Part shown: positions 1 to 64,000 of the stretch, piece by piece
Layout of the letters: each line of letters starts with the position of its first letter
Numbering within the stretch: position 1 is the first letter of the stretch
Source: Escherichia coli
GTDB taxonomy: Bacteria; Pseudomonadota; Gammaproteobacteria; Enterobacterales; Enterobacteriaceae
NCBI RefSeq assembly: GCF_003334315.1
Contig: NZ_QOWR01000017.1
Length of the DNA stretch: 64,000 nt
Reading direction: 5' to 3' (one strand)
Made by a program: the position numbers and the translations under genes
Notes under the pieces: model-generated
The model's input: the letters and a program-made list of their open reading frames with translations, nothing else
What the model was told of the DNA's origin: nothing
Database searches by the model: none

Positions 1-883
1 GAATATGCAAGGTTTACAGCTGACGGGTTACCCGGCAACCGGTACGCCGCCGACTATTCAGCAAGGGGCGAATCCGACCAATATTTCGATCCCGAATACC
101 CTGATGGCAGCGAAAACTACCACCACGGCATCGATGCAGATCAACCTGAATTCCAGTGATCCGCTTCCTACTGTTACGCCATTCAGCGCCAGCAATGCGG
201 ATAGCTATAACAAAAAAGGTTCGGTGACTGTTTTCGACAGTCAGGGTAATGCTCATGACATGAGCGTCTACTTTGTGAAGACCGGGGATAATAACTGGCA
301 GGTCTACACCCAGGATAGCAGTGATCCAAACAGCATTGCGAAGACAGCGACAACACTGGAATTTAATGCTAATGGCACATTAGTGGATGGTGCGATGGCG
401 AATAATATCGCAACCGGCGCAATTAACGGTGCAGAACCCGCCACGTTTAGTCTGAGCTTCCTCAACTCCATGCAGCAAAATACCGGCGCTAACAATATTG
501 TGGCAACCACCCAGAACGGCTACAAACCGGGCGATCTGGTGAGTTATCAAATCAATGATGACGGTACGGTTGTCGGCAACTATTCCAACGAACAAACCCA
601 ACTGCTGGGGCAGATTGTACTGGCGAACTTTGCCAACAACGAAGGTCTGGCATCCGAAGGCGACAACGTCTGGTCTGCGACGCAATCTTCTGGCGTGGCG
701 CTGTTGGGGACAGCCGGGACGGGAAACTTTGGCACCCTGACCAACGGTGCGCTGGAAGCGTCCAACGTCGATCTCAGTAAAGAACTGGTCAATATGATCG
801 TTGCCCAGCGTAACTATCAGTCTAACGCCCAGACCATCAAAACCCAGGACCAGATCCTCAACACGCTGGTTAACTTACGCTAA
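1..883 (+). CDS. flgE: Flagellar hook protein FlgE, C-terminal part (5' end upstream of window)
   Basis: Frame open from window edge to stop at 881-883; translation ends ...VAQRNYQSNAQTIKTQDQILNTLVNLR, the conserved hook-protein C-terminus; followed by flgF. Confidence 0.93.
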   Translation, partial: NMQGLQLTGYPATGTPPTIQQGANPTNISIPNTLMAAKTTTTASMQINLNSSDPLPTVTPFSASNADSYNKKGSVTVFDSQGNAHDMSVYFVKTGDNNWQVYTQDSSDPNSIAKTATTLEFNANGTLVDGAMANNIATGAINGAEPATFSLSFLNSMQQNTGANNIVATTQNGYKPGDLVSYQINDDGTVVGNYSNEQTQLLGQIVLANFANNEGLASEGDNVWSATQSSGVALLGTAGTGNFGTLTNGALEASNVDLSKELVNMIVAQRNYQSNAQTIKTQDQILNTLVNLR

Positions 884-902
884 TCGCTGACGGGATAGCT
901 CA

Positions 903-1658
903 ATGGATCACGCAATTTATACCGCGATGGGAGCAGCCAGCCAGACACTGAATCAACAGGCGGTAACCGCCAGTAATCTGGCCAATGCCTCAACGCCCGG
1001 TTTTCGCGCGCAGTTGAATGCTTTACGCGCGGTGCCAGTGGAAGGGCTTTCTCTGCCCACGCGCACGTTGGTCACGGCGTCAACGCCGGGCGCAGATATG
1101 ACGCCCGGCAAAATGGATTACACCTCGCGCCCGCTGGACGTCGCGTTGCAGCAGGATGGCTGGCTGGCCGTGCAGACCGCTGACGGCAGCGAAGGGTATA
1201 CGCGTAATGGCAGCATTCAGGTTGATCCCACCGGGCAACTGACAATTCAGGGGCATCCGGTGATAGGCGAGGCTGGGCCAATTGCTGTGCCGGAAGGGGC
1301 GGAAATCACTATTGCTGCCGATGGCACAATCTCGGCGCTCAATCCGGGCGATCCGGCAAATACGGTTGCGCCAGTAGGGCGTCTTAAACTGGTGAAAGCC
1401 ACGGGCAGCGAAGTGCAGCGCGGTGACGACGGCATTTTTCGTTTAAGCGCAGAAACCCAGGCCACGCGTGGGCCGGTACTGCAGGCAGATCCAACCTTGC
1501 GTGTGATGTCGGGGGTTCTGGAAGGCAGTAACGTCAATGCCGTTGCGGCAATGAGCGACATGATTGCCAGCGCGCGGCGTTTTGAAATGCAGATGAAGGT
1601 GATCAGCAGCGTCGATGATAACGCAGGCCGTGCCAACCAACTGCTGTCGATGAGTTAA
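903..1658 (+). CDS. flgF: Flagellar basal-body rod protein FlgF
   Basis: 251-aa ORF, recognised sequence and operon position. Confidence 0.95.
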   Translation: MDHAIYTAMGAASQTLNQQAVTASNLANASTPGFRAQLNALRAVPVEGLSLPTRTLVTASTPGADMTPGKMDYTSRPLDVALQQDGWLAVQTADGSEGYTRNGSIQVDPTGQLTIQGHPVIGEAGPIAVPEGAEITIAADGTISALNPGDPANTVAPVGRLKLVKATGSEVQRGDDGIFRLSAETQATRGPVLQADPTLRVMSGVLEGSNVNAVAAMSDMIASARRFEMQMKVISSVDDNAGRANQLLSMS

Positions 1659-1750
1659 TTGAAAGGATACATGACAAGTATAAGTTGCCCGATGCGCAAG
1701 TTTATCGGGTCTATGGGGGCAATCGCAATTTATCGATTTTGCGAGCACTT

Positions 1751-1787
<37 letters not shown>

Positions 1788-1811
1788 AAGACATATGCAC
1801 TTTGTCACTAA

Positions 1812-2612
<801 letters not shown>

Positions 2613-2664
2613 GGCTTAACCGGTGGCAGGTTCACCGGTTTACTGATTTTTGAAGATGATAGCC

Positions 2665-3363
2665 ATGCAAAAAAACGCTGCGCATACTTATGCCATTTCC
2701 AGCTTGTTGGTGCTTTCACTAACCGGCTGCGCCTGGATACCCTCCACGCCGCTGGTGCAGGGGGCGACCAGTGCACAACCGGTTCCCGGTCCGACGCCCG
2801 TCGCCAACGGTTCTATTTTCCAGTCTGCTCAGCCGATTAACTATGGCTATCAACCGCTGTTTGAAGATCGTCGACCACGCAATATTGGCGATACGCTGAC
2901 CATCGTGTTGCAGGAGAACGTCAGCGCCAGCAAAAGCTCCTCTGCGAATGCCAGCCGTGACGGTAAAACTAATTTTGGCTTTGATACTGTGCCGCGCTAT
3001 TTGCAGGGGCTGTTTGGTAACGCTCGTGCCGATGTCGAAGCCTCCGGTGGTAACACGTTCAACGGAAAGGGCGGGGCCAATGCCAGCAATACCTTTAGCG
3101 GCACGTTGACGGTGACGGTTGACCAGGTACTGGTCAACGGCAACCTGCATGTGGTGGGTGAAAAACAGATTGCCATTAATCAGGGTACCGAATTTATTCG
3201 CTTCTCTGGCGTGGTTAATCCACGCACTATCAGCGGCAGCAATACCGTACCGTCTACTCAGGTGGCGGATGCGCGCATTGAATACGTAGGCAATGGCTAC
3301 ATTAACGAAGCGCAAAATATGGGCTGGTTGCAGCGTTTCTTCCTTAACCTGTCGCCAATGTAA
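2665..3363 (+). CDS. flgH: Flagellar L-ring lipoprotein FlgH
   Basis: ORF 2650..3363; start taken at internal ATG ([22 protein letters not shown]...), signal peptide with lipobox LTGC; 232 aa. Confidence 0.92.
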
Positions 3364-3374
3364 GTGAGGCTGTG

Positions 3375-4472
3375 GTGATTAAATTTCTCTCTGCATTAAT
3401 TCTTCTACTGGTCACGACGGCGGCTCAGGCTGAGCGTATTCGCGATCTCACCAGTGTTCAGGGGGTAAGGCAAAACTCACTGATTGGCTATGGTCTGGTG
3501 GTGGGGCTGGATGGCACCGGTGACCAGACAACCCAGACGCCGTTTACCACACAAACGCTTAATAACATGCTCTCACAGCTGGGAATTACCGTTCCGACGG
3601 GCACCAATATGCAGCTAAAAAACGTCGCTGCGGTAATGGTGACAGCGTCACTTCCTCCGTTTGGACGTCAGGGGCAAACCATCGATGTGGTGGTTTCTTC
3701 CATGGGAAATGCCAAAAGCTTGCGTGGAGGTACGTTGTTGATGACACCGCTTAAGGGCGTTGACAGTCAGGTGTATGCGCTGGCGCAGGGCAATATTCTG
3801 GTTGGCGGCGCAGGAGCCTCCGCTGGCGGTAGCAGTGTTCAGGTTAACCAACTGAACGGTGGACGGATCACCAATGGTGCGGTTATTGAACGTGAATTGC
3901 CCAGCCAGTTTGGCGTCGGGAATACCCTTAATTTGCAACTTAACGACGAAGATTTCAGCATGGCGCAGCAAATCGCTGACACCATCAACCGCGTGCGTGG
4001 ATATGGCAGCGCCACCGCGTTAGATGCGCGGACTATTCAGGTGCGCGTACCGAGTGGCAACAGTTCCCAGGTCCGCTTCCTTGCCGATATTCAGAATATG
4101 CAGGTTAATGTCACCCCGCAGGACGCTAAAGTAGTGATTAACTCGCGCACCGGTTCGGTGGTGATGAATCGCGAAGTGACCCTCGACAGCTGCGCGGTAG
4201 CGCAGGGGAATCTCTCAGTAACAGTTAATCGTCAGGCCAATGTCAGCCAGCCAGATACACCGTTTGGTGGTGGACAGACTGTGGTTACTCCACAAACGCA
4301 GATCGATTTACGCCAGAGCGGCGGTTCGCTGCAAAGCGTACGTTCCAGCGCCAGCCTCAATAACGTGGTGCGCGCGCTCAATGCGCTGGGCGCTACGCCG
4401 ATGGATCTGATGTCCATACTGCAATCAATGCAAAGTGCGGGATGTCTGCGGGCAAAACTGGAAATCATCTGA
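3375..4472 (+). CDS. flgI: Flagellar P-ring protein FlgI
   Basis: ORF to stop at 4472; N-terminal signal peptide (M)[18 protein letters not shown]; GTG start at 3375 (alternative GTG 3372). Confidence 0.93.
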
Positions 4473-5413
4473 TGATCAGCGACAGCAAACTACTGGCAAG
4501 TGCGGCCTGGGATGCGCAATCACTCAACGAACTAAAGGCGAAAGCGGGCGAAGATCCGGCGGCAAATATCCGTCCGGTGGCCCGTCAGGTGGAAGGGATG
4601 TTCGTGCAGATGATGTTGAAAAGCATGCGCGACGCTTTACCAAAAGATGGCCTATTCAGCAGCGAGCACACTCGCCTGTATACCAGTATGTATGACCAGC
4701 AGATTGCCCAACAGATGACGGCGGGCAAAGGTCTGGGGCTTGCAGAGATGATGGTTAAACAGATGACGCCAGAACAACCATTGCCAGAGGAGTCCACGCC
4801 AGCAGCACCGATGAAATTCCCGCTCGAAACTGTGGTGCGTTATCAAAATCAGGCGCTTTCGCAGCTGGTGCAAAAGGCCGTGCCACGTAACTACGATGAT
4901 TCGCTGCCGGGTGACAGTAAAGCATTCCTCGCGCAACTCTCGCTGCCCGCCCAACTGGCAAGCCAGCAAAGCGGTGTGCCACATCATTTGATCCTCGCTC
5001 AGGCGGCACTGGAATCTGGTTGGGGGCAACGGCAAATCCGCCGCGAAAACGGCGAGCCGAGCTATAACCTGTTTGGTGTCAAAGCCTCTGGCAACTGGAA
5101 AGGGCCAGTTACTGAAATCACCACGACTGAATATGAAAACGGCGAAGCGAAGAAAGTAAAAGCGAAGTTTCGCGTCTACAGCTCGTATCTGGAAGCCTTG
5201 TCGGATTACGTTGGGCTGTTAACGCGTAACCCGCGCTACGCCGCCGTGACGACCGCCGCGAGTGCGGAACAGGGGGCGCAGGCCCTACAGGACGCGGGCT
5301 ATGCCACCGATCCTCACTATGCCCGCAAACTCACCAACATGATTCAGCAGATGAAATCGATAAGCGACAAGGTGAGCAAAACCTACAGTATGAACATTGA
5401 TAATCTGTTCTGA
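4472..5413 (+). CDS. flgJ: Flagellar rod-assembly protein / peptidoglycan hydrolase FlgJ
   Basis: Start [10 protein letters not shown] overlapping flgI stop (ATGA); C-terminal glucosaminidase-like domain; 313 aa. Confidence 0.93.
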   Translation: MISDSKLLASAAWDAQSLNELKAKAGEDPAANIRPVARQVEGMFVQMMLKSMRDALPKDGLFSSEHTRLYTSMYDQQIAQQMTAGKGLGLAEMMVKQMTPEQPLPEESTPAAPMKFPLETVVRYQNQALSQLVQKAVPRNYDDSLPGDSKAFLAQLSLPAQLASQQSGVPHHLILAQAALESGWGQRQIRRENGEPSYNLFGVKASGNWKGPVTEITTTEYENGEAKKVKAKFRVYSSYLEALSDYVGLLTRNPRYAAVTTAASAEQGAQALQDAGYATDPHYARKLTNMIQQMKSISDKVSKTYSMNIDNLF

Positions 5414-5478
5414 ATAACTCAAGTCCGGCGGGTCGCTGCCGATAATACTCTGTAATTGAAGGCTTATAAGGAACCTCC

Positions 5479-7122
5479 ATGTCCAGCTTGATTAATAACG
5501 CCATGAGCGGACTGAACGCGGCCCAGGCGGCGTTAAATACGGCAAGTAATAATATCTCCAGCTATAACGTTGCCGGATATACCCGCCAAACCACTATTAT
5601 GGCGCAGGCCAATAGCACGTTGGGCGCTGGCGGCTGGGTTGGCAATGGTGTCTACGTTTCTGGTGTGCAGCGTGAGTATGATGCGTTTATTACCAACCAG
5701 TTACGTGCGGCGCAGACGCAAAGTAGCGGTCTGACTGCCCGCTATGAGCAGATGTCGAAAATCGACAATATGCTCTCCACCAGTACCTCTTCGCTGGCAA
5801 CACAGATGCAGGATTTCTTCACCAGCCTGCAAACGCTGGTGAGTAACGCGGAAGACCCGGCAGCGCGCCAGGCGCTGATTGGGAAATCAGAAGGATTGGT
5901 GAATCAGTTTAAAACCACCGATCAATATCTGCGCGACCAGGACAAACAGGTCAATATCGCGATAGGTGCCAGCGTTGATCAGATCAACAACTACGCTAAA
6001 CAAATTGCCAGCCTGAACGATCAAATCTCGCGCCTGACAGGCGTGGGGGCAGGGGCGTCACCTAACAATCTGCTGGATCAACGCGATCAACTGGTGAGCG
6101 AATTAAACCAGATTGTTGGTGTAGAAGTCAGCGTTCAGGATGGCGGCACTTATAACATCACGATGGCCAATGGTTACTCACTGGTTCAGGGAAGTACGGC
6201 GCGGCAACTGGCGGCAGTTCCTTCCAGCGCTGACCCTTCTCGTACGACTGTCGCTTATGTTGATGGGACGGCAGGCAATATTGAGATCCCGGAGAAATTA
6301 CTGAATACCGGGTCGCTGGGCGGCATTCTGACATTCCGTTCTCAGGATCTGGACCAGACGCGTAATACGCTTGGACAACTGGCGCTGGCATTTGCCGAGG
6401 CTTTCAACACCCAACACAAAGCCGGATTTGATGCTAACGGCGATGCCGGTGAAGATTTCTTTGCTATCGGTAAGCCCGCGGTTCTGCAAAACACGAAAAA
6501 CAAAGGTGACGTTGCGATCGGTGCCACGGTAACTGATGCCTCCGCGGTACTGGCGACAGATTACAAAATCTCGTTCGATAATAATCAGTGGCAGGTCACC
6601 CGCCTTGCCAGCAATACCACTTTTACGGTGACGCCGGATGCCAACGGTAAAGTGGCATTTGATGGTCTGGAGTTGACGTTTACAGGAACGCCTGCCGTTA
6701 ACGACAGCTTCACGCTGAAACCAGTAAGTGACGCCATCGTCAACATGGATGTATTAATCACCGACGAAGCGAAAATAGCGATGGCGAGCGAAGAAGATGC
6801 GGGTGATAGCGATAACCGCAACGGTCAGGCCCTGCTGGATCTGCAAAGCAACAGTAAAACGGTGGGCGGTGCGAAATCCTTTAACGACGCTTATGCCTCG
6901 TTAGTGAGTGATATCGGTAATAAAACCGCGACGTTGAAAACCAGTAGCGCCACGCAAGGTAATGTGGTGACGCAGCTTTCCAATCAGCAGCAGTCGATTT
7001 CCGGTGTCAATCTCGATGAGGAGTACGGAAATCTGCAACGTTTTCAGCAGTATTACCTGGCGAATGCGCAGGTTCTGCAGACGGCAAACGCGATTTTTGA
7101 TGCGCTGATTAACATTCGCTAA
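5479..7122 (+). CDS. flgK: Flagellar hook-associated protein 1 FlgK
   Basis: 547-aa ORF, recognised sequence. Confidence 0.95.
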   Translation: MSSLINNAMSGLNAAQAALNTASNNISSYNVAGYTRQTTIMAQANSTLGAGGWVGNGVYVSGVQREYDAFITNQLRAAQTQSSGLTARYEQMSKIDNMLSTSTSSLATQMQDFFTSLQTLVSNAEDPAARQALIGKSEGLVNQFKTTDQYLRDQDKQVNIAIGASVDQINNYAKQIASLNDQISRLTGVGAGASPNNLLDQRDQLVSELNQIVGVEVSVQDGGTYNITMANGYSLVQGSTARQLAAVPSSADPSRTTVAYVDGTAGNIEIPEKLLNTGSLGGILTFRSQDLDQTRNTLGQLALAFAEAFNTQHKAGFDANGDAGEDFFAIGKPAVLQNTKNKGDVAIGATVTDASAVLATDYKISFDNNQWQVTRLASNTTFTVTPDANGKVAFDGLELTFTGTPAVNDSFTLKPVSDAIVNMDVLITDEAKIAMASEEDAGDSDNRNGQALLDLQSNSKTVGGAKSFNDAYASLVSDIGNKTATLKTSSATQGNVVTQLSNQQQSISGVNLDEEYGNLQRFQQYYLANAQVLQTANAIFDALINIR

Positions 7123-7133
7123 GGGGAGATAAG

Positions 7134-8087
7134 ATGCGTTTCAGTACACAGATGATGTACCAGCAAAACATGCGTGGTATCACCAATTCTCAGGCAGAAT
7201 GGATGAAGTACGGCGAACAGATGTCGACGGGTAAGCGAGTCGTTAACCCTTCTGACGATCCCATTGCTGCATCACAAGCCGTAGTTCTCTCCCAGGCACA
7301 GGCGCAAAACAGCCAGTACACGCTGGCGCGTACTTTCGCCACTCAAAAAGTGTCACTGGAAGAGAGTGTACTTAGCCAGGTCACCACTGCTATCCAGAAT
7401 GCTCAGGAAAAAATTGTCTACGCCAGCAATGGCACCTTGAGTGACGATGACCGGGCCTCGCTGGCTACGGATATTCAGGGGCTTCGTGACCAGTTGCTGA
7501 ATCTGGCAAACACCACTGACGGTAACGGGCGCTACATTTTTGCCGGTTATAAAACAGAGACTGCGCCGTTTAGCGAAGAGAAAGGGAAATACGTCGGTGG
7601 AGCAGAAAGTATTAAGCAACAGGTCGATGCTTCGCGTTCGATGGTGATAGGACATACGGGTGACAAAATTTTCGACAGTATTACCAGCAACGCAGTAGCG
7701 GAGCCAGACGGTAGCGCTTCTGAAACCAATCTTTTTGCCATGCTGGATAGCGCCATCGCAGCCCTGAAAACGCCGGTCGCGGATAGCGAAGCGGATAAAG
7801 AAACCGCCGCTGCGGCGTTAGATAAAACCAACCGCGGACTGAAAAACTCGCTGAACAATGTCCTGACCGTTCGCGCGGAATTAGGCACGCAGCTGAACGA
7901 ACTGGAGTCGCTGGATTCATTAGGTAGCGATCGCGCTTTAGGGCAAACGCAGCAGATGAGCGATCTGGTTGATGTGGACTGGAATGCAACTATTTCATCT
8001 TACATCATGCAGCAAACGGCATTGCAGGCATCGTATAAAGCATTTACCGATATGCAGGGATTGTCGCTCTTCCAGCTCAACAAATAA
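7134..8087 (+). CDS. flgL: Flagellar hook-associated protein 3 FlgL
   Basis: 317-aa ORF, recognised sequence. Confidence 0.95.
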   Translation: MRFSTQMMYQQNMRGITNSQAEWMKYGEQMSTGKRVVNPSDDPIAASQAVVLSQAQAQNSQYTLARTFATQKVSLEESVLSQVTTAIQNAQEKIVYASNGTLSDDDRASLATDIQGLRDQLLNLANTTDGNGRYIFAGYKTETAPFSEEKGKYVGGAESIKQQVDASRSMVIGHTGDKIFDSITSNAVAEPDGSASETNLFAMLDSAIAALKTPVADSEADKETAAAALDKTNRGLKNSLNNVLTVRAELGTQLNELESLDSLGSDRALGQTQQMSDLVDVDWNATISSYIMQQTALQASYKAFTDMQGLSLFQLNK

Positions 8088-8232
8088 GCTCGCTTTAAAA
8101 CATATCATGAAACTGGGTATGTTTTGTCTGCCTGCTCTGGGATCGCCGGGGCGGGCATTTTTTTGCCTATTTTGCATTGTTGGTTAGCAAGGATGCCATT
8201 CGATGAATTTTAATATGTTGATTCAAAGATGA

Positions 8233-8261
8233 AATAAAAAAGCCCTGGCAGTTACCAGGGC
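8233..8261 (-). terminator. Rho-independent terminator downstream of rne
   Basis: Inverted repeat gccctggcagttaccagggc (8242-8261); on the minus strand it is followed by a U-tract (ttttttatttc). Confidence 0.7.
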
Positions 8262-8282
8262 TTGATTACTTTGAGCTAATTA

Positions 8283-11200
8283 TTACTCAACAGGTTGCGG
8301 ACGCGCAGGAGCGGCAGAGGCATGATGTGTTGCCGTATGACCACCTGCGGCACCTTTACCTTCGAAGGCAAAAGTAGGGCGCTGCCAGTCACTGTGACGC
8401 GGTGCCTCCGGAACATATTCCGGTGCTGGAGCGCGCGTCATTGGCGCGGTAGCGTGGTTATGCTCAACGGTGACCTCAGGTTCGACCGCAGCTACCGTTT
8501 CAACTTCTGCTGCGACTTCAGCGACTACTGGCGCGGCAGGTTGAGCAACAACTTCAGGTTCAGCAACTACAACCTCAGCAGTTTCGACAACTTCTTCAAT
8601 ATCTGCCGTCTCTTCCTGCGGTTCAACCACCGGTTCTGCTTGTTCTGCAACTTCCTGGGCTACGGCAACATCAGACTCGGTAATCACCTGCGGCTGTTCA
8701 GTTACCGCGGCAGCGATCACTTCAGGATGCGTCGTTTCAACCACTTCCGGTTGCGGTTCGGCAACCTGAACGGGGGCTTCTACGACACCGGCCACTTCTT
8801 CAACAACTGGCGCGCTAACAACCGGTTCGATAGCGGCGGCGACAGGGACCTCAGTCACCATCGGCTGCACATGTACTTCTTCCTGTTCGCGCTGCTCTTC
8901 AACCTGTACATCTTGCGGACGTACAATTGGATAGCGGATCCAGACTTTGCCAGAGGCCAGTTCCGGAGACGCGCACGCTACGGTCAACGGCATTGGCGAC
9001 TGGGTTGGATAACGCTCGTCACGATAGCGACGACGACGCTGACCACTTACGCGCAGGTGACGAGGCGAGCGGCGAGAACGACGCGGCATGCCACCGTTGT
9101 CACGGTTATCAGCATTGTTCTCTTCTTGCTGTTCTGGTGCAGTTTGCGCTACGACTGGCAGCGGGACTTTCACCAGTTCTGTGCGTGGAGCTGGCGCTTC
9201 CTGAACAATTGGTTCGGCAGCGATAGTTTCTTCAACCACCGGTGCGACTACCGCTTCTTCGGCTACGCTTTGCTCGTAACGCACTTTCTGATTGAGCTGA
9301 CGCTGTTTACGACGCGGCTGAACCGGACGTACACGTTCTTCCTGTTCGGTTTCCTGAACAGATTGCTCTTCAACATTCAGCGCCTTCGCTTCTTGTTGCG
9401 CCTGACGTTTATCATCATTACGGCGGCGGCTACGTTCACGACGCGGCGCTTGCTGCTCGTCGGCGGTACGCGCTTTTTCCGTTACCTCAGCCTGCTGACG
9501 GCTCTCACGCGTCTCGGCAGTCTGCTGCTGTGCCTGGCGACGATTACGACGGTTTTCTTCGCGATTATCGCTGCCTTCAGTACGTTCACTACGGGTGTCG
9601 CGGCGCTCATTACGGTCACGGCGGTTGTTCTGACGAGGCTTGCGACGATCCTGTTGACGTTCCGGTTTCGCTTCTGCTTTCGGTGCTGGTTGCTCGGTCG
9701 GTTTGGTTTCTTCACCACCGCTGAACAGCGCTTTCAGTGCGCCGAAGAAGCGGCTCAACAGCCCAGGTTGTGCAGGAGCTGCTGGTGTTGCCGGTGCAGC
9801 TTTCGGTGCTGGAGCTACAACAGGCGCGGCAGGTTCAGCTGGCGTTGGCGCAGGCGGCACATCCGGCATGGCAAAGGTTGCCAGCGCAGGTTGTTCCGGA
9901 CGCTTACGTTCAGCGAACTCTTCTTCAGACGGCAGCGCCATCGCTTCTTCATGCAGCTTCGGCAGCATGTAGCTTAAGGTTGGGGTTTCTTCCCCTTTAC
10001 GCACGCGCAGCACGTGGTAGTGCGGGGTTTCCATCTGATCGTTTGGCACAATTACACAGCGCACACCGTCCTGACGAGTTTCAATGGCATTTACCGCAGA
10101 ACGTTTTTCATTCAGCAGGTAAGAAGCGATTGGCACAGGAACAATGGCGTGAACTTCCTGGGTGTTCTCTTTCAGCGCTTCTTCTTCGATCAGACGCAGA
10201 ATAGAGAGCGACAGCGATTCGTTGTCACGCACGGTGCCAGTACCAGAACAACGCGGACAAACGTGATGACTGGATTCACCCAGTGATGGGCTCAGGCGCT
10301 GACGGGACATTTCCAGCAGGCCAAAGCGAGAAATATGGCTGATTTGAATACGCGCACGGTCCTGACGCACCGCTTCACGCAGACGGTTTTCTACCGCACG
10401 CTGGTGGCGTACTGGCGTCATGTCGATGAAGTCGATAACAATCAGGCCGCCGAGGTCACGCAGGCGCAGCTGACGAGCAATCTCATCGGCAGCTTCGAGG
10501 TTAGTGTTAAACGCGGTTTCTTCGATATCGCCGCCGCGGGTCGCGCGTGCGGAGTTGATGTCGATGGCCGTTAACGCTTCGGTGCTGTCGATAACAATGG
10601 AACCACCAGACGGCAGACGAACTTCACGCTGGAAGGCGGACTCGATCTGTGACTCGATCTGGTAGTGGCTGAACAGCGGGATCTCGCCGGTGTACAGTTT
10701 GATTTTGCTGCTGAAATCCGGGCGACCTAATGCAGCGATATGCTGACGTGCCAGTTCGAGCACTTTCGGGTTATCGATAAGGATTTCGCCGATGTCCTGA
10801 CGTAAGTAATCGCGGAATGCGCGAACGATTACGTTGCTCTCCTGATGAATCAGGAACGGGGCCGGGCGGCTTTCAGCGGCTTTTTTGATGGCTTCCCAGT
10901 GTTTCAGACGGAAGCTTAAATCCCATTGCAGCGCCTCAGCAGATTTGCCGACGCCAGCGGTGCGCACGATAAGCCCCATGCCTTCCGGCAGTTCAAGGCT
11001 TGCCAGTGCTTCTTTTAATTCGGTACGGTCGTCGCCTTCGATACGGCGAGAAATGCCACCCGCGCGCGGGTTGTTCGGCATCAGAACCAGATAGCTACCC
11101 GCCAGACTGATAAAGGTGGTTAATGCCGCGCCTTTGTTGCCGCGCTCTTCTTTATCGATCTGAACAATGACTTCCTGACCTTCACGCAACACATCTTTAA

Positions 11201-11468
11201 TGTTGGGACGACCATGAGCACTGTAGTTAGCAGGGAAATATTCGCGGGCAATTTCTTTTAGTGGGAGGAAACCGTGACGTTCAGCGCCGTAATCAACAAA
11301 AGCAGCTTCCAGACTCGGTTCAATGCGGGTGATTTTACCTTTGTAGATGTTTGCCTTTTTCTGCTCGTGCCCTGGACTTTCGATATCCAGGTCATACAGA
11401 CGCTGCCCATCTACAAGGGCAACGCGCAACTCTTCCTGCTGAGTTGCGTTGATTAACATTCTTTTCAT
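8283..11468 (-). CDS. rne: Ribonuclease E (N-terminal catalytic half plus Arg/Pro/acidic-rich degradosome scaffold)
   Basis: 1061-aa ORF; N-terminus [31 protein letters not shown]...; low-complexity C-terminal half. Confidence 0.97.
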
Positions 11469-11830
11469 CGTAACTTACTCATTATTCTTACATTGACGAC
11501 TAAGCTGCGGGCAAAGTAACGCCTTTCCGGGTGTGAACCGATGGCCTCGTGTCTAGTCGCGTCGCCAACCTCACGGTTATCGTCAGCTCAAAGAGGCGCA
11601 GAGTGTCGGTTGCCCGTTTTTCATGCGGAAAAACAGCGCAATTATCAAAGAAACAGACTGGGTATTACTCTCCAGAAATATTTCCATCTACCGGTAAGGA
11701 CTGCAACCCGCAGCCCGCTAACTGCCTGAAAGATCAATACGTCTTACGCCATTGCTGCGTGGATGATCGGTCGGGCAAAATGGGTTATTCCGTAAAATTT
11801 CTTGTTTTAACAAGGATGGACACGGAAACG
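11469..11830 (-). promoter_or_regulatory. rne 5' untranslated leader (autoregulatory, structured); extent approximate
   Basis: 572-bp non-coding gap upstream of rne; established knowledge that rne has a ~360-nt leader mediating feedback by RNase E; boundaries not determined from sequence. Confidence 0.55.
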
Positions 11831-12040
11831 GCCTCATTATTCCACTGCAAGCCTTGTTATAGCAAGATGACTTTTACCATTTATCACCCGCTTACTCACA
11901 GTTTTTTCACTTCTTGCTGGTGATTGGTTTAATAACCATCAATAAAGTGATCACGCAGTGAAGTAATAAGGTGCAAAAGTAAATATAAGCATAGAAAAAT
12001 GAGTGGCGCGAATCCTGTTGGCTAATTAGAATCGCCAACC

Positions 12041-26462: not shown

Positions 26463-28652
26463 TCAGAATTGATACGTGCCGGTAATGCTGAAATTACGCG
26501 GTGTGCCGTAGACGATAGAACCTTCCACGTTGGTATCGTAGGTTTTGTCGAACAGGTTATTGACGTTCCCCTGTAACGAGAAGTTTTTCGTCACCTGGTA
26601 GCGGGTGAAGAGATCCACCAGCGCGTAGCTACCTTGCTCGGCGCGGAAGGTGCCATACGGCGTCACGGTGTCGGTATACACGCGATTTTGCCAGTTAACA
26701 CCACCGCCGACCGTCAACTCTGGCATGACAGGCAACCGATAGCTGGTGAACATTTTAACCGTGGTGCGTGGCAGATTAGGATTAACGGCGTTTCCTTCGT
26801 TATCCTCTGCAATATAGCGCGTTGCGCCAAATGTCAGCTGCCAGTTGTCGGTAATTGCGCCGTTGAGTTCAAATTCCACCCCTTTACTGACTGTCCCATC
26901 CACCGCTTTATAGGCGGTTTCGCCGTTGCTGCCGGGGATAGGTGTACCGGTGGACTGAGCGACATTATCCTGCTCAATACGGAAGATGGCTAACGTGGTG
27001 GTCAGACGGCTATTCATCCAGTCCGATTTCAGACCCAGCTCGTAGTTGTTACCGGTGATTGGAGCCAGATATTTGCCTGAACTGTCACGATCATTTTGCG
27101 GCTGGAAAATAGAGGTATAGCTGGCGTAGGTCGACCAGTTGTCATTGATGTCAAACACCAGACCAGCGTAAGGCGTGGTGTGGTTTTTCTCCATGCTGTA
27201 AGTCAGCGTATCAACCCGCCAGTTGGTATAACGTGCGCCGAGGATCAGATGCAGCGGATCGGCAAGGGTGACACGAGTGGCAGCATATAACGATTTCATA
27301 TGTGTGGTATCGTCCTGCGCCAGGCTCTGTGGTGACCAGTCGGTTTGTGGGAAATTGCCATTAAAGTTGTAGAAACTGCCAATTTCATCCGGGAAGATGT
27401 TGGCCCATGAACTGAAGTAACGATTGTTTTGTTTGCTGTAACTGCCACCAAACATTAGATTGTGCTGACGACCAAACAATTCATAACTACCGTCAGCGAA
27501 CAAATCCAGCGCATCAACTTTACGTTTGCCACTGTTCCAACCGGTGCCGCCGACATAATCAAAGCCAGGTCCATAATTACTGTATGGCCCAACCAGCATA
27601 CCATCCGCTTTGTTTACATAGGCATCGACATACATCATTTTGCTGTCAAATTCGACTTCAGAGTGGGTGGCATTCAGTGTCGCTTGCCAGGTATCAGCAA
27701 ACTGCTGCTTCAGGGTCATAAAGACCTTGTTGATCTCTTTATCGTTGTACGCCCAGTCAGGTGCGGTACTGCGTGCGCGATCGTAACTGTTGCTGCTGCC
27801 ATCAGTATTCCAGCGCGGTAAACCGCCCCAGGTAGGGCTATTAACATCAATGCGCTGATATTCGTAACCGGCTGAAAGCGTCGTAAGATCGCCTAAATCA
27901 GCATCGACAATGCCCGAGAAGAAGGTCTTTTCACTGTTGTAGCGGTCCAGCCATGAGTCGTTATTCTGGTAGCCGCCGACAATTCGCGCGCGGATTTTAC
28001 CGTCTTCGGTGAGTGGGCTTTGTAAATCCGCCACATACCGTTCTTTGTTCCAGCTACCGTATTCCGCCGAGACATCGCCTTTAAATTCACGACTGGTCGC
28101 GTGTTTTCGAACCATATTAATTGCCGCAGATGGATTACCCGTCCCGGTCATGAGTCCTGTCGCGCCACGCACTACTTCTACGCGTTCAAAGAGTGCCATA
28201 TCAGAAAGTGCGTCGCCCAGATTCCAGCGCGATTCAAAATAGGTGGGGATACCATCAACCATATAGTTATCGATCTGGAATCCGCGGGAATAATAAAGAG
28301 CACGATCGGAATCCGCCTGACTTTTGCTGATCCCCAGCGTGTTTTCCATCACTTCGCCCAGCGTTTGTAACTGCTGATCTTCCATCCGCTGCTGGCTAAC
28401 AATAGTGACCGACTGAGGAATATCACGTTGAGTCATCTGCATTTTGGTACCCGCAGAGGTAGACGTTACGCTGTAATCATTTTCGCCATCATCTGGAGCT
28501 GTGGCTGAACCCTCAACAATCACCGTTTCTTCAGTGGCTGGTGCAGCAAAAGCGGCAGAAGGTAATAGTGCCAGTGCTATGCAACCGGCAAGTAGTGACG
28601 GTTTGGTGATGGCTTGATATTGATTATCCCTGTTAAATTGTGTTGAAAGCAT
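26463..28652 (-). CDS. fhuE: TonB-dependent ferric-coprogen/rhodotorulic acid receptor FhuE
   Basis: 729-aa ORF; signal peptide; C-terminal terminal-Phe beta-barrel motif ...ITGTYQF. Confidence 0.95.
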   Translation of the reverse strand: MLSTQFNRDNQYQAITKPSLLAGCIALALLPSAAFAAPATEETVIVEGSATAPDDGENDYSVTSTSAGTKMQMTQRDIPQSVTIVSQQRMEDQQLQTLGEVMENTLGISKSQADSDRALYYSRGFQIDNYMVDGIPTYFESRWNLGDALSDMALFERVEVVRGATGLMTGTGNPSAAINMVRKHATSREFKGDVSAEYGSWNKERYVADLQSPLTEDGKIRARIVGGYQNNDSWLDRYNSEKTFFSGIVDADLGDLTTLSAGYEYQRIDVNSPTWGGLPRWNTDGSSNSYDRARSTAPDWAYNDKEINKVFMTLKQQFADTWQATLNATHSEVEFDSKMMYVDAYVNKADGMLVGPYSNYGPGFDYVGGTGWNSGKRKVDALDLFADGSYELFGRQHNLMFGGSYSKQNNRYFSSWANIFPDEIGSFYNFNGNFPQTDWSPQSLAQDDTTHMKSLYAATRVTLADPLHLILGARYTNWRVDTLTYSMEKNHTTPYAGLVFDINDNWSTYASYTSIFQPQNDRDSSGKYLAPITGNNYELGLKSDWMNSRLTTTLAIFRIEQDNVAQSTGTPIPGSNGETAYKAVDGTVSKGVEFELNGAITDNWQLTFGATRYIAEDNEGNAVNPNLPRTTVKMFTSYRLPVMPELTVGGGVNWQNRVYTDTVTPYGTFRAEQGSYALVDLFTRYQVTKNFSLQGNVNNLFDKTYDTNVEGSIVYGTPRNFSITGTYQF

Positions 28653-28985
28653 TTGAAATCTCTTGGTTTATGTTGTCGTCAGGCTCATGCCGGAGGAGGG
28701 TGATGAGCGATTATATTTAGTGTGCGAATAATTTTGTTTGTAAATGCAAATGAGAAATATACGCATTCATATTTGTCATGTAAACCAAACAGAGAATGTC
28801 TTTTCAGCGCATTCGCAGGCAGAAATGGGAATAATGGCGATATATACGGCAGCAAAACGATTTTTTGCTTAAGAAATCGTGAGTTAAGGTTGAAAGAGCA
28901 GGTTTAACTCGACCATACTCTATACTCGCAGTGTGGCGCGGCGTAGCATGGCGCAACGCATGGCTATTTGAAAAAGGAAAATGTC

Positions 28986-29345
28986 GTGGCAGAAGAAACT
29001 ATATTCAGCAAAATTATTCGTCGTGAGATCCCCTCCGATATCGTCTACCAGGATGATCTGGTAACGGCGTTTCGCGATATTTCGCCGCAAGCGCCAACGC
29101 ATATTCTGATCATTCCGAATATCCTCATTCCGACTGTGAACGACGTCTCAGCTGAGCATGAGCAGGCGCTGGGACGCATGATCACCGTAGCGGCAAAAAT
29201 TGCTGAGCAAGAAGGTATTGCCGAAGATGGCTATCGTCTGATCATGAATACCAACCGCCATGGCGGACAAGAGGTTTACCACATCCATATGCACTTGTTG
29301 GGTGGCCGTCCGCTGGGACCAATGCTGGCGCATAAAGGTCTGTAA
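28986..29345 (+). CDS. hinT: Purine nucleoside phosphoramidase HinT (HIT family)
   Basis: ORF 28968..29345; start taken at GTG 28986 ([16 protein letters not shown]..., 119 aa) with aagga SD; HIT motif HIHMHLL. Confidence 0.92.
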
Positions 29346-29347
29346 CG

Positions 29348-29725
29348 ATGAGAAAAGGATGCTTTGGGCTGGTGTCTCTGGTGTTGTTACTGCTGGTGGG
29401 CTGTCGTTCACATCCGGAAATTCCGGTGAATGATGAGCAATCGCTGGTGATGGAGTCATCTTTATTGGCTGCGGGCATCAGTGCAGAAAAGCCCTTCCTT
29501 TCGACGTCTGATATTCAACCTTCAGCATCCTCAACGCTTTATAACGAAAGGCAAGAACCCGTTACCGTTCATTATCGTTTTTACTGGTATGACGCCAGAG
29601 GGCTGGAGATGCATCCTCTGGAAAGGCCACGCAGCGTTACCATTCCCGCACATTCGGCGGTAACGCTGTACGGCAGCGCCAATTTTCTGGGGGCGCACAA
29701 AGTCAGACTTTATCTATATTTGTAA
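29348..29725 (+). CDS. ycfL: Lipoprotein YcfL
   Basis: 125-aa ORF with lipobox LLVGC. Confidence 0.85.
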   Translation: MRKGCFGLVSLVLLLLVGCRSHPEIPVNDEQSLVMESSLLAAGISAEKPFLSTSDIQPSASSTLYNERQEPVTVHYRFYWYDARGLEMHPLERPRSVTIPAHSAVTLYGSANFLGAHKVRLYLYL

Positions 29726-29738
29726 GGGGTGAATCTTG

Positions 29739-30360
29739 ATGACAAAAATGAGTCGCTACGCCTTGATTACCGCGCTGGCGATGTTTCTCGCCGGGTGTGT
29801 GGGGCAACGTGAACCTGCACCGGTAGAAGAAGTGAAACCAGCGCCGGAACAACCAGCCGAGCCACAACAGCCTGTCCCCACAGTGCCCTCGGTGCCGACG
29901 ATCCCGCAGCAGCCAGGCCCAATTGAGCACGAAGATCAAACTGCACCGCCTGCGCCGCATATTCGCCATTATGACTGGAATGGCGCAATGCAGCCGATGG
30001 TCAGTAAGATGCTTGGGGCTGACGGGGTGACTGCGGGTAGCGTCCTGCTGGTTGATAGCGTTAACAACCGTACTAACGGTTCGCTGAATGCCGCAGAAGC
30101 GACCGAAACGCTGCGAAATGCGCTGGCTAATAACGGGAAATTTACCCTGGTTTCCGCCCAGCAACTGTCGATGGCGAAGCAACAGTTAGGTTTGTCGCCG
30201 CAGGACAGTTTAGGCACCCGTAGTAAAGCCATAGGCATTGCCCGCAATGTCGGCGCTCATTACGTGCTGTACTCCAGCGCCTCTGGCAACGTTAACGCTC
30301 CGACCCTACAAATGCAGCTGATGCTGGTGCAGACGGGCGAAATTATCTGGTCAGGTAAAG

Positions 30361-30380
<20 letters not shown>
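29739..30380 (+). CDS. lpoB: Outer-membrane lipoprotein LpoB (PBP1B activator)
   Basis: [20 protein letters not shown] lipobox, Pro-rich linker, C-terminal domain; 213 aa. Confidence 0.92.
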
Positions 30381-32221
<1,841 letters not shown>

Positions 32222-32243
32222 CCCTGGCTTATGTGAGGAAGCG

Positions 32244-32786
32244 ATGATTATCTATTTACACGGTTTTGACTCTAACAGTCCGGGTAACCACGAGAAAGTC
32301 TTACAATTGCAGTTTATTGACCCGGATGTACGCTTGATAAGCTACAGTACGCGGCATCCGAAACATGATATGCAGCATCTGCTTAAAGAAGTGGACAAAA
32401 TGTTGCAACTGAACGTTGACGAGCGTCCGCTAATTTGCGGCGTTGGCTTGGGCGGATACTGGGCGGAACGGATTGGTTTTCTTTGCGACATCCGCCAGGT
32501 GATCTTCAACCCTAATTTGTTCCCTTATGAGAACATGGAAGGCAAGATTGATCGCCCGGAAGAGTATGCCGATATTGCCACTAAGTGTGTGACCAACTTC
32601 CGTGAGAAGAATCGCGATCGTTGCCTGGTGATTTTGTCGCGTAATGATGAAGCGCTTAACAGCCAGCGGACATCTGAAGAGTTGCATCATTATTACGAGA
32701 TTGTCTGGGACGAAGAGCAGACGCACAAATTCAAGAATATCTCCCCGCATTTACAGCGCATTAAAGCGTTCAAAACCCTCGGGTAA
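32244..32786 (+). CDS. ycfP: UPF0227 esterase-family protein YcfP
   Basis: ORF 32187..32786; start taken at [18 protein letters not shown] (180 aa). Confidence 0.88.
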
Positions 32787-32794
32787 ATGCCCTC

Positions 32795-32915
32795 GTCGCA
32801 TCAGGTAACCTTGCCGGTACCTGATGCGCTCCGAATTCTGTGGGTCGGATAAGGCGTCCACGCCGCATCCGACAGTCGAGCATCAATGCCTGATGCGCTT
32901 CTTATCAGGCCTACC
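32795..32915. repeat. BIME/REP cluster between ycfP and ndh
   Basis: Three REP-like palindromic units (e.g. gtcggataaggcgtccacgccgcatccgac; gcctgatgcgcttcttatcaggc). Confidence 0.75.
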
Positions 32916-33035
32916 GAACGCCCTGCATACACCCCTCACTCTATATCACTCTCACAAATTCGCTCAAATAATAAACAATAAACTCTGTTTTTTGATCTCA
33001 CCCGGTAAAGTCGCCTATCTTTTCAGCAACAAAAC

Positions 33036-33049
33036 TTGATTAACATCAA
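33036..33049. promoter_or_regulatory. FNR box (TTGAT-N4-ATCAA) in ndh promoter
   Basis: Perfect consensus ttgattaacatcaa ~150 bp upstream of the ndh start; established that ndh is FNR-repressed. Confidence 0.75.
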
Positions 33050-33185
33050 TTTTGGTATGACCAATGCACCATTCATGTTATTCTCAATAGCGAAGAACAT
33101 TTTCATTGCTGTAACCTGTTGTTAATTAAGAGCTATGTTAATAACCATTAATTAACAATTGGTTAATAAATTTAAGGGGGTCACG

Positions 33186-34490
33186 TTGACTACGCCATTG
33201 AAAAAGATTGTGATTGTCGGCGGCGGTGCTGGTGGGCTGGAAATGGCAACACAGCTGGGGCATAAGCTGGGACGCAAGAAAAAAGCCAAAATTACGCTGG
33301 TCGATCGTAACCACAGCCACCTGTGGAAACCGCTGCTGCACGAAGTGGCGACTGGCTCGCTTGATGAAGGCGTCGATGCGTTGAGCTATCTGGCCCATGC
33401 GCGCAATCATGGTTTCCAGTTCCAGCTGGGTTCCGTCATTGATATTGATCGTGAAGCGAAAACAATCACTATTGCAGAACTGCGCGACGAGAAAGGTGAA
33501 CTGCTGGTTCCGGAACGTAAAATCGCCTATGACACCCTGGTAATGGCGCTGGGTAGCACCTCTAACGATTTCAATACGCCAGGTGTCAAAGAGAACTGCA
33601 TTTTCCTCGATAACCCGCACCAGGCGCGTCGCTTCCACCAGGAGATGCTGAATTTGTTCCTGAAATACTCCGCCAACCTGGGCGCGAATGGCAAAGTGAA
33701 CATTGCGATTGTCGGCGGCGGCGCGACGGGTGTAGAACTCTCCGCTGAATTGCACAACGCGGTCAAGCAACTGCACAGCTACGGTTACAAAGGCCTGACC
33801 AACGAAGCCCTGAACGTAACGCTGGTAGAAGCGGGAGAACGTATTTTGCCTGCGTTACCGCCACGTATCTCTGCTGCGGCCCACAACGAGCTAACGAAAC
33901 TTGGCGTTCGCGTGCTGACGCAAACCATGGTCACCAGTGCTGATGAAGGCGGCCTGCACACTAAAGATGGCGAATATATTGAGGCTGATCTGATGGTATG
34001 GGCAGCCGGGATCAAAGCGCCAGACTTCCTGAAAGATATCGGTGGTCTTGAAACTAACCGTATCAACCAGCTGGTGGTGGAACCGACGCTGCAAACCACC
34101 CGCGATCCAGACATTTACGCTATTGGCGACTGCGCGTCATGCCCGCGTCCGGAAGGGGGCTTTGTTCCGCCGCGTGCTCAGGCTGCACACCAGATGGCGA
34201 CTTGCGCAATGAACAACATTCTGGCGCAGATGAACGGTAAGCCGCTGAAAAATTATCAGTATAAAGATCATGGTTCGCTGGTATCGCTGTCGAACTTCTC
34301 CACCGTCGGTAGCCTGATGGGTAACCTGACGCGCGGCTCAATGATGATTGAAGGACGAATTGCGCGCTTTGTATATATCTCGCTATACCGAATGCATCAG
34401 ATTGCGCTGCATGGTTACTTTAAAACCGGATTAATGATGCTGGTGGGGAGTATTAACCGCGTTATCCGTCCGCGTTTGAAGTTGCATTAA
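33186..34490 (+). CDS. ndh: Type II NADH dehydrogenase (NDH-2)
   Basis: ORF 33159..34490; start taken at TTG 33186 ([17 protein letters not shown]..., 434 aa); two Rossmann GxGxxG motifs. Confidence 0.94.
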
Positions 34491-34499
34491 TCGACGTAC

Positions 34500-34592
34500 A
34501 CTGGCGGATGTGGCATAAACGCCTCATCCGCCCTGGACAAATGGTACGAGCGGTAGGCCTGATAAGACGCGTTAAGCGTCGCATCAGGCATT
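34500..34592. repeat. REP/BIME elements downstream of ndh
   Basis: ggcggatgtggcataaacgcctcatccgcc and gtaggcctgataagacgcgttaagcgtcgcatcaggcat. Confidence 0.75.
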
Positions 34593-34716
34593 CCTTCAGA
34601 CTCCTCCGAATCATTAAGTATTTCCAGCCATTCCCGCGCTTTTCATCTTCTGTCTGATAGCTGCTTTTCTCCTTCGCTTGCATGATTGGCATAACTGCAA
34701 AGAAGGAGGTGTTCCC

Positions 34717-35256
34717 GTGAATAAATCAATGTTGGCGGGTATCGGGATTGGTGTCGCAGCTGCGCTGGGCGTAGCGGCAGTGGCCAGTCTGAACGTGTTT
34801 GAACGGGGCCCGCAATACGCTCAGGTTGTTTCTGCAACCCCAATCAAGGAAACGGTTAAAACACCGCGTCAGGAGTGTCGCAACGTCACAGTGACCCATC
34901 GTCGACCGGTGCAGGATGAAAATCGCATTACCGGGTCGGTGCTCGGCGCTGTTGCTGGCGGCGTGATAGGGCATCAGTTTGGTGGTGGTCGCGGTAAAGA
35001 TGTCGCCACTGTTGTGGGGGCGCTGGGTGGTGGATATGCCGGTAACCAGATCCAGGGCTCTCTCCAGGAAAGCGATACTTACACGACTACGCAACAGCGT
35101 TGTAAAACGGTGTATGACAAGTCAGAAAAAATGCTCGGTTATGATGTGACCTATAAGATTGGCGATCAGCAGGGCAAAATCCGCATGGACCGCGATCCGG
35201 GTACGCAGATCCCGCTAGATAGCAACGGGCAACTGATTTTGAATAACAAAGTATAA
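34717..35256 (+). CDS. ycfJ: Glycine-zipper (Rick_17kDa_Anti-like) membrane protein YcfJ
   Basis: ORF 34678..35256; GTG start at 34717 (MNKSMLAGIGIGVAAALG..., 179 aa). Confidence 0.85.
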   Translation: MNKSMLAGIGIGVAAALGVAAVASLNVFERGPQYAQVVSATPIKETVKTPRQECRNVTVTHRRPVQDENRITGSVLGAVAGGVIGHQFGGGRGKDVATVVGALGGGYAGNQIQGSLQESDTYTTTQQRCKTVYDKSEKMLGYDVTYKIGDQQGKIRMDRDPGTQIPLDSNGQLILNNKV

Positions 35257-35278
35257 CAAGGCTGTACTCTGCAATTTG

Positions 35279-35312
35279 GCCCCTCATTCGCTCAGGCTGA
35301 GGGGCTTTTTTT
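35279..35312 (+). terminator. Rho-independent terminator after ycfJ
   Basis: gcccctcattcgctcaggctgaggggc followed by ttttttt. Confidence 0.8.
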
Positions 35313-35317
35313 GCGAC

Positions 35318-35950
35318 TTATTTCACCAGTTCGGGCCATAAACGCAAAGTCGTTCCGGCAATCTGCATCAGTTTTTCCAGCGATGCACCTTCGCGTGCGC
35401 TGATCGACATCCCCTGAATAATACAATTAAGGAATTCTGCCAGATGTGTCACGTCACAGTGGGGCGGGATTTCCCCGCGCGCTTGTCGTTGACATAAAAA
35501 CTGCTGCAAAGTGCGCTCTTGCATCGCATGGCGTGATTTCAACGTATTGGCGATATCTCCTGAATCTGGGGAGAGGGTGGTGCAGTTGTTGATCATGAAG
35601 CAGCCTGCCGGGGTGTCTTTGCTGGTAAAGCAGTTGGCGATGGCAGCAAAATAGTCAGCCAGCGCAGACTCCACGCTTTTCTCTTCACAAAACAGCTGTG
35701 CTTCATGCTTAGCGGCAAAACGATCGATATAGCGGTCGAGAACGGCACGAAATAACCCCTCTTTGTTGGTAAATTCCGCGTATAGCGTGGGCGCTTTGGC
35801 TCCGGTCGCTTCGACGAGGTCCGCAAGAGAAGTCGCTTCATAACCGTGTTGCCAGAACAATTTCATGGCCTTATCAAGCGCGGCATCCCTGTCGAACACT
35901 TTTGGGCGGCCACGGCTTTTTTTTACACATTGTGTTGAGTCAGTTGCCAT
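35318..35950 (-). CDS. comR: TetR-family repressor ComR (YcfQ)
   Basis: ORF 35318..36028; start taken at MATDSTQCVKKSRGRPKVF (210 aa); TetR HTH. Confidence 0.9.
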   Translation of the reverse strand: MATDSTQCVKKSRGRPKVFDRDAALDKAMKLFWQHGYEATSLADLVEATGAKAPTLYAEFTNKEGLFRAVLDRYIDRFAAKHEAQLFCEEKSVESALADYFAAIANCFTSKDTPAGCFMINNCTTLSPDSGDIANTLKSRHAMQERTLQQFLCQRQARGEIPPHCDVTHLAEFLNCIIQGMSISAREGASLEKLMQIAGTTLRLWPELVK

Positions 35951-36106
35951 GATGCCGTTGTACCTGGTGACTGTGAATGAAAGGTTATTATAAAAATAAT
36001 CACCTCCGTTCACCAGTCCAGATCCCATAAAAATAATTGCTTTCTATTTAACTGAAATTTAAAGATTTTTAAATTAATTAATGATTGTTATAAAAAATAT
36101 CTTGTA

Positions 36107-36122
36107 TGTGATCCAGATCACA
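36107..36122. promoter_or_regulatory. Perfect CRP-type palindrome TGTGA-N6-TCACA in comR-bhsA intergenic region
   Basis: tgtgatccagatcaca read directly; 69 bp upstream of bhsA ATG; regulator identity is inferred. Confidence 0.5.
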
Positions 36123-36190
36123 TCTATCATTTAGTTATCGATCGTTAAGTAATTGCTTACGACGTCATTCATCTGCATAAGGCCACTATT

Positions 36191-36448
36191 ATGAAAAACG
36201 TAAAAACCCTCATCGCTGCGGCGATTTTAAGCTCCATGTCATTTGCCAGCTTTGCGGCTGTCGAAGTTCAGTCAACGCCAGAAGGCCAACAAAAAGTCGG
36301 TACAATCAGTGCTAACGCGGGGACAAATCTGGGATCGCTGGAAGAGCAGCTGGCGCAAAAAGCGGATGAGATGGGCGCAAAATCTTTCCGTATTACTTCT
36401 GTAACCGGTCCGAATACCCTCCATGGAACAGCAGTAATTTATAAATAA
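36191..36448 (+). CDS. bhsA: Multiple stress resistance protein BhsA (YcfR/ComC), YhcN family
   Basis: 85-aa ORF with signal peptide MKNVKTLIAAAILSSMSFASFA. Confidence 0.93.
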   Translation: MKNVKTLIAAAILSSMSFASFAAVEVQSTPEGQQKVGTISANAGTNLGSLEEQLAQKADEMGAKSFRITSVTGPNTLHGTAVIYK

Positions 36449-36487
36449 GCATTAACCCTCATTAATGCCTGCTACTGCTGATTTTTT

Positions 36488-36521
36488 CCCCGCGACATGC
36501 CGTGTCGCGGGGATTTTTTTT
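36488..36521 (+). terminator. Rho-independent terminator after bhsA
   Basis: ccccgcgacatgccgtgtcgcgggg followed by tttttttt. Confidence 0.85.
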
Positions 36522-36530
36522 ATCCAGGAT

Positions 36531-37490
36531 TTACAGAGTTTGTGGGCTCACTTGATGACGGCGGACATCCACCGGCATCCCGGAACGGACATCCATCACA
36601 TGTTGCATCACTTCAGCGTCAGTTTGTGCTGCATCTTTAAATGATTGCATTGCGCTATTCAGCGTAATTGGCAGCAGCTGCGGATCGTCATCAATCTTCT
36701 CTGACAGCGGCTGATGTACTTCAACCAGACGCGCACCGTTTGGTTCGGCAGAGACTTTTATCGGAGTGTTGATGATATTCACTTTGGTGCCTGGGGTGAC
36801 CTGGCTAAAGAGTGTTTTGATATCGTCATCCCGCAGACGAATACAGCCAGAACTTACCCGCATGCCAATGCCAAAATCGGCGTTCGTACCATGAAGCAAA
36901 TAAACGCCGCCATAGGCCGCCAGACGAATCGCATGATGGCCCATTGGGTTATCCGGTCCAGCCGGCACTACCGCAGGCAACTCAATTCCCTGTGCTTTAT
37001 AACGGGCGCGGATGTTTGCCGTTGGCGTCCAGGTTGGGTTTGCACGTTTGTCTGAAACGGTGGTCACCATTGTCGGTGTCAGCGTGTCACCACCTAACTG
37101 ACCAATACCTATTGGATACACGGTTACCGAATTTTTACCCGGCGGGTAGTAATAGAGACGCAGCTCCGCAATGTTGATCACAATGCCTTCGCGCGGCGCG
37201 TCTGGAAGTAGGGTTTGCAACGGGATCGTTAACACGCTGCCCGCGCGCGGTACGTAAGGATCAACGCCGGGGTTAGCCTGTAACAGAGCGAGAAAGCCGA
37301 CGTTATATTTTTTGGCGATGGCTTCCAGAGAACCACCGTCATTTTCCACCACATGAAATTTGTTTTCGCCAACCAGACGACTGCCCGCTGGCGGCAGCGG
37401 CCAGGTGTTGGCTTTTGCCGGTAGCGCCAGCGCCACGGCAGCGGCGAACGTAAAAAACGTTAGCCAGCGAGAAAAACGCGTTTTGATCAT
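36531..37490 (-). CDS. ldtC: L,D-transpeptidase LdtC (YcfS)
   Basis: ORF 36531..37496; signal peptide, LysM and YkuD domain with catalytic Cys (SSGCIRL). Confidence 0.92.
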   Translation of the reverse strand: MIKTRFSRWLTFFTFAAAVALALPAKANTWPLPPAGSRLVGENKFHVVENDGGSLEAIAKKYNVGFLALLQANPGVDPYVPRAGSVLTIPLQTLLPDAPREGIVINIAELRLYYYPPGKNSVTVYPIGIGQLGGDTLTPTMVTTVSDKRANPTWTPTANIRARYKAQGIELPAVVPAGPDNPMGHHAIRLAAYGGVYLLHGTNADFGIGMRVSSGCIRLRDDDIKTLFSQVTPGTKVNIINTPIKVSAEPNGARLVEVHQPLSEKIDDDPQLLPITLNSAMQSFKDAAQTDAEVMQHVMDVRSGMPVDVRRHQVSPQTL

Positions 37491-37636
37491 CACCAAAAAT
37501 CCATAATAAATATAAGGTTATTGTAATAAACAGATAAGCCTGAATTATGGATGGTGACAGTGTCGGATAGTGCAGGGAAGTGCAAAGAATTTGTAAATGT
37601 TGCAGATGGGGGCGCAGAAACGCCCCCGATTTACCA

Positions 37637-40600
37637 TTAAGCGATCGCGTTCTCTTCCAGTTCACGCATAAACTGGCGTACCCATTCGATACGCGTTTTC
37701 CGCTCACTCAAATCCTGAATAAATTTCAGGCGCGTCGGACCATCAAGGCGGTAATGCTGCGGCTGTTTTTGCAGCAAACCAATCAACCAGGCCGGATTAA
37801 CGTGATTCTTCTCGGCAAATTCGATCACCCCGCCTTTCTCATTACCTTCCAGCTTCCTGATCCCCAGTTTCTGCGCTTGCTGGCGCAGACGGGCAATATC
37901 CAGCAGGGTACGCGCCGGATCTGGCAGCAGGCCGAAGCGATCGATAAGCTCGACTTTGATCTCTTCCAGTTCGTTTTCCGTTTTGGCGCTGGCAATACGT
38001 TTGTAGAACGACAGACGCGTGTTCACGTCAGGGATGAAATCATCTGGCAATAGCGACGGCATCCGCAGCTCGACTTCTGTTTGCTGGCTGGTGAGATCTT
38101 CCAGCGACGGCTCGCGTCCGGCTTTCAGTGCATCGACGGCGTTTTCCAGCAACTCCATATACAGCGAGAAACCGATGGTTTCCATTGAGCCGCTTTGTTC
38201 TTCGCCAAGCAGTTCACCCGCGCCGCGAATCTCCAGATCGTGCGTTGCCAGCGCAAAACCTGACCCGAGATCTTCCAGCGAGGCAATTGCTTCAAGACGT
38301 TTTTGTGCATCGGTAGTCATCGCTTTTGGATGCGGTGTCAGCAACCATGCATATGCCTGATGATGCGAACGTCCGACGCGACCGCGTAACTGGTGCAGCT
38401 GCGCCAGACCGAAGTGATCCGCGCGTTCAATGATAATAGTGTTGGCTGTCGGGATGTCGATCCCGGTTTCGATAATGGTTGTACAAACCAGCACGTTGAA
38501 ACGTTGATGATGGAAATCATTCATCACCCGTTCCAGTTCGCGCTCGCGCATCTGCCCGTGACCGATGGCGATCCGCGCTTCTGGCACCAGTTCTGCCAGC
38601 CGTTCGGCGGCTTTCTGAATGTTTTCCACATCATTGTAGAGATAATAAACCTGTCCTCCGCGCAAAATTTCACGCAGGATCGCCTCCCGGACCACCATGC
38701 TGTCATACTCACGGACAAAGGTTTTAACTGCCAGACGACGGGCGGGCGGCGTGGCGATAATCGACAGGTCACGCATTCCGCTCATTGCCATATTCAGCGT
38801 ACGTGGGATCGGCGTTGCAGTAAGCGTCAGAATATCCACGTTCGCGCGCGTCGCTTTAATGCGCTCTTTATGACGCACCCCGAAGCGGTGTTCTTCATCG
38901 ACAATCAGCAGGCCTAAATCTTTAAACTTGACGTCACTTTGCAGCAGTTTGTGCGTACCGATCAGAATATCGATTTTCCCTTCCGCCACTTCCGCAAGGA
39001 TTTGCGTCTGCTCTTTGGCGCTGCGGAAACGGGAGATCATTTCGATACGTACCGGCCAGTTGGCGAAACGGTCGCGGAAGTTGTCGTAATGCTGCTGCGC
39101 GAGAAGGGTGGTAGGCACCAGCACCGCCACCTGCTTGTGGTTATCTACTGCCAGGAAAGCTGCGCGCATCGCCACTTCTGTTTTACCAAAGCCAACATCG
39201 CCGCACACCAGACGATCCATTGCCAGCGGCTGACACATGTCGCTAAGTACCGCATTAATGGCCTGCGCCTGATCCGGCGTGGTTTCAAACGGGAAGCTGT
39301 CGCAGAACAACTGATACTGCTCACGATCGTGTTTAAACGCGAAGCCCTCTTTGGCGGCGCGTTGCGCGTAGATATCCAGCAATTCCGCCGCCACATCACG
39401 CACTTTTTCCGCCGCTTTCTGCCGCGCGCGTGACCACGCATCGCCGCCAAGTTTATGCAGCGGGGCGTTTTCTTCCGCGCCACCTGCGTAACGGCTAATC
39501 AGATGCAGTGACGACACCGGAACATACAGTTTGGCGTCGTTGGCATAGGTGAGCATCAGATACTCGCCAGTAATGCCACCCGCTTCCAGCGTGGTCATTC
39601 CGGCATAACGACCGACGCCGTGCTCCAGATGGACCACCGGCTGACCAATATGCAGTTCCGCAAGGTTACGGATCAGTGTATCGGGGTTGATGGTGCGGCG
39701 AGAATCCTGACGACGACGGGCAACGCGTTCACCGAGCAGATCGCTTTCGCAAATCAGCGCCAGATTACGCACCGTATCGACAAAACCATGTTCGGCAGCG
39801 CCAATCATCAGATAACGCCCACGGTCGCTGGCTTCATCAAGACGCATAATGCGTTGCGGAGCAATTTTAATTCGTGCGAGCAGTTCACCCAGCGCTTCAC
39901 GGCGACCTTCACTTTCTACCGAGAACACCACCGGACCGTCGAAAGTCTCGAGGAACTTACGCAGCGCATCCAGCGGCGCTTTTTGTTGTGCCTGAACGGC
40001 CAGGTCTGGCAGTTTCTGGAAACCTAAATTGGCATTCGCGGCTTTTGTCGGTAAATGTTCAGTTTTTAGCTGCACCCGGGGCCAGTTTTTCAGCTCTGAG
40101 AAGAGCTCGTCCACCCGCAGCCAGAGCGATTGTGGTGGCAACAGCGGGCGCATCGGATCGACGCCGCGATTCTCAAAACGCGCCAGCGTGTCAGCCTGGA
40201 AACGTTCGGCACTGGTTTCCAGATCGCCAGTATTCACGAGCAAGGTATTGGCAGGGAAATAACTGAACAGCGGCGGCAGTGGTTCGCTGAAGAACAATGG
40301 CTGCCAGTACTCGATCCCGGCAGGTAATGTGCCTTTACTCACTTGCTGGTAAATATGTTCTGGATCGCGCTTCACTTCGAAGGTATCGCGCCACTGGCTG
40401 CGGAACAGTTCAATTGCCGCTTTATCGGTCGGAAATTCGTGCGCGGGCAGCAGATTGATCGCTTCTACTTCCTCCAGCGTGCGCTGGCTGTCGACGTCAA
40501 ACACCCGCAGGCTGTCGATTTCATCATCAAAGAAATCAAGACGATAAGGCAGCTCACTCCCCATCGGGAAGAGATCCAGCAACGCGCCGCGCGTGGCGTA

Positions 40601-41083
40601 TTCGCCGTGCTCCATCACCTGGTCAACATGGCGATAACCGGCGCTGTCCAGTTGGGTTCGTAATGCATCTCGTGACAGGCGCTGACCTTTTTTCATCACC
40701 AGCGCATGACCGTGGAGAAAACTGTGTGGGCAAACGCGCTGCATAAGCGTATTCACCGGAACAATCAGTACGCCACGCTGCATCGTCGGTAGCTGGTAAA
40801 GGGTGGAAAGGCGCGAGGAGATAATGTCCTGATGAGGCGAAAAACTGTCGTAGGGAAGAGTTTCCCAGTCCGCCAGATTCATCACCATTTGATCGGTAAA
40901 CTGGCTGATTTCATCATGCAAACGCAGAGCATTTTGCATATCTGGTGCAATGAGTACCACCGGACCGGCGTGACGTTCGGCAATTTCCGCTACCAGCGTT
41001 GCACAGGCTGCGCCGGTTAACTCGCCCAGCAGACGCTGCTCACCCGCTTTGACGGGCAGCGTATAACGATATTGTTCAGGCAT
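37637..41083 (-). CDS. mfd: Transcription-repair coupling factor Mfd
   Basis: ORF 37637..41146; start taken at MPEQYRYTLPVKAGEQ (1148 aa); Walker A GDVGFGKTEV, DEEH box. Confidence 0.96.
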   Translation of the reverse strand: MPEQYRYTLPVKAGEQRLLGELTGAACATLVAEIAERHAGPVVLIAPDMQNALRLHDEISQFTDQMVMNLADWETLPYDSFSPHQDIISSRLSTLYQLPTMQRGVLIVPVNTLMQRVCPHSFLHGHALVMKKGQRLSRDALRTQLDSAGYRHVDQVMEHGEYATRGALLDLFPMGSELPYRLDFFDDEIDSLRVFDVDSQRTLEEVEAINLLPAHEFPTDKAAIELFRSQWRDTFEVKRDPEHIYQQVSKGTLPAGIEYWQPLFFSEPLPPLFSYFPANTLLVNTGDLETSAERFQADTLARFENRGVDPMRPLLPPQSLWLRVDELFSELKNWPRVQLKTEHLPTKAANANLGFQKLPDLAVQAQQKAPLDALRKFLETFDGPVVFSVESEGRREALGELLARIKIAPQRIMRLDEASDRGRYLMIGAAEHGFVDTVRNLALICESDLLGERVARRRQDSRRTINPDTLIRNLAELHIGQPVVHLEHGVGRYAGMTTLEAGGITGEYLMLTYANDAKLYVPVSSLHLISRYAGGAEENAPLHKLGGDAWSRARQKAAEKVRDVAAELLDIYAQRAAKEGFAFKHDREQYQLFCDSFPFETTPDQAQAINAVLSDMCQPLAMDRLVCGDVGFGKTEVAMRAAFLAVDNHKQVAVLVPTTLLAQQHYDNFRDRFANWPVRIEMISRFRSAKEQTQILAEVAEGKIDILIGTHKLLQSDVKFKDLGLLIVDEEHRFGVRHKERIKATRANVDILTLTATPIPRTLNMAMSGMRDLSIIATPPARRLAVKTFVREYDSMVVREAILREILRGGQVYYLYNDVENIQKAAERLAELVPEARIAIGHGQMRERELERVMNDFHHQRFNVLVCTTIIETGIDIPTANTIIIERADHFGLAQLHQLRGRVGRSHHQAYAWLLTPHPKAMTTDAQKRLEAIASLEDLGSGFALATHDLEIRGAGELLGEEQSGSMETIGFSLYMELLENAVDALKAGREPSLEDLTSQQTEVELRMPSLLPDDFIPDVNTRLSFYKRIASAKTENELEEIKVELIDRFGLLPDPARTLLDIARLRQQAQKLGIRKLEGNEKGGVIEFAEKNHVNPAWLIGLLQKQPQHYRLDGPTRLKFIQDLSERKTRIEWVRQFMRELEENAIA

Positions 41084-41210
41084 AACGGTTGTCAGATTCT
41101 CGTTAGGATATGCCTCAACATATGGGGGCATATCTCTGATAAGCAATGCTGTTCATTATCCGTAATCGACATGGTTTAGCAAATTGAATCGCCCCGGCTG
41201 GGGCGATGGC

Positions 41211-42275
41211 TTAGCGGGAGTAACTGACGGCAGCGGGCAGTGAAGGCGGGGAGAACAACAGATCGCTGAATGCACGCTGTGAAAGTTTTCTTACCAGCAA
41301 GCCCGCAACAGTACAGATGAACAAACTGACAAAGGGATAAACCAGCAGGAGTGTCAGTTCGACTTGCGGCGACCAGCGTGCTGCGTTCATTTGCGCAAGC
41401 AGAGTTAAGCTGAATATTTCAACCAGAATGCGATGGGTGGTGTAGATAGCAATGGTGTTGGAGCCAATCACATTCAGCAGGCTGGTGGAGCGCATACCGA
41501 ATCGTTGCTCGTATTGATAAAACAGCTTCATGATCACCACAATCGATACCAGCGACAACAGCAGCGAGATAGTAAACAACCAGGCACCGACCGCCAGAAC
41601 GGTAAGCAAAGAAGCCATCAGCAGATGGCGGCGCAACGGCACCTCTTTAACACAGGTCATTATTGTTGCGCCAAACCATGCGCCAAGGCTGTAATAAGGC
41701 AAATTGCGGATCACACTGTTCATTCCCCACCACGGCGTGGGAACGAAATTAACCGCCACACTCAGCAGTACAAACAAGGCGAATAGTGGCAGCGCCAGAC
41801 GGCTAAAAATTTTACATACCACGAAATAGACAATTAACGCATACAGATACCACAAGCTGGTGCTGGCGGTGATCATCCCGTGCAGGAACTCACCGGTGGA
41901 ATCGGCATAAGCGGCATTGCTTAAATCGCGCTCAGGTGCCAGCCACTGGTTCAGCGCACTTAACGCCAGCCACTGCACCACGCCCCAAAGCGCCAGCACC
42001 CAGAAGATGTTCCAGATCCGTTTATCGAGACAATTTCCCCACGGTACGCTGTCGATATAGCGGCGAATCAAATAGCCGGATATAAAGAAAAAAACCGGCA
42101 TACGAAAGGGGGCAAGGTAAAGATTGAAATAGATCCAGCATTTGCTCAGGACTTCCGATAACGGATGCTGAAAAGTGGTCAGATGCGGATAAAAGGTAAT
42201 GACCGAGTGATAAATCACCACCAGACAAATACATAACCCTTTGATCTGGTTAATCCATAGCTCTTTTTGTTTCAT
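41211..42275 (-). CDS. ycfT: Acyltransferase-3 family inner-membrane protein YcfT
   Basis: 354-aa ORF, multi-pass hydrophobic; position between mfd and lolC. Confidence 0.85.
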   Translation of the reverse strand: MKQKELWINQIKGLCICLVVIYHSVITFYPHLTTFQHPLSEVLSKCWIYFNLYLAPFRMPVFFFISGYLIRRYIDSVPWGNCLDKRIWNIFWVLALWGVVQWLALSALNQWLAPERDLSNAAYADSTGEFLHGMITASTSLWYLYALIVYFVVCKIFSRLALPLFALFVLLSVAVNFVPTPWWGMNSVIRNLPYYSLGAWFGATIMTCVKEVPLRRHLLMASLLTVLAVGAWLFTISLLLSLVSIVVIMKLFYQYEQRFGMRSTSLLNVIGSNTIAIYTTHRILVEIFSLTLLAQMNAARWSPQVELTLLLVYPFVSLFICTVAGLLVRKLSQRAFSDLLFSPPSLPAAVSYSR

Positions 42276-42425
42276 CAGGACAACACGCTCTTTTTTAATT
42301 TACATGCGGTTGATCCTGCGGGTTATGACCCGAGGTGTAATGGGTATCTGTCTGTATTGGATGATTTTTCAGATTAAGATCAGGCGGCAAGATTGATGAT
42401 AAAACATGGCAATTTAGCCGATTGA

Positions 42426-45674
<3,249 letters not shown>

Positions 45675-45702
45675 AGGCAGTACATTAAAACAAGGAGCGG
45701 CA

Positions 45703-46614
45703 ATGTATTACGGGTTTGATATTGGTGGAACAAAAATTGCGCTTGGCGTGTTTGATAGCGGTCGGCAGTTGCAGTGGGAAAAGCGGGTGCCGACACCGCG
45801 TGACAGCTATGACGCATTTTTAGATGCAGTGTGTGAGCTGGTAGCTGAAGCTGACCAACGTTTTGGCTGTAAAGGTTCTGTCGGCATCGGTATTCCGGGA
45901 ATGCCGGAAACAGAAGATGGTACGCTGTATGCCGCCAATGTCCCCGCTGCCAGCGGTAAACCGCTGCGTGCCGACCTGAGCGCACGTCTTGATCGCGATG
46001 TACGCCTTGATAACGATGCCAACTGTTTTGCCCTTTCAGAAGCCTGGGATGATGAATTTACTCAATATCCACTGGTGATGGGGTTGATTCTCGGCACCGG
46101 TGTTGGCGGCGGGCTGATTTTCAACGGCAAACCGATTACCGGTAAAAGCTACATTACCGGCGAGTTTGGCCATATGCGTCTGCCGGTTGATGCGTTAACC
46201 ATGATGGGGTTGGATTTCCCGTTACGCCGCTGCGGCTGTGGTCAGCATGGCTGCATTGAAAATTATCTGTCTGGTCGCGGTTTTGCGTGGCTGTATCAAC
46301 ACTATTATCATCAACCGTTGCAGGCTCCCGAAATTATTGCGCTTTATGATCAAGGCGATGAGCAGGCAAGGGCGCACGTTGAGCGTTATCTGGATTTATT
46401 AGCGGTTTGTCTGGGAAATATCCTGACCATCGTTGACCCTGACCTGGTCGTCATTGGTGGTGGCTTATCGAATTTCCCGGCAATCACAGCGCAACTGGCG
46501 GACAGGCTGCCTCGTCATCTCTTACCTGTAGCTCGTGTTCCGCGCATTGAACGCGCGCGCCACGGTGATGCGGGAGGAATGCGTGGTGCGGCCTTCCTAC
46601 ATCTAACCGATTAA
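45703..46614 (+). CDS. nagK: N-acetyl-D-glucosamine kinase NagK
   Basis: ORF 45643..46614; start taken at [15 protein letters not shown] (303 aa); ROK family. Confidence 0.93.
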
Positions 46615-46629
46615 ACAACAGAGGTTGCT

Positions 46630-47469
46630 ATGCTGTCGCGTCGGGGTCATCGGTTAAGTCGTTTTCGTAAAAATAAACGCCGCCTGCGCGAGCGTTTGCG
46701 TCAGCGTATTTTTTTCAGAGATAAAGTGGTGCCGGAAGCAATGGAAAAACCAAGAGTACTCGTACTGACAGGGGCAGGAATTTCTGCGGAATCAGGTATT
46801 CGTACCTTTCGCGCCGCAGATGGCCTGTGGGAAGAACATCGGGTTGAAGATGTGGCAACGCCGGAAGGTTTCGATCGCGATCCTGAACTGGTGCAAGCGT
46901 TTTATAACGCCCGTCGTCGACAGCTGCAGCAGCCAGAAATTCAGCCTAACGCCGCGCATCTTGCGCTGGCTAAACTGCAAGACGCCCTCGGCGATCGCTT
47001 TTTGCTGGTGACGCAGAATATCGACAACCTGCATGAACGCGCAGGTAATACCAATGTGATTCATATGCATGGGGAACTGCTGAAAGTTCGTTGTTCACAA
47101 AGTGGTCAGGTTCTCGACTGGACAGGAGACGTTACCCCAGAAGATAAATGCCATTGTTGCCAGTTTCCGGCACCCTTGCGCCCGCACGTAGTGTGGTTTG
47201 GCGAAATGCCACTCGGCATGGATGAAATTTATATGGCGTTGTCGATGGCCGATATTTTCATTGCCATTGGCACATCCGGGCATGTTTATCCGGCGGCTGG
47301 GTTTGTTCACGAAGCGAAACTGCATGGCGCGCACACCGTGGAACTGAATCTTGAACCGAGTCAGGTTGGTAATGAATTTGCCGAGAAATATTACGGCCCG
47401 GCAAGCCAGGTGGTGCCTGAGTTTGTTGAAAAGTTGCTGAAGGGATTAAAAGCGGGAAGCATTGCCTGA
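46630..47469 (+). CDS. cobB: NAD-dependent protein deacylase CobB (sirtuin), long isoform
   Basis: 279-aa ORF with Arg-rich N-terminal extension, then the sirtuin core ([10 protein letters not shown]...). Confidence 0.94.
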
Positions 47470-47560
47470 TGCACTACGCTTATCAGGCCTGCAAGGGGAC
47501 GCAATTAATTGAATTTGCGGGTTTTGTGGGCCGGATAAGGCGTTCGCGCCCCATCCGGCA
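47464..47560. repeat. REP/BIME elements downstream of cobB
   Basis: gcctgatgcactacgcttatcaggcct and gggccggataaggcgttcgcgccccatccggca. Confidence 0.75.
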
Positions 47561-47588
47561 TAATACACGCGCACTTTTCCGGCCTCTT

Positions 47589-48376
47589 TTATCGTTTACT
47601 CGTCAATAACAATGCGGCAATAAACGTACAGACACCAATTAGCCCTGCCCAGAGTGGCGATATTCTGGTAATCGCAAAGCTATTATCGATATACAAACAT
47701 AAAGCCTGATAACCCATATTGGCAATAGTCATCGCCACTGCAAATTTTAACGCATAAATAAAACGAGTCGTGTAGTAAAAGATCCTGGAAAATAAGATAA
47801 ACGTCGCAGCCCAGGCGATAAAACCTAATGTGTTGGTGCTGCCGGGGGGAGCATTTTCATGCTGTTGTCCTGGATGCGGATAATACGTTAGTGGCGGCGT
47901 CGATTGTTTTAATATCTGTGCTTGTAGAACAGCCAATGCATTATTGATTCCCTGATACCAGAGATCTGCATTTAAATAAGCCAGCGTGTGATTTTCTATC
48001 AGAAGGCCGAGATGTTTATCGTCCAGACCACTTTCAACCTGGCCGTTGGTGATCATAATTAACCGTGGTTCGCGGGTAGTAAATAGTAACAGAACACTTC
48101 CTTTTACATCACTCAATGAAGATGACGCATGCGCCAGCATCGCTTTACCATTTTGTCTGAGACTGGCTTCATTATTAATGTCGGGTAAAACCACAATAAA
48201 CGGTGCAATTCCCGTTTGTTGGCGAAAAAGCTCGGCTTATGCGCGATCTCTTCAGCATCTGGTACAGTACCGGTAACGTCCGTAAAAAGTGTCTTCATTA
48301 TTGGAATTAATGGCTTGCTGGCTGCTGTCAGAGGCAGGAGTATCAGTAAACTGAGCAGTATAATGAATTTTTTCAT
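47589..48376 (-). pseudogene. ycfZ: ycfZ, inner-membrane protein gene apparently disrupted by a -1 frameshift
   Basis: N-terminal ORF 48113..48376 (signal peptide [22 protein letters not shown]...) and C-terminal ORF 47589..48194 are in different frames; the second frame reads ...AELFRQQTGIAPFIVVLPDINNEASL... straight through the junction after a TAA, so a single base missing near 48238-48240 would join them into a 262-aa protein. Confidence 0.7.
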
Positions 48377-48843
48377 GGGCGGGACTTCCGTTTCCTGCGT
48401 GATTTTTTAGAGGAGGGCATACTTATTAATAAACCGACGGCGATAAAAATAACGCCCATAATGCCGATAAACCCCCATTTAAAAAAATTAACCCACGGGT
48501 TATTTATCTCAGCCTTTTCAGGATGCCCGGGAGAATAATAAACATTAACTTTATCGCCTTCGCTGTCTTCATAAAAATCGCTGCCGATACTCGAATTGAA
48601 AATTAGCGTGTAATCTGGCGTCGGTCGAAAGGCAACGACGGGATACCACGAACCATCTTTACCCGTGCGATGAGAATGACTGGAGTGCCAGACGGTATCA
48701 ACAATGACGCCTTCGGTATGAATCGCGTCTTTGCTATAGGTGAACTGGTTATAAAAGACAACAACAGAAATGAGGATCAGTACCAGACCGATACCGAGGA
48801 ATATACGAAAGAAAACTTTACTGTCCTGACTCATTAGCCACAT
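48373..48843 (-). CDS. ymfA: Inner-membrane protein YmfA
   Basis: 156-aa ORF (reference-like start may be 9 nt downstream); two TM segments. Confidence 0.85.
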
Positions 48844-48844
48844 C

Positions 48845-48873
48845 CTTGCTAACTAAAAAACGGGCGGTAATAC
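48845..48873 (-). terminator. Rho-independent terminator after potD
   Basis: Minus-strand hairpin agcgggcggtggtattaccgcccg followed by ttttttag. Confidence 0.75.
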
Positions 48874-48891
48874 CACCGCCCGCTTGCTGAA

Positions 48892-49938
48892 TTAACGTCC
48901 TGCTTTCAGCTTCTGATAATACTCTTCATAAATGCTGCTGGCTGCGCCAACGTCATTCTGCCATTCGCCATTTTTAATGGTTTCAGCATCCGGGTAGAGC
49001 GTTTTATCGTTCGCCACTTCCGGGCTTAACAGCTTACGCGCCGCAAGGTTTGGCGTTGGATAACCGATAGTTTCGGCAACCTGTTTTGCCACATCCGGGC
49101 GCAGCAGGAAGTTGATCAATTTCAGCGCGCCTTCTTTGTTTTTGGCATTTGCCGGGATCGCCAGGCTGTCCATCCAGAAAATGCCGCCTTCTTTCGGCCA
49201 TACCACGTCAATTGGCGTACCCGCCTGGCGTGCAACGAAAGCAGAACCGTTCCAGATCATGCCGAGGTTAACTTCGCCTTCCATGTACGGGTTAGCCGGG
49301 TTATCGGAGTTAAAGGCTGCCACGTTTGGCATCAGTTTTTTCAGCTCGTTATATGCAGCTTCAATCTCTTTCGGATCGGTGGTGTTACCGGAGTAGCCCA
49401 GCTTACGCAGCGCCATCTGGAACACTTCACGGGCATCGTCGGTCAACAGCAGGCTGCCTTTGTACTCAGGCTTCCACAGATCGGCCCAGCTGGTGACAGA
49501 TTTCGGATCCACCGCATCACCGTTAACACCAATCGCCGTCGCACCCCAGATATACGGAATGGAGTAATCGTTATTCGGGTCAAACGGCTTATTGAGCATG
49601 TCTGGATCGAGATTGCTGAAGTTCGTTAACTTCGACTTGTCGATCTTCTGGATCATCCCTTCTTTACGCATTTTATCGACGTAATAGGTTGAAGGAACCA
49701 CCAGGTCATAGGCACCGTCTTTGTACGTTTTCAGCTTGGCATACATGGTTTCGTTCGACTCGTAAGTCGAATAGATAACCTTAATACCGGTTTCTTTGGT
49801 GAACTGTTCAAGCAGTCCTGGCGGCACGTACTCGGTCCAGTTGTAGAAATACAGCGTGTTGTTGTCATCGGCGTGAGCGGCGCTCATGCCCAGTGCCAGA
49901 GCACCCGCCGCGAGCAGGTGGCGTGACCATTTTTTCAT
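48892..49938 (-). CDS. potD: Spermidine/putrescine ABC transporter periplasmic binding protein PotD
   Basis: 348-aa ORF with signal peptide. Confidence 0.95.
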   Translation of the reverse strand: MKKWSRHLLAAGALALGMSAAHADDNNTLYFYNWTEYVPPGLLEQFTKETGIKVIYSTYESNETMYAKLKTYKDGAYDLVVPSTYYVDKMRKEGMIQKIDKSKLTNFSNLDPDMLNKPFDPNNDYSIPYIWGATAIGVNGDAVDPKSVTSWADLWKPEYKGSLLLTDDAREVFQMALRKLGYSGNTTDPKEIEAAYNELKKLMPNVAAFNSDNPANPYMEGEVNLGMIWNGSAFVARQAGTPIDVVWPKEGGIFWMDSLAIPANAKNKEGALKLINFLLRPDVAKQVAETIGYPTPNLAARKLLSPEVANDKTLYPDAETIKNGEWQNDVGAASSIYEEYYQKLKAGR

Positions 49939-50729
49939 TTAACGTCCCCTGTGTTACCTTTCGTTTTATCACGAGCAATAAGCTGGCTGGCAATAACCAT
50001 CACCAGCGACAGCACCAGTAATATGGTTGCCAGCGCGTTAACTTCCGGCGATACGCCGACTTTGACCATCGAATAAATTTTTAACGGCAGAATTTCATAA
50101 CTTGGTCCGGTGACGAACGAAGAAACTACCACATCGTCCATCGACAGGGTAAAGCTTAACACCCAGCCCGCCGCCACCGCTGGCATTGCCAGTGGCAGAA
50201 TGATTTTTCGCAGAATGGTAAATTCGCTGGCACCGAGATCTTTCGCCGCTTCCAGCATCCGCACGTCAAAACCTTTCAGGCGCGAATACACCGTCACCAC
50301 CACAAATGGCAGGCAGAAGGTGATATGCGAGAACAGCAGCGACCAGAAGCCAAGCTGAATACCCAGCAGCATAAACAGCACCAGCAGCGAAATTGCCATC
50401 ACGATATCTGGTGACATCATTACCACAAACAGCATTCCGCTAACGAACGGCTTACCGCGAAAGCGATAACGGTACAGCGCAACTGCCGTCAGTGAACCGA
50501 TAAGCGTAGCAAACGTCGCCGAAAACACCGCCATTGTTAGTGAATGCTGCGCTGCCTGTAACAGGCTGTCGTTGTTCATCAGCAGGCTATACCATTTGGT
50601 GGTAAAACCCTGCCAGTTGATGCCAAAGCGCGAGCTGTTAAAGGAGTTCACAATCAAAATAATGATTGGGATATACAGGTACGCGTAGATAGCGGTCATA
50701 AAACCGCCGCGAAGCAGTCGACCGATCAT
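49935..50729 (-). CDS. potC: Spermidine/putrescine ABC transporter permease PotC
   Basis: 264-aa ORF; 4-nt overlaps with potB and potD. Confidence 0.95.
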   Translation of the reverse strand: MIGRLLRGGFMTAIYAYLYIPIIILIVNSFNSSRFGINWQGFTTKWYSLLMNNDSLLQAAQHSLTMAVFSATFATLIGSLTAVALYRYRFRGKPFVSGMLFVVMMSPDIVMAISLLVLFMLLGIQLGFWSLLFSHITFCLPFVVVTVYSRLKGFDVRMLEAAKDLGASEFTILRKIILPLAMPAVAAGWVLSFTLSMDDVVVSSFVTGPSYEILPLKIYSMVKVGVSPEVNALATILLVLSLVMVIASQLIARDKTKGNTGDVK

Positions 50730-51583
50730 TCGAGTTCCACCTTTTTATTCAGCAGACGAGAAGCGCGCCAGTAAACCAGCAACATCAGGCCCATTACGAT
50801 AGTCAGCGTAATGCTGGTGGCTGCACCAAACGGCCAGTCACGAATATTGAGGAACTGTACCTTGATGACGTTACCGATCAGCAGGTTTTTCGCACCGCCC
50901 ATCAGGTCGGACACATAGAACAGGCCCATCGCTGGCAGCATCACCAGCAGACATCCGGCAATAATTCCCGGCATCGTCAGTGGAATAATGATACGGATAA
51001 AAGTCTGTAACTTGCTGGCACCGAGATCGCGCGCCGCCTCAAGCAACGGCTTATCCAGTTTTTCGATACTGGAGTACAGCGGCATCACCATAAACGGTAG
51101 CAGAATGTAAACCAGACCGATAATCACCGCACTGGGCGTGAACATGATACGAATTGGTGTGTCGATAACGCCCAGCCAGAGCAAAAACTCGTTGAGATAG
51201 CCTTTGGTGCTGAGGAAAATTTTCAGCCCGTAGATGCGAATCAGTGAGTTGGTCCAGAAGGGAACAATCAGCAGAAACAGCAGCAGCGGACGCACCTTGT
51301 GTGGTAGCTTCGCCAGAAACCAGGCAAACGGGTAGCCCAGCACCAGGCAGGCGAGGGTGGCGATCAGCGCCATATTCAGCGAGTGCAATAGCACTTCAAA
51401 ATAGAGCGGATCGAGCAGACGCGTGTAGTTATCCAGCGTAAAGACCATTTTGACGAAACTGGCGTCGTCGCGGGTCAAAAAGCTGGTGCCAATGATCATC
51501 AGGTTGGGCAGAAAGACAAACAACACAAGCCAACCGACAATAGTGACAATCACTACATTCTGGAACTTACTTGTGTTCTTCAT
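50726..51583 (-). CDS. potB: Spermidine/putrescine ABC transporter permease PotB
   Basis: 285-aa ORF (alternative GTG start at 51553 would give 275 aa). Confidence 0.93.
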
Positions 51584-52703
51584 CAGCCAGTACGACCTCC
51601 CAGCTTTCTACCCAATTAATGGCCATTTTTTGGTCGAGAGAGTGGTCAAAGTCAGGGTCGTCTTCATTGAAGAATTCGCTGACCATCACCATCTTGCCAT
51701 TTTCCAGTTCAACAACCGACTCCAGCGTCATGCCTTTGTAGTTACGCTCACGAACGTAACCAATCAGCCCTTCAGCGTGGTTGTCGTCGTTAATCTCTTC
51801 AACACGTAAGTCTTCCGGGCGCAGCAGAACATGCAGTTTTTGCCCCGGTTCAACGGCGAAGTTAACGTAGATATTACATTCGCGGCCTTCAACGTTGGCG
51901 CGTACGCGCTGCTCGTCTAGACGTTCGATGACAGTGGCGTTAAACATATTGATTTCGCCAATGAAGCCGGCAACAAACAGGTTTTTCGGCTCTTCGTAAA
52001 TTTCGCGCGGTGTACCATCTTGCTCAATACGACCCTCGCGCATCACCACAATCCTGTCTGACATGGTGAGCGCTTCTTCCTGATCGTGAGTGACAAAGAC
52101 GAAGGTAATACCAAGCTTACGCTGTAACGCTTTCAGCTCGTTCTGCATTTGCTTACGCAGTTTGTAATCCAGCGCTGAGAGCGACTCATCCAGCAACAAC
52201 AGACGAGGCTTGTTAACCACCGCGCGAGCAATGGCGACGCGTTGCTGTTGACCACCAGAGAGCTGATGCGGTTTACGTTGAGCGAAGGTTTCCAGTTGCA
52301 CCATCCGCAGGGCTTCCATCACGCGGGGCGTAATTTCAGCAGCGGGGGTTTTTTGCATGCGCAACCCAAAGGCCACATTTTCGAACACGGTCATGTGGGG
52401 GAAAAGTGCGTAGCTTTGGAAAACAGTGTTCACATAGCGGTTTTCCGCCGGAACGTGGGTGATGTCCTCGTTATCCAGCATGATGCGTCCGGAATCAACA
52501 GTTTCCAGACCTGCAATCAGGCGAAGAACGGTTGTTTTACCGCAGCCAGAAGGGCCAAGCAGCGTGAGGAACTCGCCATTGTTGATAGTCAGATCCAGCT
52601 GGGGAATGACCTCTTTACCATCAAAGCATTTGCGAATTCCCGCCAATTGCACCAGCGGTGAAAGCGAACTCGGTTGTTTATTCAATTTTTTACTCTGTCC
52701 CAT
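51567..52703 (-). CDS. potA: Spermidine/putrescine ABC transporter ATPase PotA
   Basis: 378-aa ORF; Walker [10 protein letters not shown], signature LSGGQQQR. Confidence 0.95.
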
Positions 52704-52952
52704 GTAAACGCAACGGATGGCTTACCGATGCGGGATTTGTGGTTAACCACCTTGGTGACTCTTAATGAGGGCGGTAATTCTACGGCAAACCGCTTGAATC
52801 GCCAATCTTTGTTGTGAATTACTGGCTTAGCTTTATATTCATTAAGGTAATGCTGATAAATATTCCCGCTTGCAGGGGTAAAAGTGACCTGACGCAATAT
52901 TTGTCTTTTCTTGCTTCTTAATAATGTTGTCACAAAAAGTGAGGGTGACTAC

Positions 52953-54182
52953 ATGGATAAACTACTTGAGCGATTTTTGAACTACGTGTCTCTGGATACC
53001 CAATCAAAAGCAGGGGTGAGACAGGTTCCCAGCACGGAAGGCCAATGGAAGTTATTGCATCTGCTGAAAGAGCAGCTCGAAGAAATGGGGCTTATCAATG
53101 TGACCTTAAGTGAGAAGGGCACTTTGATGGCGACGTTACCGGCTAACGTCCCTGGCGATATCCCGGCGATTGGCTTTATTTCTCATGTGGATACCTCACC
53201 GGATTGCAGCGGCAAAAATGTTAATCCGCAAATTGTTGAAAACTATCGCGGTGGCGATATTGCGCTGGGTATCGGCGATGAAGTTTTATCACCGGTTATG
53301 TTCCCGGTGCTGCATCAGCTACTGGGTCAGACGTTGATTACCACCGATGGTAAAACCTTGTTAGGTGCCGATGACAAAGCCGGTATTGCAGAAATCATGA
53401 CCGCGCTGGCGGTATTGCAACAGAAAAACATTCCGCATGGTGATATTCGCGTCGCCTTTACCCCGGATGAAGAAGTGGGCAAAGGGGCGAAACATTTTGA
53501 TGTTGATGCCTTCGATGCCCGCTGGGCTTACACTGTTGACGGTGGTGGCGTAGGCGAACTGGAGTTTGAAAACTTCAACGCTGCATCGGTCAATATCAAA
53601 ATTGTCGGTAACAATGTTCATCCGGGCACGGCGAAAGGAGTGATGGTAAATGCGCTGTCGCTGGCGGCACGTATTCATGCGGAAGTTCCGGCGGATGAAA
53701 GCCCGGAAATGACAGAAGGCTATGAAGGTTTCTATCATCTGGCGAGCATGAAAGGCACCGTTGAACGGGCCGATATGCACTACATCATCCGTGATTTCGA
53801 CCGTAAACAGTTTGAAGCGCGTAAACGTAAAATGATGGAGATCGCCAAAAAAGTGGGCAAAGGGTTACATCCTGATTGCTACATTGAATTGGTGATTGAA
53901 GACAGTTACTACAATATGCGCGAGAAAGTGGTTGAGCATCCGCATATTCTCGATATCGCCCAGCAGGCGATGCGTGACTGCGATATTGAACCGGAACTGA
54001 AACCGATCCGCGGTGGTACCGACGGCGCGCAGTTGTCGTTTATGGGATTACCGTGCCCGAACCTGTTCACTGGCGGTTACAACTATCATGGTAAGCATGA
54101 GTTTGTGACTCTGGAAGGTATGGAAAAAGCGGTGCAGGTGATCGTCCGTATTGCCGAGTTAACGGCGCAACGGAAGTCGTGA
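52953..54182 (+). CDS. pepT: Peptidase T (tripeptide aminopeptidase)
   Basis: ORF 52911..54182; start taken at [18 protein letters not shown] (408 aa); M20 family. Confidence 0.94.
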
Positions 54183-54193
54183 TTGCCCGATGC

Positions 54194-54286
54194 GTATGTG
54201 GACTGCCAATTACCGGGATGAAACCGTTATATTGACACTGGTCCACATACTTATCGTGCCTACAGGCGTTCAGTGCATGTAGGCAC
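54194..54286. repeat. Nested inverted repeats between convergent pepT and roxA (probable bidirectional terminator region)
   Basis: 10-bp perfect inverted repeat gtatgtggac (54194-54203) / gtccacatac (54241-54250), then hairpin gtgcctaca-N13-tgtaggcac (54256-54286). Confidence 0.55.
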
Positions 54287-54327
54287 GATAAGGCGCAATC
54301 AGCGCCACATCCGGCTTAAATCCAAAC

Positions 54328-55449
54328 TTACCCTTCGAAGAACCAGTATCCGCTATTGACCAACGCCGCGAGCATTGCGAGGAATGACGGATCTTCCAGC
54401 GCATCGCCAAAATTCTCCGCGGTCAGCGCAATGTTGCTGGCGAGTGCATCCAGTGCCGGACGGTGCGGGGAATCGATCTTCTCACCATTGGCATACACGT
54501 CGTCGCCAATGCGCAATACGCGCAGACCACCCAGGCGCACCAGCACATCACCTTGTTTCAGCGCATCGTAGATTTCATCTGGCTGATAAGGCGGTTCCGG
54601 CGGCGCGATATCCAGTTCATGACGTGACTGGGATATAAACTCGCCAAACCATTGCTTAAAGTGTTCCGGCTGGTTGATCAATTCGAGCATCATCTCACGC
54701 AGTTTATCCATTTCTTGCGGCAGAACGTCCGCAGGATGAGCGCGAGGTGGAACATCCGGATCGCTGTAGTAGTTGCCGCCCAGTTCACGTTGCAGCACAT
54801 AATCGGCAAATCCGCTAATTAATTCCCGCGTATTTGGCGCGCGAAAACCCACGGAATAGTTCATCGCATTTTCCAGCGCGTAGCCTTCATGCGGGAATCC
54901 TGGCGGAATATAAAGAATATCGCCAGGCTCCAGCTCTTCATCGATGATGGCTTCGAACGGATCGACCTGTAACAGATCCGGGTGTGGGCAGTGCTGTTTC
55001 ATTTGCAGCTTTTCGCCCACTCGCCAGCGACGACGTCCGGTACCCTGAATGATAAACACGTCGTACTGATCGAGATGCGGGCCGACGCCGCCGCCAGGTA
55101 CAGAAAAAGAGATCATCAGATCATCAATACGCCAGTCCGGTAGTTCACGGAACGGTCGCATCAGCGCGGCGGTCGGCTCATGCCAGTGATTTACTGCTTG
55201 CACTAACAATGACCAGTTAGTTTCACCGAGATGATCGTAGCTTTCGAACGGACCGTGGCTGACCTGCCATTTGCCATCCTGGTGACTGACCAGTCGACTG
55301 TCGACTTCGCTTTCCATCGCCAGACCCGCCAACTCGTCTGGAGAGATCGGGTCAATAAAATTATTAAAGCCGCGTTTTAACACCACCGGGCGTTTCTGCC
55401 AGTGACGTTCAAGAAAATCGGGCCAGTTAAGAGTGAGTTGGTATTCCAT
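54328..55449 (-). CDS. roxA: Ribosomal protein uL16 arginine hydroxylase RoxA (YcfD), JmjC/cupin
   Basis: ORF 54328..55458; start taken at MEYQLTLNWPDFLERHW (373 aa). Confidence 0.92.
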   Translation of the reverse strand: MEYQLTLNWPDFLERHWQKRPVVLKRGFNNFIDPISPDELAGLAMESEVDSRLVSHQDGKWQVSHGPFESYDHLGETNWSLLVQAVNHWHEPTAALMRPFRELPDWRIDDLMISFSVPGGGVGPHLDQYDVFIIQGTGRRRWRVGEKLQMKQHCPHPDLLQVDPFEAIIDEELEPGDILYIPPGFPHEGYALENAMNYSVGFRAPNTRELISGFADYVLQRELGGNYYSDPDVPPRAHPADVLPQEMDKLREMMLELINQPEHFKQWFGEFISQSRHELDIAPPEPPYQPDEIYDALKQGDVLVRLGGLRVLRIGDDVYANGEKIDSPHRPALDALASNIALTAENFGDALEDPSFLAMLAALVNSGYWFFEG

Positions 55450-55524
55450 GTTAAGCATCCACAGGCTGGTATCTGCAACCGATTATAACGGATGCTTAAC
55501 GTAATGCGTGAAGTATGGACATAT

Positions 55525-56985
55525 TTATTCATCTTTCGGCGTAGAATGCTGGCGACCAAAAATCACCTCCATCCGCGCACCGCCAAGCATGCTATCTCCG
55601 GCGACGATTTTACCCTCATATTGCTCGGTGATTTCGCGGGCTACCGCCAGCCCCACACCTTGCCCAGGGCGTAAAGTATCAACCCGTTGACCACGGTCGA
55701 AAATGACCTCTCGCTTGCTTAATGGAATACCGGGGCCATCATCCTCGACCACAATATAGAGATGCTCGTCGGTTTGCCTTGCAGAAATTTCGACAAACTC
55801 GAGGCAATATTTACAGGCATTATCCAGCACGTTGCCCATCACCTCGACAAAATCGTTCTGCTCACCGACAAAGCTGATCTCTGGCGAAATATCGAGAGAG
55901 ATATTGACCCCTTTGCGTTGATACACTTTGTTCAGCGCTGAGGTGAGATTGTCCAGCAGTGGGGCGACCGGATGCAGCTCGCGGCTGAGCAATGTCCCGC
56001 CGCGCATACTGGCACGATGCAGGTAGTAGCCAATTTGCTGTGAAATGCGGCTGATTTGCTCCAGCATTACCGGCTCAGCATCACTGACGCTCATCTTTTC
56101 ACTACGCAGAGAACGCAGCGTACTTTGCAGCACCGCCAGTGGCGTTTTCAGACTATGGGTCAGGTCGGTGAGCGTCGTACGGTATTTGTCGTAACGTTCG
56201 CGTTCACTTTTTAACAATCGGTTCAGGTTTCGTACCAGACTGGTCAGTTCTCGCGTTGTGGCTGGATTGAGCAATTCGCGGTTATGTTCTTCCAGTTCGC
56301 GGACTTCTTTTGCCAGGGCTTCGATGGGGCGTAAACTCCACCAGGCGGCGACCCACAGCAGCGGGATCACTAACAGCAGATTGGCTGAGAGCACATAGAT
56401 AAACCAGCTCCAGACCATATAGGAACTTTTTAGCTCCACCGGAATGGTATCCACCACCACAATGGTTAACTTTGGCATTCGCGATGTTGCCGGGTAGACG
56501 TTTACCGCCACCGAGTGGGTCATCTCCGCGTCGTCGTCATCTTCCCGCACTTCCTGCAACTGTTGCTGTATCGAATGATCTCCACTCAGCAAGAGGCTGG
56601 TATCGTTAACATCCGCTTCAATTTCATGAAAACCATTCGATTTCAGCCAGTCAGGCTGGATCATCTTCATCAGCCAGGGCACGTCACGTTGCGCCCATAA
56701 AAGCTGCCCGTTCTCATCATAAATTAGCGTCATGGTGGGGCTTTGCTTGTCGATATTTTCTGGTAACTCGACATGCAACTTATTGTTTTCCCACTTCGCA
56801 AGGGTATAGAACAGATTGCTTTCGCCACGTAACAGCCGAAACGTAGTTTTATCGAAACTGACGCTATAACCGATCAGCGCGACCATTCCGTAGGCAAGCG
56901 AAAGCACCAGTACTACCGCTGCCGTTGCCAACAGAAAACGTACCCGCAGCGAGAGCGGGAAAAAAAGACGCAGTAATTTTTTCAT
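55525..56985 (-). CDS. phoQ: Sensor histidine kinase PhoQ
   Basis: 486-aa ORF; two TM segments flanking a periplasmic domain, HAMP, H-box ([12 protein letters not shown]). Confidence 0.96.
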
Positions 56986-57656
56986 CAGCGCAATTCGAAC
57001 AGATAGCCCTGGCCGCGAACGGTGGTAATCACTTCTTGCGGATATTGTGCCTGAATTTTTTTGCGCAGACGTCCCATCAGTACATCAATGGTATGGCTTT
57101 CCCGCAGCTCCGCATCCGGATAGAGTTGGAGCATTAACGAATCTTTGCTCACCACTTTGCCATTATTGCGTATCAACGTTTCCATAATGGTGTATTCGAA
57201 CGCGGTCAGTTTGATCACTTCGTCATTAATAGATAATTCACGGCGAGAGAGATCAACCTGAAACGGTGGTAGCGAAATGACCTGTGAAGCCAGACCGCTA
57301 TTACGCCGCATTAATGCCTGCATTCGCGCCATCACCTCTTCAATATGAAATGGTTTAGTCACGTAATCATCAGCACCAGCACTTAATACTTCGACTTTGT
57401 CCTGCCAGCTTTCACGGGCGGTTAATACCAGAATCGGCAGTGAAACATCATTGCTACGCCAGCGGCGAATCAGTGACAGACCGTCCTCGTCTGGCAATCC
57501 GAGATCGACAATCGCAATATCCGGTAAATGTTCATTGAGATAATAATCGGCTTCTTTGGCATCTTCTGCATCATCGACCTGATGACCAGCATCCTGAATC
57601 TGAACTTTAAGGTGGTGACGTAACAACGCATTGTCTTCAACAACCAGTACGCGCAT
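56985..57656 (-). CDS. phoP: Response regulator PhoP (OmpR family)
   Basis: 223-aa [22 protein letters not shown]...; 1-nt overlap with phoQ. Confidence 0.97.
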
Positions 57657-57715
57657 TTTTATTTCTCCCTGTCTTAATTATTAAAATAGTGTAACGCGAT
57701 TATGTGGTTATGGGG

Positions 57716-57733
57716 GTAAACATTAAATAAACC
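57716..57733 (-). promoter_or_regulatory. PhoP box (direct repeat GGTTTA-N5-TGTTTA) in phoPQ promoter
   Basis: Minus-strand reading ggtttatttaatgtttac ~60 bp upstream of the phoP ATG; matches the (T/G)GTTTA direct-repeat consensus. Confidence 0.75.
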
Positions 57734-57823
57734 AGCGGGGAGGGGAGGTAAAGTGAAAAAATAAAAAGCGGATAATCTTAATAAGCAGGCCGGACAGCAT
57801 CGCCATCCGGCACTGATACGAGT

Positions 57824-59197
<1,374 letters not shown>

Positions 59198-59839
59198 TCA
59201 CAACTCCGGGGTTAAATGAGCAAGAATTTGTTTTGCCTGAGTGGTCAGGCGATTACGAGAAAACATCAGTTGCAGACGTCCGCCGCTGACCTGGTGCCAG
59301 AGCACGGCGGCGCGAATGCCTGCCAGCAGGGTTGCGCGAACTTTCGCCTGCACTTGTGGGCTTTGCAGTACAGCAGGGGAACCGGTGACCTGAATGCGCG
59401 GGCCAAGCGGGCTAATCACATCAACATAGATAGCAGCCATCGCGCTCATCAGCGTTTCGGACTGTAAATCGAAGTGTTCGAGCTGGCGTTGCAGGCCGTT
59501 GATCCGGTTGCCCAGAGTGTCGAGCGCGCCTTTCGCTGAGGAGAGTTTGCGCTCAAGCACCATCAAGCTGAGTGTGTAGCGGGTTAATTCGGCGTTTAAG
59601 CCCTGGCGACTGCTGGCATTGAGCACGCCGAGCAGGGTTTCCAGCCCGACGCGCAGGTTGGCTTCGCTACCGCCAAAAACCGCCAGCGTCGAGCTGGGGT
59701 TCATATCAATAATACTGTTGAGTGAGACGTGTAGCGCATCGGCATCACAATGCCCCTGGTGAGCGAGTTGTTGCACCAGGCGTGCCGACTGACAAATACC
59801 GGCCAGGGCGAGGGTGATGTCATAGTAATTCTTTGCCAC
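59198..59839 (-). CDS. hflD: High-frequency lysogenization protein HflD
   Basis: ORF 59198..59845; start taken at the GTG giving (M)[20 protein letters not shown]. Confidence 0.9.
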
Positions 59840-59874
59840 GTTCACTGCTTCCTTGTTTTAAGTAAAGATAATAA

Positions 59875-61496
<1,622 letters not shown>

Positions 61497-61505
61497 TTTG
61501 CATCC

Positions 61506-62159
61506 TTAATCTGTCACTTCTCGCCATTCGCCATTGGCAAGATTATCCAAAGAGTAATCTCCCATCGCATAGCGAATCAGTCGCAGCGTAGGGAAACCAA
61601 CATGGGCGGTCATGCGGCGCACCTGGCGATTACGTCCTTCATATAAGGTGATCTTCAGCCAGCTGGTGGGAATACTTTTGCGTTCACGAATTGGTGGATT
61701 CCGCGGCCATAACCACGCGGGTTCGTCAACCAGCTCCGCGCCTGCGGGCAGGGTAGGGCCATCATTTAAGGTTACGCCATTGCGCAAGGCTTCAAGTGCG
61801 TCTTGTGTGGGAATACCTTCCACCTGCACATAATAGATTTTTCCGGTGCGTTTACCCGGCTGGGTTAAACGCGCCTGCAACGCGCCGTTATTGGTCAGCA
61901 CCAGCAACCCTTCGCTATCGCGGTCAAGGCGACCTGCTGCATAAACGCCCTGAACCGGGATGAATTCTTTTAATGTTTTGCGTCCGGCTTCATCGGTGAA
62001 CTGCGGAAGAACATCGTAGGGTTTATTGAAGAGGATCACACGCGTGGGCTGGTTTTCAGGTTTACGCCTGGTAGAACGTTGCGAGCTGAATCGCTTAACC
62101 TGGTGATTTCTAAAAGAAGTTTTTTGCATGGTATTTTCAGAGATTATGAATTGCCGCAT
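61506..62159 (-). CDS. rluE: 23S rRNA pseudouridine synthase RluE
   Basis: 217-aa ORF; RsuA-family motif ([14 protein letters not shown]). Confidence 0.92.
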
Positions 62160-62330
62160 TATAGCCTAATAACGCGCATCTTTCATGACGGCAAACAATA
62201 GGGTAGTATTGACAAGCCAATTACAAATCATTAACAAAAAATTGCTCTAAAGCATCCGTATCGCAGGACGCAAACGCATATGCAACGTGGTGGCAGACGA
62301 GCAAACCAGTAGCGCTCGAAGGAGAGGTGA

Positions 62331-63581
62331 ATGGAAAGTAAAGTAGTTGTTCCGGCACAAGGCAAGAAGATCACCCTGCAAAACGGCAAACTCAACGTTC
62401 CTGAAAATCCGATTATCCCTTACATTGAAGGTGATGGAATCGGTGTAGATGTAACCCCAGCCATGCTGAAAGTGGTCGACGCTGCAGTCGAGAAAGCCTA
62501 TAAAGGCGAGCGTAAAATCTCCTGGATGGAAATTTACACCGGTGAAAAATCCACACAGGTTTATGGTCAGGATGTCTGGCTGCCTGCTGAAACCCTTGAT
62601 CTGATTCGTGAATATCGCGTTGCCATTAAAGGTCCGCTGACCACTCCTGTTGGTGGCGGTATTCGCTCTCTGAACGTTGCCCTGCGCCAGGAACTGGATC
62701 TCTACATCTGCCTGCGTCCGGTACGTTACTATCAGGGCACTCCAAGCCCGGTTAAACACCCTGAACTGACCGATATGGTTATCTTCCGTGAAAACTCGGA
62801 AGACATTTATGCGGGTATCGAATGGAAAGCAGACTCTGCCGACGCCGAGAAAGTGATTAAATTCCTGCGTGAAGAGATGGGGGTGAAGAAAATTCGCTTC
62901 CCGGAACATTGTGGTATCGGTATTAAGCCGTGTTCGGAAGAAGGCACCAAACGTCTGGTTCGTGCAGCGATCGAATACGCAATTGCTAACGATCGTGACT
63001 CTGTGACTCTGGTGCACAAAGGCAACATCATGAAGTTCACCGAAGGAGCGTTTAAAGACTGGGGCTACCAGCTGGCGCGTGAAGAGTTTGGCGGTGAACT
63101 GATCGACGGTGGCCCGTGGCTGAAAGTTAAAAACCCGAACACTGGCAAAGAGATCGTCATTAAAGACGTGATCGCTGATGCATTCCTGCAACAGATCCTG
63201 CTGCGTCCGGCTGAATATGATGTTATCGCCTGTATGAACCTGAACGGTGACTACATTTCTGACGCCCTGGCAGCGCAGGTTGGCGGTATCGGTATCGCCC
63301 CTGGTGCAAACATCGGTGACGAATGCGCCCTGTTTGAAGCCACCCACGGTACTGCGCCGAAATATGCCGGTCAGGACAAAGTAAATCCAGGCTCTATCAT
63401 CCTCTCCGCTGAGATGATGCTGCGCCATATGGGTTGGACTGAAGCGGCTGACCTGATTGTTAAAGGTATGGAAGGCGCAATCAATGCCAAGACCGTAACT
63501 TATGACTTCGAACGTCTGATGGAAGGCGCTAAGCTGCTGAAATGTTCAGAGTTTGGTGAAGCGATCATCGAAAACATGTAA
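62331..63581 (+). CDS. icd: Isocitrate dehydrogenase (NADP)
   Basis: 416-aa [43 protein letters not shown]...; SD ggagag upstream. Confidence 0.97.
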
Positions 63582-63604
63582 TCTCTCCATGTGTTAAATA
63601 TTGA

Positions 63605-63634
63605 AACGGGCGTATAACACGCCCGTTGTTTTAT
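63605..63634 (+). terminator. Rho-independent terminator after icd
   Basis: aacgggcgtataacacgcccgtt followed by gttttattt. Confidence 0.8.
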
Positions 63635-63796
63635 TTATGTGGATATTATTAATAGCATATCGAGCATATTTATATGAAGCCCATTACTTGAGCCCATATG
63701 GGCATATTTTTATAATGCAACTATTATGTAAACATTTATTTGTTATTTTGCTTTCTCCTGGAGGACACTCTTGACTGCTTTTGAGTAAACTCCATA

Positions 63797-64000
63797 GGTG
63801 ATGCTGCCAACTTACTGATTTAGTGTATGATGGTGTTTTTGAGGTGCTCCAGTGGCTTCTGTTTCTATCAGCTGTCCCTCCTGTTCAGCTACTGACGGGG
63901 TGGTGCGTAACGGCAAAAGCACCGCCGGACATCAGCGCTATCTCTGCTCTCACTGCCGTAAAACATGGCAACTGCAGTTCACTTACACCGCTTCTCAACC
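63797..64000 (+). mobile_element. IS1 insertion sequence, left end (continues beyond window)
   Basis: ggtgatgctgccaacttactgatttagtgtatgatggtg... is the IS1 terminal inverted repeat, followed by the insA start. Confidence 0.93.
63852..64000 (+). CDS. insA: IS1 InsA (transposition repressor), N-terminal part; truncated by window edge
   Basis: GTG start; translation [50 protein letters not shown]... Confidence 0.93.

Follow-up and report, generated by a model that had tools for sequence, protein, structure and literature searches.

The gap between rne and rluC of Escherichia coli as the cis-regulatory region of rne, with the antisense open reading frame yceQ as a very probable by-product

The leader of rne, the gene encoding RNase E, is a textbook case of post-transcriptional autoregulation. 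One of its stem-loops, hp2, is reportedly the site bound by RNase E, as Diwa (2000) and Schuck (2009) are said to have described. Binding of RNase E to hp2 speeds the decay of its own mRNA and thereby gives a constant level of the enzyme (Jain and Belasco, 1995; Diwa, 2000; Schuck, 2009). A paper that gives the length of the rne 5' UTR as 361 nt cites the RNase E-dependent feedback via the leader as experimentally established in E. coli (PMC10989929). The element is represented in Rfam as RF00040 (rne5), from E. coli and other Enterobacterales. On the opposite strand lies yceQ (b1085), which both the Keio and the PEC collections list as essential and which the literature has reclassified as non-coding and non-essential (10.1101/038851; 10.1101/237842; 10.1101/308916; PMC10249474). 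The features psrO, upstream of pnp, and sroG, upstream of ribB, likewise seem essential since their disruption blocks the expression of the neighbouring gene (10.1101/308916); however, they are RNA features on the strand of the essential gene, whereas yceQ is a protein ORF and lies on the other strand. Both the rne leader and the spurious antisense yceQ are already known, and doubts about yceQ have appeared in print.

The window analyzed here is a stretch of 64,000 nucleotides of E. coli DNA, and its coordinates equal those of K-12 MG1655 minus 1,132,899. The ATG of rne is at 11468..11466 on the minus strand and that of rluC at 12041 on the plus strand. Recomputed from both start codons, the gap between them spans 11469..12040, in agreement with the 572 bp given by the first-pass annotation. 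The leader takes 361 bp of it, and the remaining 211 bp are promoter and upstream DNA common to the rluC side. Many RefSeq E. coli chromosomes match 11300..12200 with 100% identity; this region was found in all 5426 complete E. coli genomes, in 5398 of them with at least 99% identity. At the rne-rluC gap, 13 of the 5426 genomes gave no contiguous match over at least 80% of the query. Just past the rne stop, on the opposite strand, the K-12 annotation places the small RNA FlgO (b4826) at approximately 8087..8164 (plus), at the 3' end of flgL. The features of the locus are the following:

8283..11468, minus strand: coding sequence of rne (RNase E, 1061 aa), to which the leader belongs (ORF list; named rne in E. 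coli RefSeq genomes)
11469..11829, minus strand: rne 5' UTR leader, 361 nt, from promoter P1 (promoter-like site, published length and alignment of 31 species)
11469..11501, minus strand: 3' end of the leader, including the rne ribosome-binding region (conservation)
11493..11829, minus strand: hit to the Rfam family RF00040 (rne5, RNase E 5' UTR element) over all 333 model positions
11502..11716, minus strand: hp3, a branched domain closed by a long-range 11-bp helix (Rfam alignment)
11722..11778, minus strand: hp2 stem-loop, the published RNase E sensor (Rfam structure line and single-sequence fold)
11549..11923, plus strand: shadow ORF with GTG start and 124 codons (ORF list), noncoding according to the comparative evidence
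11865..11836, minus strand: putative rne promoter P1, sigma-70-like, with TTGCTA (-35), an 18-nt spacer and a TG-extended AATAAT (-10) (consensus scan)
11880..11901, no strand assigned: double DnaA box tTTATCACCCgcTTACTCACAg, 15-36 nt upstream of the P1 -35 hexamer (read from the sequence)
11924..12040, no strand assigned: distal gap (conservation profile)
12041..13000, plus strand: rluC coding sequence, the divergent neighbour (ORF list and E. coli annotation)

The search with Rfam covariance models gave a match to rne5 of 260.1 bits (gathering score 180, E 3.4e-82), which ends 24 nt before the rne ATG (11468) on the rne strand. The predicted transcription start, near 11829, is 361 nt before this ATG, a distance equal to the published leader length. 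The long autoregulatory rne leader that the gap had been proposed to carry is thus supported by a full-length rne5 match, by the position of the promoter and by the covariation described below. The leader of the window is the same element as RF00040 by its coverage of the full model, its strand, its 361-nt length, the hp2 core and the covarying helices, and nothing of note differs between them. When this single sequence was folded, hp1 (approximately 11788..11827), hp2 (approximately 11722..11778) and the branched hp3 (approximately 11502..11716) were obtained. The fold is no more stable than that of shuffled sequence (z = -0.66), and the support for the leader structure is homology and covariation, not thermodynamics. 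Both the hp2 core GCAAUGGCGUAAGACGU, at 11739..11755, and GCAATGGCGTAAGACGT of hp2 are invariant in the 31 aligned species, an observation that is partly circular because the loci were fetched with a 16-nt pattern inside this core. The sequence GAGUAAGUUAC, directly before the rne ATG, is nearly invariant in the 31 species, and the 3' end of the leader (11469..11501) has a mean column conservation of 0.97 among 30 Enterobacteriaceae. A match to mir-316 at 11890..11968 was also returned by Rfam and was rejected as noise (20 bits against a threshold of 80 bits, E 0.53).

For the locus collection, a 16-nt segment of hp2 was scanned against a single genome of each species, which yielded 120 loci; a divergent rne/rluC pair with a gap of 550-700 bp was present in 91 of them. 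Matches of the 16 nt in contigs from outside the Enterobacterales (Sphingobacteriales, Sulfitobacter and others) were without rne and rluC and were set aside. Upstream of rne, Rfam detected rne5 in 10 of the 10 other Enterobacterales genera examined, which ranged from E. albertii to Photorhabdus and Moellerella. The leaders of 31 Enterobacterales species aligned over their whole length, and RNAalifold gave a consensus of 56 pairs, with standard pairing in 97.5% of the cells of these pairs. Compensatory changes were found in 17 of the 56 pairs; shuffles gave 7.7 ± 1.5, with none of 500 reaching 17, and a control in which the partners were slid gave 4-7. In the hp2 stems (helices 1-2) each pair had compensatory changes in 2-14 sequences, while helix 4 and the inner helices of hp3 were 98-100% paired in the 31 species and several of their pairs also showed compensatory changes. 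Conservation in the region tracks the pairing pattern of the minus-strand RNA.

In several genera the leader carries an insertion of 121-128 nt at one shared point in the variable hairpin of hp3. The carriers are the loci L037, L074 and L113 (Citrobacter), L078 and L075, and the point lies opposite window positions of about 11685..11688 (about nt 143 of the leader). The Citrobacter insertions match 30-34 of 44 positions of what we take to be the ERIC/IRU core consensus. At the same spot, a different insert of 108 nt was found in Kluyvera (L030 and L110). Evidently, the rne leader tolerates a mobile palindromic element in the hp3 hairpin.

Regarding the promoter, the P1 site has 9 of 12 consensus matches and is the sole promoter-like site in 11300..12200, where 1.5 would be expected by chance. 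Its two hexamers lie within blocks that are invariant across 30 Enterobacteriaceae. The consensus match alone being weak, position and invariance are what point to this site as the probable P1. Earlier studies have located the rne promoter within yceQ (10.1101/038851; 10.1101/237842). On the plus strand, no promoter-like site was found in 11300..12200. The double DnaA box has a mean conservation of 0.89 in the Enterobacteriaceae, and a DnaA ChIP-seq peak with a double-box motif has been reported at K-12 position 1,144,772, which corresponds to 11873 of the window (PMC11317965); DnaA may therefore influence the transcription of rne. Two natural insertions upstream of P1 are tolerated in complete genomes: an IS1 in E. 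coli M217 (L122), at 11982..11990, and an ISEc11 in E. coli O121 (L123), at 11904..11906, which enters the yceQ frame at codon 119 and removes its last five codons.

The ORF list contains the 124-aa plus-strand ORF at 11549..11923 exactly as the first-pass annotation had described it. The mention made there that similar ORFs had been annotated at this place as yceQ was also right: yceQ of K-12 MG1655 (b1085, "DUF2655 domain-containing protein YceQ", 106 aa) maps to 11603..11923, inside this ORF and from a later in-frame GTG, so that both are the same ORF and the 124-aa version starts at the upstream in-frame GTG. The description of the ORF as antisense to the leader holds for 281 of its 375 nt; the last 94 nt extend past the leader over P1 and the DnaA double box. 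The stop codon lies in unconserved sequence. Likewise, the statement that the ORF has no convincing ribosome-binding site stands for the GTG at 11549, which nothing resembling a Shine-Dalgarno sequence precedes, but not for the GTG at 11603, which has AAGAGG (11591..11596) 6 nt before it. This motif, which would favor a real gene, falls within GAGGCGCA (11593..11600), the complement of UGCGCCUC of the leader, which is invariant in 30 Enterobacteriaceae.

The length of the frame could also be taken as a sign of coding, since dinucleotide shuffling of the gap gave an ORF of at least 124 aa in only 28 of 2000 cases (1.4%). This length is mildly unusual, and it would be expected if stops cannot easily arise in nearly invariant DNA. 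Moreover, the window contains 58 shadow ORFs of at least 100 aa overlapping longer ORFs. With that number and a shuffle rate of 1.4%, an open frame of such size is weak evidence of a gene. The longest shadow ORF, of 560 aa, is at 8295..9977 (plus), antisense to the rne coding sequence. By codon log-likelihood the yceQ ORF came last, at -0.25 bits per codon, among the 60 non-overlapped ORFs of at least 100 aa in the window, which averaged +0.32; the 58 shadow ORFs also scored higher on average (-0.11). Its product gave no match in Pfam-A even at E ≤ 10 and none in NCBIfam at E ≤ 1, and the name DUF2655 survives only in source annotations. PGAP called no gene at the ORF among the 20 E. coli genomes listed, and the K-12 RefSeq entry still carries yceQ as a protein.

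The frame is intact in E. coli and E. albertii only. In Citrobacter, whose leader DNA is 91-94% identical, the frame is disrupted by 1-nt insertions, by an insertion of 125-126 nt or by a stop at codon 101. Several 1-nt indels break it in Enterobacter, Lelliottia, Kosakonia, Kluyvera, Superficieibacter, Shimwellia and genera further away, and in nearly all of these genera beyond Citrobacter the aligned frame stops within 4-59 codons. This disruption, from Citrobacter outward, occurs despite a leader identity of 80-93%. Two indel-free Citrobacter sequences, both with the stop at codon 101, gave dN/dS values of 0.99 and 0.84, and their substitutions by codon position ([17,8,12] and [15,11,14]) showed no third-position excess. 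By contrast, the flanking segments of rne and rluC from the same genomes gave dN/dS values of 0.005-0.04, with 80-95% of the changes at third positions. In the ORF, "dS" amounted to about 0.10-0.12, while the flanking rne and rluC had values of 0.6-1.0. Synonymous and non-synonymous sites of the ORF are thus under equal and strong constraint, which indicates selection on the nucleotides and not on the frame. The comparison of synonymous and non-synonymous changes across Enterobacteriaceae, proposed when the ORF was first doubted, consequently revealed no purifying selection on it: dN/dS is 0.84-0.99 and the frame is broken outside Escherichia.

Variation was also seen closer to home. Between E. 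coli and E. albertii the ORF has 3 non-synonymous substitutions and 1 synonymous one, and two GTDB representatives labelled E. coli lack the stop, so that their frame reaches 127 aa. Protein clusters resembling the ORF product numbered 32 among 5.8 billion; the named hits were all from Enterobacteriaceae, with lengths of 68-156 aa and query coverages of 28-98%. These proteins have in common a core of 28 residues that results from translating hp2 and the base of hp3 in antisense. Several of the E. coli and Shigella entries are either frame-shifted or changed at the C-terminus; some frame-shifted variants labelled "E. coli" and "Shigella" (P0009 and P0016) may be assembly errors and were given little weight.

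Published experiments also bear on the ORF. Ribosome profiling, which had been put forward as a check for any product, is available from Price et al., who found no YceQ reads in three conditions, an absence that applies to the conditions examined (10.1101/038851). The same study reported disrupted copies of yceQ in some strains and transposons in yceQ solely where their outward promoter is oriented so that it can drive rne (10.1101/038851). A TraDIS study by Goodall et al. came to the same view of yceQ (10.1101/237842), and the strand-specific effect of CRISPRi on yceQ was explained by blocked rne transcription (10.1101/308916). A genome-reduced strain with a stop at codon 8 of yceQ was viable (PMC10249474). 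Finally, the synonymous recoding of three yceQ serine codons was rejected during genome replacement, the non-recodable codons being at positions 37,213, 37,227 and 37,251 of the fragment (PMC7614783). Such a rejection is expected if the RNA or DNA sequence, and not the protein, is the functional object. The spacing of these positions, 14 and 24 nt, fits no single codon-position convention, so they are not assignable to specific TCG or TCA codons.

Taken together, these data lead us to consider, with high confidence, that the gap is the cis-regulatory region of rne and that the yceQ ORF is a spurious by-product with no functional protein. P1 (11865..11836) would start a transcript near 11829, read on the minus strand, whose first 361 nt would contain the conserved domains hp1, hp2 and hp3 followed by the ribosome-binding region. 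RNase E would bind hp2 and hasten the decay of the rne mRNA, in line with established knowledge, holding the enzyme level constant. The rest of the gap would comprise the double box bound by DnaA and the upstream DNA common to rluC. Under this reading, selection on the leader RNA and the promoter nearly freezes the DNA under the ORF, which is why the frame has stayed open in E. coli and E. albertii; the apparent amino-acid conservation of YceQ comes from translating the invariant hp2 and hp3 sequence in antisense; and yceQ appeared "essential" in the deletion collections because the rne promoter and leader were lost. The points against it are the ORF length in the top 1.4% of shuffles, the Shine-Dalgarno-like AAGAGG at a good spacing, the protein listing in K-12 and the leader z value of -0.66. 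The initial opinion that the ORF is unlikely to be a real gene is therefore upheld by the missing profile match, the worst codon score, the broken frame, a dN/dS near 1 and the lack of published ribosome-profiling reads.

It was also considered that the plus strand could give an untranslated antisense RNA against the rne leader, forming an "excludon" and modulating the rne mRNA via RNase III cleavage or transcriptional interference. The pair rne-yceQ was indeed among 16 divergent excludons that ExcludonFinder detected in half or more of 58 MG1655 RNA-seq samples (PMC12288877). However, this entry may have arisen simply because the rne 5' UTR extends across the annotated yceQ, and it was not counted as plus-strand RNA. 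Such a transcript is also at odds with the result of the plus-strand promoter scan, and the tolerated rne-driving transposons inside the region would disrupt it. As conservation follows the pairing of the minus-strand RNA, we regard this possibility as very unlikely. In a broader form, it is highly improbable that the plus strand of the leader region is expressed in Escherichia at all, be it as a young, condition-specific small protein or as an antisense transcript tuning RNase E autoregulation. The idea that yceQ is a real young protein gene of E. coli and E. albertii only, born de novo antisense to the rne leader and expressed under specific conditions, can draw on the frame being open in both species, on the region being at least 99% identical in nearly all complete E. 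coli genomes, on the AAGAGG before the GTG at 11603 and on the ORF length, but it is extremely improbable given that the near-identity of the DNA is accounted for by the leader and the promoter, that no ribosome-profiling reads were obtained in the three conditions, that the codon-8 nonsense mutant is viable, that 11300..12200 has no plus-strand promoter-like site, that codon usage is the worst in the window, that the substitutions relative to E. albertii are mainly non-synonymous and that the C-terminus and the frame vary within E. coli and Shigella (stop loss to 127 aa, frameshifts and the ISEc11 at codon 119).

Considering the gap as the regulatory region of rne, the practical value of these results concerns annotation and genome engineering, and they bring little new biology. 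K-12 resources continue to carry yceQ both as a protein and as "essential". Treating yceQ as coding has misled both lists of essential genes and codon-recoding designs, in which supposedly synonymous changes strike the rne leader and promoter. The case for retiring yceQ can be made from sequence alone: the frame is broken outside Escherichia, dN/dS is near 1 and the "synonymous" rate is 5-10 times below that of the neighbouring genes.

In the distal gap, the segment 11924..11984 is poorly conserved, and conserved blocks are found at approximately 11985..12012 and 12028..12040. These blocks presumably correspond to the promoter and leader of rluC, to distal rne promoters or to both. An RpoS SELEX peak has been placed at about 11949 of the window (PMC5493296), and a reporter with 555 bp upstream of rne has been described as carrying promoters P1 to P4 (PMC8361080). 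In E. albertii (L008), the gap is 98-99% identical to 11469..12040 of the window throughout, while the synonymous divergence from E. coli in the adjoining codons is 0.27 for rne and 0.64 for rluC. This near-identity means either that the gap is under very strong constraint over its full length, the distal part included, or that recombination took place recently. Just 5' of rluC, the blocks read ATATAAGCATAGAAAAATGAGTGGCGCG ... TTAGAATCGCCAACC, and a possible stem near this gene is formed by TGGCG (12004..12008) pairing with CGCCA (12033..12037).

Follow-up and report, generated by a model that had tools for sequence, protein, structure and literature searches.

A catalogued, near-consensus CRP site in the predicted core promoter of Escherichia coli bhsA, and a separate 14-bp palindrome as candidate operator of ComR

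Among the promoters repressed by cAMP-CRP, those of osmY and gal P2 (with its site at -36.5) carry the CRP site over the core promoter itself. In a different kind of system, that of the TetR/tetO, QacR and AcrR-type operators, the regulatory palindrome overlaps the start of a divergent target gene. In the CytR/CRP complexes, one repressor lies between a pair of CRP dimers, and CRP otherwise works as an activator. The promoter of bhsA (PbhsA), which faces the TetR-family gene comR, has something of each of them. As in the osmY and gal P2 type, CRP would sit over or between the -35 and -10 elements and compete with the polymerase, but at PbhsA a near-consensus site fills the 17-18 bp promoter spacer almost exactly (-30 to -15 from the predicted start), and there is no sign of a switch to another promoter that CRP would activate. 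The likeness to TetR-family operators belongs to a second palindrome, the 14-mer TTAWCGATCGWTAA, which lies at -2 to +12 with another copy upstream, beside a divergent TetR-family gene whose product is its presumed ligand; the CRP palindrome, unlike such operators, does not track the regulator gene across lineages. On the other hand, PbhsA resembles the CytR/CRP promoters in that a specific repressor (through candidate sites) and CRP are adjacent at one promoter, and departs from them in having one CRP site between two candidate repressor operators, itself placed to repress.

The closest described system is the same site in a closely related strain. A CRP ChIP-seq peak of enterotoxigenic E. 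coli (ETEC) H10407, number 1274886, carries TGTGATCTGGATCACA and was assigned to ycfQ/bhsA (Haycocks et al. 2015, PMC4287617), ycfQ being another name of comR. This sequence is the reverse complement of the site found in our window (the whole stretch of 64 kb of DNA that was analysed), so that both strains hold an identical 16-mer. In a study of regulatory loops drawn from EcoCyc/RegulonDB, bhsA is placed in a type-2 incoherent CRP feed-forward loop, a class in which CRP is the repressor and in which osmY is listed as well (PMC6121374). There, bhsA stands in the table of loops left after a cAMP dose-response microarray filter, its repressor sign being database-derived (PMC6121374). A secondary citation moreover reports a gel shift in which CRP bound the upstream region of ycfR, another name of bhsA, and the main text of the CRP SELEX study of Shimada (2011) makes no mention of the comR-bhsA locus. 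Between the catalogued ycfQ/bhsA site (PMC4287617; PMC6121374) and ours, the 16-mer, the locus, CRP as the binder and the repressor coding are the same, and there is no material difference. The CRP palindrome is an ordinary, already known feature, and it carries little weight as a discovery because CRP at comR/bhsA is already found in ChIP-seq tables and in EcoCyc/RegulonDB. Its interest lies in tying catabolite status to bhsA, a gene of biofilm formation, copper permeability and general stress. For work on ComR, there is a by-product in the candidate operator TTAWCGATCGWTAA, a pair of copies 56-57 bp apart that could be tracked into the Yersiniaceae.

The window is E. coli chromosomal DNA, and both genes are annotated as in Table 1 in 5,425 of 5,426 complete E. 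coli genomes. The product of comR (ycfQ) is described, in paraphrases found in the literature, as a copper-responsive repressor of bhsA (ycfR or comC). Between the two genes, a spacer of 240 bp (35951-36190) has a GC content of 22-35%, with dips to 22-24%, as against about 50% in the flanking genes; the divergent region is thus AT-rich, as the earlier note on this DNA had stated. Its only difference from MG1655 (U00096.3; window position equals the MG1655 position minus 1,132,882) is one SNP at 36159. Of 5,420 E. coli genomes, 5,261 (97%) carry, without a single difference, a core block of 55 bp that comprises the -35 element, the palindrome, the -10 element and the downstream 14-mer.

Table 1. 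Coordinates in the window of the genes, promoter elements and palindromes of the comR-bhsA region
Feature	Position	Strand	Description and basis
bhsA (ycfR/comC) CDS	36191..36448	+	85 aa, DUF1471 outer-membrane stress protein; the regulated gene
comR (ycfQ) CDS	35318..35950	-	210 aa, TetR-family
CRP-binding core TGTGATCCAGATCACA	36107..36122	no strand	sequence, matrix score, ETEC ChIP-seq, conservation
bhsA -35, TTGTAT	36102..36107	+	conservation and geometry; adjoins or overlaps the CRP core at its first T
bhsA -10, TATCAT	36125..36130	+	begins 2 nt past the palindrome; 17-bp spacer
Predicted bhsA start A36137 (context TTAT)	36137	+	7 nt past the -10; 5' UTR of 54 nt
14-mer TTATCGA.TCGTTAA, downstream copy	36135..36148	no strand	-2 to +12, over the start; candidate primary ComR operator
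14-mer, upstream copy TTAATGATTGTTAT	36078..36091	no strand	-59 to -46; candidate auxiliary ComR operator
Predicted comR promoter	35987..36015	-	-10 TATAAT at 35992..35987, -35 TGGTGA at 36015..36010; hexamers read by hand

The palindrome TGTGATCCAGATCACA (36107-36122, plus strand) is an exact TGTGA-N6-TCACA match and the sole one in the 64-kb window. The match itself had been reported from the sequence, together with a centre some 76 bp upstream of the bhsA start codon, and both statements hold: the centre is at 36114.5, which is 76.5 bp upstream of the ATG at 36191, and the palindrome spans 84 to 69 bp upstream of it. The inverted repeat is longer than first noted, with 8-bp arms ATGTGATC and GATCACAT (36106-36123) around a non-symmetric CA centre, and the full 22-bp CRP site (36104-36125) agrees with the classical 22-mer consensus in 18 of its 22 positions. 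Chance would give 0.07 exact TGTGA-N6-TCACA matches per 64-kb window, and 7 of 100 dinucleotide shuffles of the window hold at least one; taken alone, this single-window statistic is only marginal, or suggestive. It is the conservation of the palindrome in the spacers of other species and of the core block among E. coli genomes, not the window count, that shows selection.

Scores were obtained with a symmetric CRP matrix built from 106 ETEC H10407 ChIP-seq CRP sites, with the bhsA site left out. On this matrix the palindrome reaches 21.2 of 21.81 bits, above all 106 ChIP sites (best 19.96, median 12.98), and the second-best match in the window reaches 12.0 bits. The comparison set consisted of 69 Enterobacteriaceae comR-bhsA spacers, plus three Klebsiella loci in which comR is 75% identical and the promoter architecture is the same; Klebsiella had been considered as a case of bhsA without ComR and was rejected as such, since comR is present. 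Orthologous sites occur in 69/69 spacers and score 12.7-21.2 bits (median 19.4). The bases of GTGA and TCAC are the same in 67-69 of the 69, central positions 6-9 vary, and conservation per position follows the information content of the CRP matrix (Spearman 0.64, p=0.008). The half-sites are CRP-type rather than FNR-type (TTGAT-N4-ATCAA), given that position 2, where T does not occur, is G in 67/69 spacers and that all 69 have C at position 15.

What identifies a cAMP-CRP site is therefore found here, namely TGTGA/TCACA pentamers 6 bp apart, a score reaching the range of bound sites and constraint on the positions that CRP contacts; occupancy is taken from the literature and refers to the ETEC H10407 peak, not to this strain. 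The earlier note had wavered between CRP and ComR as the protein recognizing the palindrome, and the answer is CRP: this reading is upheld by the near-maximal matrix score, the identical 16-mer of the ETEC ChIP-seq and the EcoCyc/RegulonDB coding. It had also pointed to published CRP ChIP data as a check, and these do show a peak at ycfQ/bhsA in ETEC H10407. Altogether, the palindrome is a genuine, very strong and already catalogued CRP site. One detail goes beyond the CRP matrix: the GA at 36116-36117 (positions 10-11, just before TCAC) is invariant in 69/69 spacers while the mirror positions vary, and it forms a GATC. The promoter-proximal half-site may also be read by something besides CRP, because this invariant GA is not demanded by the matrix.

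In the same ETEC data, CRP ChIP-seq peaks are seen at four DUF1471 promoters (yahN/yahO, ybiJ, ycfQ/bhsA and yjfY/rpsF). None of the DUF1471 paralogues yahO, ybiJ and yjfY, with their CRP peaks, has a ComR neighbour, and a DUF1471 gene of Klebsiella is reported as CRP-regulated in the same paper that cites the ycfR gel shift. Catabolite control seems to recur in this family of small proteins.

As read from conservation and geometry, the palindrome takes up the 17-18 bp between the hexamers of a conserved sigma-70 promoter (TTGTAT-17-TATCAT). Directly before the palindrome, the -35 element reads TTGTAT in Escherichia, nearly every other genus having TTGAC(G/C), and the -10 element, 1-2 nt past it, is TATCAT in 33 and TATGAT in 25 of the 69 spacers. 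According to a primer-extension study, the bhsA promoter uses a UpA primer and has T at both TSS-2 and TSS+1, and starts fall 6-10 nt after the -10. Together, UpA and the two T residues imply TTAT as the non-template start context. Four such contexts occur in the spacer and only A36137 has a proper -10; from the published start context we infer that this A is the bhsA start. With respect to it, the palindrome would extend over the positions given above, and its centre would be at -22.5. Another candidate for the mapped bhsA promoter, TTCACC-17-AATAAT at 36009-36037, came from a consensus scan and is also the computational pick of Shimada 2014. It was rejected because no TTAT start follows it and because its blocks fit better as the comR -35 and upstream region.

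Further into the 5' UTR, about 20 nt from the predicted start, a third partial half-site (T/A)(T/A)ACGAC at 36155-36162 is conserved across species. The sole spacer SNP with respect to MG1655 (A36159 instead of G) lies within it. This segment could pair weakly in the mRNA with the right half of the 14-mer; covariation between the two was searched for and none was found.

The 14-mer TTAWCGATCGWTAA is a palindrome unrelated to the CRP site, with consensus TTAWCGA.TCGWTAA, and its two copies, 57 bp apart, enclose the core promoter of bhsA. In 67 of 69 species the downstream copy shows no more than one mismatch, and its distance from the CRP centre is 26-27 bp in 69/69. In 48 of 57 spacers the upstream copy stands 30 bp before the CRP centre; the E. 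coli version, TTAATGATTGTTAT, is degenerate, with 3 mismatches, and the consensus form is TTAACGATCGTTAT. Even allowing 2 mismatches, the 14-mer is unique in the 64-kb window. As an alternative for the transcribed copy, a conserved RNA hairpin in the 5' UTR was considered and discarded (RNAalifold found 4 pairs at -0.65 kcal/mol, with no compensatory changes). In a review that paraphrases Mermod 2012, ComR is said to bind the comC promoter region, at a site about 60 bp upstream of comC, and to be released by copper; the downstream 14-mer occupies the interval from 56 to 43 bp before the bhsA ATG. A ChIP-exo study of ComR/YcfQ (Gao 2021) gave only three weak peaks, at cspA, metR and uxuA, and none at bhsA, and is therefore uninformative as to the operator; no mention of TTAWCGATCGWTAA as an operator was found in the searchable open literature.

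A representative search brought two more distant full-length ComR relatives, in Rahnella and in a locus referred to here as L090. The relative from Rahnella (Yersiniaceae) is 52% identical and divergent from four genes of 85 aa; three of these are BhsA-like (DUF1471) paralogues, and the one nearest to the TetR-family gene is without a Pfam match. At the promoter proximal to the TetR gene, two 14-mers 56 bp apart surround TTGCGC-17-TATCAT, whose spacer is without a CRP site. The second promoter keeps the 14-mer pair, its strong CRP site of 18.3 bits being located further upstream, and the third has a half-degenerate CRP-like sequence in the promoter spacer. The relative in L090 (49%) stands beside an AraC-type gene; here a distance of 57 bp separates two 14-mer-like palindromes, and a CRP site is absent. 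In 2000 shuffles of each of these distant spacers, a 14-mer pair arose in none (0/2000 for Rahnella and for L090). Moreover, the four proteins that have a 14-mer pair nearby share the recognition-helix segment TGAKAPTLYAEF unchanged, and relatives of about 40% identity have a different one. Those remote TetR relatives were tried as negative controls and rejected, as they are not clean negatives: AACGATCG-like cores are still present. An operator would be expected to co-occur with its regulator gene, and the CRP-type 16-mer does not, being absent from the promoter spacers of the ComR-proximal Rahnella promoter and of L090, both of which have the 14-mer pair. These comparisons point to the 14-mer pair as the probable ComR operator. 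Along the four promoters of this Rahnella locus (Rahnella selenatireducens, L089, 530-2500), the 14-mer pair is found at the first three and the upstream copy only at the fourth; the CRP site is absent from the first, about 76 bp upstream of the start at the second, half-degenerate in the spacer of the third and absent from the fourth.

Loss of bhsA offers a further comparison, which cannot discriminate the CRP motif from the ComR one because both are lost together. In four loci (L058, L062, L072 and L073, from two Enterobacter sp., Pseudescherichia vulneris and Escherichia sp. ESNIH1, at positions about 2170-2500), comR is found without bhsA, a deletion has removed all of the half of the spacer next to bhsA, and ldtC abuts comR. 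In these loci, ComR is left without an obvious local target.

The reading that we favour, with a probability of roughly 0.78, is that a high-affinity cAMP-CRP site in the spacer of PbhsA represses by occlusion, ComR most likely acting on the separate 14-mers. The cAMP-CRP dimer would cover about 22 bp (36104-36125), overlapping the -35 and the -10 of PbhsA, and with CRP over both hexamers RNA polymerase should be excluded. The position of the centre, at -22.5 between the hexamers, likewise suggests repression by occlusion rather than activation; it differs from the class I and class II activator positions (-41.5; -61.5, -72.5, -82.5 or -92.5). According to this mechanism, which we infer from the geometry, bhsA would be repressed at high cAMP and relieved when glucose is present. 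Such repression would operate alongside the copper- and stress-responsive repression by ComR and be separable from it, the putative operators allowing ComR to block, independently, the start site and perhaps the UP-element region as well. Full expression of bhsA would then need both a low occupancy by cAMP-CRP and the release of ComR.

For comR the expectation is different. Its predicted promoter lies in a conserved block, ATTATTTTTATAAT, which is kept in the four loci where bhsA and its promoter are deleted, and the CRP centre is about 134 bp upstream of the predicted comR start, a distance at which direct CRP control of comR from the palindrome seems unlikely. The loop classification of PMC6121374 implies that the databases do code direct CRP control of comR. 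The earlier suggestion that the palindrome might place bhsA or comR under catabolite control thus stands for bhsA, as probable repression from -22.5, and is unlikely to hold for comR, for which the position is poor.

A functionless palindrome arisen by chance in AT-rich DNA is hardly credible. The 7% of window shuffles with at least one exact match would leave room for it, but the site is kept in 69/69 spacers and the three Klebsiella loci with its CRP-specific positions invariant, it is occupied in ChIP-seq and 97% of E. coli genomes have it unchanged. That the palindrome is the operator of ComR, from which copper would free the repressor and so induce bhsA, was the other option raised at the outset, and several observations could have spoken for it: the repeat is a perfect one beside comR, it is conserved wherever comR and bhsA adjoin, TetR proteins usually bind palindromes between divergent genes, and the site about 60 bp upstream quoted in the review on Mermod 2012 is not far away. 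The same review figure is nonetheless closer to the 14-mer (56-43 bp) than to the palindrome (84-69 bp). Against this option there are also the near-maximal CRP score and in vivo CRP binding (in ETEC), a 14-mer pair that is equally or better conserved, the ComR-family genes of Rahnella and L090, which keep the 14-mer pair around a promoter spacer without a CRP-type palindrome, and the CRP peaks at three other DUF1471 paralogues without a ComR neighbour. Assignment of the palindrome to ComR is consequently very improbable and was not borne out, a different conserved 14-mer being the one that tracks ComR-family genes into distant lineages.

CRP could also be bound at this site and act as an activator, either of bhsA, through another promoter of class II located downstream, or of comR, from a far-upstream class I position. 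Most CRP sites activate, those of ETEC cluster near -40.5 and -92.5, ycfQ has been reported in the literature as up-regulated on glucose limitation, and a downstream block, CGTTAAGTWAAT, is conserved and has weak -10-like hexamers. A -10 suited to CRP at -41.5 was nevertheless looked for and none was found, the best candidates putting CRP at about -45 to -46; the TTAT start context fits A36137 only, the comR start is outside the usual class I positions and the database-derived coding is repression, all of which makes activation quite unlikely. Decidedly unlikely, too, is that CRP and ComR form one cooperative repression complex, in which the CRP bend at -22.5 would join ComR dimers on the 14-mers. 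Three palindromes at fixed spacing across genera (30 bp in 48/57 and 26-27 bp in 69/69) and the invariant GA at 36116-36117, unexplained by CRP alone, are what such a complex would lead one to expect. Promoter geometry, however, already sets the downstream spacing, E. coli itself has a degenerate upstream 14-mer (3 mismatches), and the 56-57 bp between 14-mers is kept in Rahnella and L090, where no CRP site separates the two copies, so this spacing is independent of CRP. A wider proposal joins these elements into a three-palindrome module, with CRP midway between ComR operators and repression by a cooperative bend, the 14-mer pair as a signature of an Enterobacterales ComR subfamily, and the invariant GATC of the promoter-proximal CRP half-site adding a layer such as Dam or SeqA sensitivity. 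We regard this proposal as speculative and unlikely; if true, it would combine carbon status with copper and envelope stress. The independent action of CRP by occlusion and of ComR through the 14-mers remains the reading preferred here.

Some minor observations concern the locus and its surroundings. In a genomic SELEX paper, the comR-bhsA spacer (35951-36190) is bound by the RpoD holoenzyme alone and H-NS binding is flagged; silencing of this AT-rich spacer by H-NS may be a further regulatory layer. The longest open reading frame of comR begins at an ATG at 36028 and would encode 236 aa, as compared with 210 aa from the conserved and annotated start at 35950; the extension would cross the predicted comR promoter, and orthologues give it no support. 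The MG1655-annotated small RNA bhsB (b4832) corresponds to window positions 36421-36520, overlapping the 3' end of bhsA and the terminator; a strong terminator-like hairpin is found downstream of bhsA at 36487-36513, and just past 36520 an indel in the T-run distinguishes the window from MG1655. Among the places matching the comR-bhsA stretch, five are on plasmids, and in E. coli OkiPb01684, an otherwise identical genome, an IS1A inserted in this stretch splits the match in two. The next-best matches to the CRP matrix in the window (24819-24834, 29135-29150, 12329-12344 and 62025-62040) score 11.3-12.0 bits, just under the ChIP-site median of 13.0. Finally, the 240-bp spacer contains 4 GATC (Dam) sites, where 0.67 would be expected from base composition, at 36116-36119, 36110-36113, 36140-36143 and 36021-36024, three of them inside the CRP and 14-mer palindromes.

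Follow-up and report, generated by a model that had tools for sequence, protein, structure and literature searches.

The question raised by this locus is where translation of cobB begins, and whether it begins in one place or in two. In the 64,000-nt stretch of Escherichia coli DNA analyzed here (contig NZ_QOWR01000017.1 of assembly GCF_003334315.1; the whole stretch is called the window below), the long cobB open reading frame (ORF) covers 840 nt on the plus strand (46630..47469), from an ATG at 46630 to a TGA at 47467..47469, and encodes 279 aa plus the stop. A second, in-frame ATG at 46741..46743 encodes Met38, the first codon of the sirtuin core, and is preceded by 37 residues. The two starts correspond to CobB-L, whose start is the one annotated in RefSeq, and to CobB-S, a 242 aa product encoded by 46741..47469 on the same strand. 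The choice between them decides whether the cell’s main lysine deacylase carries a regulatory tail, i.e., a segment for which binding of c-di-GMP, polyphosphate and DNA, mediation of oligomerization, and a site of N-terminal acetylation have all been published.

The cobB reading frame and its surroundings

The original prediction, which spanned 46630..46745 (the 37 extension codons and the first 5 nt of the core), held that the ORF encodes a highly basic 37-residue N-terminal extension before an internal Met that begins the sirtuin core. The ORF translation bears this out: the length and sequence given for the extension are exact, and so is the core sequence quoted from the internal Met onward. 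Residues 1-37 comprise 12 Arg and 3 Lys (15 K/R), one His, and three acidic residues, for a net charge of +12 and a pI of 12.0, as against an acidic remainder of 242 residues with a pI of 5.4 and 21 K/R versus 32 D/E. From the sequence, CobB-L should weigh 31,464 Da (31.46 kDa) and CobB-S 26,716 Da (26.72 kDa), in agreement with the bands published for each.

The gene is E. coli cobB, encoding the NAD+-dependent protein deacylase (sirtuin). In a RefSeq record with 100% identity, the annotated cobB is the long version of 840 nt, with WP_000952737.1 as its product, and the 1.2-kb region around the gene was found in 5426/5426 complete E. coli genomes at 90-100% identity, with less than 80% of the region covered in 22 of the 5426. 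The locus order is lolE-nagK-cobB-ycfZ, the last three genes being annotated in the matching E. coli genomes. The SIR2 catalytic domain (Pfam PF02146) was assigned to residues 48-221 (46771..47292, plus strand) with an E-value of 5.8e-54. Residues G48, A49, G50, S52-I57, H147, C155, C174, C176, and C177 are invariant in an alignment of 44 sequences; going by sirtuins in general, we take the G48-I57 residues to be the NAD-binding motif, H147 the catalytic His, and the cysteines the zinc site. In structure searches, CobB residues 39-279 are identical to chain 6rxj_A except for one construct-boundary residue (P14 in the chain versus E39), and 1s5p_A matches residues 40-274 with an E-value of 1e-161. 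The solved E. coli CobB structures recovered in this way all start at residue 39 or 40, and the tail has therefore never been seen in any structure.

Several features of the neighboring sequence can be recorded here. Straight after the cobB stop, the convergent cobB-ycfZ spacer (window 47470..47570) holds palindromic sequence of the GCCGGATAAGGCG...CATCCGGC type that by eye is REP-like, and such REP-like sequences probably explain both the extra matches per genome and the plasmid matches of the 1.2-kb region. The downstream gene ycfZ (window 47589..48376, minus strand) is split by a frameshift near 48238 into ORFs of 87 aa and 201 aa; strain CP53 has an intact 262-aa gene, from which the allele here differs by the loss of one A (CATAAAG to CATAAG). 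An identical 101-nt stretch of ycfZ occurs in at least eight complete genomes, so the frameshift is a real circulating pseudogene allele and not a sequencing error specific to the window; in the one record opened, that of strain RCAD0514, RefSeq marks ycfZ as “frameshifted”. Upstream, the mechanically listed nagK ORF (window 45643..46614, plus strand) starts at a TTG 20 codons ahead of the annotated start and overlaps the end of lolE. RefSeq gives nagK as 303 aa, and the upstream TTG start is almost certainly an artifact of ORF listing. In E. coli E1433 (L082, 3231..4537, corresponding to the window from 46630 onward), an IS1 element stands in place of cobB beyond codon 52 or so, of the whole of ycfZ, and of a portion of ymfA, so cobB has been lost naturally in this diarrheal isolate.

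Conservation and predicted structure of the arginine-rich tail

On one reading of the locus, CobB-S is the sole real product: the ORF would run 37 codons further upstream by accident, and the long start would be a misannotation. The habits of the field would suit this reading, since the core beginning at residue 39 or 40 is what all of the crystal structures and most of the enzymology are based on, and so would the alignments of more distant sirtuin families, which begin no earlier than about residue 31-40. To set against it is the history of the tail itself. We took the 80 best genome loci, with one genome per species, located the core in each by tblastn, and read upstream to the nearest stop; conservation counts refer to 81 Enterobacterales loci from at least five Enterobacterales lineages. 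A homologous, ATG-initiated basic extension of 35-43 residues is present in 81/81 of these loci. Within the tail alignment a basic block at residues 4-31 (46639..46722, plus strand) is conserved, with R8, R22, and R24 invariant and R4, L9, R11, R17, F28, and D31 conserved at 90% or more. Nei-Gojobori counts among close relatives, with E. coli as the reference, gave a pN/pS of 0.09 for tail residues 2-31 and 0.07 for the core, i.e., purifying selection on the basic block as strong as that on the core. The basic block is separated from the core by a variable linker, KVVPEA (residues 32-37; 46723..46740, plus strand), which evolves nearly neutrally at a pN/pS of 0.74-0.97 and which differs among loci in length and sequence, with insertions in Hafnia and Edwardsiella.

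The signals for starting at Met1 are conserved as well. The nagK stop (TAA, 46612..46614) and cobB are separated by a spacer of 15 nt, within which lies the CobB-L Shine-Dalgarno sequence AGAGG (46620..46624, plus strand), placed 5 nt before the ATG and forming an anti-Shine-Dalgarno duplex of -6.5 kcal/mol. Strong Shine-Dalgarno sequences precede Met1 in 81/81 loci (-3.9 to -9.2 kcal/mol, mean -6.9). The curated NCBIfam equivalog NF001755 also includes the tail: the protein reaches 599.8 bits, where the cut-off is 318, residues 1-275 correspond to profile positions 1-275 of 278, and the 37-residue peptide by itself matches positions 1-36 with an E-value of 8.9e-12. Because the tail is conserved, its pN/pS is low, and a Shine-Dalgarno sequence stands ahead of Met1 everywhere, CobB-L is, judged by comparative evidence, a genuine protein under selection and no accident of annotation. 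Since CobB-L has also been detected in vivo (PMC12926920) and ligand binding depends on the tail (10.1101/362293), we give the reading in which CobB-S alone is real practically no weight; it is already refuted by the conservation data together with the published western blots. For annotation purposes, 46630 is the correct primary start of the coding sequence, and Met38 at 46741 merits a note on alternative initiation.

The shape of the tail was approached by prediction. AlphaFold2, run with 44 homologues, placed a helix at residues 4-28 with a pLDDT of about 50, unpacked against a confidently predicted core. A tail helix of such low confidence tells little beyond suggesting flexibility, and the model is consistent with a tail that is conditionally ordered. 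The usual description of the tail is a single amphipathic helix, and we do not endorse it: the helical hydrophobic moment of residues 2-31 was 0.205 against a shuffle mean of 0.254, a value reached by 61% of shuffles and hence not above them. A tail charge of +12 beside an acidic core would fit the binding of polyanions.

The internal start, its lineage pattern, and its signals

Position 38 encodes ATG in 52 of the 81 loci and GTG in 4 (ATG or GTG in 56/81), and a further 10 loci have an ATG 4-5 codons upstream. The pattern follows lineage. Among the 48 Enterobacteriaceae loci, 44 have ATG at position 38, two (Citrobacter) have GTG, and two have an ATG 4 codons upstream; ATG is likewise found in all 5 Yersinia and all 3 Hafnia/Edwardsiella loci, and GTG in both loci from the Pectobacteriaceae. 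The 8 Serratia/Rahnella-type loci have CTG or CTA at position 38 and an ATG 5 codons upstream. In the 15 Erwinia/Pantoea-type loci the residue is His (13) or Tyr, and 14/15 have no nearby in-frame start. The lineage pattern fits a review according to which Enterobacteriaceae, Erwinia excepted, may have kept both isoforms (PMC8603916), and it agrees with what Tucker 2010 reportedly states.

The local signals for initiation at Met38 are another matter, being weak or modest, and the sequence alone would not prove that Met38 is used. The best anti-Shine-Dalgarno pairing in the 20 nt upstream of ATG38 is -3.6 kcal/mol, and a pairing at least as good is found at 28% of in-frame cobB positions. The RNA fold predicted for 46700..46790, around ATG38, has neither significant structure nor a significant lack of it (z = +1.08), and an Rfam scan of 45500..48500 matched no RNA family. 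Published start-site data were also consulted. cobB goes unmentioned in the main text of the Ribo-RET preprint (10.1101/520783), in the main text and the supplements consulted of a 2026 N-terminomics paper, and in an mBio 2024 proteoform paper; confirmation of the cobB starts by start-site profiling was thus not found in these Ribo-RET, N-terminomics, and proteoform texts.

These observations would sit comfortably with the view that only CobB-L is genuine in E. coli, in which case Met38 would have no special role, and proteolysis or a plasmid artifact would account for the short species. The Shine-Dalgarno pairing at ATG38 is weak and unremarkable, the Erwinia/Pantoea-type CobB works without any internal Met, and the start-profiling texts consulted did not yield the internal start. 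Yet CobB-S is made by constructs that are incapable of making CobB-L (PMC6209979), both bands are obtained from the MG1655 chromosome with an anti-CobB antibody (PMC12926920), and ATG or GTG has been kept at position 38 in 56 loci, right beside a near-neutral linker, with 10 more loci having their ATG 4-5 codons upstream. We therefore regard a cobB that makes only CobB-L as very improbable, and return to the reading in which both proteins are made.

Just upstream of the internal start, the coding sequence appears to be constrained at the nucleotide level. The block TTC AGA GAY ARR GTG GTG (46714..46731, plus strand) lies 10-27 nt upstream of ATG38 and is conserved as nucleotides: Arg30 is encoded by the rare codon AGA in 33/37 Enterobacteriaceae loci and Arg32 by AGA or AGG in 27/28, whereas CGN exceeds 97% at the eleven remaining Arg positions of the tail in Enterobacteriaceae, and AGR makes up 11% of the Arg codons of the core. 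Phe29 is invariably TTC in Enterobacteriaceae only. Conservation of the rare AGR codons is confined to this spot and to clades having ATG38. In the Erwinia/Pantoea-type loci, where the internal start is generally absent, Arg30 and Arg32 are both encoded by CGN (15/15). Synonymous divergence reaches its minimum for the gene in the 12-codon segment 32-43 (0.47 versus a mean of 0.67, sd 0.09). The low divergence and the conserved rare codons together are suggestive of an embedded signal near ATG38; since the Enterobacteriaceae form one clade, the rare-codon pattern is suggestive and not proof. We infer that the AGA-GAY-ARR-GTG-GTG block may be part of the signal for CobB-S expression. That it is a cis-element setting the CobB-S:CobB-L ratio, either as the start/discriminator region of an internal promoter or as a purine-rich enhancer of translation initiation, is a tentative proposal that we would put forward as possible rather than probable. 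If it were true, the lineages without the block, i.e., those of the Erwinia/Pantoea type, would make the long form only.

The transcripts were addressed experimentally by Umehara et al. 2018 (PMC6209979), who expressed C-terminally tagged E. coli cobB from a nested series of fragments truncated on the upstream side. CobB-S alone was made when the fragment began at -30 or +1, and nothing when it began at the CobB-S codon; from this series, the promoter for CobB-L was mapped to nagK (-417..-30) and that for CobB-S to cobB itself (+1..+111). Converted to window coordinates, the mapped CobB-L promoter region is 46213..46600 (plus strand), and the BPROM candidate hexamers within it (-347..-319) fall at about 46283..46311 on the plus strand, as TTGCGT (46283-46288) and TATTAT (46303-46308). 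The candidate internal promoter for CobB-S in the same paper (BPROM, +51..+83) converts to 46680..46712 (plus strand), with a -10-like TATTTT at 46707..46712. Our own sigma-70 and terminator consensus scan of 46100..47700 returned no promoter-like site, with 1.6 expected from shuffles, and a scan of this kind can neither confirm nor locate the published cobB promoters. The -10 hexamer of the CobB-S candidate is poorly conserved between genera; the nucleotide conservation at 46714..46731 is compatible with a promoter inside the extension-coding region.

The remaining rival dispenses with the internal promoter altogether. It has one mRNA with two starts, CobB-S arising mostly by internal initiation at 46741 on the CobB-L transcript, whether nagK-promoted or bicistronic. 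Such a mechanism would suit the failure to detect a consensus promoter within the extension-coding region, as well as the poor conservation of the candidate -10; moreover, both the low synonymous divergence at codons 32-43 and the Shine-Dalgarno-like stretch GTGGTG/GGAAG would suit a purely translational signal. The deletion constructs speak to the contrary: those from -30 or +1 lack the CobB-L promoter and still yield CobB-S, and the construct from the CobB-S start yields nothing (PMC6209979), which places a promoter between +1 and +111. A single mRNA with two starts accordingly seems unlikely to us, although less so than a cobB that makes one form alone. The preferred reading remains that of two transcripts: CobB-S is reported to be translated mainly from a separate mRNA whose 5' end lies within the tail-coding region, which goes beyond a mere second start on a shared message. 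Because of this separate transcript, the alternative translation starts of cobB are coupled to alternative transcription starts.

Two proteoforms and comparison with known systems

Taken as a whole, the locus would be a single gene from which two promoters and two start codons give two proteins, and we are confident, short of certainty, that cobB of the window gives the two proteoforms CobB-L and CobB-S in this manner. What our own analysis shows is the anatomy of the ORF, the conservation of the tail as protein, how the internal start is distributed over the phylogeny, and how strong the Shine-Dalgarno sequences are; the production of both proteins, the promoter mapping, and the ligand binding are taken from the cited papers. 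CobB-L (279 aa, 31.5 kDa) would initiate at the ATG at 46630, behind a good Shine-Dalgarno sequence and 15 nt past the nagK stop, on an mRNA that either begins inside nagK or arises from nagK read-through. CobB-S (242 aa, 26.7 kDa) would initiate at the ATG at 46741, mainly from a second transcript whose promoter would lie within the 111 nt encoding the extension. The extension itself is bipartite, a conserved Arg-rich block (4-31) being followed by a 6-residue linker that evolves freely; the prediction for it is a flexible tail with weak helicity at most, undocked from the core.

The role reported for the tail is a regulatory one: it binds c-di-GMP, with inhibition, as well as polyphosphate and DNA, and drives the formation of dimers or oligomers. 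In a 2026 NAR paper (PMC12926920), both isoforms (31.5 and 26.7 kDa) were detected in MG1655 by an anti-CobB antibody, and polyphosphate and dsDNA were bound by CobB-L only. According to a preprint (10.1101/362293), binding of c-di-GMP requires residues 1-37, specifically R8, R17, and E21, and inhibits the enzyme; of these, our tail alignment shows R8 without variation and R17 conserved at 90% or more. In Salmonella, the CobB tail mediates oligomerization (PMC10965786), and activity falls when YiaC acetylates the CobB N-terminus (reviews including PMC8603916). The choice of start would then be a choice between a regulatable, polyanion-tethered deacylase and a free catalytic core.

The original prediction had read the two in-frame Met codons as consistent with two CobB isoforms from alternative starts, and had added that this was known biology. 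The first claim is supported, both isoforms having been reported in E. coli (PMC6209979, PMC12926920), and is refined by the separate CobB-S transcript; the second was correct, both isoforms being already published for this species.

The CobB of E. coli K-12 (PMC6209979, 10.1101/362293, PMC12926920) is the same gene, with no difference of substance: its tail likewise has 15 basic residues among 37, CobB-S begins 111 nt after the first start, and the bands run at 31.5 and 26.7 kDa. In the strain analyzed here, the adjacent ycfZ carries a frameshift. CobB-L and CobB-S of Salmonella enterica, as later papers cite them from Tucker and Escalante-Semerena (2010, J Bacteriol 192:6200), share the 37-residue Arg-rich extension, the internal Met at the core boundary, two active isoforms, and the pair of promoters, one in the upstream nagK (ycfX) and one inside cobB. 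The Salmonella locus (L010) has adjacent Met codons 37 and 38, where E. coli has Ala37-Met38, and its CobB is 273 aa versus 279 aa because the E. coli C-terminus is longer; the two proteins otherwise differ by species-level substitutions only. The Erwinia/Pantoea-type CobB, for which the long isoform only is expected, has a basic extension homologous to that of E. coli (MRTPRRRLRLARYKKTRRKVHQRFRQRIFERD...) ahead of the same sirtuin core, but differs in having His or Tyr at position 38, a linker without an in-frame start in 14/15 loci, and CGN at Arg30 and Arg32. A more distant likeness is to infB, clpB, and mrcB, which, according to the Ribo-RET preprint (10.1101/520783), share with cobB a full-length and an N-terminally shortened protein of differing properties; these three are described as cases of internal initiation, whereas the short form of cobB is reported to have its own promoter inside the ORF. 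The two-isoform finding for cobB is thus correct and already known, and the system is the same as that of Salmonella and E. coli K-12 CobB; what is new are two increments only, a broader survey of the internal start across lineages and the conservation of rare codons just upstream of it.

Follow-up and report, generated by a model that had tools for sequence, protein, structure and literature searches.

Gene order at the ycfZ locus

The window, by which we mean the whole 64,000-nt stretch of E. coli chromosome analysed here, carries on its minus strand two open reading frames (ORFs) in different frames, an 87-aa ORF with an ATG start and a 201-aa ORF with a GTG start, situated between ymfA and cobB with potABCD adjoining (Table 1). 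The earlier note had reported these two ORFs and had named the gene ycfZ. Their ends and frames are exactly as claimed, and the name is right: the orthologous CDS between ymfA and cobB is called ycfZ in RefSeq, with the product 'TPM domain-containing protein'. The stop codon of ymfA overlaps the start codon of ycfZ (ATGA), indicating that ymfA and ycfZ form a two-gene unit, which is convergent with cobB and set apart from potABCD by a strong, terminator-like hairpin. Both genes have a low G+C content (42.6% for ycfZ and 43.5% for ymfA, against 51.5% for the window), and alignment of the ymfA stretch revealed no differences between the window and its relatives. In the convergent intergenic region, an Rfam scan gave a sub-threshold match to the REP-derived naRNA4 at 47529-47566 (32.4 bits, compared with a gathering score of 59.5); the scan returned nothing relevant.

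Table 1. Features of the ycfZ locus in window coordinates.
Feature	Position	Strand	Remarks
cobB	46630-47469	+	
cobB-ycfZ convergent intergenic region	47470..47588	.	contains a REP-like element
ycfZ pseudogene, spanning both ORFs	47589..48376	-	788 nt, compared with 789 nt in the intact gene
downstream ORF, 201 aa	47589..48194	-	corresponds to YcfZ residues 62-262
upstream ORF, 87 aa	48113..48376	-	47 native residues, 40 out-of-frame residues, TGA stop
lesion site	48237..48238	-	residual AA of the AAA run (intact gene: codon 47, AAA, and the beginning of codon 48)
ymfA (DUF3592)	48373..48843	-	intact upstream partner of ycfZ; PF12158, E 1.6e-6
terminator-like hairpin	48858..48885	-	just 3' of potD; 12-bp stem and T-run
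potD	48892-49938	-	

A single missing base splits ycfZ

Each of the two ORFs represents one half of E. coli ycfZ. Apart from a single missing base they are 100% identical to the halves of the known gene, so that a chance resemblance is not an issue. The intact allele is in turn 100% identical to ycfZ of K-12 MG1655, and the window agrees with this K-12-type allele at 788 of 789 positions, the remaining one being a gap. At the junction the window reads CATAAGCC in place of CATAAAGCC in intact genomes, that is, AAA is shortened to AA. Alignment of the window and of RCAD0514, a strain with the same allele, to the intact strain 720632 showed this as the single difference (CAT-AAGCC compared with CATAAAGCC), and blastn against the intact strain 2018-01-1CC placed the gap at window position 48237. 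The missing A belongs to the AAA run at nt 139-141 of intact ycfZ, of which AA is left at 48238-48237; the resulting allele, with the sequence string CGCGCATAAGCCGAG, is referred to below as ΔA.

When translated, the downstream frame runs ...A*AELFRQQTGIAPFIVVLPD... across the junction, and can be read through it as the earlier note had described. Putting one A back yields a 262-aa protein of the K-12 type, the same length to which the intact allele translates. The proposal that a 1-bp deletion in a short A-run had split ycfZ, and that one additional A at this position would fuse the ORFs into a 262-aa product, is confirmed by the ORF list, the translation and the alignment to an intact genome. 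The window contains no single 262-codon ORF, only the 87-aa and 201-aa parts, and lacking an uninterrupted ORF its copy is a pseudogene of the family rather than a functional member.

Effect on the protein

Intact YcfZ consists of a hydrophobic N-terminus (residues 1-27), a TPM domain and a hydrophobic C-terminal region, and its sequence makes a signal-peptidase site after TAAS plausible. In the restored protein, residues 41-152 match PF04536 (TPM) with an E value of 2.1e-6, covering model positions 13-123 of 125. In the window, translation from the normal ATG would leave the native frame after Lys47, add 40 unrelated residues and end at 87 aa, and the periplasmic TPM domain (41-152) and the C-terminal hydrophobic membrane region would not be made. 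The 47 native residues of the upstream ORF comprise a probable signal peptide followed by the first residues of the TPM domain, and the out-of-frame tail is strongly basic, with 9 K+R against 2 D+E. The 87-aa product has no exact match in the protein collection.

The downstream ORF starts with GTG without a Shine-Dalgarno sequence (upstream ACGGGAATTGCACCGTTTATT GTG) and encodes no signal peptide; it matches PF04536 with an E value of only 0.0035 over model positions 64-123 of 125, which is half of the domain. Owing to its GTG start and the lack of a Shine-Dalgarno sequence and a signal peptide, expression of this ORF is unlikely; it is a by-product of the frame change. Exact matches to its 201-aa product occur on 170 contigs and arise from many different upstream lesions, so their number is no measure of the number of ΔA carriers. 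The simple reading of these features is that the outcome would be a simple loss of function. As no gene follows ycfZ in its unit and cobB is convergent with it, no polar effect is expected, and a phenotype of the mutation is presumably absent.

Quality of the window sequence

Since an exact match to 24 kb of the window was found in no genome and the records were 9-10 bases longer, an error-prone assembly was suspected. This was ruled out, as the excess consists of one in-frame 9-bp deletion in ycfT and the ycfZ base. Over 40.7 kb, the window differs from RCAD0514 by 8 SNPs and one in-frame 9-bp gap; against the intact strain 2018-01-1CC, the 9-bp gap recurs together with 5 SNPs and the 1-bp gap in ycfZ. 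Comparison with close relatives over the same 40.7 kb revealed no other frame-breaking indel. In the assembly UGDC01000003.1, by contrast, phoQ, roxA, potC, nagK and mfd are all split. The window is clean sequence.

Of the five SNPs private to the window, two are missense (A941S in mfd and G185S in hflD), one is synonymous and lies in purB, and two are intergenic. They lie at 38263, 52735, 58436, 59287 and 61032, and all are G:C to A:T or T:A changes relative to every relative examined; four are transitions and one is a transversion, which fits an ordinary mutational bias, the sample being too small for more. Within ycfT (minus strand, 41906-41920), 9 bp (GGCATTGGA) kept in six of six close relatives aligned are missing from the window. 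This loss, private to the window strain, is a slip in frame between GGCATTG direct repeats and removes three residues of the acyltransferase YcfT (SNASNAAY to SNAAY).

The same allele in other genomes

Of the complete RefSeq genomes covering this stretch, 4268 in all, exactly 9 matched a 61-nt query centred on the junction at 100%; each of the remaining genomes has at least one difference, the closest matches spanning 62 bases. The two-ORF arrangement is accordingly not the normal state among orthologues: of the 4268 genomes with a match to the query, 4259 lack the exact allele. The nine carrier records are RCAD0514, AHM9C68I, AHM9C61I, JX21CE33 (two assemblies), 2017.13.01CC, 30EVA2, 23CRST042 and ES6. 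Their sources are duck, chicken, human and a frog farm, three of the records coming from a duck (Sichuan, China), a human (Ecuador) and frog-farm sediment (Guangdong, China). In RCAD0514, 23CRST042 and ES6 the identical allele bears the RefSeq label of a 'frameshifted' pseudogene. ΔA also occurs beyond the complete genomes, in the draft assembly GCA_001268345.1, with 10 similar places besides; the same lesion is thus present in nine complete genomes and at least one draft, sequenced independently. The window strain is a further carrier from outside the complete-genome set.

As a marker of descent independent of ycfZ, we used the 120-nt junction, at L003:44347-44466, of an IS1 insertion beside bluF, located ~19 kb from ycfZ. 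Among 5426 genomes this bluF-IS1 junction was found as a single 100% piece in the same nine carriers and in no other. Perfect co-segregation of two unrelated rare events indicates that the nine carriers are one clade and that the deletion is inherited. Eight of the nine carriers also have in common an IS1-pdeG' deletion junction found nowhere else, and in these eight records IS1 has deleted ycgZ-ymgA-ariR-ymgC together with the 5' part of pdeG. In ES6 the IS1 is present and ycgZ to pdeG are still kept, which looks like an intermediate state. The ycgZ-bluF intergenic region, which lies outside the window (L003 44407-45174; L007 5276-5973), looks like an IS1 hot spot, several unrelated genomes having an IS1 near, not at, the position occupied in the carrier clade.

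For the window itself, the bluF-IS1 marker would fall beyond coordinate 64000, ~3.5 kb past the end of the window, and no second clade marker is found within it. The lesion is identical to that of the RefSeq carriers, and a 951-bp region is 100% identical between them and the window. The window is identical to none of the nine carriers and is without three SNPs common to RCAD0514 and 23CRST042. With respect to one ancestral flanking haplotype, the window, ES6, GCA_001268345.1 and the eight-record subclade show private changes only. The window strain thus probably belongs to the clade, on the basis of the ΔA allele and a flanking haplotype equal to that inferred for the clade's ancestor. The left 23 kb of the window gave no information on its placement, as carriers and non-carriers are all ~100% identical there.

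At its right end the window enters an IS1 (63797-64000; IS1A-type end, GGTGATGCTGCC...), which breaks the 107-codon iraM gene near codon 71 and within which the window ends. That this IS1 is common to the window and ES6 was considered and rejected: in ES6 the element lies between iraM and icd, with the target duplication at window 63676-63684, the two sites are ~112 bp apart and the IS1 variants differ. The orientation of the IS1 in the window iraM is opposite to that of the bluF-proximal IS1 of the carrier clade, and an IS1-mediated inversion may link the two.

Variability of ycfZ across E. coli

In a sensitive-mode search, ycfZ was absent from 577 of 5426 genomes (~10%), missing together with ymfA. 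The ymfA-ycfZ module is wholly missing in O157:H7, O145 and others, in which cobB and potD are adjacent; in O157:H7 NE122 they are 155 bp apart. Where present, ycfZ alleles are 88-100% identical across E. coli, and the best match of the surrounding 24-kb stretch is at least 95% in every genome. On the K-12-type background other null alleles occur, namely +T and ΔT in a T5 run (nt 89-93), ΔT in a second T5 run (nt 148-152), a stop codon at Q54 and an 11-bp deletion, and IS1 insertions in ycfZ are found at about nt 90, 305, 335 and 675. Among the loci compared, ycfZ is disrupted in L008, L009, L011, L012 and L014-L019, and ymfA in L010, where an IS1 sits in its 3' end. In LR134228.1 (L016), which has a truncated ymfA and a ΔT allele of ycfZ, a prophage at 1-7300 with integrase, cI/Cro-like and KilR-like genes abuts potC, in place of potA and potB.

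ycfZ is dispensable in nature. It is unlikely that its loss has been repeatedly selected rather than being neutral decay, with the lack of an envelope protein advantageous in some niches, for example by escape from phage or another envelope-targeting agent. Such selection would be in keeping with the module missing from ~10% of genomes and with at least ten independent inactivating events on one allele background (ΔA, +T, two ΔT, the Q54 stop, the 11-bp deletion and four IS1 sites). Several ΔA carriers come from poultry, and ycfZ is reported as one of the genes hit by mutation in phage-resistant APEC mutants (PMC12057083). The catalogue of null alleles is, however, biased by the manner of their discovery and lacks a neutral baseline; what it demonstrates is that the gene can be dispensed with, and not that its loss is selected.

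The idea that ymfA-ycfZ, being low in G+C, variable and either present or absent, might be an anti-phage defence module was rejected, as neither YcfZ nor YmfA had a PADLOC match at E values up to 0.01 and no known or candidate defence family was matched.

Origin of the ΔA allele

We conclude with high confidence that the split ycfZ is a genuine, vertically inherited loss-of-function allele, created by the loss of a single A in the ancestor of a small lineage. The ycfZ allele of this lineage is otherwise identical to that of K-12, and replication slippage or some other spontaneous event was the probable cause of the loss of one A from the AAA run (nt 139-141). The earlier note had left the choice between a genuine strain-specific pseudogene and a homopolymer sequencing error. 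The allele is indeed genuine, being present in nine complete genomes of one clade, but it is lineage-specific rather than strain-specific.

A sequencing or assembly error, with AAA in the source genome and the loss of one A at the base-calling or polishing step, is disfavoured and appears very unlikely. Single-base indels in homopolymers are the commonest long-read errors. The A-run follows a few bases after a Dam site (GATC), and UGDC01000003.1, where many other genes are split too, shows that ycfZ can be broken by such an error, there the loss of a T in a T5 run. The run in question is merely 3 bases long, however, and neither the recurrence of the identical allele in nine complete genomes and at least one draft nor the absence of indel noise from the window is expected from such an error. 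As the IS1 marker of the nine carriers occurs in no AAA genome, in these nine the allele tracks ancestry and not the sequencing platform. The study series from Thai Binh, Viet Nam, points in the same direction, with 2018-01-1CC intact and 2017.13.01CC, assigned to the series by its name, deleted.

Marginally less probable still is an independent recurrence, in which the window strain lost the same A apart from the nine-genome clade and which would imply a mutational hot spot. Slippage is not strongly favoured at an A3 run, the carriers number only 9 of 4268 and are monophyletic, and private-only changes from one ancestral flanking haplotype are what a single origin followed by radiation predicts. 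These points outweigh the lack of another clade-derived marker within the window and the length changes that the two T5 runs, both within the first 160 nt of ycfZ, have undergone in other lineages. Either recurrence or error at the very same base would be unparsimonious.

The probability that -1 ribosomal frameshifting joins the ORFs and some near-native YcfZ is still made is negligible. A slip at the near-slippery C UUU UUC (48230-48224), 5 nt downstream of the lesion and 6 nt ahead of a small hairpin, would restore the frame and give 262 aa with residues 48-50 alone non-native. This motif is only a near-miss, however, and the zone in which a -1 shift could rescue the frame contains no X XXY YYZ heptamer of the canonical kind; the fold that follows is not more stable than those of shuffled sequences (z -0.86; 38 of 200 shuffles at least as stable). 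The same sequence stands in the intact gene and so was not selected for recoding, and the two-ORF state is rare (9 of 4268), derived, confined to a single clade and not conserved among orthologues. On these grounds we rejected programmed frameshifting.

The vertically inherited deletion has modest implications. The two ORFs are best annotated as a single pseudogene, 'ycfZ, frameshifted', rather than as two hypothetical proteins. Together with the bluF-IS1 junction, ΔA provides a handy marker of a small lineage whose members come from poultry, humans and aquaculture sediment. That ycfZ is hypervariable, often broken and sometimes absent marks this TPM-domain membrane protein as dispensable, which is mildly useful for assigning a function. 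The significance of the frameshift as such is small and the finding an ordinary one: ΔA is an ordinary pseudogene that was already known, the allele being flagged as 'frameshifted' in RefSeq.

Comparison with known relatives

The 262-aa intact protein is WP_000713462.1, listed in UniProt as YCFZ_ECOLI, 'Inner membrane protein YcfZ', and named 'YgcG family protein' in some recent RefSeq records. No NCBIfam model matched YcfZ, and no sequence relative was found in the PDB at E values up to 1; in the literature the gene appears in gene lists only, with no function assigned. With respect to its family (PF04536, TPM_phosphatase), intact YcfZ matches the profile and has the architecture of a signal-like segment, a TPM domain and a C-terminal hydrophobic region, whereas the window copy is interrupted close to the start of the domain.

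The closest relative is K-12 ycfZ (b1121; WP_000713462.1), which occupies the same locus between ymfA and cobB and is identical but for the missing A; unlike the K-12 gene, the window copy shifts frame after codon 47 and is unable to encode complete YcfZ. The carriers labelled 'frameshifted' in RefSeq have the same lesion, and the window is set apart from them by five private SNPs, a private 9-bp deletion in ycfT and its own IS1 in iraM. The other natural ycfZ nulls lead to the same outcome, in that no full-length YcfZ is made, but they arose through different events in different lineages.

Follow-up and report, generated by a model that had tools for sequence, protein, structure and literature searches.

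The spacer between the convergent genes pepT and roxA is most probably an atypical and partly decayed BIME, in which a z1-like and a y-like REP unit are arranged tail to tail, with a likely role in protecting the 3' ends of the flanking messages. The window, i.e. the whole stretch of Escherichia coli DNA that was analysed, comprises 64,000 nucleotides, and within it the element spans 54184-54316, wider than the 54194-54286 delimited by the first-pass annotation. pepT (+) and roxA (-) are separated by a spacer of 145 bp (pepT ending at 54182, roxA at 54328). The element starts 2 nt past the pepT stop codon and the head of its right unit lies 12 nt past the roxA stop codon on the minus strand. 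The 301 bp around the site are 100 % identical to E. coli strain CP53, and the parts of the locus are listed in Table 1. We found no paper in the literature that mentions pepT, ycfD and REP together.

Table 1. Features of the pepT–roxA locus, in window coordinates
Feature	Position	Strand	Basis or remark
pepT (peptidase T) CDS	52953..54182	+	RefSeq annotation of the 100 %-identical CP53 (1230 nt); short-allele alignment
Unit A head, inverted (iREP) orientation, TGCCCGATGCG	54184..54194	+	1 mismatch (10/11) against the REP head consensus
X, 55-nt single-copy hairpin: TATGTGGAC, 37-nt loop, GTCCACATA	54195..54249	.	Holds the first inverted repeat
Unit A tail, CTTATCGTGCCTAC, including CTAC (complement of the REP GTAG tag)	54250..54263	+	12/14 against the consensus
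Tail-to-tail linker, 15 nt between CTAC and GTAG	54264..54278	.	Central 13 nt (54265-54277) form the loop of the 15-bp palindrome
REP unit B, y-like, GTAG-GCACGATAAGGCGC-AATCA-GCGCCACATCCGGC	54279..54316	+	Match of covariance model R1
roxA (ycfD), ribosomal protein L16 arginine hydroxylase	54328..55449	-	CP53 RefSeq annotation (1122 nt); ORF list

REPs are defined by a GTAG tag, an imperfect palindrome of 29-37 nt and an AA/GC bulge, and BIMEs, for which BIME-1 and BIME-2 types have been defined, are inverse REP pairs with a linker (PMC3333891, PMC8266576). The GTAG tetranucleotide is conserved 5' of the palindrome foot and BIME loci vary between strains (PMC3333891); the palindrome is also described as imperfect, 30-40 nt long and with an AA/GC mismatch bulge (PMC8266576). 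The presence of a REP-like unit, as proposed in the first-pass annotation, was confirmed for unit B by covariance model R1, which was built from 21 other REPs, the pepT–roxA locus being no part of its training set. The match is full-length (26.3 bits, E=3.4e-6) and well below the 42-56 bits that canonical REPs reach with this model; the nhmmer score of the unit is 16.9 bits. The spacer was also compared with canonical REPs of the window at 1751, 13029, 32840, 32887, 34553, 47463 and 47526. Unit B carries the GTAG tag at 54279-54282 (+), 5' of the palindrome foot, and it is an imperfect palindrome of 38 nt, within the range of 30-40 nt and with a bulge. Most carriers have GATAAGGCGC...GCGCCGCATC here, and the unit in the window has GCGCCACATC, with a bulge that reads AA/AC and is still unpaired. 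Its lower stem contains two extra mismatches (GCACGAT vs ATCCGGC) and is weakened by a CG-to-AC change. Because of these mismatches the activity of TnpA_REP (RAYT) on unit B is uncertain, and its status as a substrate for the REP transposase may be lost.

Unit A (54184-54263) carries the CTAC form of the tag, at 54260-54263, as well as head and tail sequences close to the family consensus. Matches to the head consensus TGCCKGATGCG occur 19 times in the window against 4.0 expected, and matches to the tail consensus CTTATCCGGCCTAC 9 times against 0.25 expected, both units being among these matches. The head of unit A, TTGCCCGATGCG, recurs without change as the z1-like iREP head at 1685-1696 of the window. 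X, with its 55 nt, brings the length of the unit to 80 nt and occupies the apex, where z1 REPs have a loop of 3 to 6 nt. X folds with -21.7 kcal/mol on the plus strand and -25.1 on the minus strand, its terminal inverted repeats extending over about 10 bp and then 7 bp beyond a 3-nt bulge. Unit A is not a compact palindrome of 29-37 nt, and the covariance model, run with filters off, gave no match to it; with X deleted in silico there was still no match by the covariance model or by nhmmer. Since profile detection failed, the assignment of unit A as a REP rests on half-site matches and position. By these marks the left unit appears to be a z1-like inverted REP whose apical loop has been replaced by X, and X itself, judging from published work on REPs, seems to have no detectable function of its own and to drift at about the neutral rate.

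This arrangement accounts for every nested repeat listed in the first-pass annotation. The first of these, GTATGTGGAC (54194-54203) with GTCCACATAC (54241-54250), is indeed a perfect 10-bp complement with its arms 37 nt apart, and the claimed extension to 16 bp with 2 mismatches holds, the mismatches being adjacent (GC vs TT). This 16-bp stem is the REP stem with the conserved AA/GC bulge, with the X stem stacked above it. The second hairpin is present where it had been placed, but its arm length needs correction, as the stem is really a perfect 15 bp (CTTATCGTGCCTACA at 54250-54264 and TGTAGGCACGATAAG at 54278-54292) around a 13-nt loop. Since units A and B are inverted copies of each other, their tails pair perfectly over 15 bp and their heads pair as well; X and the apex of unit B are side branches of this A-B pairing. 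The resulting four-way fold of the 145-nt spacer has a minimum free energy of -65.2 kcal/mol (+) and -72.5 kcal/mol (-), with z-scores of -7.7 and -8.4 against shuffled sequences. The two units folded separately give -46.2 and -49.8 kcal/mol, so the four-way fold is better by 19 to 23 kcal/mol than two separate REP hairpins. The central palindrome folds with -28.5 and -27.6 kcal/mol (z of about -8).

About 4.3 perfect 10-bp inverted repeats with a loop of at most 60 nt are expected by chance in 64 kb (Markov simulation), and 9 distinct sites occur in the window; the first repeat alone is therefore weak evidence. The 15-bp palindrome is the sole perfect inverted repeat of at least 12 bp in the window, with 0.37 expected at 12 bp and 0 at 15 bp. 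A chance origin is excluded for this palindrome, and also by the match to the REP model. Short-looped perfect inverted repeats of 10-11 bp are also located at 14780-14805, 21470-21529, 29632-29668, 33119-33158, 36487-36513 and 55450-55500, the last at the start of roxA and the end of phoQ, and sites of this length are about twice as frequent in the window as expected by chance.

The segment is single-copy and repetition is limited to its REP building blocks. Of 5426 complete E. coli genomes, 1268 contain the 115-bp core, at a single place per genome and with no match elsewhere, and a distant search with X alone (E<=10) returned the same 1268 loci. Among the 72,556 plasmids of PLSDB, X occurs in four Escherichia records only; these (NZ_OL790696.1 of 4.8 Mb, CP099174.1 of 1.3 Mb, CP061267.1 and NZ_CP010135.1) are filed as plasmids and are apparently mislabelled chromosomal sequence with the pepT–roxA locus. 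No match to X was found in 50,697 phages, and no second or partial copy among 80 enterobacterial pepT loci. The conserved core of X, searched against 241 million metagenome records, was found on 16 contigs, all of them at the pepT–roxA locus. A dispersed repeat was thus rejected, there being a single locus across E. coli genomes, plasmids, phages and metagenomes. The 10-bp repeat with its 37-nt spacer, proposed as a small repeat element, is strictly single-copy, which is the copy-number half of the outcome that the first-pass annotation had itself set against that proposal. Nor does the label 'unclassified' fit, as what is repeated here is of the REP/BIME family, which is well classified.

Within this family, the layout of the element (iREP...CTAC, 15 nt, GTAG...REP, tail to tail) is that of a BIME, although it corresponds to neither of the two types. 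BIME-1 elements combine z1 and y units across a long L linker, often with an IHF site, whereas the linker here has only 15 nt, and no WATCAANNNNTTR-like IHF site was seen by eye in the linker or in X. BIME-2 elements combine z2 and y units across a short S linker and are usually tandem, whereas the left unit here is z1-like and there is one pair only. A population of near-identical inverted doublets within each genome, as would mark a REPIN, was not found, the 115-bp segment having a median of one place per genome. Of the properties of a MITE (dispersed copies, terminal inverted repeats and a target-site duplication), X lacks the dispersed copies, occurring at a single locus, and its TA/TA flanks are ambiguous. 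The GC-rich hairpin followed by a U-tract that makes an intrinsic terminator is absent from this allele and present in the allele of K-12.

The window also contains two BIME-1-like pairs, at 1685-1785 and 47463-47560, each with a z1-like iREP, a linker of about 33 nt (AATCGCAATTTATCGATTTTGCG and CGCAATTAATTGAATTTGCG) and a y REP. We take these two linkers to resemble the IHF-binding L motif, and the 15-nt linker of the pepT–roxA element is unrelated to them. Further REP clusters were located with the REP model at 13029-13103, 32790-32914, 34502-34590 and 57785-57812, among them weak or partial units at 34502-34536 (19.0 bits) and 57785-57812 (18.7 bits).

The element belongs to a long allele of the pepT–roxA spacer that is carried by about 23 % of the complete E. 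coli genomes, about 77 % being without the element. A short allele with a spacer of 48 bp is found in most E. coli, K-12 MG1655, CFT073 and O157:H7 among them. It forms a perfect 11-bp hairpin, GGATGCGGCA-TGTGA-TGCCGCATCC (positions 280-304 of the K-12 MG1655 locus, L007), which is followed on the roxA strand by CTTTTCGCTT, giving a terminator-like site. The remark in the first-pass annotation that the site has more structure than a bidirectional terminator needs is well founded, as one simple hairpin stands at this position in most E. coli, K-12 included. No terminator-like site was found on either strand of the long allele between 53700 and 54800, and because this allele is without the K-12-type site, roxA may not be terminated in the same way in all E. 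coli lineages. The long allele was found in, among others, O26, O103:H2, O111:H8 and O113:H21 strains, which we take to be phylogroup B1, and the long allele thus seems to be linked to the B1 lineage.

The replacement extends into pepT. The last pepT codon falls within it, and the long-allele protein is one codon longer than that of K-12, with the end ...QRKS-TGA (window 54177-54182) against ...QRK-TAA in K-12-type strains. An origin of the short allele by clean deletion from the long one was ruled out, as about 125 nt, including the last pepT codon, are replaced by about 25 nt.

Outgroups, drawn from a scan of genome collections with the PepT C-terminus, place this polymorphism further back. 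In E. albertii, where pepT ends in ...QRKL-TGA, unit A, X and the central palindrome are present and the head of unit B is lost; identity to E. coli is 91.5 % for X and about 90 % for the spacer. The long allele is one form of an old, trans-specific polymorphism of E. coli and E. albertii, and from these alignments X appears to be older than the split of the two species, or to have passed between them in the distant past. A canonical y REP, in the position orthologous to unit B, is all that Escherichia sp. MOD1-EC7003 has, and the short allele is found in E. whittamii and Escherichia sp. E1V33. In Citrobacter spp. and Salmonella diarizonae, two canonical REPs stand tail to tail at the site with about 12-16 nt from CTAC to GTAG. 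As a REP pair at the same site is common to Escherichia, Citrobacter and Salmonella, the layout is suggested to be old.

Other changes at the site were seen in these outgroups. In Salmonella diarizonae (L029, about 2105-2217) and Citrobacter amalonaticus (L025, about 2105-2200) a complete z2 iREP is joined to an incomplete REP head (TGCCGGATGGCGC or TGCCGGATGGTG), which suggests that REP-into-REP rearrangements recur at the pepT–roxA site. In Citrobacter amalonaticus AUH_CA_2023_1 (L015), a single REP-like hairpin past position 2091 is not followed by the conserved roxA 3' end that all other loci have, and synteny may be broken there.

Comparison of the alleles also bears on whether the structure is selected as RNA. 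The case for a cis-acting structured RNA under selection, or for a small RNA derived from the 3' UTR, with a specific function over and above that of REPs in general, would draw on the very low folding energy (z near -8 on both strands) and on the arms of the central palindrome, of which 30 of 30 nt are identical between E. coli and E. albertii in surroundings that differ by about 10 %; simple arithmetic (0.9^30) puts this at about 0.04. It would also draw on the two tails, which depart from the REP consensus in complementary fashion (CCGG to CGTG and CCGG to CACG). Tails that are perfectly complementary and yet off the family consensus would suggest concerted evolution of the inverted repeats; however, gene conversion between them explains the match as well as selection does. 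Searched at E<=10, the spacer matched no Rfam family. On the minimum-free-energy structure, no pair was changed on both sides among 8 distinct sequences, which are closely related and too few to say more. Natural E. coli haplotypes break the stems without compensation, by GTCAACATAC in X, GCACC in the unit B apex and CACATCC in the unit B head. The copy of strain HS-01 (L088, 151-259) has, in addition, several private 1-nt deletions within the 115 bp, which are probably sequencing errors.

The divergence of X between E. coli and E. albertii is about equal to that of its flanks, and the inner 7-bp stem of X has not been conserved in E. albertii. A selected RNA would moreover have to be reconciled with the many E. 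coli that are without the element, with the missing unit B head of E. albertii, and with the want of a promoter-like site or terminator to make a discrete RNA: no promoter was found in the spacer, the TTGACA inside X having no -10 partner at 16-18 nt. The suggestion of a structured RNA thus received no positive support from Rfam, from two-sided pair changes or from the natural variants, and we regard such an RNA as very unlikely. A small protein is less likely still. An uninterrupted ATG-to-TAG frame of 30 codons does run directly after pepT (54190-54282, +), yet no Shine-Dalgarno-like sequence precedes it and it lies within strong secondary structure. We rejected this frame because it is broken in E. 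albertii, where a 1-nt insertion inside X shifts it and changes the whole sequence past codon 11.

The origin of X is a separate matter, and an answer to it would be compatible with a BIME. X could be the relic of a small mobile element, a MITE or an IS footprint, that inserted into a REP at its apical loop, the TA flanking TGTGGAC...GTCCACA being its target-site duplication. The position of X coincides exactly with the apex of a z1-like REP; removal of X leaves TTGCCCGATGCG-TA-CTTATCGTGCCTAC, with the length and layout of a z1 REP; the ends of X are the inverted repeats described above, and TA stands on both sides. REPs are documented as targets of insertion (PMC1525189). Nevertheless the searches in genomes, plasmids, phages, pepT loci and metagenomes recovered no second or partial X. 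TA is self-complementary, so that TA...TA may equally be a 2-bp extension of the stem, and 55 nt is very small for a MITE. As the relic of an IS end, X was rejected, no similarity of at least 19 nt being found elsewhere in the 5426 E. coli genomes or the 72,556 plasmids. On this balance a mobile origin of X seems unlikely. A bolder proposal, which we rate as improbable, is that X is the sole survivor of an extinct miniature element that entered the REP loop by a TA-duplicating insertion before the split of E. coli and E. albertii, and that the resulting 145-nt 3' UTR of three hairpins is a lineage-specific regulator. If it were true, this 3' UTR would replace the intrinsic terminator that roxA has in K-12-type strains and could change pepT and roxA expression or convergent read-through in about 23 % of E. 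coli.

For the decayed BIME that we favour, the most likely role would be that of a two-sided 3'-end protector of the convergent mRNAs. Transcribed from either side, it would give very stable stem-loops free of a U-tract, which would stop 3'-to-5' exonucleases and thereby set and protect the 3' ends of both messages, termination itself being left to Rho further downstream. In this arrangement X would be no more than a passenger. According to a passage of PMC12306157 that reports Liang, Rudd and Deutscher (2015), ribosomes stall at REPs that are separated from a stop codon by fewer than 16 nt, and translation is reduced. With distances of 2 nt from the pepT stop and 12 nt from the roxA stop, the structure may likewise stall terminating ribosomes and lower expression of both genes, so that some damping of PepT and RoxA synthesis is possible.

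The conspicuous nested palindromes are then a decayed REP pair, neither a new repeat family nor a new RNA, and carry little import beyond annotation, though a REP split at its apex by a unique hairpin is a modest point of interest. About a quarter of E. coli have, in place of a simple terminator hairpin, a U-tract-free structure that is larger by 100 bp. The long and short forms make a natural allele pair with which the effects of REPs on 3'-end formation, convergent read-through and stop-proximal ribosome stalling can be tested.

Compared with known systems, the element resembles the REPs and BIMEs of E. coli in its GTAG/CTAC tags, its imperfect palindromes with an AA/GC bulge and its extragenic position after the stops of convergent genes, and it shares with BIMEs the two inverse units, the short linker and the strain-variable locus. 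Unlike the REPs of E. coli, unit A is interrupted by a unique hairpin of 55 nt and was missed by the profile searches, and both units carry the CGTG/CACG change in the lower stem; unlike the BIMEs, a z1-like and a y-like unit joined by 15 nt form neither BIME-1 nor BIME-2, and the pair is single and non-tandem. As the element is absent from K-12, it is not among the REPs catalogued there. It is similar to REPINs, which are mobilised by RAYT/TnpA_REP, in being an inverted REP doublet whose heads and tails pair into a composite hairpin more stable than two separate REP hairpins, but its 115-bp unit has one copy per genome and nothing points to recent mobility. IS1397 and ISKpn1 are insertion sequences that target REP loops, and Correia elements are TA-duplicating MITEs; X recalls such elements in its place at a REP apex, its short inverted repeats at the ends and its flanking TA dinucleotides, and differs from them in having no transposase, no other copy and no similarity to IS ends in E. 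coli genomes and plasmids. The K-12-type terminator likewise stands between pepT and roxA, shares the right flank GCCGCATCCGGCTTAAATCC with the element and, like it, forms a hairpin stable on both strands. The K-12-type hairpin, however, is a perfect 11 bp (-20 kcal/mol) with a T-run on the roxA strand, whereas the long allele is 100 bp longer and stacks three hairpins with no T-run.

Follow-up and report, generated by a model that had tools for sequence, protein, structure and literature searches.

The AT-rich DNA that lies between the icd terminator and an IS1 element near the right end of this stretch of DNA (64,000 nucleotides, hereafter the window) is very probably the IS1-cut tail of the convergent gene pair icd and iraM, and the palindrome within it is very probably incidental. 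The stretch is an already-known feature, a fragment of a known gene adjoining a known insertion sequence. Calculation of the local G+C content confirmed the AT-richness of positions 63638-63796, with a G+C fraction of 0.321 compared to 0.515 for the whole window, and only 0.41% of 159-bp windows were equally low, confined to three clusters. The segment comprises the 46-bp tail of the icd-iraM spacer (63638-63683) and the last 113 nt of iraM (63684-63796). The preliminary description was therefore right to place it between the icd terminator and IS1 but not to treat it as lying purely between features, because 113 of its 159 bases are iraM coding sequence on the minus strand. Equal AT-richness occurs elsewhere in the window only at 32956-33218 and 35915-36231, which sit in the universally conserved comR-bhsA-ycfJ-ycfP-ndh region, indicating that short AT-rich DNA is also found in core intergenic DNA. 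The features discussed below are listed in Table 1.

Table 1. Features identified at the right end of the window
Feature	Position	Strand	Description
icd (NADP isocitrate dehydrogenase)	62331..63581	+	Intact 416-aa ORF; annotated as icd in identical records
Convergent icd-iraM spacer	63582..63683		102 bp, 34% G+C; from icd stop to iraM stop
43-nt direct repeat, copy 1 (icd terminator region)	63590..63632	+	Repeat search and empty-site alignment; only copy in the window
icd intrinsic terminator	63605..63637	+	Terminator scan; 9-bp G+C-rich stem, 5-nt loop, T-run
iraM-ymgK cassette, left end	63633..63796		Empty-site E. coli and phage-borne icd' copies are homologous only up to 63632-63636
Partial repeats ATATGAAGCCCAT / ATGGGCATAT	63672-63684 / 63698-63707		Span the iraM stop codon
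iraM 3' fragment (anti-adaptor IraM)	63684..63796	-	Stop codon 63684-63686; codons 72-107 at 63687-63794; 2 nt of codon 71
12-bp palindrome GCCCATATGGGC	63692..63703		iraM codons 101-105, TGC CCA TAT GGG CTC, Cys-Pro-Tyr-Gly-Leu
IS1 left end	63797..64000	+	IRL 63797-63819, exact 23/23; insA from GTG 63852, runs off the window

Megablast was performed using positions 63400-63796 as the query and 5426 complete E. coli genomes as the database. The region was matched in all 5426 genomes, and at least 80% of the query was present in 3818 of them, where iraM is annotated on the other strand next to icd or to the icdC remnant, and the two adjoin without IS1. The query was 100% identical to the icd-iraM DNA of strain 214-4, which carries no prophage at icd, and the iraM-side DNA of the window was 100% identical to the icdC-iraM junction of K-12. 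Ten independent contigs encoding the exact Icd protein of the window all demonstrated the order icd-iraM-ymgK-ymgL-ycgX-bluR with an intact iraM and with neither a prophage nor IS1. The segment is thus conserved at this position in strains with no prophage at icd; the preliminary description had named such conservation as what would refute its reading and show the DNA to be ordinary intergenic, a label that does not fit a segment that is mostly coding. A search of Rfam with positions 63300-64000 yielded no family at threshold and only two sub-threshold chance matches. On a larger scale, positions 39000-63796 (24.8 kb, including mfd, lolE, phoQ, purB, icd, and others) were 99.9% identical to several E. 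coli, e.g., 2018-01-1CC.

The minus-strand translation of positions 63794-63684 was WSLLKSSQECPPGESKITNKCLHNSCIIKICPYGLK followed by a stop codon, identical to residues 72-107 of IraM (the C-terminus of WP_001295666.1), and the DNA of the fragment was 100% identical to iraM of strain 214-4 and of K-12. When iraM of strain 214-4 was projected onto the window, it occupied positions 63684-64007. The NCBIfam model for IraM, NF007393, matched the fragment at profile positions 74-110 (E=1.5e-11, 44 bits); a full-length IraM orthologue reached 172.6 bits, and the fragment stays below the whole-protein cut-off of 121 bits because two-thirds of IraM is missing. Pfam PF11183 (PmrD-like) is recorded on the IraM orthologue. 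The position of the fragment is also that of iraM, convergent with icd (or icdC) and sharing a common terminator with it. Within the window, there was no start codon, no promoter, and no listed ORF in this frame, and no chimeric ORF runs across the iraM/IS1 junction, the iraM frame being without a start codon. Judged from these features, the remnant is a pseudogene fragment of the IraM family and not a functional member. A reading of the minus strand as an integrase C-terminus, which uses a different frame, was ruled out by the annotation and by the correct frame.

On Mg2+ starvation, PhoPQ induces IraM, which sequesters RssB and thereby protects RpoS from ClpXP (PMC10948607). The folded core of IraM comprises residues 1-78, with Leu75 in the RssB contact (PMC10844676), and a break at codon 71 therefore takes away part of the core. 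In an intact locus, iraM is transcribed leftward from a PhoP-dependent promoter located beyond the window, and IraM, by binding RssB, keeps RpoS from being passed to ClpXP. In the window, IS1 has inserted after iraM nt 211 (codon 71), leaving a probably inert 3' fragment without a start codon or promoter. We infer that the break inactivates the gene; the strain is predicted to have neither functional IraM nor a working PhoPQ-IraM route to RpoS stabilisation.

The left-end DNA of the insertion sequence matched IS1-annotated DNA in thousands of records, and the N-terminus of InsA was matched by the zinc-binding domain and transposase models (NF050000 and NF033558). The boundary at 63796/63797 splits iraM codon 71, and the portion of IS1 present in the window is the first 204 bp of the element, the right end lying beyond the window. 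No other IS1 left end was found in the window. The 5' two-thirds of iraM may persist beyond IS1, as after a simple insertion, or may be deleted. If the insertion was simple, the 9 bp AACTCCATA (63788-63796) would recur after the right end of IS1, and AATCCTTGTTGAATGG and the rest of iraM would come next, whereas an IS1-mediated deletion would place unrelated DNA past IS1, e.g., the pdeG upstream region as in strain F5505-C1. IS1 prefers AT-rich targets, and it may have landed in iraM owing to this preference.

The junction of the window itself (121 bp, IRL against iraM) had no contiguous match by megablast in any of the 5426 complete E. coli genomes. In eight ETEC-like genomes (F5505-C1, ATCC 43886, and others), IS1 abuts the same iraM nucleotide as in the window (CTCCATA/GGT; locus L003, 3058/3059), but the element is reversed relative to the window, so that its IRR lies at the junction, and pdeG comes next, indicating a deletion of about 8 kb. 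IS1 is found elsewhere in iraM, or just upstream of it, in strain FDAARGOS_944 and in about 35 others. The iraM region is a recurrent IS1 target. IS1 may have struck the same iraM nucleotide in separate events, once in each orientation, which would point to an IS1 hot spot or to repeated selection for the loss of IraM.

The 3' end of icd in the window is native and not derived from e14: its last 165 nt match the icdC remnant of K-12, at e14 attR, with 100% identity. Downstream of the gene, the terminator forms a hairpin at 63605-63627 followed by the T-run GTTTTATTTA on the plus strand, and it qualifies as an intrinsic terminator. When folded on the minus strand, the hairpin retained a 10-bp stem with a weak U-tract, and the terminator scan of the minus strand called no terminator at the icd hairpin because of this tract. 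In intact loci, iraM transcripts probably stop at this hairpin too, in its minus-strand reading. Strains also differ by a hairpin-loop inversion polymorphism, in which the terminator loop and the inner part of its stem (63610-63622) are exactly inverted: the window and K-12 carry the type GCGTATAACACGC, and B2 strains and XJ6.1 carry its reverse complement GCGTGTTATACGC (locus L006, 6208-6220; locus L105). The last 168 nt of icd (nt 1084-1251) diverged from an empty-site B2 strain by 7.1%, compared to 2.4% elsewhere in icd (about 3-fold); this end of the gene varies in a mosaic manner from strain to strain, a pattern that recombination between icd and its phage-borne copies would be expected to produce, so that its origin cannot be read from divergence counts. 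The icd 3' 26-mer CTGCTGAAATGTTCAGAGTTTGGTGA (63534-63559) was found exactly in 83 loci of many Enterobacterales genera (Citrobacter, Pantoea, Kluyvera, Hafnia, Leclercia, Edwardsiella, and others), often twice per genome and often preceding a phage-21-type integrase, indicating that the icd attachment site and phage-borne icd' copies are widespread.

The iraM fragment is the left end of a larger accessory unit. From the icd stop to ycgX (iraM-ymgK-ymgL-ycgX, 1.75 kb), the G+C fraction was 0.34, compared to 0.50 for icd and 0.485 for bluR. The 43-nt repeat at the icd terminator recurs outside the window, 864 bp further right and just before ymgL, with 84% identity between the copies (locus L001, 3191-3233 and 4055-4097). 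An empty site was detected in 1039 of the 5426 genomes, in which there is one terminator and the DNA found past copy 2, on the ymgL side, adjoins it directly; strain XJ6.1 demonstrated a clean example, and the B2 strain DETEC-P649 carried the same site with an added IS200. Hence iraM and ymgK form an AT-rich cassette of 864 bp that is present in some genomes and absent from others; it begins at 63633, directly past the icd terminator, and the duplicated terminator flanks it. The low G+C content is a property of iraM and its neighbours as parts of such a cassette. Past its terminator, the icd' copy of e14 continues into empty-site-type sequence and not into iraM-side sequence (score of 18 against the empty-site sequence compared to 9.5 ± 1.9 for shuffled sequences, reached by 1 of 2000 shuffles).

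Genes of the iraM family were also found as opposite-strand cargo in the late regions of lambdoid prophages (locus L008, 4001-4324; locus L020, 2501-2836). One paralogue lies immediately downstream of stx2B (stx2AB) in Stx2 phages, and another adjoins a SASA (nanS-p-type) esterase in an ST131 prophage. A phage origin of the whole cassette was not recovered by sequence match, as the iraM coding sequence alone matched phages in the collection (about 72%) and its flanks did not. Horizontally acquired DNA cut by IS1 had been one of the two origins proposed for the segment, and the low G+C content of the locus, its presence/absence distribution, the phage paralogues, and the IS1 at 63797 together support this proposal as the probable one: the DNA of 63638-63796 was probably acquired horizontally.

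The palindrome and the partial repeats were correctly reported by the preliminary description, and the question is whether they do anything. It is very unlikely that they are functional as an operator, as an element of an antisense promoter (TTGAGC-17-TATAAT, 63688-63716), or as a stabilising stem-loop at the 3' end of iraM mRNA. A 10/12 sigma-70-like match (63688-63716) does overlap the palindrome, but promoter-like matches occurred near the level of shuffled sequences (3 compared to 1.6 ± 1.2); when the minus-strand RNA is folded, the partial repeats pair with each other around the stop codon, yet the significant z-score of the fold comes from the terminator hairpin, and no equivalent of the left repeat is present past the Stx2-phage paralogue. 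Perfect 12-bp palindromes numbered 11 in the window, compared to 15.9 ± 4.0 in mononucleotide shuffles and 19.0 ± 4.5 in first-order Markov shuffles, so GCCCATATGGGC is not above chance. The palindrome was then compared in four other iraM-family genes besides the K-12-type gene in the window. It was intact in the 94%-identity iraM allele of FDAARGOS_944, which favours a function, but the symmetry was lost in the other three: the 81%-identity iraM allele (TGT CCA CAT GGT CTC), the ST131 prophage paralogue (TGT CCT TAT GGA CTA), and the Stx2-phage paralogue (TGC CCA TAC GGG CGA). The changes were mostly at third positions, and the motif I-C-P-x-G-x-K was kept in five of five IraM-family proteins, so that genes without the symmetry still encode Cys-Pro-x-Gly. 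Because it occurs at chance frequency, lies inside iraM codons, and loses its symmetry in three of four family genes, the palindrome is very unlikely to be the protein-binding-like site it had been taken for. The conserved object appears to be the peptide, and the palindrome would be a coincidence of codon choice in the K-12-type allele with no function of its own.

The other origin that had been suggested, a phage attachment border, would make the segment a present-day attL or attR arm of e14 or of a phage-21-like prophage, with the palindrome as an integrase, Xis, or IHF site. The location lends it some appeal: prophages often integrate in icd, the icd 3' end is followed by phage-21-type integrases in O157:H7, in ST131, and in many other genera, and divergence between genomes starts exactly past the terminator. 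The match to icdC, however, begins at window position 63417, which places the e14/phage-21 crossover at about 63414-63417, inside icd, some 163-168 bp before the icd stop and at least 220 bp to the left of 63638-63796, in agreement with PMC6379469. No integrase ORF and no second icd 3' end were found in the window, where the icd 3' 26-mer and the terminator are each single-copy. In alignments and by BLAST, neither K-12 e14 attL nor the phage-21-like attL sequences (O157:H7 86-24 and ST131 EC958) resembled the window past the terminator, and their flanks were unlike 63633-63796; phage-borne icd' copies share the icd coding end and the terminator with the window and are unrelated from 63633-63637 on. 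The iraM-side DNA of the window is found in K-12 on the bacterial side of e14 attR, right after the icdC remnant, and the segment is identical in strains without a prophage at icd. Since the palindrome falls within coding sequence as well, an attachment border is rejected as the nature of the segment, and the probability left to it is minimal.

A third possibility extends the iraM explanation and does not exclude it, namely that position 63633 is a fossil phage/host junction, which we regard as conceivable but doubtful. An ancient icd-integrating element would have carried its own icd'-terminator copy together with iraM-ymgK, and a later single deletion would have removed the former icd 3' end along with everything else in the element, the original terminator surviving as the decayed copy 2. 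The 43-nt terminator repeat that brackets the 864-bp cassette and the clean empty site in 1039 genomes are consistent with such a history, although the empty state could instead be the product of a deletion between the two repeats. The TTGTTTTAT boundary at which copy 1 ends is also where the host-like part of the phage-21-like attL stops. The run of the e14 icd' copy into empty-site sequence indicates that an iraM-less arrangement existed when this copy was captured, and e14 has the AT-rich cargo genes ymfD and ymfE directly after its icd' copy. That iraM paralogues are phage cargo genes also argues for the junction, but the matches to phages in the collection cover the iraM coding sequence and not its flanks, and a phage with iraM beside an icd-type attP was not found. 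The higher divergence of the last 168 nt of icd against the empty-site strain points the same way, yet the mosaic structure makes the origin of these nucleotides unreadable. No IraM was detected outside E. coli in the 83 loci found by the icd 26-mer scan of genome contigs, and the only other Escherichia locus from this outgroup scan, that of E. whittamii, has an e14-like junction. A relic of an icd-integrating element is, on balance, an improbable origin for the cassette. The fuller version is the less likely still: 63633 would be the fossil edge of an ancient icd prophage, copy 1 would have given about 70% of E. coli their working icd 3' end and terminator, iraM-ymgK would be the last cargo, and copy 2 would be the original, decayed terminator.

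The reading of the segment as the IS1-cut tail of the icd/iraM pair recovers iraM, a textbook gene of E. coli, here disrupted by a common insertion sequence, and disposes of a false lead, i.e., the palindrome as a binding site and the segment as an attachment border. It also bears on the literature, in which iraM of K-12 has been placed "on the e14 prophage" (PMC4045071). In the K-12 annotation, iraM lies outside attR, past icdC (locus L002, 3268-3591), and it occupies the same site in strains without e14; the statement that iraM is on e14 is corrected by these two observations.

Besides the IS1 insertions in other E. coli, three known systems can be compared with this locus. Compared to iraM of K-12 (ycgW, b1160), codons 72-107 and the 3' flank are 100% identical in nucleotide and amino acid sequence, and the gene is likewise convergent beside the icd 3' end and terminator. 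The K-12 gene is unsplit, whereas iraM of the window is broken at codon 71 by IS1, with only its 3' third in the window; because icd of K-12 harbours e14, iraM there adjoins the icdC remnant, whereas in the window its neighbour is the intact icd. The prophage iraM-family genes (the IraL-type gene and the Stx2-phage gene) belong to the same family, with 62-72% amino acid identity and the C-terminal I-C-P-x-G-x-K retained, but their nucleotide identity of about 70-73% is limited to the coding sequence, their context is a lambdoid late region, and the palindrome is not conserved in them. The attachment site of e14 and phage 21 in icd shares the neighbourhood, the segment being the bacterial DNA immediately to the right of attR in K-12, whereas the crossover itself takes place upstream inside icd, and the attL sides of the prophages are unlike the segment.
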